Assembly: GCA_049510055.1 (NCBI GenBank)
Contig: JBEKZI010000017.1
Span: 1-32,226 of the forward strand
Origin: Phycisphaerae bacterium
Lineage (GTDB): Bacteria; Planctomycetota; Phycisphaerae; SM23-33
DNA: 32,226 nt
Direction of reading: 5' to 3'
The stretch's first letter is position 1. Each line of letters starts with the position of its first letter. The notes below the pieces were generated by a model. It searched no databases and was not told where the DNA came from. It worked only from the letters and a program-made list of their open reading frames with translations. Position numbers and translations under genes: made by a program. Positions 1 to 32,226 of this stretch are shown piece by piece.

Positions 1-146
1 TTGTTGGTGACGTAGCGGTCGTCGTCCCAGATGAAGCCGTTGTGGAGGTCCGGCAGGTAGGCCAGGACGGTGGCGGCCAGGATGAGGGCGGCCCCCAGCA
101 GGCCCGTCAGCGGGAAGGTATGCTTGGTTGTCAACTCTTGTGCCAT
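1..146 (-). CDS. N-terminal fragment of an integral membrane protein; the gene continues beyond the left edge. It resembles N-termini of TPR/PMT-type glycosyltransferase-like membrane proteins.
   Basis: Reverse-strand ATG at 146-144 gives MAQELTTKHTFPLTGLLGAALILAATVLAYLPDLHNGFIWDDDRYVTNN. It has a hydrophobic helix followed by a GFxWDD-type motif. It is absent from the ORF track because the window edge truncates it. Confidence 0.45.
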   Translation of the reverse strand, partial: MAQELTTKHTFPLTGLLGAALILAATVLAYLPDLHNGFIWDDDRYVTN

Positions 147-210
147 AGGGGCGATCCGCGGCATTCCAAGCCTAGACCTCCTTTGTAGCATCGCCGGCCG
201 GCCAAATAAA

Positions 211-239
211 GCAGGCTTGCGCCTTCGCGCAAGCCTGCT
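211..239 (-). terminator. Intrinsic terminator hairpin downstream of the argC-argJ operon
   Basis: Perfect inverted repeat GCAGGCTTGCGC / GCGCAAGCCTGC with a 5-nt loop. On the minus strand it is followed by TTTATTT, and T/A-rich tracts lie on both sides. Confidence 0.6.
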
Positions 240-273
240 TTATGCCACGTGCCTTCCGGCTCGTATGCGGAGA

Positions 274-348
274 TCAGCACATCGCTGCAAAGCTGAGGAC
301 GATCAGCAGCACGACCCGCAGCTTTCGCTCGAACAAATGCCTGAACAT
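274..348 (-). CDS. Possible 24-aa hydrophobic micro-protein (MFRHLFERKLRVVLLIVLSFAAMC)
   Basis: ATG at 348-346 is preceded by GGAGGT 7 nt upstream and TGA lies at 276-274. The ORF sits between argJ and the terminator hairpin. It is too short for any homology argument. Confidence 0.3.
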   Translation of the reverse strand: MFRHLFERKLRVVLLIVLSFAAMC

Positions 349-509
349 CGCGATTACCTCCAAAGGCAATCTAGTGAAACCCGGTCAAACCATTTTATCG
401 CGCCGCCGCTGTTCGTAAAGAGGGAAAGTGGCTTTGGCGCGGGGTTTTCTCGGCAATGCCCTGAAAGTTAATCCGGGCAAGCTTTGCCGCCTGTAACGTT
501 TGCCGTCGG

Positions 510-1709
510 TTACGTGTGGTAGTCGGCGTTGATATGGATGTACTGGGCGGACAGGTCGCAAGTCCAGGTGGTGTAGCGGCCCTTGCCTAGATGGAGGTCG
601 CAGTCCACCGCGACGGTCTTGCCCATCAGTTTTCGTCGTAGTGCCGCGACGTTGCAGGGGGTCGGCACGCCGCGGCGGAAGACCACGATGCCGCCGATGC
701 GGATGGCCAATCGGGCGGGGTCCACCTTGGCGGCCGACTTGCCCAGCGCGGTGGCGATGCGGCCCCAGTTGGGGTCGCCGCCGTGCACGGCGCACTTGAA
801 CAGCGGCGAGTTGGCGACCGCCTTGGCGGCGATCTCCGCCTCCCCGGCCGACCGCGCACCGGCGACCGTGACGGCGATGAGCTTGGTGGCGCCTTCGCCG
901 TCGGCGGCGACGGCGCGGGCCAGCCGGCCGCAGACATCCGACAGGGCGGTCAGGAACTTGCGGTAGCCGGCCGAGCCGGCCGCCACCGGCCGATTGCCTG
1001 CCTGTCCGCTGGCCAGAAGGAACAGCGTGTCGGAGGTGGAGGTGTCGCTGTCCACCGTGACGGCGTTGAAGCTGCCCTCGGCGGCCGCCACGAGTGCCTT
1101 GTGCAGCGCCGCCGGCGCGATGGCCAGGTCGGTCGTCAGCACGGCGATCATCGTTGCCAGCGAGGGGGCGATCATGCCCGAGCCCTTGACCATGCCGGCC
1201 ACGGTGACGGTCTTGCCGCCGATGACGGTTCGGGCGACGGCGTATTTTTCGTGCAGGTCGGTGGTCATGATGGCCTGGAGTGCGGCGGAGTCGTGGCCGC
1301 GGCCAAGGCTGCCCACCGCGGCGGTGATGCCCGCGTGGATCTTGGCCATCGGCAGGCGGTGGCCGATGACGCCCGTGGAGGCCACCAGCACCTTGTTCGC
1401 CGTCGTGCCCAAGAGGCGCGCCGCCTGATGAGCCATCGTGGCGGCGTCGCGGTAGCCGGCCCGGCCCGTGCAGGCGTTGGCGCAGCCGGCGTTGATGACG
1501 ACGGCGCGGCAGCGGCCGAAACCGCCGGGCAGCACGCGGCGGCAGTAGCGCACCGGCTCGCCGAACACTTGGTTTCGCGTGGTCAGGATCGCCGCGGCCG
1601 CGTCGCGTGTGCAGGCGACGACGGCCAGGTCCTTTCGGCCGCTCTGTTTGATCCCGCAAGCCACCCCTGCGGAGCGGAAGCCTTTTGGCTTTGTGATATG
1701 TTGAGTCAT
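510..1709 (-). CDS. argJ: Bifunctional glutamate N-acetyltransferase / amino-acid acetyltransferase (ornithine acetyltransferase)
   Basis: 399 aa starting MTQHITKPKGFRSAGVACGIK. It contains the ArgJ self-cleavage region GMIAPSLATMIAVLTTD and the C-terminal GGDPNWGRI motif. The 604-aa track ORF is an upstream read-through into argC; the internal ATG at 1709 fits ArgJ length. Confidence 0.95.
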   Translation of the reverse strand: MTQHITKPKGFRSAGVACGIKQSGRKDLAVVACTRDAAAAILTTRNQVFGEPVRYCRRVLPGGFGRCRAVVINAGCANACTGRAGYRDAATMAHQAARLLGTTANKVLVASTGVIGHRLPMAKIHAGITAAVGSLGRGHDSAALQAIMTTDLHEKYAVARTVIGGKTVTVAGMVKGSGMIAPSLATMIAVLTTDLAIAPAALHKALVAAAEGSFNAVTVDSDTSTSDTLFLLASGQAGNRPVAAGSAGYRKFLTALSDVCGRLARAVAADGEGATKLIAVTVAGARSAGEAEIAAKAVANSPLFKCAVHGGDPNWGRIATALGKSAAKVDPARLAIRIGGIVVFRRGVPTPCNVAALRRKLMGKTVAVDCDLHLGKGRYTTWTCDLSAQYIHINADYHT

Positions 1710-1765
1710 CTGTTGACTTTCGTTTTTGCTGATAGATTTTTCTTCACGGTATTCCGGTCCTCCGG

Positions 1766-2797
1766 TCAATAAAGTCCTGCCGTTTCCGCCAGGCCGAACA
1801 TGAGGTTCATGTTCTGGATGGCCTGGCCGGAGGCGCCCTTGACGAGGTTGTCCAGGGCGCTGAACAGGATCACCTTGCCCTTGGCGACGGCGGCGGAGAC
1901 GTCGCAGAAGTTGGTGTGCACGACGTATTTGGTGGCCGGCAGCACGTCGGTTCGCACGCGGACGAACGGGGCGTCGACGTAGGCCAGCTGGAGCGCGGCG
2001 ACGACGTCCTCGGCCTTGACGGACGGGTCGGCCGGGGCGGCGTAGATGCTGCACAGCATGCCGCGGTCCATCGGGCACAGGTGCGGCTGGAACAGGACGG
2101 CCGCCTTCTGGCCGGTGATCTGGGCGAGGGTCTGCTCGATTTCCGGCATGTGGCGGTGGGTGCCGACGGCGTAGGGCTCGAAGTTTTCGTTGCGCTCCGG
2201 GTAGTGGAAGCGCAGGCTCACGCCGCGCCCGGCGCCGCTGACGCCACTGATGGCGTTGACGGCGATGCCTTCCGGCTGGATCAGTCCGGCCCGCAGCACC
2301 GGCGCGATGGCCAGCACGCTGCACGTCGGATAGCAGCCGGGATTGGCCACCAGGTTGGCGGATTTAATCTGCGGGGCGAAGTATTCCGGCAGGCCGTAGA
2401 CCGCTTCGGCCAGGCCGGCCGGGTCGGTGTGCGGGCTGTACCATTTTTCGTACACCGCCGCGTCGGCGATGCGATAGTCGGCCGACCAATCGATCACCCG
2501 CAGACTCGCCTGGCGGAGCGCCGGGACGTAGCTCATGGCCACCTTGTGCGGCACGCAAAGCATGGCCAAGTCGGCGCCGGTAGCGGCGACCTTTTTGGCG
2601 TCGAACAGTTCCTGGGACAGCGTGACGTACTTGCTCAGCAGCGGGAAGAACCCCGCCATCGGGCCCAGCTCCGACGGCGGTCCGAACACGCCCACCAGTT
2701 GAGCGTGGGGGTGGCGCATGAGCCAGCGGATGGCCTCGAAGCCGGCGTAGCCGCTCCCGCCGACCAGCACGACGCGAATCTTTGAACTTTTTGGCAT
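1766..2797 (-). CDS. argC: N-acetyl-gamma-glutamyl-phosphate reductase
   Basis: 343 aa from MPKSSKIRVVLVGGSGYAGFE (Rossmann GxGxxG) with the catalytic-Cys motif NPGCYPT. GGAGAG lies upstream of the ATG at 2797. It is adjacent to argJ. Confidence 0.95.
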   Translation of the reverse strand: MPKSSKIRVVLVGGSGYAGFEAIRWLMRHPHAQLVGVFGPPSELGPMAGFFPLLSKYVTLSQELFDAKKVAATGADLAMLCVPHKVAMSYVPALRQASLRVIDWSADYRIADAAVYEKWYSPHTDPAGLAEAVYGLPEYFAPQIKSANLVANPGCYPTCSVLAIAPVLRAGLIQPEGIAVNAISGVSGAGRGVSLRFHYPERNENFEPYAVGTHRHMPEIEQTLAQITGQKAAVLFQPHLCPMDRGMLCSIYAAPADPSVKAEDVVAALQLAYVDAPFVRVRTDVLPATKYVVHTNFCDVSAAVAKGKVILFSALDNLVKGASGQAIQNMNLMFGLAETAGLY

Positions 2798-2899
2798 GTG
2801 TCTCTCCATGGGAATCTGTCGCAGCCGCAACGCCGGGCCGTGAGCTTCCCGGGACGTCCTTGCCGTGTAGTCTCTAGTTCTTGGTTTGTGGTCTCAAGT

Positions 2900-2928
2900 A
2901 AAAACCCCGGCACCGAAGGGCGCCGGGG
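2900..2928 (-). terminator. Intrinsic terminator after rpsI
   Basis: Minus strand reads CCCCGGCGCCCTTCGGTGCCGGGG followed by TTTTT, about 25 nt after the rpsI stop. Confidence 0.65.
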
Positions 2929-2954
2929 TTGGGTTTGTCGTGGGATAAGGCAGC

Positions 2955-3479
2955 TTAGCGTTTGGAGTACTGGAACCTCTTTCGGGCGCCCTTTTGGCCG
3001 TACTTTTTTCTTTCCTTCATCCTGGCGTCTCGGGTGAGCAGGCCGCGGTCGCGGAGCGCGGCTTCCGCCTCCGGGGCGGCCTTAACGATGGCGCGGGCCA
3101 GGCCGAGCAGGATCGCCCCGGCTTGGCCGCTGCGTCCGCCGCCGGCGACCTTTGCCCAGATGTCCCAGGCACCGACCATGTTCACCGCCGTCAGGGGGGC
3201 CGAGACGGCGTTGCGGTCCTTGATCTCGGTGAAGAATTTCTCCACGGCTCGATCGTTGACGAGAATTTTGCCGCTGCCGGGCCGAATCCGGACGCGGGCG
3301 ACGGCCTTTTTCCGCCGGCCCGTGCCCCAGATGTATTGCACGCCCGCCGGCAGGGGCGGGGCCGTGCGACCAGCGGCCTGCGGCGCCGGTGGTGCGGCCG
3401 GTGCCACCGCAGCGACCGGTGCCACCGGAGCGGCCGGTGCGGCGGTCGGAGTCTCAGCGTTTGTCTGTTCGTCAGCCAT
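2955..3479 (-). CDS. rpsI: 30S ribosomal protein S9 with an Ala/Pro-rich N-terminal extension
   Basis: The C-terminal 130 aa are canonical S9 (GTGRRKKAVARVRI ... GGGRSGQAGAILLGLARA ... RKKYGQKGARKRFQYSKR). It is preceded by about 45 aa of A/P/V-rich sequence. Confidence 0.95.
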   Translation of the reverse strand: MADEQTNAETPTAAPAAPVAPVAAVAPAAPPAPQAAGRTAPPLPAGVQYIWGTGRRKKAVARVRIRPGSGKILVNDRAVEKFFTEIKDRNAVSAPLTAVNMVGAWDIWAKVAGGGRSGQAGAILLGLARAIVKAAPEAEAALRDRGLLTRDARMKERKKYGQKGARKRFQYSKR

Positions 3480-3506
3480 GGTCGATTGTTCCTGCGTTTC
3501 TGAAGA

Positions 3507-3938
3507 CTACAATTCCAGCGCCGCCGGCTGCTGAGCCTGGTGCTGATGCTCGCCGCCTGCGTACACCTTCAGCCGGCTGAACATCACTGTCCCCAGCTTG
3601 CTCTTGGGCAACATGCGGCGGACGGCCTCGGAGACGACGCGCTCGGGATGCTTGGCGAGCATCTCCTTCAGCGGGACGGTTCTCTGCCCGCCGGGATAGC
3701 CGCTGTAGGTCTGGTATTCGCGCTTGGCGAGCTTGGTGGAGCCGGTCACCTTCACCTTGGCGGCGTTGATGACGACCACAAAGTCGCCCATGGCCACGTG
3801 GGGCGTGTACTCCACGCGGTGCTTGCCCATCAGAATCCGGGCGATCTTGACAGCCATGCGGCCCACCACCTTGTCGGTGGCGTCCACCAGGTACCATCGG
3901 GCGGCGATCTCGCCGGTCTTGGCCATGTACGTCTTCAT
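3507..3938 (-). CDS. rplM: 50S ribosomal protein L13
   Basis: MKTYMAKTGEIAARWYLVDATDKVVGRMAVKIARILMGKH... is canonical L13, in the conserved rplM-rpsI order. Confidence 0.95.
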   Translation of the reverse strand: MKTYMAKTGEIAARWYLVDATDKVVGRMAVKIARILMGKHRVEYTPHVAMGDFVVVINAAKVKVTGSTKLAKREYQTYSGYPGGQRTVPLKEMLAKHPERVVSEAVRRMLPKSKLGTVMFSRLKVYAGGEHQHQAQQPAALEL

Positions 3939-4133
3939 TGTTTCATCCCAAGGCTGTCTGGGCAGCCTAAGCTAAAGAGTCGCGTATTATGGCGTTTACC
4001 GCGGATAAGTCAACGGCATTTCGCCCGGAAACGCAGAAACCGCCGCGTCCTTGCGTGGCTCGCCGGGAGGGCTTAGGCTGGCAAGGGCCGGGATGGCTGC
4101 GAAGGCGCCGTCCGGGCGGAAGGAGGTCGCACG

Positions 4134-4583
4134 ATGGAATACCAGGTTGGGCGAATCGGCCGCGTGATCGTGGCCAGGGCGTTCGAGGGCGAGGACCTCT
4201 ACGGCCAGGTCCAGGCCATCGCCGCCAAGGAGAATCTCCGCAGCGCGGCCGTCCTGGCCGTCGGCGGCCTGCGGCGGGCCAAGGTCGTGGTCGGCCCCAA
4301 GGACCCCCACGGCCCGATTGAGCCGCAATTTCGCCAATTCGACGACGCGCGCGAGATCGTCGGCGTCGGGACGATCTTCCCCGACGAGACCGGGCCCGTG
4401 CTGCACTTCCACGCCGGCATCGGTCGCGGCGCCGAGGCCATCGTGGGCTGCCCGCGCGGCGGGGCGAGCGTCTTCTGCGTGCTTGAGCTGATCCTCATCG
4501 AGATCGAGGGCATCGACGCGCGGCGGCTGCTGGACGAGCAATTGGGCCTCAAGCTGCTGCGTGTGGGTCCGGCGGCCCGGTAG
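4134..4583 (+). CDS. PPC (DUF296) domain protein
   Basis: 149 aa. The pattern GRVIVARAFEGEDLYGQVQAIAAKENLRSAAVLAVGGL ... VLHFHAGIG ... GCPRGGASVFCVLELILIE matches the PPC/DUF296 fold signature. GGAGG lies upstream of the ATG. Confidence 0.75.
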   Translation: MEYQVGRIGRVIVARAFEGEDLYGQVQAIAAKENLRSAAVLAVGGLRRAKVVVGPKDPHGPIEPQFRQFDDAREIVGVGTIFPDETGPVLHFHAGIGRGAEAIVGCPRGGASVFCVLELILIEIEGIDARRLLDEQLGLKLLRVGPAAR

Positions 4584-4586
4584 GAG

Positions 4587-5687
4587 CTAGCGCCGGGGTT
4601 TTTTGCCCTTGGCTAAGGCTTTGAAGTATTTGATCCGCGTGCGGAGGGGCAGGCGCTGCGTGCATCGCTTTTCGCAAGCTCCGCAGAGGGTGCAAACTAA
4701 GGTGGCGGCGGGCGTCAGGTCCCAGTGCCATAGCAGCCGCCGCTTGACCCGCTCGTGGTCGCCGCCCAGCAGGCGGAAGTTGTAGGCGTCCATCAGCTTG
4801 GGCACCTCCACGCCGACCGGGCAGGGCAGGCAATAGCTGCAACCGGTGCACAGGTCGTTGAACACCGTCGGCATTTTCTTGCGCAGGACGGCCCTGTGGC
4901 TGGCAGGATAAGGGCGGAAGTTTTCCGCCACCGCCACGGCCTGGTCGATTTGCTTAGTGGTCTTGAAGCCCACCAGGGCCGACGTGACCGCCGGCTGGGA
5001 GAGGTTGAACCGCAAGGCCGCGTCCACGACGGAATCGTCGTCCTTGGCCCGCAGGAAGTCGAACCGCTTGGCGTGCTGGGGAATCAGGCCGCCGGCCAGC
5101 GGGTTCATCGTGACCACGCCCAGGTGCATCTTGGCGGCGGCGTCCAGGGCCTTCTGGCGGTAGGGGAAGTTCAGCGCGCAGTAGCCCAGCGTAACGCCCT
5201 CAAAGACCCCTTCGGCCAGCAGCTTGCCGAGGTCCTTGCCCGGCAGGTGCGAGGAGACGGCCAGGTGGCGGATGAGTCCTTCGTCCTTGGCCTTCATCGC
5301 GGCGGCCACGGCGCCGCCTTTCTTGCGCTGCTTCCACTGGTCGGGATTCACGATGCACCAGATGTGGAAGAAGTCGATGTAGGACGTGTTCAGCCGCTTG
5401 AGGGATTTCTCCAGGCTTTTGCGCAGCTTGGCGCCGTCGGCCTCCATGCACTTGGTGGACAGGTACACGCGTTTGCGATTCATCCGCCGCACGGCCGCCC
5501 CGATGATGTCCTCGCTTTTGTCCTTGCAGTAGAACGGGGCGGTGTCGAAGTAGTTGATGCCCCGCCGGTAGGCGTGCAGCACCAGCGAGGCGTTGGCATC
5601 GATGTCGCGGGGATCGGGAAAGCGCATGCCGCCGAAGCCGATGACGGAAATCTTCTCGCCCGTCTTGCCGTATTCCCTAGTGAGCAT
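4587..5687 (-). CDS. Aldo/keto reductase fused to a C-terminal Cys-rich (4Fe-4S ferredoxin-like) domain
   Basis: 366 aa. The N-terminus YGKTGEKISVIGFGGMRF ... GINYFDTAPFY is AKR-like. The C-terminus carries CTGCSYCLPCP and CTLCGACEKRC cluster motifs. Confidence 0.85.
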   Translation of the reverse strand: MLTREYGKTGEKISVIGFGGMRFPDPRDIDANASLVLHAYRRGINYFDTAPFYCKDKSEDIIGAAVRRMNRKRVYLSTKCMEADGAKLRKSLEKSLKRLNTSYIDFFHIWCIVNPDQWKQRKKGGAVAAAMKAKDEGLIRHLAVSSHLPGKDLGKLLAEGVFEGVTLGYCALNFPYRQKALDAAAKMHLGVVTMNPLAGGLIPQHAKRFDFLRAKDDDSVVDAALRFNLSQPAVTSALVGFKTTKQIDQAVAVAENFRPYPASHRAVLRKKMPTVFNDLCTGCSYCLPCPVGVEVPKLMDAYNFRLLGGDHERVKRRLLWHWDLTPAATLVCTLCGACEKRCTQRLPLRTRIKYFKALAKGKKPRR

Positions 5688-6861
5688 GCGGGGCGTCCTT
5701 CGGCGCGGGGCTGGGGGTCAGCGTCTTGTCCGCCAGGGCCTCGTGCAGCTCCTGGAGCTGCTTGCGGACGGGCAGGTTCTGGGGGCACTTGGTCTCGCAG
5801 GCGCCGCAGTCGCTACAGGCGTCGGCGGCCGCGCTGCGCTTTTTGGGGATCGGCCCTCGCTGGATGCTCCGGTAGGCCTTGCGGGCGTGGTCCCACAGGC
5901 CGTAGATCTTCGCGTGATTGTAGATTCGAAACAGGTGGGGAATGTTGATCTCTTTGGGGCAGGGCAGGCAGTACCCGCAGCCGGTGCAGTAAAGGTCCGC
6001 CAGCTTCGCCAGCCGCGCCAAGTGCTCGTCGATGGCTTTTTTGTCCTCCTCCGACAGGGGCGTGGCGTCCTCGGCCGTGGCGAGGTTTTCTTCCACCTGC
6101 TGCATCGTGCTCATGCCGCTCAGCGCCATCGAGACGTTCTGGTTGGACAGCACGAACCGTAACGCCAGCTCCGGCACGCGCTGGATGCCCGGAACGAGCT
6201 GCGCCAGCGTTTCGCTATCGGCGCCCAGCCGCCCGCCGCCCACCGGCCCCATGACCACCACGCCGATGCCCCGCTGGTGCGCGTAGGCAATGCCGTCCTC
6301 AAGCGAGCGGTCCAGCAGGTTGTACTGGAGCGTGATGGACTCGACATAGCCGGTGTCCACCACCTTCCGCAGGGCGTCGGGTGAGTCGTGGAACGAGCAG
6401 CAGATGTGCTTGATCAGCCCCTGGTCCTTGGCCTTGAGCATCCAGCGGCTCATCACCGGGGCGACGAACTCTTCGTACTTTGCCCAGCGGACGCCGTGGT
6501 GATTGTAGATGTCGATGCAGTCCACTTGCAGGCGTTCCAGGCTGTCGGTGAGGTTCTTCCACCATTCCTTCTCGTCGGTGCCGTAGTAGGGGTTCTTGGT
6601 GGAGACGATGACTTTTTCGCGCCCTCGCCCTCGCCAGCCCTTCAGGGCGTCGCCGACGGCGCGCTGGCTGTCGGCCTTGCAGTATCCCACGGCCGTGTCG
6701 ATGTAGTTCACCCCGGCCGCGAAGGCCCGGTGGATCATCGGGATCGCCAGCTCGCGGTTGACCCGCGCGGCGTCGCCCTCGCCGACCATGGGCAGGCGCA
6801 TCGCGCCGAACCCCAGTTGCGAGACGGCCAGCCCGGTCCTCCCCAAGGGACGGTGCAGCAT
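5677..6861 (-). CDS. Aldo/keto reductase fused to a C-terminal Cys-rich (4Fe-4S ferredoxin-like) domain; paralog of the downstream gene
   Basis: Start chosen at MLHRPLGRTGLAVSQLGFGAMRLP (ATG 6861, AAAGGA upstream). It carries CTGCGYCLPCP and CSDCGACETKC motifs. Its stop overlaps the next gene's start by 11 nt. Confidence 0.85.
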   Translation of the reverse strand: MLHRPLGRTGLAVSQLGFGAMRLPMVGEGDAARVNRELAIPMIHRAFAAGVNYIDTAVGYCKADSQRAVGDALKGWRGRGREKVIVSTKNPYYGTDEKEWWKNLTDSLERLQVDCIDIYNHHGVRWAKYEEFVAPVMSRWMLKAKDQGLIKHICCSFHDSPDALRKVVDTGYVESITLQYNLLDRSLEDGIAYAHQRGIGVVVMGPVGGGRLGADSETLAQLVPGIQRVPELALRFVLSNQNVSMALSGMSTMQQVEENLATAEDATPLSEEDKKAIDEHLARLAKLADLYCTGCGYCLPCPKEINIPHLFRIYNHAKIYGLWDHARKAYRSIQRGPIPKKRSAAADACSDCGACETKCPQNLPVRKQLQELHEALADKTLTPSPAPKDAPHAH

Positions 6862-7020
6862 GGGAAGTCCTTTCTTGGCGAGGGGCGCTGGTGGATGCGG
6901 CGGCGCGCCCTCGCATGAACTTCCCAGTATAACCGCCGACGGCGTCCGGACCAAGGGCGTAGACAGGCAGGTGTGCCCGCGGGCCGAGCGAAGGAGTGAA
7001 GAAAGCCCCGAAAAGCCAGG

Positions 7021-7311
7021 TCAGGACTGTGCCGGTGCTGGCGGTGGCGGCTGGCCTTTGGGCGGCTCGTTCTTGGGCGGCTCCGGCGGCTTGCGCTTGG
7101 CGAGGGATTCGACCGGCCCGGCCGGCCCGCCGCCGGCGGCGGCCAGCTTCTCGCGCTTGATGGCCTCGTACACTTCCTTGCGGTGGACCGGGATGTGCGC
7201 CGGGGCGCTGATGCCCAGGCGCACCTTCTCCCCTCGGACGTCGACGATGGTAATCTCCACGTCGTCGCCGATCATGATGGATTCGTCGCGTTGTCTGGAC
7301 AGAACAAGCAT
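7021..7311 (-). CDS. csrA: Carbon storage regulator CsrA with a Pro-rich C-terminal tail
   Basis: [51 protein letters not shown] is canonical CsrA. It is followed by about 40 aa rich in P, A, G and K. Confidence 0.9.
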
Positions 7312-7491
7312 CCGGCGGCTCCTTCCTTGGAATAGCCGGTTTTTCCTGTCGCCCCCTTATGCCACAAACGCGGCGGGAGCGATAACTGATGTATATATCG
7401 TCAAATACATCGGGGGCCGTGAATAAGAAGTTTGGATGCCGATATGGCCGGAACCCTTGCCGCCGCGGGGGCTTTTGGCTACGGTGGGGGC

Positions 7492-8556
<1,065 letters not shown>

Positions 8557-8560
8557 ACGG

Positions 8561-8609
8561 CGGCACCCGGCATTAGGCAATGGGCACTAGGCATTAGGCA
8601 CCAGGCACT
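8561..8609. repeat. Seven tandem copies of a 7-nt unit (consensus RGGCAYY)
   Basis: cggcacc cggcatt aggcaat gggcact aggcatt aggcacc aggcact. It lies immediately after the mtnA stop and about 50 nt upstream of the candidate ssrA promoter. Confidence 0.6.
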
Positions 8610-8635
8610 CGTGCAGGGGTTAGTCGCAGATGGAC

Positions 8636-8666
8636 TTGGTCCTTCGGCCGGCCGATGGTGTATAAT
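8636..8666 (+). promoter_or_regulatory. Candidate sigma70-type promoter for ssrA
   Basis: Perfect TATAAT at 8661-8666 sits 48 nt upstream of the mature tmRNA 5' end. The possible -35 TTGGTC at 8636-8641 has a long 19-nt spacer. Confidence 0.35.
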
Positions 8667-8714
8667 AAGGATGACACCAGAGGTCTGCCGACCAACAGGC
8701 AGGTCAACTCTTTC

Positions 8715-9066
8715 GGGGGCGAACTGGCTTCGACCGGACGAGTTGCGGTGTCGGTGGCGTGCCCAGGTTCCAAGGAGGCCTGGTAAAACACCTTGGACTA
8801 ACTTCAGATGCCAATCCCGAATTGGCACTGGCTGCCTAATTAGGTAGCCCGTCCGGTGGGTCTTGCCCGCGAGGCCCGCCAGGACGCAAGCAGCGGGCTT
8901 ACCGGCTGGGAGTGGCCCGGTTACCCAGTCGGGACATTATGGGCGGGCTCGCCTTCGCCGGACCGTGTCGCCGCGGGCCGGCGAGGGGAGACCAAAACAG
9001 CGACTACGCACGTAGAGGCCGGCACTGAAACGTCACGGGACCCGGGTTCGATTCCCGGCGCCTCCA
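8715..9066 (+). ncRNA. ssrA: Transfer-messenger RNA (one-piece tmRNA)
   Basis: The 5' end GGGGGCGAACTGGCTTCGACCGGAC resembles the canonical tmRNA 5' end. The 3' end is GGGACCCGGGTTCGATTCCCGGCGCCTCCA (T-arm). The acceptor stem GGGGGCG/CGCCTCC has G3:U, and CCA is not encoded. An internal tag frame GAT GCC AAT CCC GAA TTG GCA CTG GCT GCC TAA (8807-8839) encodes ...(D)ANPELALAA*. Track ORFs 8611-8847 and 8856-9125 overlap it and are not genes. Confidence 0.9.
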
Positions 9067-9146
9067 TCCTGCTTCGCTCCGGCCTGAGGGGCCGGAGCTT
9101 CGCAGGACTTTGTCCTGCGAAGTAAGCGAAGCGAACTAAAAGCAGG

Positions 9147-9192
9147 TTGCCCTGCGTAGTCTCGGCGCGCCGGGACGAAGCAGGGCATTTTT
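9147..9192 (+). terminator. Terminator-like hairpin with T-tract downstream of ssrA
   Basis: TTGCCCTGC ... GCAGGGCA is followed by TTTTT. Two further hairpins precede it: CTCCGGCC-tgag-GGCCGGAG at 9077-9096 and CTTCGCAGGAC-ttt-GTCCTGCGAAG at 9098-9122. Confidence 0.5.
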
Positions 9193-9473
9193 ACGTCATC
9201 AGCTCACCTGCGGCTTGCCCGGCTCGCCTCGCCACAGCGAGTCGCCGTGGCGACTTGGCAAGCCGCTGCCAGAAACTGTTTCGACCCCGGGAACACGTGC
9301 TCCATTCTACTTCGCTTCCCGCACGTCAGCCGGAAGCCATTCGCCAGTGCCCTCGTCTGTGGCCGACGTTCACGGTGCCAGAGCATGTTGCCGCTTACGG
9401 CGTGCGGCGCTTTGACGTAATATGACCGGCGGCGGCAACAGGCGCCTTTTGGGACTTTCCAGACGGGAAACGC

Positions 9474-11615
9474 ATGCGGGATTTCACCCGATCTTTGAAG
9501 TACCTCTGGCCTTACCGGCTGCGGATAGGTCTGGCCCTGCTCTGCACGCTGGGTATCAGCGTGCTGTGGGCCGGCGGACTGGCTGCGATCCTGCCGGCGG
9601 CCAAGGTGCTGATGTCTTCCGAGGGCCTGCACGGCTGGGTGTACAGGCTGGCGGCCTCGGACCGCCTGGGCGTGGACCTGGTCTCGTACTTGCCCCCCGA
9701 GCGCACCCAACTCCAGGGCCAGCAGCTCTCTTGGGTGGTGGCGGTGGGGCAGCCCCATCGTTCGCACCGCAACGCCGGCGCCCTGCTGCCGGGCCAGTGG
9801 GTGGTGGGTCTGGAGGATGGCGACGTCGCTCACCGGTTTCTGCGGGCGGATGCACTGCTGCGGCTGCTGGCGATGCAGCAGCCGGATCGGCGGATCACGC
9901 TTCGCGTATGCCGGTCGGACAGCGACCAGATTACGCTGTTGCCTGTGGTGACAAGCACGTTGACCCTGTCGACCCAAGCGATGCTTTGGCTGACCCGGCG
10001 CTTTCCCGAGCCGCGGACCTTCGCGGACCGCTTCCCGATCCTGTTGACGCTGCTGGTCTTCGGGATCGTCATCAGCATCCTGCGCGACGCCCTGCGGATT
10101 CTTCAGGAATTCCTGTCCAGCTCGGCGGTGTGGTACGCGGTGAATGACATCCGCAACGACAACTACAACGTGGCCCTGCGTCTGCCGGTGGGCTATTACG
10201 CCAAGCACGGGACCGCCGACGCGATCAGCCGTTTCACCTATGACGTGGGTATGCTGGCCCGGGGGCTCATCACGTTGCTGAGCAAGACGCTGGTGGAGCC
10301 CGCCAAGGCGTTGGCGACGCTGGCCCTGGCGCTCATCCTGTCCTGGAAGCTGACCCTGATCGCCCTGATCGCCGGTCCGCCGGCATTCCTGGCCATTCGC
10401 CGGCTGGGGCGGGCGATGCGACGCGTTTCGCGCCAGGCGATGCTGAGCATGTCCCAAATGCTGGAGGTGCTGGAGGAGACGCTCGGCGGCATCCGAGTGG
10501 TCAAGGCCTACACCATGGAGAATCGCGAGCGCCGGCGGTTCCTGCGGGTCAACCACCAGTTGCTCCGCCAGAACCTCAAGGTGTTCTTTGTGGAAGCGTT
10601 GACGGCCCCGATCGTGGAGGCGCTGGGGATCACCGCGGCCATGGCCGCCGTAGCCGTGGCGGGATACTGGGTGCTCCACAATCAGCACGACTTGGACGCC
10701 GAGAAGTTCCTGGCGTTGATGGCGTGCCTGGTGGCGATGTTCGACCCGATTCGCAAGCTCTCGTCCGTTTCGACCGTCTTTCACGCCTCGGACGCCGCCG
10801 CGGCGCGGATCAGGGAACTGCACGATGCGCCGCAGGAAGTCACGTCGCCCGGGGCGCCCAGTCTGCCGCGCCACCGGCGCAGCATCGAGTTCCGCCACGT
10901 CAGTTTCCGCTACGACGGGACGAGCGATGACGCCCTTCGCGACGTCAACCTGACTATCCGGGCCGGCGAGAACGTAGCCATCGTCGGGCCCAACGGTTCG
11001 GGCAAGACCACGCTGGTGTCGATGCTCCCGCGATTGTTGGACCCCACGACCGGCCAGGTGCTCATTGATGGGACGGACATCGCGCGGTGCTCTTTGCGGT
11101 CGTTGCGGCGGCAGATCGGGCTGGTGACGCAGGACGCCGTACTTTTCCACGCCACGATCGAGGAGAACATCTCCTACGGTCTGCACCGTTCGCAGCCCGA
11201 CAAGACCCGCCGCGCGGCCGAGCGGGCCTACGTGGACGAATTCATCCGGAAACTGCCCGAAGGATACGGCACCCTTGTGGGCCCCCATGGAGCGACGCTC
11301 TCGGGCGGGGAGAAGCAGCGGATCAGTATCGCTCGTGCCATCCTGCGCGACCCGGCTATCCTCATCTTTGACGAGGCGATGAGCCAGATCGACTCCGATT
11401 CGGAGCACCGGATTCAGCAAGCGATGCAGGAGTTCTCACGTGGCCGGACGACGCTGATCGTCGCGCACCGCTTTGCGACGGTGCTGGCCGCCGGCCGCAT
11501 TGTGGTGATGCAGGCGGGGCGGATTCAGGACAGCGGCACGCACGACGAGTTGATGAGCCGCTGTGAACTCTATCGACACCTCTACGCCACTCAGTTCATC
11601 GCCACGGGCGGCTAG
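9474..11615 (+). CDS. ABC exporter (fused permease/ATPase, MsbA/McjD-like) with a large insertion between TM1 and TM2
   Basis: 713 aa with Walker A GPNGSGKTT, signature LSGGEKQR, Walker B ILIFDEA and an H-loop region VAHR. The N-terminal six-helix exporter domain has about 135 extra residues after the first helix. Confidence 0.9.
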   Translation: MRDFTRSLKYLWPYRLRIGLALLCTLGISVLWAGGLAAILPAAKVLMSSEGLHGWVYRLAASDRLGVDLVSYLPPERTQLQGQQLSWVVAVGQPHRSHRNAGALLPGQWVVGLEDGDVAHRFLRADALLRLLAMQQPDRRITLRVCRSDSDQITLLPVVTSTLTLSTQAMLWLTRRFPEPRTFADRFPILLTLLVFGIVISILRDALRILQEFLSSSAVWYAVNDIRNDNYNVALRLPVGYYAKHGTADAISRFTYDVGMLARGLITLLSKTLVEPAKALATLALALILSWKLTLIALIAGPPAFLAIRRLGRAMRRVSRQAMLSMSQMLEVLEETLGGIRVVKAYTMENRERRRFLRVNHQLLRQNLKVFFVEALTAPIVEALGITAAMAAVAVAGYWVLHNQHDLDAEKFLALMACLVAMFDPIRKLSSVSTVFHASDAAAARIRELHDAPQEVTSPGAPSLPRHRRSIEFRHVSFRYDGTSDDALRDVNLTIRAGENVAIVGPNGSGKTTLVSMLPRLLDPTTGQVLIDGTDIARCSLRSLRRQIGLVTQDAVLFHATIEENISYGLHRSQPDKTRRAAERAYVDEFIRKLPEGYGTLVGPHGATLSGGEKQRISIARAILRDPAILIFDEAMSQIDSDSEHRIQQAMQEFSRGRTTLIVAHRFATVLAAGRIVVMQAGRIQDSGTHDELMSRCELYRHLYATQFIATGG

Positions 11616-11715
11616 TGACCTTCGCCTTGCCCATGCCATCCGCCGGCGGCCAATGGCCCTGTGTTTCCGGACTGATGCCCCCGGTCTCTCGGAATGCCGA
11701 TGGGGAACCCCCCCC

Positions 11716-13179
11716 CTACCAGGGCACGCGCAGGGCCCGGAGGGGATGCCGCAGGACGAACCGGGCCAGCTTGCGGCGCATCGCCCGCCGGACGGCGAGA
11801 TCCCCTGACGGGGTATCGCGAAGGTAGGCCCACCGCATCTGCGGTTTGACGGTGTACTTCAGGAACCTCCGGTAGGCGCGGTTGAGCTCCTCATCCGACA
11901 TGGCCGTGAGGTTCACCGACGGGCCCGGCACTTCGAAGTAGGAAAGGCTTCCCCAGGTCAGAGTGCTCCGCTCTTGTGGACTGAGGTCCTGGTAGATCGG
12001 CGTGCCGGGCAGCGGGAAAAGCCGGCCGGCGGCGATGATCTCGGGTCTGGCCTGGCGCAGGAACTTGACGGTCTGGTTCAAATCCCATGCCGTTTCGCCG
12101 GGCAGACCTACCATGATGTCGGCGAAGATGCGCAGGCCCGCCTGGCGGGTCAGCAAGACGGCCCGGCGGTTGAGCTCGGCGGTGGCGTTCTTGCCCAGCC
12201 GGCGCAGCGCGTCGCTTGAACCGCTCTCAAAGCCGTACTCCACCTGGATGCACCCGGCCGATTTCATCTGATTCAGCAGCTCGCTGTCCGCTTGGTCCAC
12301 ACGCAGGCAGGCGTCCCATTGGAGCTGTTGGTGCAGGCCGGCGCGTCGGATCTGCTCGCAGAGCTCCAGCAGCCGCGAACGGTCGGCCCCCAGCGTGTCA
12401 TCCTCAAAGTGGATGGCCTCGACGCCGAACCGCCGGCGAGCAACCTGCATCTGCTCGATGACGTACGGAATGGAATGGAACCGCACGCCGACGCCGGAAA
12501 TCAAGTGCCCGGCGCAGAAGCGGCAGCGATTCGTGCAGCCGCGACTGGTGCGAATGTTGATCGCGGCGAGCTTGAGCCAGCGGATCAGGAATCGCCCTGG
12601 CGAGGTGTAGTAATCCATGCCGAATAGGTCGTAGGCGGGCGGTCCCAGGGTGTCCAGGTCCGTTACCGGCGGGCGGTCGGGCGTGCGGACGATGCCGCCG
12701 GCGGTGCGGAAGGCGATTCCCCGCACCGCTGGGCCGGGCCCGCCCTCGGCCAGCTCTCGCAGGGTGATTTCGCCCTCCCCGATGACGGCGACGTCGATCT
12801 GGGGACACTCCTGGAGCAGATGCTCGGGCAGGGCGGTGGGGTGCGGGCCGCCGGCCACTACCAGCGTCGCCGGGCCGCAGATCGTCTTGGCGTCCTGGGC
12901 CGCGAGTTGCCCTTCGGGCACACCCGGGGTTACCAGGGACAGTCCGACTATTTGCGGCTGGAACTCCTGCATCAATGTCTGCAGACTCGCCCGAGCGGCC
13001 GGCCAGTCAAAGCCGTTGCGCACCAACTGTTCCTCGGCGACGTACACCTTGACCTCATGGCCGCTGCGTCTCAGGACGGTCGCGATGCAGGCGATGCCAG
13101 TGGGCACCCATTGGGATCGAAAGATCCCTCGGGGCCAATCGGAGCGAGGAGGCGCGGGATAGACCAGCAGGATTTTCAT
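11716..13179 (-). CDS. B12-binding-domain radical SAM enzyme
   Basis: 487 aa from MKILLVYPAPP. The N-terminus looks like a cobalamin-binding Rossmann-like domain (IVGLSLVTPG ... VVAGGPHPT). The radical SAM cluster motif is RGCTNRCRFCAG (CxxxCxxC). Its start overlaps the upstream gene's stop in an ATGA junction (13176-13179). Confidence 0.9.
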   Translation of the reverse strand: MKILLVYPAPPRSDWPRGIFRSQWVPTGIACIATVLRRSGHEVKVYVAEEQLVRNGFDWPAARASLQTLMQEFQPQIVGLSLVTPGVPEGQLAAQDAKTICGPATLVVAGGPHPTALPEHLLQECPQIDVAVIGEGEITLRELAEGGPGPAVRGIAFRTAGGIVRTPDRPPVTDLDTLGPPAYDLFGMDYYTSPGRFLIRWLKLAAINIRTSRGCTNRCRFCAGHLISGVGVRFHSIPYVIEQMQVARRRFGVEAIHFEDDTLGADRSRLLELCEQIRRAGLHQQLQWDACLRVDQADSELLNQMKSAGCIQVEYGFESGSSDALRRLGKNATAELNRRAVLLTRQAGLRIFADIMVGLPGETAWDLNQTVKFLRQARPEIIAAGRLFPLPGTPIYQDLSPQERSTLTWGSLSYFEVPGPSVNLTAMSDEELNRAYRRFLKYTVKPQMRWAYLRDTPSGDLAVRRAMRRKLARFVLRHPLRALRVPW

Positions 13180-14090
13180 CTGGATTTCAACGTACTCCGG
13201 AACCATTGCCGGCGGAATGAGTCGCGCCGAGCGTGTCCGCGCAGGACGACGCCGCGGCTCAGTGCCAGGCGGCTTAACCAAGGGGGCCGGGACAGGCCCA
13301 GACGCCGCGCTAACTCGCGGCAGCGGCTCTCGCCCAGCAGCTTATAGGCCAGCCACAGGCCCATCGCAACCGCCTTGGCCGCCCCGGTGCGGGCCAGGGC
13401 GTCCTTCAGCCAGGCCTCGTCCAGTCCACCGGCCGCTTGACGAACCGCCAGCGTGAGGTCCACCAGCGGTTGCAGGCGATCGAAACTGTGGCTGGCGGCG
13501 CCGTGGACCGCCGCGATCAGGATCGTCCCGGCCGGGCTGGGATGGGGCAGAGGATCGGCTGGAGTCAGTTGCAGGTCCTCGAAGCTCACCGACACGCCGC
13601 GCCGCAAGGTGGGAGAGTTCACCAGGTTGGTGTGCACCTCCACGTGGCCGGCTGATCGCTGGGGCCGATGCCAGACCTCCTCCCCGTAACCCAGGGGGTG
13701 CTTCATGGCGACGACGACCGGCCGGTATCCCAGGTGCTCCATCCGGGGGCGTGTCGCGGCCAGCGCCGACTGCGGGATCAGCAGGTCCACGTCGGTGAAA
13801 GACCTCAGCGACGGGTGAGGATAGAGGCGATCGGCGAAATCGTAACCCTTCAGGACGATCACCGGCAAAGCAGCTTGGCGGAAGTCCTGGGTGATCTCGT
13901 GAGCCTGCTGCCGCAGCGCCAGGCACAGGCCTGTTCGTTGAAGGATCATGCCTGGGACGGATTCCCACAACGCCTGCGCCTTATCATCCCCGTTCCACAA
14001 CACCTGGCCGCGATCCGCCAGGCGGTGGATGTTGGACGCGACCGCCGGCAACACGCCGTGACGATCCGCCAGATCCAGCAGGAGTTTCAT
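13176..14090 (-). CDS. Nucleotidyltransferase-family protein (NTP_transf_5-like), of the type found as a tailoring gene in lasso peptide clusters
   Basis: 304 aa from MKLLLDLADRHGVLP (a TTG at 14105 is an alternative start). The region VIVLKGYDFADRLYPHPSLRSFTDVDLLIP resembles the uncharacterised nucleotidyltransferase family. The call rests partly on context (kinase, PqqD, B2). Confidence 0.65.
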   Translation of the reverse strand: MKLLLDLADRHGVLPAVASNIHRLADRGQVLWNGDDKAQALWESVPGMILQRTGLCLALRQQAHEITQDFRQAALPVIVLKGYDFADRLYPHPSLRSFTDVDLLIPQSALAATRPRMEHLGYRPVVVAMKHPLGYGEEVWHRPQRSAGHVEVHTNLVNSPTLRRGVSVSFEDLQLTPADPLPHPSPAGTILIAAVHGAASHSFDRLQPLVDLTLAVRQAAGGLDEAWLKDALARTGAAKAVAMGLWLAYKLLGESRCRELARRLGLSRPPWLSRLALSRGVVLRGHARRDSFRRQWFRSTLKSR

Positions 14091-14184
14091 CTGTTCCCCC
14101 CGCAAGGGAGCGACCGTGACCGGTATGTCGCGCCCGAGGGGATCGGCCAGTGCCGCCAGAATGGAATAGATCGGCTTCAGAGGT

Positions 14185-15168
14185 TCACCTCAGCAGCGAC
14201 GTGACCAGCGCCCCAAGCTCTTGGAGGCGAGGGCCAAGGCTCACCTCGTACGTGTCGCTCGTGCGAACCAGCTCAGCCATGGCCGCGAACGCCCGCCCGT
14301 CGCTGCCCTCGCGGTGCTTCTCGTACGCACGCACGTTCTCGTTGACCAATCGGACCAGAGCGCGGGTTTTGTCCAGGGGATGCACCTGATGCTGCCAGGG
14401 ATTGTGGGGATTGAGGAAAAGGATCAGCCCCGCCGAGGCGGCCACGCGGGTGGTCGGCGCCGCGGCCGGCCGCACATCCACCAGCACCTCATCGTTTCCG
14501 ATGTGGCCCCTGTGAGGCAGTCCTGCCAGCCACGGCAGCATCTGAATCGTTTGGCGGTGGACCTTGCAGGGGAAGCGAAGGCCCCAGAGCTGCGCATCGT
14601 GGTGCGGCGTGGCCGGGCTGAAGAACGTGATGTCGTCGGCCAGCAGGCTGAAGCCTTCGCCGGCCAGGCCCAGGGCCGTGGTGGTCTTTCCCCTCCCGCT
14701 GAGGCCGGAGATGAGCACGGCCCGTCGCTGCGGCGGACGATCCAGGAACAGGCTGGCGGCGTGGATGACGTAGTGCCCCTGGTCGTTGAGGATGTCGCAG
14801 AGCCACGGCAGGACGCACGCCTCCAGCAGGCACCTTTCGGCCCCGGGCCGGACGACGAACTCCGCCCGCCCCGCCGACAAGTCCACGTCGGCCGTGGCTT
14901 GGTCGATCACCTCGGTTTGGCGTCTTCGCGGATTGCAGCGGAAGATGATTCGACTTCCGTTAGGCAGCGAACCCCGCCAGAATTCCGGCAGGTCCGTCAG
15001 GGCAGGCAAGTGCTGCGCGTAGCGAATGCGGAGGCAAAACGCCCCGTCGCCCGGCTGGGCGGCATAGGCGCCAATGGCGGCCTGCACGGGGGCGAGCAGC
15101 GCCGGGTCGTCCGCCTCGACGGCGATGCGTTCGCCATGAACGTCGAAATGGGCTTGGACGGAACACAT
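14185..15168 (-). CDS. HPr-kinase-like P-loop kinase (HprK-related / lasso-peptide-kinase-like)
   Basis: 327 aa. The region HAASLFLDRPPQRRAVLISGLSGRGKTTTALGLAGEGFSLLADD has the HprK C-terminal-domain P-loop architecture. No obvious SD precedes the ATG at 15168. Confidence 0.7.
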   Translation of the reverse strand: MCSVQAHFDVHGERIAVEADDPALLAPVQAAIGAYAAQPGDGAFCLRIRYAQHLPALTDLPEFWRGSLPNGSRIIFRCNPRRRQTEVIDQATADVDLSAGRAEFVVRPGAERCLLEACVLPWLCDILNDQGHYVIHAASLFLDRPPQRRAVLISGLSGRGKTTTALGLAGEGFSLLADDITFFSPATPHHDAQLWGLRFPCKVHRQTIQMLPWLAGLPHRGHIGNDEVLVDVRPAAAPTTRVAASAGLILFLNPHNPWQHQVHPLDKTRALVRLVNENVRAYEKHREGSDGRAFAAMAELVRTSDTYEVSLGPRLQELGALVTSLLR

Positions 15169-15305
15169 AACGTGGATACTAAAAGCAAGGAGCAGAATAC
15201 ACTGCCCCTTGCTTTCGCCGCCATACGGATTTTTGTGTCAAATGGGTTTAGACCGGTACGCTCCCGTCCGCGGCCGAGCCGGTTGCGACGCCTGAAACGC
15301 CCCCC

Positions 15306-15374
15306 CGTTACATCCGAAAGCTGCTCACGCTTCTGAAACGTTGGCTGAGAAGAGGGCTTCTGGGGCGTTTCTAC
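15306..15374 (-). pseudogene. Decayed ninth copy of the family-2 precursor leader
   Basis: It reads (GTA)VETPQKPSSQPTFQKREQLSDVT, aligned against MKTKKPYSPPTLQKRDKLSDMT. The ATG is replaced by GTA, the motif Tyr is lost and the SD is weakened (GGGAAAGC). No stop follows until the frame runs into the kinase gene. Confidence 0.4.
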
Positions 15375-15416
15375 GCTTTCCCTAACCCGATACCGTGGCG
15401 AAGCCGCACTGTCTAT

Positions 15417-15518
15417 TTAAAAGGGCCCCCCTGAGCCGCGGACCGGGCTTTGAGTCGTATCCGAGAGCTTTTCGCGCTTCTGGAGCGTTGGCGGAGAATA
15501 GGGTTTCTTCGTTTTCAT
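15417..15518 (-). CDS. RiPP precursor peptide, family 2, copy H (33 aa): MKTKKPYSPPTLQKREKLSDTTQ|SPVRGSGGPF
   Basis: My own translation of the minus strand. GAAGGAGAT SD lies 5 nt before the ATG at 15518 and TAA at 15419-15417. It has the lasso-type leader YxxPxLx3Ex5Tx. It is below the ORF-track size cutoff. Confidence 0.75.
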   Translation of the reverse strand: MKTKKPYSPPTLQKREKLSDTTQSPVRGSGGPF

Positions 15519-15562
15519 GCGATCTCCTTCAACCGGCACTGTGGCGACGCCGCACTGCCCGC

Positions 15563-15667
15563 TTAACGCCTAGCGCCCGAGGTGATGGAGGGACCGCCTT
15601 GAGTCATATCTGAGAGCTTGTCCCGCTTTTGGAGCGTCGGCGGAGAATAGGGCTTCTTCGTTTTCAT
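15563..15667 (-). CDS. RiPP precursor peptide, family 2, copy G (34 aa): MKTKKPYSPPTLQKRDKLSDMTQ|GGPSITSGARR
   Basis: My own translation. ATG at 15667 with upstream GAAAGAGCT, and TAA at 15565-15563. The leader is identical to copies E and F. Confidence 0.75.
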   Translation of the reverse strand: MKTKKPYSPPTLQKRDKLSDMTQGGPSITSGARR

Positions 15668-15712
15668 GCGAGCTCTTTCAGCCGGCATCGTGGCGACGCC
15701 GCAGAAGCCTAC

Positions 15713-15826
15713 TTAACCCGTACCATCCCTAGCGCCTGAGGTGATGGGGGGACTACCTTGAGTCATATCTGAGAGCTTGTCCCGCTTCTGGAGCGTAGGC
15801 GGAGAATAGGGCTTCTTCGTTTTCAT
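15713..15826 (-). CDS. RiPP precursor peptide, family 2, copy F (37 aa): MKTKKPYSPPTLQKRDKLSDMTQ|GSPPITSGARDGTG
   Basis: My own translation. ATG at 15826 and TAA at 15715-15713. The repeat unit is conserved with E and G, and the differences concentrate in the core. Confidence 0.75.
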   Translation of the reverse strand: MKTKKPYSPPTLQKRDKLSDMTQGSPPITSGARDGTG

Positions 15827-15871
15827 GCGAGCTCTTTCAGCCGGCACCGTGGCGACGCCGCAGAAGCCTGC

Positions 15872-15985
15872 TTAAGCATTACCATCCCTAGCGCCTGAGG
15901 TGATGGGGGGGTCGCCTTGAGTCATATCTGAAAGCTTGTCCCGCTTCTGGAGCGTAGGTGGAGAATAGGGTTTCTTCGTTTTCAT
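15872..15985 (-). CDS. RiPP precursor peptide, family 2, copy E (37 aa): MKTKKPYSPPTLQKRDKLSDMTQ|GDPPITSGARDGNA
   Basis: My own translation. ATG at 15985 preceded by AAAGGAGAT, and TAA at 15874-15872. Confidence 0.75.
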   Translation of the reverse strand: MKTKKPYSPPTLQKRDKLSDMTQGDPPITSGARDGNA

Positions 15986-16030
15986 GCGATCTCCTTTAGC
16001 CAGCACCGTGGCGACGCCGCAGAAGCCTAC

Positions 16031-16141
16031 TTAATCATTAGCATCAACGCCCGAGGTGATGGAGGCCCCGCCTTGAGTCGTATCCGAGAGCTTTTCACGC
16101 TTCTGGAGCGTAGGCGGAGAATAGGGTTTCTTCGTTTGCAT
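16031..16141 (-). CDS. RiPP precursor peptide, family 2, copy D (36 aa): MQTKKPYSPPTLQKREKLSDTTQ|GGASITSGVDAND
   Basis: This is the internal ATG of track ORF 16031-16240, preceded by GAAGGAGAT. The longer track version would overlap copy C. Confidence 0.8.
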   Translation of the reverse strand: MQTKKPYSPPTLQKREKLSDTTQGGASITSGVDAND

Positions 16142-16181
16142 GCAATCTCCTTCAACCGGCACCGTGGCGACGCCGCGTTGG

Positions 16182-16292
16182 TCACGGGGGTGTAGGTGTA
16201 ACCCCGCTGACGCCGTCGGGCACAGCGGTGATGTCGGCAAGCCGCTCCAGCTTCTTCAACACGGGTTTGACATAGGGCTTCTTGGCGTTCAT
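16182..16292 (-). CDS. RiPP precursor peptide, family 1, copy C (36 aa): MNAKKPYVKPVLKKLERLADITA|VPDGVSGVTPTPP
   Basis: This is the internal ATG of track ORF 16182-16364. AAGGA SD lies in a 13-nt spacer after the stop of copy B. Confidence 0.8.
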   Translation of the reverse strand: MNAKKPYVKPVLKKLERLADITAVPDGVSGVTPTPP

Positions 16293-16305
16293 GCGTATTC
16301 CTTGG

Positions 16306-16416
16306 TCACTCGGGTGTAACCCCGCTGACGACGCCGGGCGTACCCTGAGCGGTGATGTCGGCAAGCCGCTCCAGCTTCTTCAACACGGGTTTGGCATAGG
16401 ACTTCTTGGTGTCCAT
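16306..16416 (-). CDS. RiPP precursor peptide, family 1, copy B (36 aa): MDTKKSYAKPVLKKLERLADITA|QGTPGVVSGVTPE
   Basis: This is the internal ATG of track ORF 16306-16488. AAAGGA SD lies in a 13-nt spacer after the stop of copy A. Confidence 0.8.
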   Translation of the reverse strand: MDTKKSYAKPVLKKLERLADITAQGTPGVVSGVTPE

Positions 16417-16429
16417 GCGTATTCCTTTT

Positions 16430-16540
16430 TCAACCGGGTGTAGCCCCACTGACGACGCCGGGCGTGCCCTGAGCGGTGATGTCGGCAAGCCGCTCCAGCT
16501 TCTTCAACACGGGTTTGGCATAAGGCTTCTTGGCGTTCAT
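16430..16540 (-). CDS. RiPP precursor peptide, family 1, copy A (36 aa): MNAKKPYAKPVLKKLERLADITA|QGTPGVVSGATPG
   Basis: This is the internal ATG of track ORF 16430-16663, preceded by GAAAGGAAT. It is the first gene of the tandem array, 106 nt downstream of the B2 gene. Confidence 0.8.
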   Translation of the reverse strand: MNAKKPYAKPVLKKLERLADITAQGTPGVVSGATPG

Positions 16541-16634
16541 GCGTATTCCTTTCGCGTGCGGTCTGCCAAGCACGGAAATACGACCCGTATGAATGAGCGT
16601 CCACCACGTGTGACTTCGGACGAAGCTGGGCGGA

Positions 16635-16663
16635 AACTTAACACAGTTATGGGGCTTGTGCAA
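16635..16663 (-). promoter_or_regulatory. Weak candidate internal promoter for the precursor array
   Basis: Minus strand reads TTGCAC (16663-16658), a 17-nt spacer, then TAAGTT (16640-16635). It straddles the B2 stop codon and matches sigma70 consensus only partially. Confidence 0.2.
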
Positions 16664-17096
16664 GGTCCTCTTTGACGGAATTTTCTTGCGCCGCGGCCCC
16701 GTGGACCAGCACCACCGCCGCCGGGCCGTCCGGGGGCGACGTTAAGGCTATATCATTGAGCGTCACCCAGCCGTGGGCTTGGGTTCGCGGGGCCTCCGGG
16801 TTTTGCGGATACACGCCGATTCGCAAAACGGCCGGGTAGCCTGCCAGGCGCAGGAAGTGAAACAGGGTTAGGGACTGTCGCAGGCAGGGGCGACGGCGCA
16901 TGTTGCGAGGGTTTTTCAGACGTTGCGCTACCCGCTCCACGATATCCTGCCAGGCAATGCCCCGGTAGGGGACCACGGAAGTCGGGGGCGTCAGCACGCG
17001 TAACACTCGCTTGAGCGACAAGACCTTGTCCAGCAGGGGAATGAACGTCGCCACCAGCCAGATGTGCGCCCGTAACAACGGCAATCGCAGCGACAT
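16647..17096 (-). CDS. Lasso-peptide B2-type leader peptidase (transglutaminase-core cysteine protease family)
   Basis: 149 aa from the ATG at 17096 (a TTG at 17117 is an alternative start). The region RRRPCLRQSLTLFHFLRLAGYPAVLRIGV ... AHGWVTLND matches the Cys...His...Asp layout of the McjB C-terminal / B2 family. It lies directly downstream of the PqqD gene. Confidence 0.8.
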   Translation of the reverse strand: MSLRLPLLRAHIWLVATFIPLLDKVLSLKRVLRVLTPPTSVVPYRGIAWQDIVERVAQRLKNPRNMRRRPCLRQSLTLFHFLRLAGYPAVLRIGVYPQNPEAPRTQAHGWVTLNDIALTSPPDGPAAVVLVHGAAAQENSVKEDLAQAP

Positions 17097-17103
17097 GGGG
17101 CCG

Positions 17104-17397
17104 CTAGTGTTGCTCAACCAGCAATTTCTCCTGAAGAAGCTTGCCCGCCAAGGCGGTCATGTCCCGGGTAAGCTCCTCTCGCGAGACTTCGTACTGTTCC
17201 CAAAGGGTTTCAATGGCCTCCCCGAGCGTCCGCCGGCCGTCCAGTGCCTGCAGGAAGGCGGCAGTGGTCTCATTGCACGTGTACAGGTACCCGGAGTTGA
17301 GCGAGAACACGACCGTGTCCGATCCGGGGCCCAACGACTGGTAGGTCACGTCGTCGGCCAGCTTCAATCGCAGGTTCAGTAGCGGTATGGCAGTCAT
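17104..17397 (-). CDS. PqqD-family RiPP recognition element protein (lasso B1-like)
   Basis: 97 aa from MTAIPLLNLRLKLADDV, with AGGTGAG upstream. The region VVFSLNSGYLYTCNETTAAFLQALDGRRTLGEAIETLWEQYEVSREELTRDMTALAGKLLQEKLL is a typical PqqD/RRE winged-helix pattern. Confidence 0.85.
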   Translation of the reverse strand: MTAIPLLNLRLKLADDVTYQSLGPGSDTVVFSLNSGYLYTCNETTAAFLQALDGRRTLGEAIETLWEQYEVSREELTRDMTALAGKLLQEKLLVEQH

Positions 17398-17475
17398 AGA
17401 AAGCTCACCTGAAGGTTTTCGTACCGCCGAATTCGACGGCCGCATTGTATAGTCACCGCCGACTTTCCACAACCT

Positions 17476-17518
17476 GCGGCGAACCTACCCTGGCAAGCCG
17501 GAATCGCGATTTCACACC
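17476..17518 (+). repeat. Copy 1 of a 43-nt conserved intergenic element containing the palindrome AATCGCGATT
   Basis: GCGGCGAACCTACCCTGGCAAGCCGGAATCGCGATTTCACACC matches 39 of 43 positions with 25595-25637 in the same orientation. It lies 160 nt upstream of the 17679 start codon, in the divergent region shared with the RiPP operon. Confidence 0.7.
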
Positions 17519-17678
17519 ATGCCCGCCGATTCTGCGTGTCGCAGAAATGCGAAAAATATAGAGGGTCGGTAACACGTTGGTGACAATTGCCCTCTATCAT
17601 GCCGAGAGTAAATGAGCCGAATTGAGATCTTCGGCACGGGCCTAAACCAATGACTTCGGCAAGATAAAGGGACCAATC

Positions 17679-20165
17679 ATGAGACCACGGTTGATAGTGA
17701 TGGCAGTGGCCGCGACCTTGGCTGCAGTGGCATGCCTGGCGCAGGCCGAAAAAGCCTCCGTCCTTCTGGACAAGGGCATCTACACCGAAGAAACGCTTGG
17801 GAACCCCTCCGCGGCCATCGGCATCTACAGCCAGGTGGTCGCCAGCGGCGAGGCCGACCGCCAGTATGCCGCCCAGGCCCAGTATCGCATCGCGATGTGC
17901 CACCTGAAGCTCAAGCACGACAACGAGGCCCGCGAGGCGCTGAAGACATTCCTGAGCAAGTACAGCGATCAGGAAGAGCTGGCGTCCAAGGCCCGGACCG
18001 CGCTGGAGGACCTGCTGGAGTTCGACCCGGCGGCGCTCATGCCTCCCACCATCGTGGCCTACGTCGAGGTGGGCAGCCCCGGCAAACAGCTCGAGACGGT
18101 CCTGAAGATGCTGAAGGGCACGCCTTTGGCCAATCCGCTGGAGATGATGAATCCAACATCCGCGCCGTCGGATGCCTCCGCGCCGTCGGCGACCTCCGCG
18201 CCGGCGACTTCCTACGGCCGCCCCGCCAGTCCCGCCCAGGTCTTCTCGGCGTTGCTGAATCCCAGCATGCTGAAAGAGTTCAAGAAGCTTCGCAGCATGG
18301 CCGTGGGCGTCTCCGAGATCAAAGGCCGCGGCCAGAGCCCCTTCGTGGCCGTCTTGAGGCCCGGCGACAGCGACGCGCTCCGCGGGATCCTCACGGCCGG
18401 CGTGCTTGCCTCCGGCCAGCCCACCGCCCCGATCGAAGGCATGCAGACGGTGCAACTCAGCCCGGAGATGGCCTGCGCGTTCGACGACAGCGTGTTCCTC
18501 TTTGCCTCCCCGGTGTCTCAACTTGCCTGGAGCGTCCATCAGTATAAGTCCGGCGCGCCCGAACCCAGCCTGCTGACCGCCAACGAGTCGTTTTCGCGGC
18601 TGGCCCCTGCCGCCGATCGCAAAAATGACGCGCTGACGGTCTGGGCGAACCCTTCTCGGCTGCTCCAAAACAAAGCGTACATCCCGCCGGAAGCCCTGGA
18701 GAAAATGATGATCGCAAACGCCTTCGCCGACTTCGAAAACATGGAGGGCGCCGTCGTCCGGTTGCGCCTCAAGGAGACCAGCCTCAGCCTGGAGGCCACC
18801 GTCGCCTACCGCGAGGGGCGCAAAGCGTTTGGGTATGACCTGATCCGCACGTGTCCACTGGACCAGGCCGGTTTTGCCGCCGTTCCTCCGCAGGCGGTGG
18901 GCATCGTGGCCCTGGCCCTGTTGGAGCACACCGCCTCAACAGAACCTCCCGTCGCCGACGTTCGGCAGGAGACCGTCCGCCGTATCACCGGGCTGGACCT
19001 GGGGAGAGAGCTGTTCAGTAATATCGAGCAACTCTCGCTGTTCTTGATGCCGTCCAGCGAGGCGGCGACGGCCCATCCGTTGAGCCGTCTGTCTGTGGTG
19101 GCCCCGTCGCTGGGCCTGGCCATTACGTCGCGCAACCCCGCGCAGACCCTGGCCGTGCTGGACAGGATGTTGACGGTCCAAGGCCTGATGTCGGCAGGTT
19201 CCACCAGCGCCCCGGCGGCGGACGAGCAAGGCATGCGGACGTACGTAATCGGCGCCAGCAACCAGAAGCCGATATCCCTGTGCGTGGCGCAGAAAGGCAA
19301 GACCACGGTGCTGGCGTTCCTTCCGGAAGTGGTCCAGACGTCTCTGACGGCCCTGGGCACGGGCAAGAACGTCACGACCGACGGGCCGATGGCACAGGCC
19401 CTCGGCCAGGTCAGCGACAAGAACAAGGTGGTGCTGGTCAACGCCGGCGGACTGTTCCGCTTGTATGACGCCAGCGTCGCGCCGCCCGCGGCAAAACGCG
19501 ACGCGGCGTCGCAGCCGGCGACGGACAGCCAGGCCGTGGCCGATCAGATCGCCTCGGCCCTGGACGACACGGTAATCCGGCTGGAGACCTCCGAACTGCC
19601 GAACACCATGACGGTCCGCGCCGAGCTATTGGGCATTCCGCCGCTGGCGAAGCTGTTTCCTCTGGTCATGCAGTATCAGCAGCAGCGCATGGCCTTCCAG
19701 AAGGCCAGGAAATCGCAAGCACAACCTTCCCAAGAGCGCAACAAGCTCATGAAGCAGGTCGGAACAGATTTCCTCAAGGCCCTCCAGGCAAATGACGAGG
19801 CGGCGATTGGGAAATTGATCGTCCCGCACTCCTCCGTGGAGGCCAAGATCAAGGACCTACTTGCAGTCCCGGGTCTGGCGGCGTTTCGGTTCCAGGATAG
19901 CGGCAGGGCGCTAAATCTCGGTTGGGTCCTGGTGTACGGGCCCGACAAGACGGATTCCTCGGCGCCCGCGATACTGATCCATCTGCTCAAGCAGGCCAAG
20001 TCCCCGCCGCCGTGGCTCGTCTCGGACGTGGAAATCCTTCCGATCCCGGATGCCATACACCAATTGAAGCAGTACGATTCCAGGGCCACCGGCGGCCCGA
20101 TGCCGGCGCCTGCGCCGGCGCCCGCGCCTGCGGGTGATGATGCGGCGCCCGCCGAGAACAACTGA
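17679..20165 (+). CDS. Secreted 828-aa protein of unknown function with a TPR-like N-terminal segment
   Basis: Signal peptide MRPRLIVMAVAATLAAVACLAQA. A YbgF/TPR-like segment follows (YAAQAQYRIAMCHLKLKHDNEAREALKTFLSKY). It has Ser/Ala/Pro linkers and a C-terminal PAPAPAPAPA tail. Codon usage is high in GC3. Confidence 0.8.
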   Translation: MRPRLIVMAVAATLAAVACLAQAEKASVLLDKGIYTEETLGNPSAAIGIYSQVVASGEADRQYAAQAQYRIAMCHLKLKHDNEAREALKTFLSKYSDQEELASKARTALEDLLEFDPAALMPPTIVAYVEVGSPGKQLETVLKMLKGTPLANPLEMMNPTSAPSDASAPSATSAPATSYGRPASPAQVFSALLNPSMLKEFKKLRSMAVGVSEIKGRGQSPFVAVLRPGDSDALRGILTAGVLASGQPTAPIEGMQTVQLSPEMACAFDDSVFLFASPVSQLAWSVHQYKSGAPEPSLLTANESFSRLAPAADRKNDALTVWANPSRLLQNKAYIPPEALEKMMIANAFADFENMEGAVVRLRLKETSLSLEATVAYREGRKAFGYDLIRTCPLDQAGFAAVPPQAVGIVALALLEHTASTEPPVADVRQETVRRITGLDLGRELFSNIEQLSLFLMPSSEAATAHPLSRLSVVAPSLGLAITSRNPAQTLAVLDRMLTVQGLMSAGSTSAPAADEQGMRTYVIGASNQKPISLCVAQKGKTTVLAFLPEVVQTSLTALGTGKNVTTDGPMAQALGQVSDKNKVVLVNAGGLFRLYDASVAPPAAKRDAASQPATDSQAVADQIASALDDTVIRLETSELPNTMTVRAELLGIPPLAKLFPLVMQYQQQRMAFQKARKSQAQPSQERNKLMKQVGTDFLKALQANDEAAIGKLIVPHSSVEAKIKDLLAVPGLAAFRFQDSGRALNLGWVLVYGPDKTDSSAPAILIHLLKQAKSPPPWLVSDVEILPIPDAIHQLKQYDSRATGGPMPAPAPAPAPAGDDAAPAENN

Positions 20166-20175
20166 TGATGAACCG

Positions 20176-22155
20176 ATGAACGCGGTTTCCATTGGCAGGG
20201 GTGAAGGCACAGGCCGCAGCCACGTGTTGCGGCCTGTGCTGGTCGTTTTGCTGGCGACGGTCCTGGTGCCGTCGGCCTGCACGTTGTGGTTCATGTATGC
20301 CGCCGTGCAGGAAGTGTCGCTGGCTTCCCGCCAGCGCCTGGCGGATGCCTACGACGGCGCGGTCCGAGGGGCCGCGGCCAGGCTTCAGGACTATTGCTCA
20401 GCCCGGATCGCCTCGCTGTCGGCCGGCGGCGATCCGTCGCCGACGAAGGCCTTCGACCGGCTGGTCTTGGCCCGCGCCGCCGATGCCGTGATCGTCCGCG
20501 ACGGCGCCGGCCGTCTGCTCTACCCCTCCCCCCAGGTTCCCTCCGGGCAGGCCAGAGCGATGTCGCAAGCGTGGCAGTCGGCGGAAGACTTGGAGCACGC
20601 GCAGGCGGACGGCCTGGCTGCCGCAGCCGCCTATGCCCGGATCGCCGACACCGCCCCCAATGCCGACCTGCGGGCTCAGGCGATGCTGGCCCAGGCGCGA
20701 TGCCTGGCCAAGGCGGGGCAGAAGGATCAGGCTGTCGCCATCCTGCGGGCCCTGGCCGAGAATCCCGACTTGCAAGCCGCCAGGGGCGCCCAAGGGCGGC
20801 TGGTGACGCCCAATGCCGTCCTGTTCGCCCTGCAACTGATCAACCGGCCGGAGGATGAGCAGTTCCGCAAGCTGGCGGCGGGCCTGGTGAAACGGCTCAA
20901 CGATTACGAGGAACCGGCGATGCCGCCCAGCCAGCGGCGGTTCCTCATGGCCGCGCTGTGGGAGATGGACAACTCCCTTCCGCCTTTCGCAACGCTTGCG
21001 GCCGAGAACCTGGCGGCTGAGTATCTCAGTCGCCCGCAGCCGGCGCCACAGCCGTCGCAACTAACGCCGACGTCCCTGCCCGGCGTTTGGCAGGCGGCCG
21101 GGCCCGGCGGCACCGTGACGGGTCTGTTCCGGCAGGACCTTCTGCTGGCGAACATGCACTTGGCCATCCAGGCGGACGCCCCCCGGGGAGTGAGCCTGTT
21201 CATAAGGCCGCCGACCGGCGAACCGACGACGCGGCAGCGGGCCTTCGTGACTTTGCCGGCCGGGGCCGCCTTGCCCGGCTGGACGGTGGAGGTCCTGCTG
21301 ACCGGCGACGATCCCTTCGCCGTGGCGGCCCGGCAGCGCAAGGCCGCCATTCTGTGGACGGCCGCCGTCGGCATCATGATGATCCTGGCGCTGGCGGCGG
21401 TGTTGAGCTACTACCTCAGCCGCCAGGTGCGGCTGACGCGGCTGAAAAACGATCTGATCGCCACCGTGTCGCACGAGCTGAAGACCCCCCTGGCCTCCAT
21501 GCGCCTGCTGATCGACACGCTTCTGGAACGGCGCTATGGCGCCCAGGAGCAGGCCGAGGAATATTTAGCGATGATCGCCAAGGAAAATGAGCGCCTCAGC
21601 CGGCTCATCGATAACTTTTTGAATTTCTCGCGGATGGAGCGCCGCAAGACGGCGTTCGTGTTCGCGGCGCTGCCGGCCGATGAGCTGGTCGCCGCGGTCA
21701 TGCGGGCGGCGCCGGATCGGGTGACCCAGCCGCCGTGCCGTTTTGAATTGGACGTGGCGAAAGACTGCCCCGCCGTCCGCGGCGACCGCGACGCGCTGGT
21801 GACCGTCGTGCTGAACCTGCTGGACAATGCCTACAAATACTCCCACGACCCCCGGCGCATTGCGCTTCGCGTCTTCGGACAGGAAGGCCGCCTGCACCTG
21901 GAGGTCCGCGACAATGGCATCGGCCTGTCGCGCCGTTCAGTCCGTCGGGTGTTCCGACGCTTCTACCAGGTGGACCGCAGCCTTTCGCGCTCGGTGGGTG
22001 GTTGCGGTCTGGGGCTGAGCATTGTTAAATTTATCGTCGATGCCCACGGCGGCACCGTGGACGTCTCCAGCCGGCTCGGCCAAGGGAGCACGTTCACCGT
22101 CACGCTGCCGGGCCTGGAAGACGGCGCGGGACACGCAGGCCATGATGAAAGCTGA
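20176..22155 (+). CDS. Sensor histidine kinase
   Basis: It has an H-box (LIATVSHELKTPLASM), an N-box (VVLNLLDNAYKYS), and G-boxes (VRDNGIGL, GGCGLGLSIVKFIV). Two TM helices flank a periplasmic TPR-like domain of about 330 aa. The start was chosen at MNAVSIG, 11 nt after the upstream stop. Confidence 0.9.
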   Translation: MNAVSIGRGEGTGRSHVLRPVLVVLLATVLVPSACTLWFMYAAVQEVSLASRQRLADAYDGAVRGAAARLQDYCSARIASLSAGGDPSPTKAFDRLVLARAADAVIVRDGAGRLLYPSPQVPSGQARAMSQAWQSAEDLEHAQADGLAAAAAYARIADTAPNADLRAQAMLAQARCLAKAGQKDQAVAILRALAENPDLQAARGAQGRLVTPNAVLFALQLINRPEDEQFRKLAAGLVKRLNDYEEPAMPPSQRRFLMAALWEMDNSLPPFATLAAENLAAEYLSRPQPAPQPSQLTPTSLPGVWQAAGPGGTVTGLFRQDLLLANMHLAIQADAPRGVSLFIRPPTGEPTTRQRAFVTLPAGAALPGWTVEVLLTGDDPFAVAARQRKAAILWTAAVGIMMILALAAVLSYYLSRQVRLTRLKNDLIATVSHELKTPLASMRLLIDTLLERRYGAQEQAEEYLAMIAKENERLSRLIDNFLNFSRMERRKTAFVFAALPADELVAAVMRAAPDRVTQPPCRFELDVAKDCPAVRGDRDALVTVVLNLLDNAYKYSHDPRRIALRVFGQEGRLHLEVRDNGIGLSRRSVRRVFRRFYQVDRSLSRSVGGCGLGLSIVKFIVDAHGGTVDVSSRLGQGSTFTVTLPGLEDGAGHAGHDES

Positions 22156-22843
22156 TCCGACTACCGACGAAACAATCCTCATCGTCGAGGACGAGCCCGC
22201 CATGCTGCGGGGCCTGAAGGACAATTTTCAGTTCGAGGGCTACCGCGTCCTGACGGCCGCCGACGGCGAGAAAGGGCTGGAGCTCGCCTGCGACGCCAAA
22301 CCGGACCTGATCCTCCTGGACATCATGCTGCCCAAGGTGAACGGCTATGAGATATGCCGGCTCCTGCGAAGCGAGGGGCTGGACATGCCGATCATCATGC
22401 TGACGGCCAAGGGGCAGGAGAGCGACATCATCCTGGGGCTGAACCTCGGCGCCGACGATTACGTCACCAAGCCTTTCAGCATCAAGGAGCTGCTGGCCCG
22501 CGTGCGGACGATGCTCCGTCGCCGCCGCCAGAAACAGCAACCGGTGATGCGAGCCGGCGACCTGGAACTGGACCTCGCCAGCCACCGGTTGCGGCGGGGG
22601 GGCAAGGAAGTGCCGCTCACGGCCAAGGAATTCGCCTTGCTTGAGCTGTTCTTCCGCCGGGCGGGCAAGGCCCTGACGCGGGATGAGATCCTGCGGACGG
22701 TGTGGGGCTACAACGTGTTCGTCACCTCCCGCAGCGTGGACCGATTCATCAACACGTTGCGGGCCAAGATCGAGGACGACCCCGCCAAACCCATCTGGAT
22801 CAAGACCGTCCGCCAGATAGGCTATCGCTTCGAACTTCCGTGA
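22142..22843 (+). CDS. OmpR/PhoB-family response regulator
   Basis: MMKADPTTDETILIVEDEPAMLRGL ... DLILLDIMLPKVNG ... PIIMLTAKG is the receiver domain. The C-terminus is a winged helix (LTAKEFALLELF ... IKTVRQIGYRFE). It overlaps the kinase stop by 14 nt. Confidence 0.95.
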   Translation: MMKADPTTDETILIVEDEPAMLRGLKDNFQFEGYRVLTAADGEKGLELACDAKPDLILLDIMLPKVNGYEICRLLRSEGLDMPIIMLTAKGQESDIILGLNLGADDYVTKPFSIKELLARVRTMLRRRRQKQQPVMRAGDLELDLASHRLRRGGKEVPLTAKEFALLELFFRRAGKALTRDEILRTVWGYNVFVTSRSVDRFINTLRAKIEDDPAKPIWIKTVRQIGYRFELP

Positions 22844-23134
22844 CGCCGCCCGTCCGGGGACGACGAGCTTGGCCCGTGGGCCGCTTCGTTATCGCTTGCG
22901 TCAGCCCCGGACGACCTGATATACTCTCGGGTTCCTCATGCGACGACTTTGCACCATCGGCTTAGCCCTGTTCGCCCGGCTCTTTGCGAGCCGGCTTCGA
23001 ACGCTGCGCGCCGTGAACTGGCCTTGGCCGACGGCGTAGTCGCCTGCCGTCACGTTCCTGTCCTGCCGGCCGCGGCTTCAATCGCCTCCCTCCTTGAGAA
23101 AAATCGTCCTCCGCCGAGACGCCCGGAGTATCCA

Positions 23135-24982
23135 GTGCACCGAAAAGACATTCGCAACGTAGCCATCATCGCCCACGTGGACCACGGAAAGACCACGCTG
23201 GTAGACCAGTTGCTTCGCCAGAGCGGCCAGTTCGGCCACGGCGAGCTGACCGGCGAGTGCATCCTCGACTCCAATCCGCTGGAGCGGGAACGCGGAATCA
23301 CCATCCTGTCGAAGAACTGCGCGATCGATTACACCGACCGCCGCGGCCGGCGCTACCACATCAACATCGTCGACACGCCCGGGCACGCGGACTTCTCCGG
23401 CGAGGTCGAGCGGGTGCTGAAGATGGCCGACGGCGTCCTGCTGCTGGTCGACGCCTTCGAAGGCGTCATGCCCCAGACCCGCTACGTCCTGTCCAAGGCC
23501 CTGGCGGCCGGGCTGGCGCCGCTGGTGGTCATCAACAAGATGGACCGTCCCGGCGCGCGCCCCCACGAAGTGCACGAGGAGGTCTTCAGCCTGCTCATCG
23601 ATTTGGGCGCGGAAGACTGCGCCATGGACTTCCCGGTCCTGTACGCCTCGGGCAAGGAAGGCTGGGCCACCGCCGACCTGCACGCGGCCGAGGCCCGCTC
23701 GGTCGGCGACATCCACGAGCTGTTCGACGCGATCATCACCCACGTGCCCGTCCCGGATCTGGACGGCGGGGCGCCGCTCCAGGCGCTGATCACGACCTTC
23801 GACTACAACGATTACGTCGGGCGGATCGGGATCGGACGCGTGTTCGCCGGAACGTTGGAGGCGGGCAAGAACGTGGCCGTCATCGACCGGCGGGGCGGCC
23901 AGACCATCCAGCGGCTCGGCCAACTGTTCCGCTTCCAGGGGCTGGGGCGCGTCGAGGTGGACCGGGTGGACGTGGGCGATCTCTTCGCGGCCGTCGGGCT
24001 GGAGAAGGTCGACATCGGCGACACGCTGGCCGACCCCGACCACCCTGTGGCCCTGCCGACGGTCGCCATCGACGAGCCGACCCTTCGCCTCACGCTCCAC
24101 ATCAACGACTCGCCCTTCGCGGGGCGGGAGGGCAAGTACGTCACGAGCCGCCAACTCCGCGAGCGGCTCCACAAAGAGCTTCAAACCAACGTCGCCCTGA
24201 GCGTCGAGGAACATCGAGACGAGTTCATCGTCTCCGGACGCGGTCTGCTGCACTTGGGCATCCTGCTGGAGAACATGCGCCGCGAAGGGTATGAGCTGGC
24301 CGTCGGCAAGCCGGAGGTGGTCTATCGCACCGACGAGCAGGGCCGGCGGCTCGAACCGATCGAGCGCCTCGTGATCGACGTGCCCACCGACGTCGTCGGG
24401 TCCGTCATGCAGCTCGTCGGCGACCGCCGGGCGGAGATGGTCCACATGCACAGGGCCGCCGTCCGAACCCAACTGGAATTCACCATTCCCGCGCGCGGGC
24501 TGATCGGCTTGCACAGCCGCGTGCTGACCGCGACGGCGGGCGAGGTGGTCATGAATCACCGCTTTGCGTCGTACGAGCCTTATCGCGGCCCGATCGGCGG
24601 CCGCGCCAACGGCGTGATGATCGCCACGGAGTCCGGCGAGGTCACCGCCTACGCGCTGGACCAGCTGGCGGACCGCGGCGTCATGTTCGTCGAGCCCGGC
24701 GAAAAGGTCTACGAAGGGCAGATCATCGGCGAACACGGCAAGGAAAACGACATTCCCGTGAACGTCGTGCGGCGGAAGAACCTCACGAACGTCCGCTCCT
24801 CGACGAAGGACACCACCGTGGTCCTGAAGGCCTCCCGGCAAATCACGCTGGAGGGTGCACTGGAGTACATCGAGCCCGACGAGCGGGTCGAGGTGACCCC
24901 CGAACACGTCCGCCTGCGGAAGGTGCATCTGAAGGAAAACGACCGCCGGCGCGCCGCCCGTCGCACCGTGAAGCAGACGTGA
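23135..24982 (+). CDS. typA: Translational GTPase TypA/BipA
   Basis: A GTG start preceded by GGAG gives (M)[26 protein letters not shown]. It carries DTPGHADF and NKMD G-motifs and has the typical length of about 615 aa. Confidence 0.95.
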
Positions 24983-25087
24983 TCGCCGGCGGCCCCGCGC
25001 CTCGCTGCGGTCCGGCGGACAGGATATCATACAGTGCCGGGAGTAGAATGCATTGTGCGGTGCGAAGCCATAAGGACGGAGAATGAG

Positions 25088-25243
25088 ATGAAGAAGAAAA
25101 AAGGCAAGACACGTGGGAATCAGCGTGGGGGGCTTTCCAGGCAGCAAGCCGATACCACGCATTCCCGCAAGAGAGGGACATCAGCCTTTTCGGAGATGTC
25201 GCGGTGGCAAAAGATTCGAGGCCGGCATGGGCGTAATCGTTAG
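25088..25243 (+). CDS. Possible 51-aa highly basic peptide (MKKKKGKTRGNQRGGLSRQQ...)
   Basis: GGACGGAGAAT lies upstream of the ATG. However, third-position GC is clearly lower than in neighbouring genes and no motif is recognisable. Confidence 0.2.
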   Translation: MKKKKGKTRGNQRGGLSRQQADTTHSRKRGTSAFSEMSRWQKIRGRHGRNR

Positions 25244-25330
25244 TCGCAGATCGGTGACGCCGAAGCCCGAAGGATTGACGCCGGCCGTACGCCGTTTTGT
25301 GCAGCGATGCTCGAATGAACGGAGAACACC

Positions 25331-25537
25331 ATGAGATCGCCCAGCGTCGGCAGGATCGTGATCGACAGGGTGCCGCACTTCCACAAGGGACGGGTCAAGT
25401 TCCTCGGCAGAATCGTGGACCAGGACGGCCACGAGCTGTTCCACGGGAGAACGTACGACTCCCGACTGGAGGCCCGCAAGTACTGCGAGAACGCTGCCCA
25501 GGCCCAGGGCATTCGCCTTTCACGCGAGAAGAGATGA
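25331..25537 (+). CDS. Small hypothetical protein (68 aa)
   Basis: GGAGAA lies 6 nt upstream of the ATG. Codon usage is strongly GC3-biased like the bona fide genes. No family was recognised. Confidence 0.5.
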   Translation: MRSPSVGRIVIDRVPHFHKGRVKFLGRIVDQDGHELFHGRTYDSRLEARKYCENAAQAQGIRLSREKR

Positions 25538-25594
25538 CGGCTGCATGCCTCTAAGAGTGCCCGCGAAGACGGGCTTCTTGTCCCTCTACCCATC

Positions 25595-25637
25595 GCGGCG
25601 AGCCTCCCTTGGCAAGTCGGAATCGCGATTTCACACC
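25595..25637 (+). repeat. Copy 2 of the 43-nt conserved intergenic element
   Basis: GCGGCGAGCCTCCCTTGGCAAGTCGGAATCGCGATTTCACACC lies 204 nt upstream of the SPFH gene start. See 17476-17518. Confidence 0.7.
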
Positions 25638-25841
25638 GCCACGTCGGAACTCCAGGGCGGGGGCACCAAAACCGGGGCGGAAAAATGTTGCACAACAGGG
25701 GCCGTCAGAGACAATCAAGGGTCCCGGACCTGCCACCGTCGTGGGGCACGGTCTCGGGAAGGCATTTCCGATGGGGAGTCGGTTTGGGACGACAAGTCCG
25801 ACCCAACCTCCGCTAAGGAAGCAAGCAAAAAGGAGCTTGGC

Positions 25842-27839
25842 ATGACGGCGGCAATGATTGCGTACCTCCTGGGCGCGGTGGTGGTGATCTTGGTTCTGCC
25901 CTCCATTCGCATGATCGGGCCGACGCAGATCGGCCTGGTGCTGAAGCGTTTTTCGTTCAAGAAGCTTTCCGAAGACAACCCCATCGCCTTCCAGGGCGAG
26001 CCCGGTTATCAGGCGGAGTTGCTGATGCCCGGCTTTCGCTTCAAGTTCTGGATTCTGTACAAGGTGGAGAAGCACTCCTGGGTGCAGATACCGGCCGGGC
26101 AGATCGGCGTGGTCATCAGCCAGATCGGCGCGGCCTTGCCCGTCGGCGCCAAATCCGCCGTCTACAAGCCGGAATTCGGCAACTTCACGCATTTGAAGAC
26201 CTTTGTCGAGCAGGGCGGCCAGAAGGGCGTTCAGCGGCCGGTGCTTCCCCCTGGAACGTTGGCGCCGATTCATCCGGTGGGCTTCTTGGTCATCACCCAG
26301 ACCCGCGCCTATGGGATACCGGTTTCCACGGAGTTGAAACGATACGCCACCGAACACGGGGGCACGCTGGACCCGGCCGTCTTCGGCCTGGCCCCCGAGC
26401 AACTGTCGGTCACCCGCATTGAGCCGTTCCAGGGAGTGCAGGACGCCAAGGGGAAAATGCTCGACACGATCGGCATCGTCACCGTCTTTGAAGGCGACCC
26501 TCTGCCCGCCGGCGACATTGCCAGCCGGATAGGCGGATTCAAGGACATCGAGGACCTGGAGAAATCCGGCGGGGGCGGTCCGATGGCGATCGAGAAAATC
26601 CTGGGCATGAAAAACGAAATTCACAACAACTACCAGGATTTCCAAAAGTTCCTCGACGCCGGCGGAAAGATCGGCCTCCAGCACGATCCGCTGCTGTACG
26701 GCGCCTACAACCTCAATCCGTTCCTGGTGGGCGTGGAGACCGTGCCCATGCTGGTGGTCCAGCAGGGCGAGGTAGCGGTCATCAAGGCCTATGTCGGACT
26801 GCCCAGCGAGGATGTTTCCGGGCTGGAGTTCAAGTTCGGCACGCTGGTGAAGCCCGGCCATCGCGGCATCTGGGAAGAACCCCTGCGGACGGGCAAGTAT
26901 CCGATCAACCCGCGGTGCTATCAGGCGGAGATCGTTCCGACGTTCATCCTGACGCTCAGTTGGGCGGATGCGACGAGCCGCGCCCATCAGCTCGACGCGG
27001 AACTGAAGCCCATCGACGCCAAGAGCCGAGAAGGCTTCATCTTCCATATCGACCTCCAGGTGCAGATCCACGTGCCGGACACCAAGGCCCCGCGGGTCAT
27101 CTCCATCGTCGGCACCATGCAGAATCTGGTCAGCGAGGTCCTTCAGGCGGCCGTGGGCAACCACTTCCGCGACAAGTTGCAGAGCCTGCCGGCGGTCCGG
27201 TTCATCGAGACCCGCCAGGAAGTCCAGCGCGAGGCCTTCGAGCACATCAAGAGCCAGTTGAACCAGTACGAGGTGGAGACCAAGGGCGTCTACATTCAGG
27301 ACGTCGTCCTGCCGGCGCAATTGGTGGAGGTCCTGACGCAGCGGGAAATCGCCAACCAGCGGATCGAGACGCTCAAGAAGCAGCAGCAGGCGGAAGGCCA
27401 GCGCATTTCGATGGAAAAGACCAAGGGCCAGGCGGACATGCAGGCCCAGTTGGCCAGTTCCGAAGTGCAAATTTCCATCAAGGAGAACAACGCCAAGGCC
27501 CGCAAGGCCGAGGCGGACGGCGAGGCGGCGTACATCCAGCAGACGGGAACCGCCAAGGGCGCCGAGGTGCGGGCCGTCGGCCTGGCCCGCGCCGAGGGCT
27601 ACCGGGCGCAGGTGGAGGCCCTGGGCTCCGTGCCCACGGCGGTGGTCAACGCCGTCACGGCGCTGTCGGACAAGAACCTCAAATTCGTGCCGGAGATCCT
27701 CGTGACCGGCGGCAGCGGCGCCGGCGCCGTCGAGGGGTTGGCGGCCGCGTTGATGCGGTACCTCAACCCCGGCAAGGCGCCGGCGGATTCCAAAGAAGAA
27801 AAGGCCGCTCTACCTGCCGGCAAGGCCGAGAAGAAATAA
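25842..27839 (+). CDS. SPFH (band 7) / flotillin-like membrane protein
   Basis: AAGGAG lies 6 nt before the ATG. It has an N-terminal TM helix (MTAAMIAYLLGAVVVILVLP), an SPFH-like core, and a long Glu/Gln/Ala/Lys-rich coiled coil (QRIETLKKQQQAEGQRISMEKTKGQADMQAQ...). The 764-aa track ORF is an N-terminal over-extension. Confidence 0.85.
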   Translation: MTAAMIAYLLGAVVVILVLPSIRMIGPTQIGLVLKRFSFKKLSEDNPIAFQGEPGYQAELLMPGFRFKFWILYKVEKHSWVQIPAGQIGVVISQIGAALPVGAKSAVYKPEFGNFTHLKTFVEQGGQKGVQRPVLPPGTLAPIHPVGFLVITQTRAYGIPVSTELKRYATEHGGTLDPAVFGLAPEQLSVTRIEPFQGVQDAKGKMLDTIGIVTVFEGDPLPAGDIASRIGGFKDIEDLEKSGGGGPMAIEKILGMKNEIHNNYQDFQKFLDAGGKIGLQHDPLLYGAYNLNPFLVGVETVPMLVVQQGEVAVIKAYVGLPSEDVSGLEFKFGTLVKPGHRGIWEEPLRTGKYPINPRCYQAEIVPTFILTLSWADATSRAHQLDAELKPIDAKSREGFIFHIDLQVQIHVPDTKAPRVISIVGTMQNLVSEVLQAAVGNHFRDKLQSLPAVRFIETRQEVQREAFEHIKSQLNQYEVETKGVYIQDVVLPAQLVEVLTQREIANQRIETLKKQQQAEGQRISMEKTKGQADMQAQLASSEVQISIKENNAKARKAEADGEAAYIQQTGTAKGAEVRAVGLARAEGYRAQVEALGSVPTAVVNAVTALSDKNLKFVPEILVTGGSGAGAVEGLAAALMRYLNPGKAPADSKEEKAALPAGKAEKK

Positions 27840-27878
27840 GGCCGCCGGTGCAGGCTTGATGGGGCGGTTTAACCGCTA

Positions 27879-27913
27879 GGGCACGCAGTTCCGTTTATCG
27901 GAACTGCGTGCCC
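27879..27913. terminator. 15-bp perfect hairpin between convergent genes
   Basis: GGGCACGCAGTTCCG tttat CGGAACTGCGTGCCC. No clear U-tract is present. Confidence 0.55.
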
Positions 27914-27926
27914 CCCGAAGCGGATG

Positions 27927-28328
27927 CTAAGGAGCGACGACTTTCACGTTGAATTCCGTCGAGGTCTCCTCGCCGGTTTCCGGCGTTCCCTTCACGTAGA
28001 TCTTATATTCACCGAGGTTGGCGTTCTTGCCCGCCGTAATCCGCAGAGGCACACGTGGCGTTTCGCTCGCTTTGACCAGAACTTCGGTCGGCGACACGCT
28101 GATGCCTTCGGAGGCTTTAATGTGCAGCTTCACGTCCTGCTTGAAATACTCGCCTCGATGAAGCGAAATGGTGACATCTTTGGTTTCACCCTGTTTAAGC
28201 TCCTCGCCGAAGGTCGGAACGGCGATTTTGAATCCCTCCTCTTTGGCCATGCCCCCACCCCGGGGGCTCGTGCAGCCGTAGGCGACTGTTAAAGCCAGCA
28301 CCATCCCAATCACGATTCCGATTCTCAT
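27927..28328 (-). CDS. Small lipoprotein of unknown function
   Basis: MRIGIVIGMVLALTVAYGC is a signal peptide with a lipobox-like Cys. The mature part is beta-rich. Composition is visibly less GC-rich than the surroundings. Confidence 0.7.
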   Translation of the reverse strand: MRIGIVIGMVLALTVAYGCTSPRGGGMAKEEGFKIAVPTFGEELKQGETKDVTISLHRGEYFKQDVKLHIKASEGISVSPTEVLVKASETPRVPLRITAGKNANLGEYKIYVKGTPETGEETSTEFNVKVVAP

Positions 28329-28572
28329 AGCCGTTTCCTTTCGTAAAAATGGACCGTGTTCCTAAAGCCGCCGTATCAATATCTGTTCCTCTAAACGCTG
28401 CTTGCATCCAAATTGTAGGCACGCAGGAAACGAAACGAGGAAATTGCGGACCCTCCCTGTTTCCTGTCTGATATGAATGTTCCCGCAGTACCCCCCGGCT
28501 GGGCAGTTGAGAGACGGGGTATCGGGTGGCTACCATGGGGAAGCACCGAATTCTCATAAGGAGGTATCATAA

Positions 28573-29556
28573 ATGCAGACGCGCAAACTGGGCAAGGACC
28601 TTGTCGTCTCCGCCATGGGCTTAGGCTGCATGGGCATGAGCGAGTTCTACGGGGCCTCCGACGAGGCGGAGTCCATTGCCGTCATCCACCGGGCGTTGGA
28701 CGCCGGGGTGACGCTGCTGGACACGGCCGACATGTACGGCCCCTTCACCAACGAACGCCTGGTGGGCAAGGCCCTGCGGGGGCGGCGGGCCGGGGTGGTG
28801 CTGGCGACCAAGTTCGGCAACGTCCGCGGGCCCAAGGGCGAATTCCTGAAGGTCGACGGGCGGCCCGAATACGTCCGCCAGGCCTGCGAGGCGAGCCTGA
28901 AGCGCCTCAACGTCGAAACCATCGACCTGTACTACCAGCACCGGGTCGATCCGGACACGCCCATCGAGGACACCGTCGGCGCGATGGCGGAGCTGGTGCG
29001 GGCGGGCAAGGTCCGCTATCTGGGCCTTTCCGAGGCCGCCCCCGCCACGCTGCGCCGCGCCTGCGCCGTCCACCCCATCGCAGCGTTGCAGACCGAGTAC
29101 TCGCTGTGGACCCGCGATCCGGAGGGCCCGGTCCTGGATACCTGCCGCGAGTTGGGGGTGGGTTTCGTCGCCTACAGCCCGCTGGGGCGGGGCTTCCTCA
29201 CCGCCCGGTTCAAGAAACCGCAGGATTTTTCGGACAGCGACTTCCGCCACACGCATCCGCGATTCCAGGGTGAGAACCTCCAGCGCAACCTGCGCCTGGC
29301 CGAGGCCGTGGAACGCATGGCCCGCGAGAAAGGCTGCACGCCGGCCCAGCTGGCCCTGGCCTGGGTGCTGGGGCGGGGCGAGGATATCGTCCCCATTCCG
29401 GGGACCAAGCATCTTCGCTACCTGGAGGAGAATCTGGCGGCACTAGAGATTCGCCTGACGGCCGAGGAACTTGGCCGCCTGGATGAAGCCTTTCCGCCCG
29501 GTGCGGCCGCCGGCGATCGCTACCATCCCCACGGCATGCGGGCCATCAACCGCTGA
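28573..29556 (+). CDS. Aldo/keto reductase (Tas/YghZ-like)
   Basis: AAGGAGG lies upstream of the ATG. The sequence [18 protein letters not shown] ... LLDTADMYG ... [10 protein letters not shown] ... [13 protein letters not shown] carries typical AKR motifs. Confidence 0.9.
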
Positions 29557-29558
29557 GG

Positions 29559-29584
29559 CCTGCCTGCCTGCCGGCAGGCAGGGC
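29559..29584 (+). terminator. GC-rich palindrome after the AKR gene (possible terminator)
   Basis: CCTGCCTGCC/GGCAGGCAGG palindrome lies directly after the stop codon. No T-tract is present. Confidence 0.3.
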
Positions 29585-29678
29585 GGATTGCGGTGACAAG
29601 CGCCGTGCGGCGCGGCACAATGAAAAAGCCGGTCGGCATCGGCCACCGGCCGTCGAAAAAATAACCCGGGAGGTTGTC

Positions 29679-30962
29679 ATGTCTCCGACGGATCTTGATT
29701 CGGAATTGAGCCGGCGCGTCCGCGATCTGGTGCGCCAGGATTTTGCGCCGCGGTTCGGGGAGCTCCAAGGCCAATGGGCGTCGCATCCGCTGTGGGATCA
29801 GCTCCGGCGGCTCGGCACGGAGCTATGGATCGACACCGGCGACATGGACGCGGCCGCGAAAATCTGGACGCGGGAATTTTCCGCCCTGACCACCAACAAC
29901 ACGCTCCTGAACAAGGAGATTCAAAAGGGCGCCTACGACGGCCTGATGGTTGAGGCCGCCAAGCTGCTGAAGGACTTCCCCCGCCTGACCGAGCGCGATC
30001 GGCGACTGGAGATGGCCTTCATTCTGAACGCCCGGCACGGCCTGCGGCTGGTGGAGCGGTTCGACGCGTACGTCTCCGTCGAGGAGCACACCGACCTGGC
30101 CATGGACGTCGAGGCGGCCGTGGCATACGCCCGGCGGTACTATGCGATATGTCCCCAGCGCTTCATCGTGAAGATTCCCTTCACGGCGGCCGGCCTGCTG
30201 GCCACGCGAAAACTGGCGGCCGAGGGAATTCCCGTCAACCACACGCTGGGTTTCTCGGCCCGCCAGAATTACGTGATTACCCTCATCGGCCGCCCGCAGT
30301 ACGTCAACGTGTTCCTGGGCCGGCTGAACAGCTTCGTCGCCGACAACAAGCTGGGCGACGGCCTATACGTCGGCGAGAAGGCGACGCTGGCCTCCCAGGC
30401 CGCGGTCCGCCGGCTTCGAAAGGCCAAGGGAACACCGACGCGCCAGATTGCCGCCAGCTTTCGCCAGGGCCGGCAGGTGGGGGACTTGGCCGGCGTGGAC
30501 GTGATGACCATCCCGCCCAATGTCGCCGCGGAGTTTCGCGACGCGGCCGGCGATCCCCAAAAAGTTCAGGATTGCACGGGACGCCAGTACGCCCCGAAGT
30601 TCGCTCCCCAGGCCGCCACGGCGGGATTGAACACGCTGTGGGACGTGGAGGACAAGCTCGTCGCCGCCGCCGAGGCGCTCCAGCAGGAGGACCTGGAGCA
30701 CTTCACGCCCCAGGAGCTGATTCAGTTCTTTGCTCACCATGGCTGCGGGGATTTCCTGGTCGATTGGACGACGCAGCAGCGGGCGACCAGCGCCAAGGAA
30801 GGCAAGATCCCCCGCCTGGAGAATTGGAAGGACCTCCTGGCCGGCGGGCGCATCGGCCTAGACGCCCTGATCAATCTGGGCGGCCTGAGCAGCTTCACCG
30901 CCGACCAAAATGATATGGACCGCCGCGTCGCGGATGTCCTGAAAACGAGAAAATCGTCCTAG
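29679..30962 (+). CDS. Transaldolase-family protein (long form)
   Basis: WIDTGDMDAAAK, ALTTNNTLL, FIVKIPFTAAG (Schiff-base Lys context) and NHTLGFS parallel the transaldolase motifs DTGD, TTNPSL, KIP.T and T.LFS. About 100 extra C-terminal residues are present. Confidence 0.7.
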   Translation: MSPTDLDSELSRRVRDLVRQDFAPRFGELQGQWASHPLWDQLRRLGTELWIDTGDMDAAAKIWTREFSALTTNNTLLNKEIQKGAYDGLMVEAAKLLKDFPRLTERDRRLEMAFILNARHGLRLVERFDAYVSVEEHTDLAMDVEAAVAYARRYYAICPQRFIVKIPFTAAGLLATRKLAAEGIPVNHTLGFSARQNYVITLIGRPQYVNVFLGRLNSFVADNKLGDGLYVGEKATLASQAAVRRLRKAKGTPTRQIAASFRQGRQVGDLAGVDVMTIPPNVAAEFRDAAGDPQKVQDCTGRQYAPKFAPQAATAGLNTLWDVEDKLVAAAEALQQEDLEHFTPQELIQFFAHHGCGDFLVDWTTQQRATSAKEGKIPRLENWKDLLAGGRIGLDALINLGGLSSFTADQNDMDRRVADVLKTRKSS

Positions 30963-30971
30963 CCGTCGCGG

Positions 30972-31367
30972 TCACGCCACGTGCATTGGCCGGGGCACTG
31001 CCGCGTAGGCCGACAGGATCGCCTGGGCCAGCGGCAGCTTGGCCAGCAGGATAAGGATGTCCGGCAGCATGGACTTCAGCAGCACGGCGTCCCACGTGAC
31101 CGGCCCTTGCCACTGCTGGATTGAAAACCAACCCATGCCCACCACGCCCACCAGCACCAAAGCGGCGTTGAGCAAGTACGCCGCCAAGGCTGTCCGCCGC
31201 CAGAAAAATAGCAGCGGCACCACCACAACGCTCAACGCACAGGAAACCGCCGGTACCGTGTTGAGCGCCTTGGCGGCGGGCGGATGAATCCGAAGGTGCA
31301 GTAGCAGCCCGCCGAGAGAGACCAGGAACATCACCAGGATCAGCATGCGAATTTCTTTTCGGGACAT
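30972..31367 (-). CDS. Small integral membrane protein (about 4 TM helices)
   Basis: 131 aa from MSRKEIRMLILVMFLVSLGGLLLHL, with GGGAG upstream. It is hydrophobic throughout. The 343-aa track ORF is an over-extension across the intergenic region. Confidence 0.6.
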   Translation of the reverse strand: MSRKEIRMLILVMFLVSLGGLLLHLRIHPPAAKALNTVPAVSCALSVVVVPLLFFWRRTALAAYLLNAALVLVGVVGMGWFSIQQWQGPVTWDAVLLKSMLPDILILLAKLPLAQAILSAYAAVPRPMHVA

Positions 31368-31584
31368 GAGGTGACTCCCATAGTTGGAGAAATGACGGGT
31401 TCTTTGCGGCCCATTATAGCACCCGTCCTTGCGGATAGTGGACCCAGCGGCGGGGGCGTTGTCAACCGGCCTAGAATGACACGCGAGGTTTGTGCGGCGG
31501 GCCGGATCTTGCGACGCCTCTTGCGGACGTTCGGCTGAAGGTTTAAGGTGAGTGCGAAACAGGCCCGTCAAGGAGCCCTGCGTC

Positions 31585-32226
31585 ATGGCAAAAAGCGCCG
31601 GCCGCGTCAAGGTTTCCTGGCCTTGGGTTTCCCGGGTGCGGGGATTGATCGTGGAGCAATTCGCGGCGGACGTTTTCCCGATCCTGGAGCCTTCGCAACT
31701 GGAGGCGCTGCTGCCCGGCAAGATGCTGCGGACTCGCCTGGCCGGCCGGTGGATGGAGGCGGGGCTGCCGGCCGATCGGCGGACGGTGGAGGCCTGCTGT
31801 GCGGCCGTCGAGCTGGCGCACACCGGCAGCCTGTGCCACGACGACGTCATCGACGCCGGCCTGATCCGCCGGGCCGCCCCCACGCTGTGGCGGCAGACGG
31901 GCTGCTCGGCGGCCGTGCTGATCGGCGACGTCCTGGTCTGCCGGGCCATCGAACTGGTCCTGTCGGTCGAGGGCGGCCGACACGTGGCCTGCTTCCTGGC
32001 CAAGGTCCGCCAGACGGTGGCCGCCGAGGCCGAGCAGGAGTTGCTCCTTCGGAATCATTCCATCGACGAACCGACCTACCTCCGCCTGGCGCGGGGAAAG
32101 ACCGGGGCGCTGTTTTCATTCGCGGCCAAGGTGTGCGGCGGGGCGGATGAGGCCCTGGCGGCCGCGCTGGAAGAAGCCGGCTACCGCATCGGCACGGCGT
32201 ACCAATTGGCCGACGACCTGCTGGAC
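31585..32226 (+). CDS. Polyprenyl diphosphate synthase (trans-IPPS family), 3'-truncated by the window edge
   Basis: My own translation in frame 1: MAKSAGRVKVSW ... AAVELAHTGSLCHDDVIDAGLIRR (first DDxxD) ... GKTGALF ... AYQLADDLLD (second DDxxD). AGGAG lies 9 nt upstream of the ATG. It is not in the ORF track because no stop lies inside the window. The track ORF 31548-32150 is an out-of-frame shadow. Confidence 0.85.
   Translation, partial: MAKSAGRVKVSWPWVSRVRGLIVEQFAADVFPILEPSQLEALLPGKMLRTRLAGRWMEAGLPADRRTVEACCAAVELAHTGSLCHDDVIDAGLIRRAAPTLWRQTGCSAAVLIGDVLVCRAIELVLSVEGGRHVACFLAKVRQTVAAEAEQELLLRNHSIDEPTYLRLARGKTGALFSFAAKVCGGADEALAAALEEAGYRIGTAYQLADDLLD

Follow-up and report, generated by a model that had tools for sequence, protein, structure and literature searches.

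What does a serine do in a precursor core that carries it at the place where a lasso core would have its Asp/Glu ring acceptor, when no ring-forming enzyme is encoded nearby? The question is raised by a stretch of 32,226 nucleotides from a Phycisphaerae bacterium (the window, meaning the whole stretch that was analysed). In the ORF reading of this window, eight tandem ORFs on the minus strand (15417-16540) encode short precursor peptides, each with an ATG start and an AGGAG/AGGAA-type ribosome binding site approximately 7 nt 5' of it. The genes, together with the core serine that we call the anchor, are the following:

16430..16540, minus strand: precursor A1, family 2; leader MNAKKPYAKPVLKKLERLADITA, core QGTPGVVSGATPG; anchor Ser8, codon AGT at 16448-16450
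16306..16416, minus strand: precursor A2, family 2; leader ending in ITA, core QGTPGVVSGVTPE; anchor Ser8, codon AGC at 16324-16326
16182..16292, minus strand: precursor A3, family 2; leader ending in ITA, core VPDGVSGVTPTPP; anchor Ser6, codon AGC at 16206-16208
16031..16141, minus strand: precursor A4, family 1; leader MQTKKPYSPPTLQKREKLSDTTQ, core GGASITSGVDAND; anchor Ser7, codon TCG at 16052-16054
15872..15985, minus strand: precursor A5, family 1; leader ending in MTQ, core GDPPITSGARDGNA; anchor Ser7, codon TCA at 15896-15898
15713..15826, minus strand: precursor A6, family 1; leader ending in MTQ, core GSPPITSGARDGTG; anchor Ser7, codon TCA at 15737-15739
15563..15667, minus strand: precursor A7, family 1; leader ending in MTQ, core GGPSITSGARR; anchor Ser7, codon TCG at 15578-15580
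15417..15518, minus strand: precursor A8, family 1 leader with divergent core; leader ending in TTQ, core SPVRGSGGPF; anchor Ser6, codon TCA at 15432-15434

All eight leaders carry KKPYxxPxL and a Thr at position -2, i.e., the lasso-type aromatic-xx-Pro motif for RRE binding. The boundary between leader and core is independently supported, because the spacing from the Tyr of YxxP to Thr(-2) is constant (Y1...T16-x17, followed by the core) in more than 130 homologous precursors. With the boundary fixed in this way, the anchor lies at core position 8 (A1, A2), 7 (A4-A7) or 6 (A3, A8) of Gly/Val/Pro-rich cores of 10-14 residues, in agreement with an earlier note made from the sequence of this window. 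The pentamers which that note had read around the serine (VVSGA, VVSGV, GVSGV, ITSGV, three times ITSGA, and RGSGG) are exact in the eight ORFs, and its statements that no core has Asp/Glu at positions 7-9 and that no core ends in Ser are true of all eight. Where it saw little further conservation between the two families, this is true of the cores only; the leaders have KKPYxxPxLxKxxxLxDxT in common. A1 is annotated as a 36-aa gene in public assemblies, A2 and A3 are also among the public gene calls, and a comparison of the precursors with NCBIfam gave no match. RNA from the spacers between the precursor genes folds no better than shuffled sequence, and scanning the operon for sigma-70 promoters and terminators returned signal at background. 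One hairpin sits between the last precursor gene and the start codon of the kinase gene:

15181..15212, minus strand: terminator-like hairpin of putative function; its stem has 11 bp, is rich in G+C and runs into UUUU; predicted for 15150-15430 in both the MFE and the centroid fold

The genes around the array encode leader-handling proteins, three enzymes and a transporter:

17104..17472, minus strand: B1, discrete PqqD-type RRE (Pfam PqqD 1.6e-12; 97 aa at about 17104-17397 in public gene calls)
16647..17117, minus strand: B2, transglutaminase-like Cys protease, lasso-type leader peptidase (Pfam Transglut_core3 1.1e-10)
14185..15168, minus strand: HprK-like P-loop kinase (Pfam Hpr_kinase_C 3.8e-4, under the gathering score; TIGR04352 HprK_rel_A 8.8e-10, under the cut-off)
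13176..14105, minus strand: NTP_transf_5 nucleotidyltransferase-fold protein (Pfam PF14907 3.8e-33, above the cut-off), of the family of PsmN and LppN
11716..13206, minus strand: class B (cobalamin-binding) radical SAM enzyme, 496 aa (Pfam B12-binding 6.8e-18, Radical_SAM 1e-17)
9474..11615, plus strand: MsbA-like ABC exporter, convergent with the biosynthetic operon (Pfam ABC_membrane and ABC_tran, MsbA-type NCBIfam matches)

B2 reaches 46 bits against the NCBIfam lasso_biosyn_B2 model (cut-off 33), and 27 homologues keep its Cys78 and His115; B1 scores under the cut-offs of the NCBIfam lasso PqqD chaperone models. In the kinase, G158-x-G-K-T-T163 and D178-D179 are invariant across 24 homologues, and an AF2 model (pLDDT 90.8), for which the best PDB folds are PEP carboxykinases of the HprK-related superfamily (TM about 0.5), confirmed a predicted HprK/PEPCK fold. 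A word-indexed search that gathered 52 kinase homologues, one of them remote at 27% identity, gave no sequence link to characterised lasso kinases. The NTP_transf_5 protein has a D105-x-D107 motif that is conserved in 35 homologues, and its gene overlaps the radical SAM gene by 31 nt. The CxxxCxxC motif of the radical SAM enzyme (C224/C228/C231) is invariant; among the named NCBIfam equivalogs the enzyme is a member of none, its best matches HpnJ, BchE and ApyD all lying far under the cut-off. Since it scores under the curated cut-offs of both ApyD (NF050148, 131.4 bits, cut-off 750) and the RiPP C-methyltransferase model TIGR03975 (71.6 bits, cut-off 281.85), it stands outside these two families. 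Enzymes that contract rings, cyclise or methylate phosphorus are among its best named relatives. Searching solved structures by sequence returned nothing significant for the kinase and the nucleotidyltransferase-fold protein, and for the radical SAM enzyme only generic class B or other radical SAM enzymes. The kinase, nucleotidyltransferase and B12-radical SAM enzyme that the earlier note had placed next to the precursors are thus borne out by Pfam and NCBIfam domains and, for the kinase, by motifs and fold.

About 35 of the 48 genome loci, drawn from several phyla, keep the order B1-B2-A(n)-kinase-NTP-rSAM, and among the 32 metagenome loci with at least 4.5 kb upstream, 24 have the full set of four partner genes; hosts of the cassette are found in Planctomycetota, Verrucomicrobiota and Desulfobacterota. 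The genes flanking it are unrelated housekeeping genes, so that the cassette is self-contained, and the MsbA-like exporter adjoins it only in the window's closest relatives (L001 and L002). The TPR, histidine kinase and response regulator genes beside the cluster were weighed as a possible part of the system and left out: a homologue of the TPR gene occurs in none of the 48 genome loci, and the Verrucomicrobiota and Brocadiia contexts have none of the three.

Whether the locus encodes a lasso peptide depends on the cyclase. An Asn_synthase-type lasso cyclase is absent from the window (Pfam on all long ORFs, and public gene calls), and none lies within 6-10 kb on either side of dozens of homologous cassettes. 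A PP-loop screen with the pattern SGGxDS over the window and 48 loci gave three matches, which were rejected as NadE or genuine glutamine-dependent AsnB with GATase domains and which came from loci without the full B1-B2-kinase cassette. It could be argued that this is an ordinary lasso cluster whose cyclase gene is located elsewhere in the genome, as B1, B2, the YxxP leader and Thr(-2) are all hallmarks of lasso systems. We consider this highly improbable given the absence of a cyclase from the 6-10 kb around any of the dozens of cassettes, the lack of Asp/Glu at positions 7-9 in all eight window cores and of any acidic residue in 65 of 124 related cores, and the 27 of these 124 that have nine residues or fewer and are too short to thread. 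The comparison with lasso cores that the earlier note had drawn for the serine consequently stands as a positional analogy and not beyond it.

To see how far the serine is conserved, the window cores were set beside 124 further unique cores from other lineages. A Ser or Thr is present at positions 5-10 in every one of them (Ser to Thr 61:63), at position 7 in 82 cores, and the residue before it is Val or Ile in 99 (80%), while Gly follows it in only 56 (45%). The deep invariant is therefore [V/I]-[S/T] and not Ser-Gly; the dipeptide that the earlier note had called invariant is so within the window, and family-wide it becomes [V/I]-[S/T]-x, with Thr as the anchor already in the closest relative, L002. 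From core composition, [VI][ST] at positions 6-7 has a chance of about 0.04 per core, and it is present in most of 75 cores, giving a binomial tail of about 1e-50, a statistic that ignores the relatedness of the cores. The anchor is the sole Ser, Thr or Tyr in 52 of the 124 cores. It is the C-terminal residue in 14 and the penultimate one in 12 more, so the contrast that had been drawn with the C-terminal Ser substrates of lasso kinases applies in the window and is softer across the family. The tail past the anchor ranges from 0 to 24 residues. Position 1 is Gly in 92 cores and Gln, Ser, Ala, Phe or Val in the remainder, about a quarter, and the acidic residues that do occur at positions 7-9 (Asp/Glu in 23 cores) are mostly part of V-T-D.

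These data also bear on whether the shared Ser-Gly might simply reflect recent tandem duplication, with no functional meaning. The paralogues are 85-86% identical at the DNA level, with leaders and intergenic DNA almost identical. The divergence, however, is concentrated in the cores, where Ser-Gly nevertheless survives, and the serine is encoded by two unlinked codon families, TCA/TCG (TCR) in family 1 and AGC/AGT (AGY) in family 2, with GGC or GGG for the Gly. Survival in variable cores, the synonymous Ser codons and a Ser or Thr at the same place in all 124 related cores, across several phyla, show that recent common descent does not by itself account for the conservation, and the duplication explanation retains a negligible probability.

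In a full-text search of openly accessible papers, the only ones found on this combination of B1, B2, kinase, NTP-transferase and radical SAM genes were those on linear polyphosphorylated peptides (LPP; Popov et al., Nat Commun 2026) and on pseudomycoidin. In LPP biosynthesis, LppK polyphosphorylates the internal Ser3 of a linear core before leader removal, and the clusters have no cyclase and contain an RRE, an NTP transferase and an MsbA-type pump (PMC13381572). The window locus resembles them in lacking a macrolactam cyclase, in its discrete RRE and YxxP leader, in the HprK-like kinase, NTP_transf_5-type transferase and MsbA-like exporter, and in a conserved internal core Ser near the cleavage site. 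The differences are substantial as well. The protease here is the cysteine protease B2, whereas LPP clusters are defined by a SipW-like archaeal-type signal peptidase I, and no signal peptidase domain was found in the window (Pfam on ORFs; public gene calls); LPP clusters have no radical SAM enzyme. Of the LPP motif YxxPxVLxHQxIxFETxxS, with its Ser at core position 3, only YxxPx[LV] and a Thr at Y+15 are in common, and the anchor here lies at core positions 6-8 (Y+22 to Y+24) of much shorter cores and is Ser or Thr family-wide. LPP precursors are 35-200 aa as a whole, with a characterised core of 45 aa, and reports of them are confined to Bacillota, where they often sit in capsule loci (PMC13381572), in contrast to the phyla that host the present cassette.

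The second comparison is with paeninodin and pseudomycoidin. In pseudomycoidin the C-terminal Ser is (poly)phosphorylated by PsmK, which agrees with the action of PadeK on paeninodin, and the addition of hexose(s) to the phosphorylated peptide depends on PsmN (PMC6993621). Shared with these systems are B1, B2, an HprK-like kinase with P-loop and Asp-Asp, the NTP_transf_5 protein, an ABC exporter, an aromatic-xx-Pro leader and, among relatives of the window locus, the C-terminal anchors mentioned above. Their kinases target a Ser hydroxyl of the precursor, and the same role is presumed for the window kinase. Those systems, however, encode a lasso cyclase, their cores contain an Asp/Glu ring acceptor, and their phosphate is placed on the C-terminal Ser of a threaded peptide; the window locus has neither cyclase nor acceptor, its Ser is internal and it has an extra B12-radical SAM enzyme. 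This enzyme is reminiscent of the B12-radical SAM C-methyltransferases of RiPP pathways such as ApyD, with a cobalamin-binding domain and a CxxxCxxC core beside precursor genes; unlike them it has no fused RRE and, as described above, scores under their cut-offs. PoyB/C and the bottromycin methyltransferases are B12-dependent radical SAM C-methyltransferases of RiPP pathways, and Val, Ile and Pro are the residues that such enzymes methylate in polytheonamides and bottromycin. The window cores, rich in the same three residues, can be likened to these targets.

With moderate confidence we favour the explanation that the locus belongs to a widespread RiPP family which descends from lasso machinery and makes a linear product, in which the anchor hydroxyl would be phosphorylated, decorated and probably accompanied by C-methylation. 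The conserved Ser most likely receives a phosphate and does not serve as ring acceptor, since the proteins that handle a lasso leader are present and the enzyme that forms the ring is absent. The suggestion that the Ser is a candidate substrate of the kinase gains weight from the cores in which the anchor is the only Ser, Thr or Tyr and from the precedent of LppK on an internal serine; judged from sequence, the conserved hydroxyl is supported as the only credible acceptor for the kinase in the peptide, and the kinase is presumed to be a Ser/Thr kinase for the anchor. Building on the observed gene content, intact catalytic motifs, synteny and core conservation, we infer the following chemical steps and their order. 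The discrete RRE B1 would bind the lasso-type leader (YxxPxL...Thr at -2) of the eight precursors, and the HprK-like kinase would phosphorylate the anchor, which is embedded in [V/T/G]-S-G here and in [V/I]-[S/T], usually at position 7, family-wide. The NTP_transf_5 protein may then decorate the anchor phosphate, and the B12-radical SAM enzyme may modify an unactivated carbon, the likeliest reaction being C-methylation, either of the conserved beta-branched residue beside the anchor or in the Pro/Val stretch that precedes the anchor. The Val or Ile directly before the anchor is a plausible site for this enzyme, as these residues are found there in 80% of the cores. B2 would cleave after Thr(-2)-x(-1) to release a peptide of 10-14 residues, which the MsbA-like pump would export.

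Some observations speak against the phosphorylation reading: the kinase matches Hpr_kinase_C and HprK_rel_A only under their curated cut-offs, the solved structures nearest to it are PEP carboxykinases at a TM of about 0.5, and half of the B1-B2-kinase-NTP-rSAM family uses Thr at the anchor, whereas a Ser-to-Thr exchange was not tolerated by LppK (PMC13381572). Besides, the role of NTP_transf_5 proteins is uncertain even in the LPP model system, as LppN showed no activity in a heterologous host (PMC13381572).

The conserved Ser/Thr might instead be the site or a recognition element of the B12-radical SAM enzyme (methylation, oxidation, or a C-O or C-C cross-link), with the kinase and NTP-transferase acting on a small molecule, e.g., an activated sugar or nucleotide. 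The fold neighbours of the kinase are indeed small-molecule kinases, class B radical SAM enzymes show varied chemistry, and in three loci (L010, L023, L035) the precursors lie directly upstream of a radical SAM paralogue, matches to kinase, NTP-transferase, B1 and B2 are missing from the vicinity, and the cores still keep I-S-G or V-T-D. L023 and L035, however, share MAGs with complete cassettes (L018 and L041), so that a kinase is available to them in trans. Conversely, the cassette with the remote kinase carries V-S-G and V-S-K at core positions 5-6, and no radical SAM gene was found on the contigs recovered for it (4.9-10 kb), which ties the anchor to the kinase, NTP-transferase and B proteins and not to the radical SAM enzyme; a 524-aa protein of this cassette has no Pfam match. 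As the HprK-like kinases characterised from lasso-type clusters all act on the peptide, and the anchor is C-terminal in 14 cores as in classical kinase substrates, we regard an assignment to the radical SAM enzyme as unlikely. Less likely again, in both of its versions taken together, is that phosphorylation or nucleotidylation turns the anchor into an activated intermediate instead of an end product, from which loss of phosphate would give Dha/Dhb, or attack by the amine of residue 1 would close a head-to-side-chain ring of 6-8 residues, that is, a lasso-sized ring made without a lasso cyclase. The frequent Gly1 and the tight distance to the anchor match the register of a lasso ring acceptor, the conserved unit is the N-terminal heptapeptide given that the tail varies so widely, and the kinase, NTP-transferase and radical SAM genes form a tightly linked group in which reading frames overlap. 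Yet elimination or cyclisation at the anchor is purely hypothetical, the cassette having no lyase or cyclase domain; a B2 cleavage preference together with a leader-anchored kinase ruler explains Gly1 and spacing equally well, about a quarter of the cores start with a residue other than Gly, and the known homologous kinases yield stable (poly)phosphate esters. In its most specific form, to which we assign a still smaller probability, phosphorylation and possibly nucleotidylation of residue 7 in Gly1-x-x-Pro-x-[Val/Ile]-[Ser/Thr]7 would activate it towards the residue 1 amine freed by B2, forming a ring via phosphorus or the beta-carbon; kinase and NTP-transferase would here replace the cyclase, and the radical SAM enzyme would tailor or lock the ring.

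If the anchor is phosphorylated in a linear peptide, as we favour, the concept of a phosphorylated linear relative of lasso peptides, published only in 2026, would extend beyond Bacillota to a large family in Planctomycetota, Verrucomicrobiota, Desulfobacterota and others. In this cassette the lasso module for leader recognition and cleavage is recombined with kinase, nucleotidyltransferase-fold and cobalamin radical SAM enzymes while the cyclase is absent, and it would represent a second solution for the leader peptidase, B2 instead of SpI, with an added B12-radical SAM reaction. Counted by the radical SAM enzyme alone, the family comprises hundreds of sequence clusters at 90% identity. The comparative data furthermore yield a cheap and precise target, a single hydroxyl in a core of 7-14 residues that tolerates Ser and Thr, for which the array of the window, with eight members the largest among about 94 loci, provides a convenient natural panel of substrates.

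We rate the locus as a B2-dependent, cyclase-less branch of the lasso-derived RiPPs, containing a B12-binding radical SAM (rSAM) enzyme and anchored on a core Ser/Thr. ORF inspection of the window placed eight short precursor genes in two families at 15417-16540 on the minus strand, every ATG being preceded about 7 nt upstream by an AGGAG/AGGAA-type ribosome-binding site.

Enzyme and exporter genes of the locus
17104-17472, minus strand: B1, PqqD-type RRE, lasso-type gene upstream of the precursors
16647-17117, minus strand: B2, transglutaminase-like protease (leader peptidase), upstream of the precursors, above the NCBIfam lasso B2 cut-off
14185-15168, minus strand: HprK-like kinase, 327 aa, downstream of the precursors
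13176-14105, minus strand: NTP_transf_5 protein (3.8e-33), downstream of the precursors
11716-13206, minus strand: B12-binding rSAM enzyme, downstream of the precursors
9474-11615: MsbA-like ABC exporter, convergent with the biosynthetic genes

Precursors A1-A8, with the leader/core boundary set after Thr(-2)-x(-1)
A1, family 2: leader M[ND][AT]KK[PS]Y[AV]KPVLKKLERLADITA, core QGTPGVVSGATPG
A2, family 2: leader as A1, core QGTPGVVSGVTPE
A3, family 2: leader as A1, core VPDGVSGVTPTPP
A4, family 1: leader M[KQ]TKKPYSPPTLQKR[DE]KLSD[MT]TQ, core GGASITSGVDAND
A5, family 1: leader as A4, core GDPPITSGARDGNA
A6, family 1: leader as A4, core GSPPITSGARDGTG
A7, family 1: leader as A4, core GGPSITSGARR
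A8, family 1: leader as A4, core SPVRGSGGPF

The earlier note had listed a core pentamer around an invariant Ser-Gly, and this list is exact for all eight cores; with this boundary the Ser indeed falls at core position 6, 7 or 8, none of the eight carries Asp/Glu at positions 7-9 and, as had been claimed, none has a C-terminal Ser. Precursor copy number varies between samples, the metagenomic copies of the locus having eight genes, as in the window (L049, 6667-7790), or seven, one family-1 unit fewer (L050, 6826-7790); L051 is a further copy. In the ITSGARDG peptides, core position 2 is Asp, Ser or Gly and I-T-S-G-A-R-D-G is constant.

Related leaders share Y1-x-x-P4-x-[LIV]6...[LI]12...T16-[E/Q/A]17 with invariant spacing. 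Among 124 unique cores from outside the window's own lineage, gathered by a leader regular expression that very divergent precursors escape and counted as independent though many are kin, all have a Ser or Thr at core positions 5-10 (the anchor; Ser in 61, Thr in 63), located at position 7 in 82, directly preceded by Val or Ile in 99 and followed by Gly in 56, Asp in 15 and Thr in 13. The anchor is the C-terminal residue in 14/124 and the sole Ser/Thr/Tyr in 52 (42%); Gly occupies core position 1 in 92, 65 cores are without any Asp/Glu, and 27 have nine residues or fewer. The nearest relative, L002 (rSAM 84% identical, kinase 71% over the aligned part), uses Thr (V-A-T-G, V-P-T-G). The claimed invariance of Ser-Gly thus holds within the window and not family-wide; judged from these sequences, what is invariant across the family is a hydroxyl-bearing residue, preceded by a beta-branched one and set at a constant distance from the leader, and the core tail beyond it is dispensable.

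The kinase matches Hpr_kinase_C (3.8e-4) and HprK-related kinase A (8.8e-10), both under curated cut-offs, and the best structural matches of its AlphaFold model (pLDDT 90.8) are PEP carboxykinases, whose fold superfamily also includes the catalytic domain of HPr kinase. Its P-loop GxGKTT (158-163) and Asp-Asp pair (178-179) are invariant in 24 homologues. This pair is the counterpart of the metal-binding pair mutated in the pseudomycoidin kinase PsmK (PMC6993621). Homologue comparison also showed that the DxD motif of the NTP-transferase, the catalytic Cys and His of B2 and the CxxxCxxC of the rSAM enzyme are kept. A 31-nt stretch is shared by the reading frames of NTP_transf_5 and rSAM (13176-13206, minus strand), and one of 4 nt in the Verrucomicrobiota loci, which suggests that the two enzymes are translationally coupled. 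Between the last precursor gene and the kinase, close before the latter's start codon, GCAAGGGGCAG...CUGCUCCUUGC with UUUU after it is predicted to form a strong hairpin (15181-15212, minus strand) that is absent from the output of a consensus terminator scan; it may be a leaky terminator setting the precursor:enzyme ratio.

Homologues of the rSAM enzyme form 414 clusters at E<=1e-20, the top 120 being 53-100% identical, with named sources in Phycisphaerae, other Planctomycetota, Brocadiia and Verrucomicrobiota. The order B1-B2-gap-kinase-NTP-transferase-rSAM is kept in about 35 of the 48 loci of a genome scan, including Syntrophobacteraceae, Desulfuromonadales and one MAG labelled Pedobacter, and among 80 further metagenomic loci all four partners occur in 24 of the 32 that extend 4.5 kb or more beyond the rSAM gene on its upstream side. 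The B2-kinase gap holds one to eight precursor genes per locus, the maximum being reached in the window and its metagenomic twin. Flanking genes differ wholly from lineage to lineage, indicating a self-contained cassette. Around the window's cluster, one flank carries housekeeping genes (IF-2B family, CsrA, ribosomal proteins L13/S9, argC, argJ, bipA), and the other a TPR protein, a histidine kinase and an OmpR-type response regulator (17679-22843, plus strand, divergent from B1). These three genes may regulate the cluster locally or simply adjoin it; a TPR homologue was found in 0/48 genome loci, and all three genes are absent from the Verrucomicrobiota and Brocadiia contexts inspected.

In full-text literature searches, no paper described this combination of genes. 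PsmK adds one to three phosphates to a C-terminal Ser and can also phosphorylate the full-length precursor, and the NTP_transf_5 protein PsmN is required for adding hexose(s) to phosphorylated pseudomycoidin (PMC6993621). In the cyclase-less clusters for linear polyphosphorylated peptides (LPP) of Bacillota, a discrete RRE stands beside an HprK-like kinase, with an NTP transferase, a SipW-like signal peptidase and an MsbA-type pump also encoded; Ser3, an internal core residue, is polyphosphorylated by LppK, S3A abolishing the reaction and S3T not being accepted, the leader is cleaved inefficiently when phosphorylation is missing, and LppN showed no activity in the host used (PMC13381572). The window locus shares the enzymatic logic of both lasso clusters and LPP. 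The missing cyclase and missing acceptor residue rule it out as a lasso cluster, and it lacks the signal-peptidase marker and the LPP precursor motif, contains an rSAM enzyme not described for LPP and belongs to another phylum, so that it falls outside the LPP family as defined.

Overall, we lean towards an LPP/paeninodin-type pathway minus the ring, its chemistry deduced throughout. The leader would be bound by B1, the anchor hydroxyl phosphorylated by the kinase, the phosphate elaborated by the NTP_transf_5 protein, a carbon modified by the rSAM enzyme, the leader removed by B2 and the short linear peptide exported by the pump. The anchor is assigned to the kinase by inference from the cores in which it is the only hydroxyl, from the subset in which it is C-terminal, as in classical kinase substrates, and from a remote cassette that keeps V-S-G/V-S-K with no rSAM gene on the recovered contigs. 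We are least sure of the rSAM reaction. The best named relatives of the enzyme, all far under cut-off, are HpnJ, BchE, PhpK-type enzymes and the C-beta methyltransferase ApyD, and C-methylation is our default guess, given that Val/Ile almost always precedes the anchor and that the cores have a Pro/Val-rich stretch.

That the anchor serves the rSAM enzyme instead is unlikely. A part for the phosphate in elimination or ring closure, as activating or leaving group, is rather improbable, and more improbable still is a ring formed without a cyclase, through the activated hydroxyl, as the basis of the Gly1...Ser/Thr7 register. We give very little weight to a hidden lasso cyclase, since no Asn-synthetase-type cyclase was found in the window (long ORFs, the contig's public gene calls, PP-loop motif screen) or within 6-10 kb on either side of any related cassette; three PP-loop matches proved to be NadE or true glutamine-dependent AsnB, the latter in loci without the full B1-B2-kinase cassette. 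Very slight, too, is the chance that the shared Ser-Gly is a duplication artefact. Leaders and spacers are near-identical within each family in DNA alignments, but substitutions and indels concentrate in the core, where Ser-Gly is kept, and Ser is encoded by TCA/TCG in family 1 and AGC/AGT in family 2, with Gly as GGC or GGG, a pattern that speaks for selection at the amino-acid level rather than for simple recent duplication; the related loci supply the decisive evidence that the conservation is meaningful.

The remote cassette (L056 571-5449; L057 181-4835) encodes a 27% identical kinase, a PqqD protein, B2 and NTP_transf_5, and precursors …ITA TDSHVSGVTGDA and …VTA QAPVSKIPTD…, with V-S-G and V-S-K at core positions 5-6. 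It also carries an unannotated 524-aa protein without Pfam match, whose SAGYDS motif is reminiscent of a PP-loop. At three other loci (L010 227-2083, L023 3875-5692, L035 9804-11149), an rSAM paralogue is immediately preceded by precursor genes, without a match to B1, B2, the kinase or the NTP-transferase close by; the MAGs that yielded L023 and L035 also contain complete cassettes, L018 and L041. Upstream genes in L035 encode two thymidylate-kinase-like proteins and one protein with a CHAD domain, a domain associated with polyphosphate. Inside a Verrucomicrobiota precursor array (L052/L053, 6921-7388), a normal leader and core, …ETTE GSGPAITPVLI…, are fused to Peptidase_S74, an intramolecular-chaperone self-cleaving domain beginning at SDRNAKKN, in one gene whose product could be a precursor that sheds its own C-terminal follower. 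Some Brocadiia precursors (L014/L054 13392-13729; L009 7549-7960) have the usual leader, a V-[S/T]-[G/D] anchor and an extended tail ending K-G-G-C-F, which, together with the adjoining radical SAM/SPASM gene in L054 (12240-13265), suggests that this type of peptide receives a second modification, directed at Cys.
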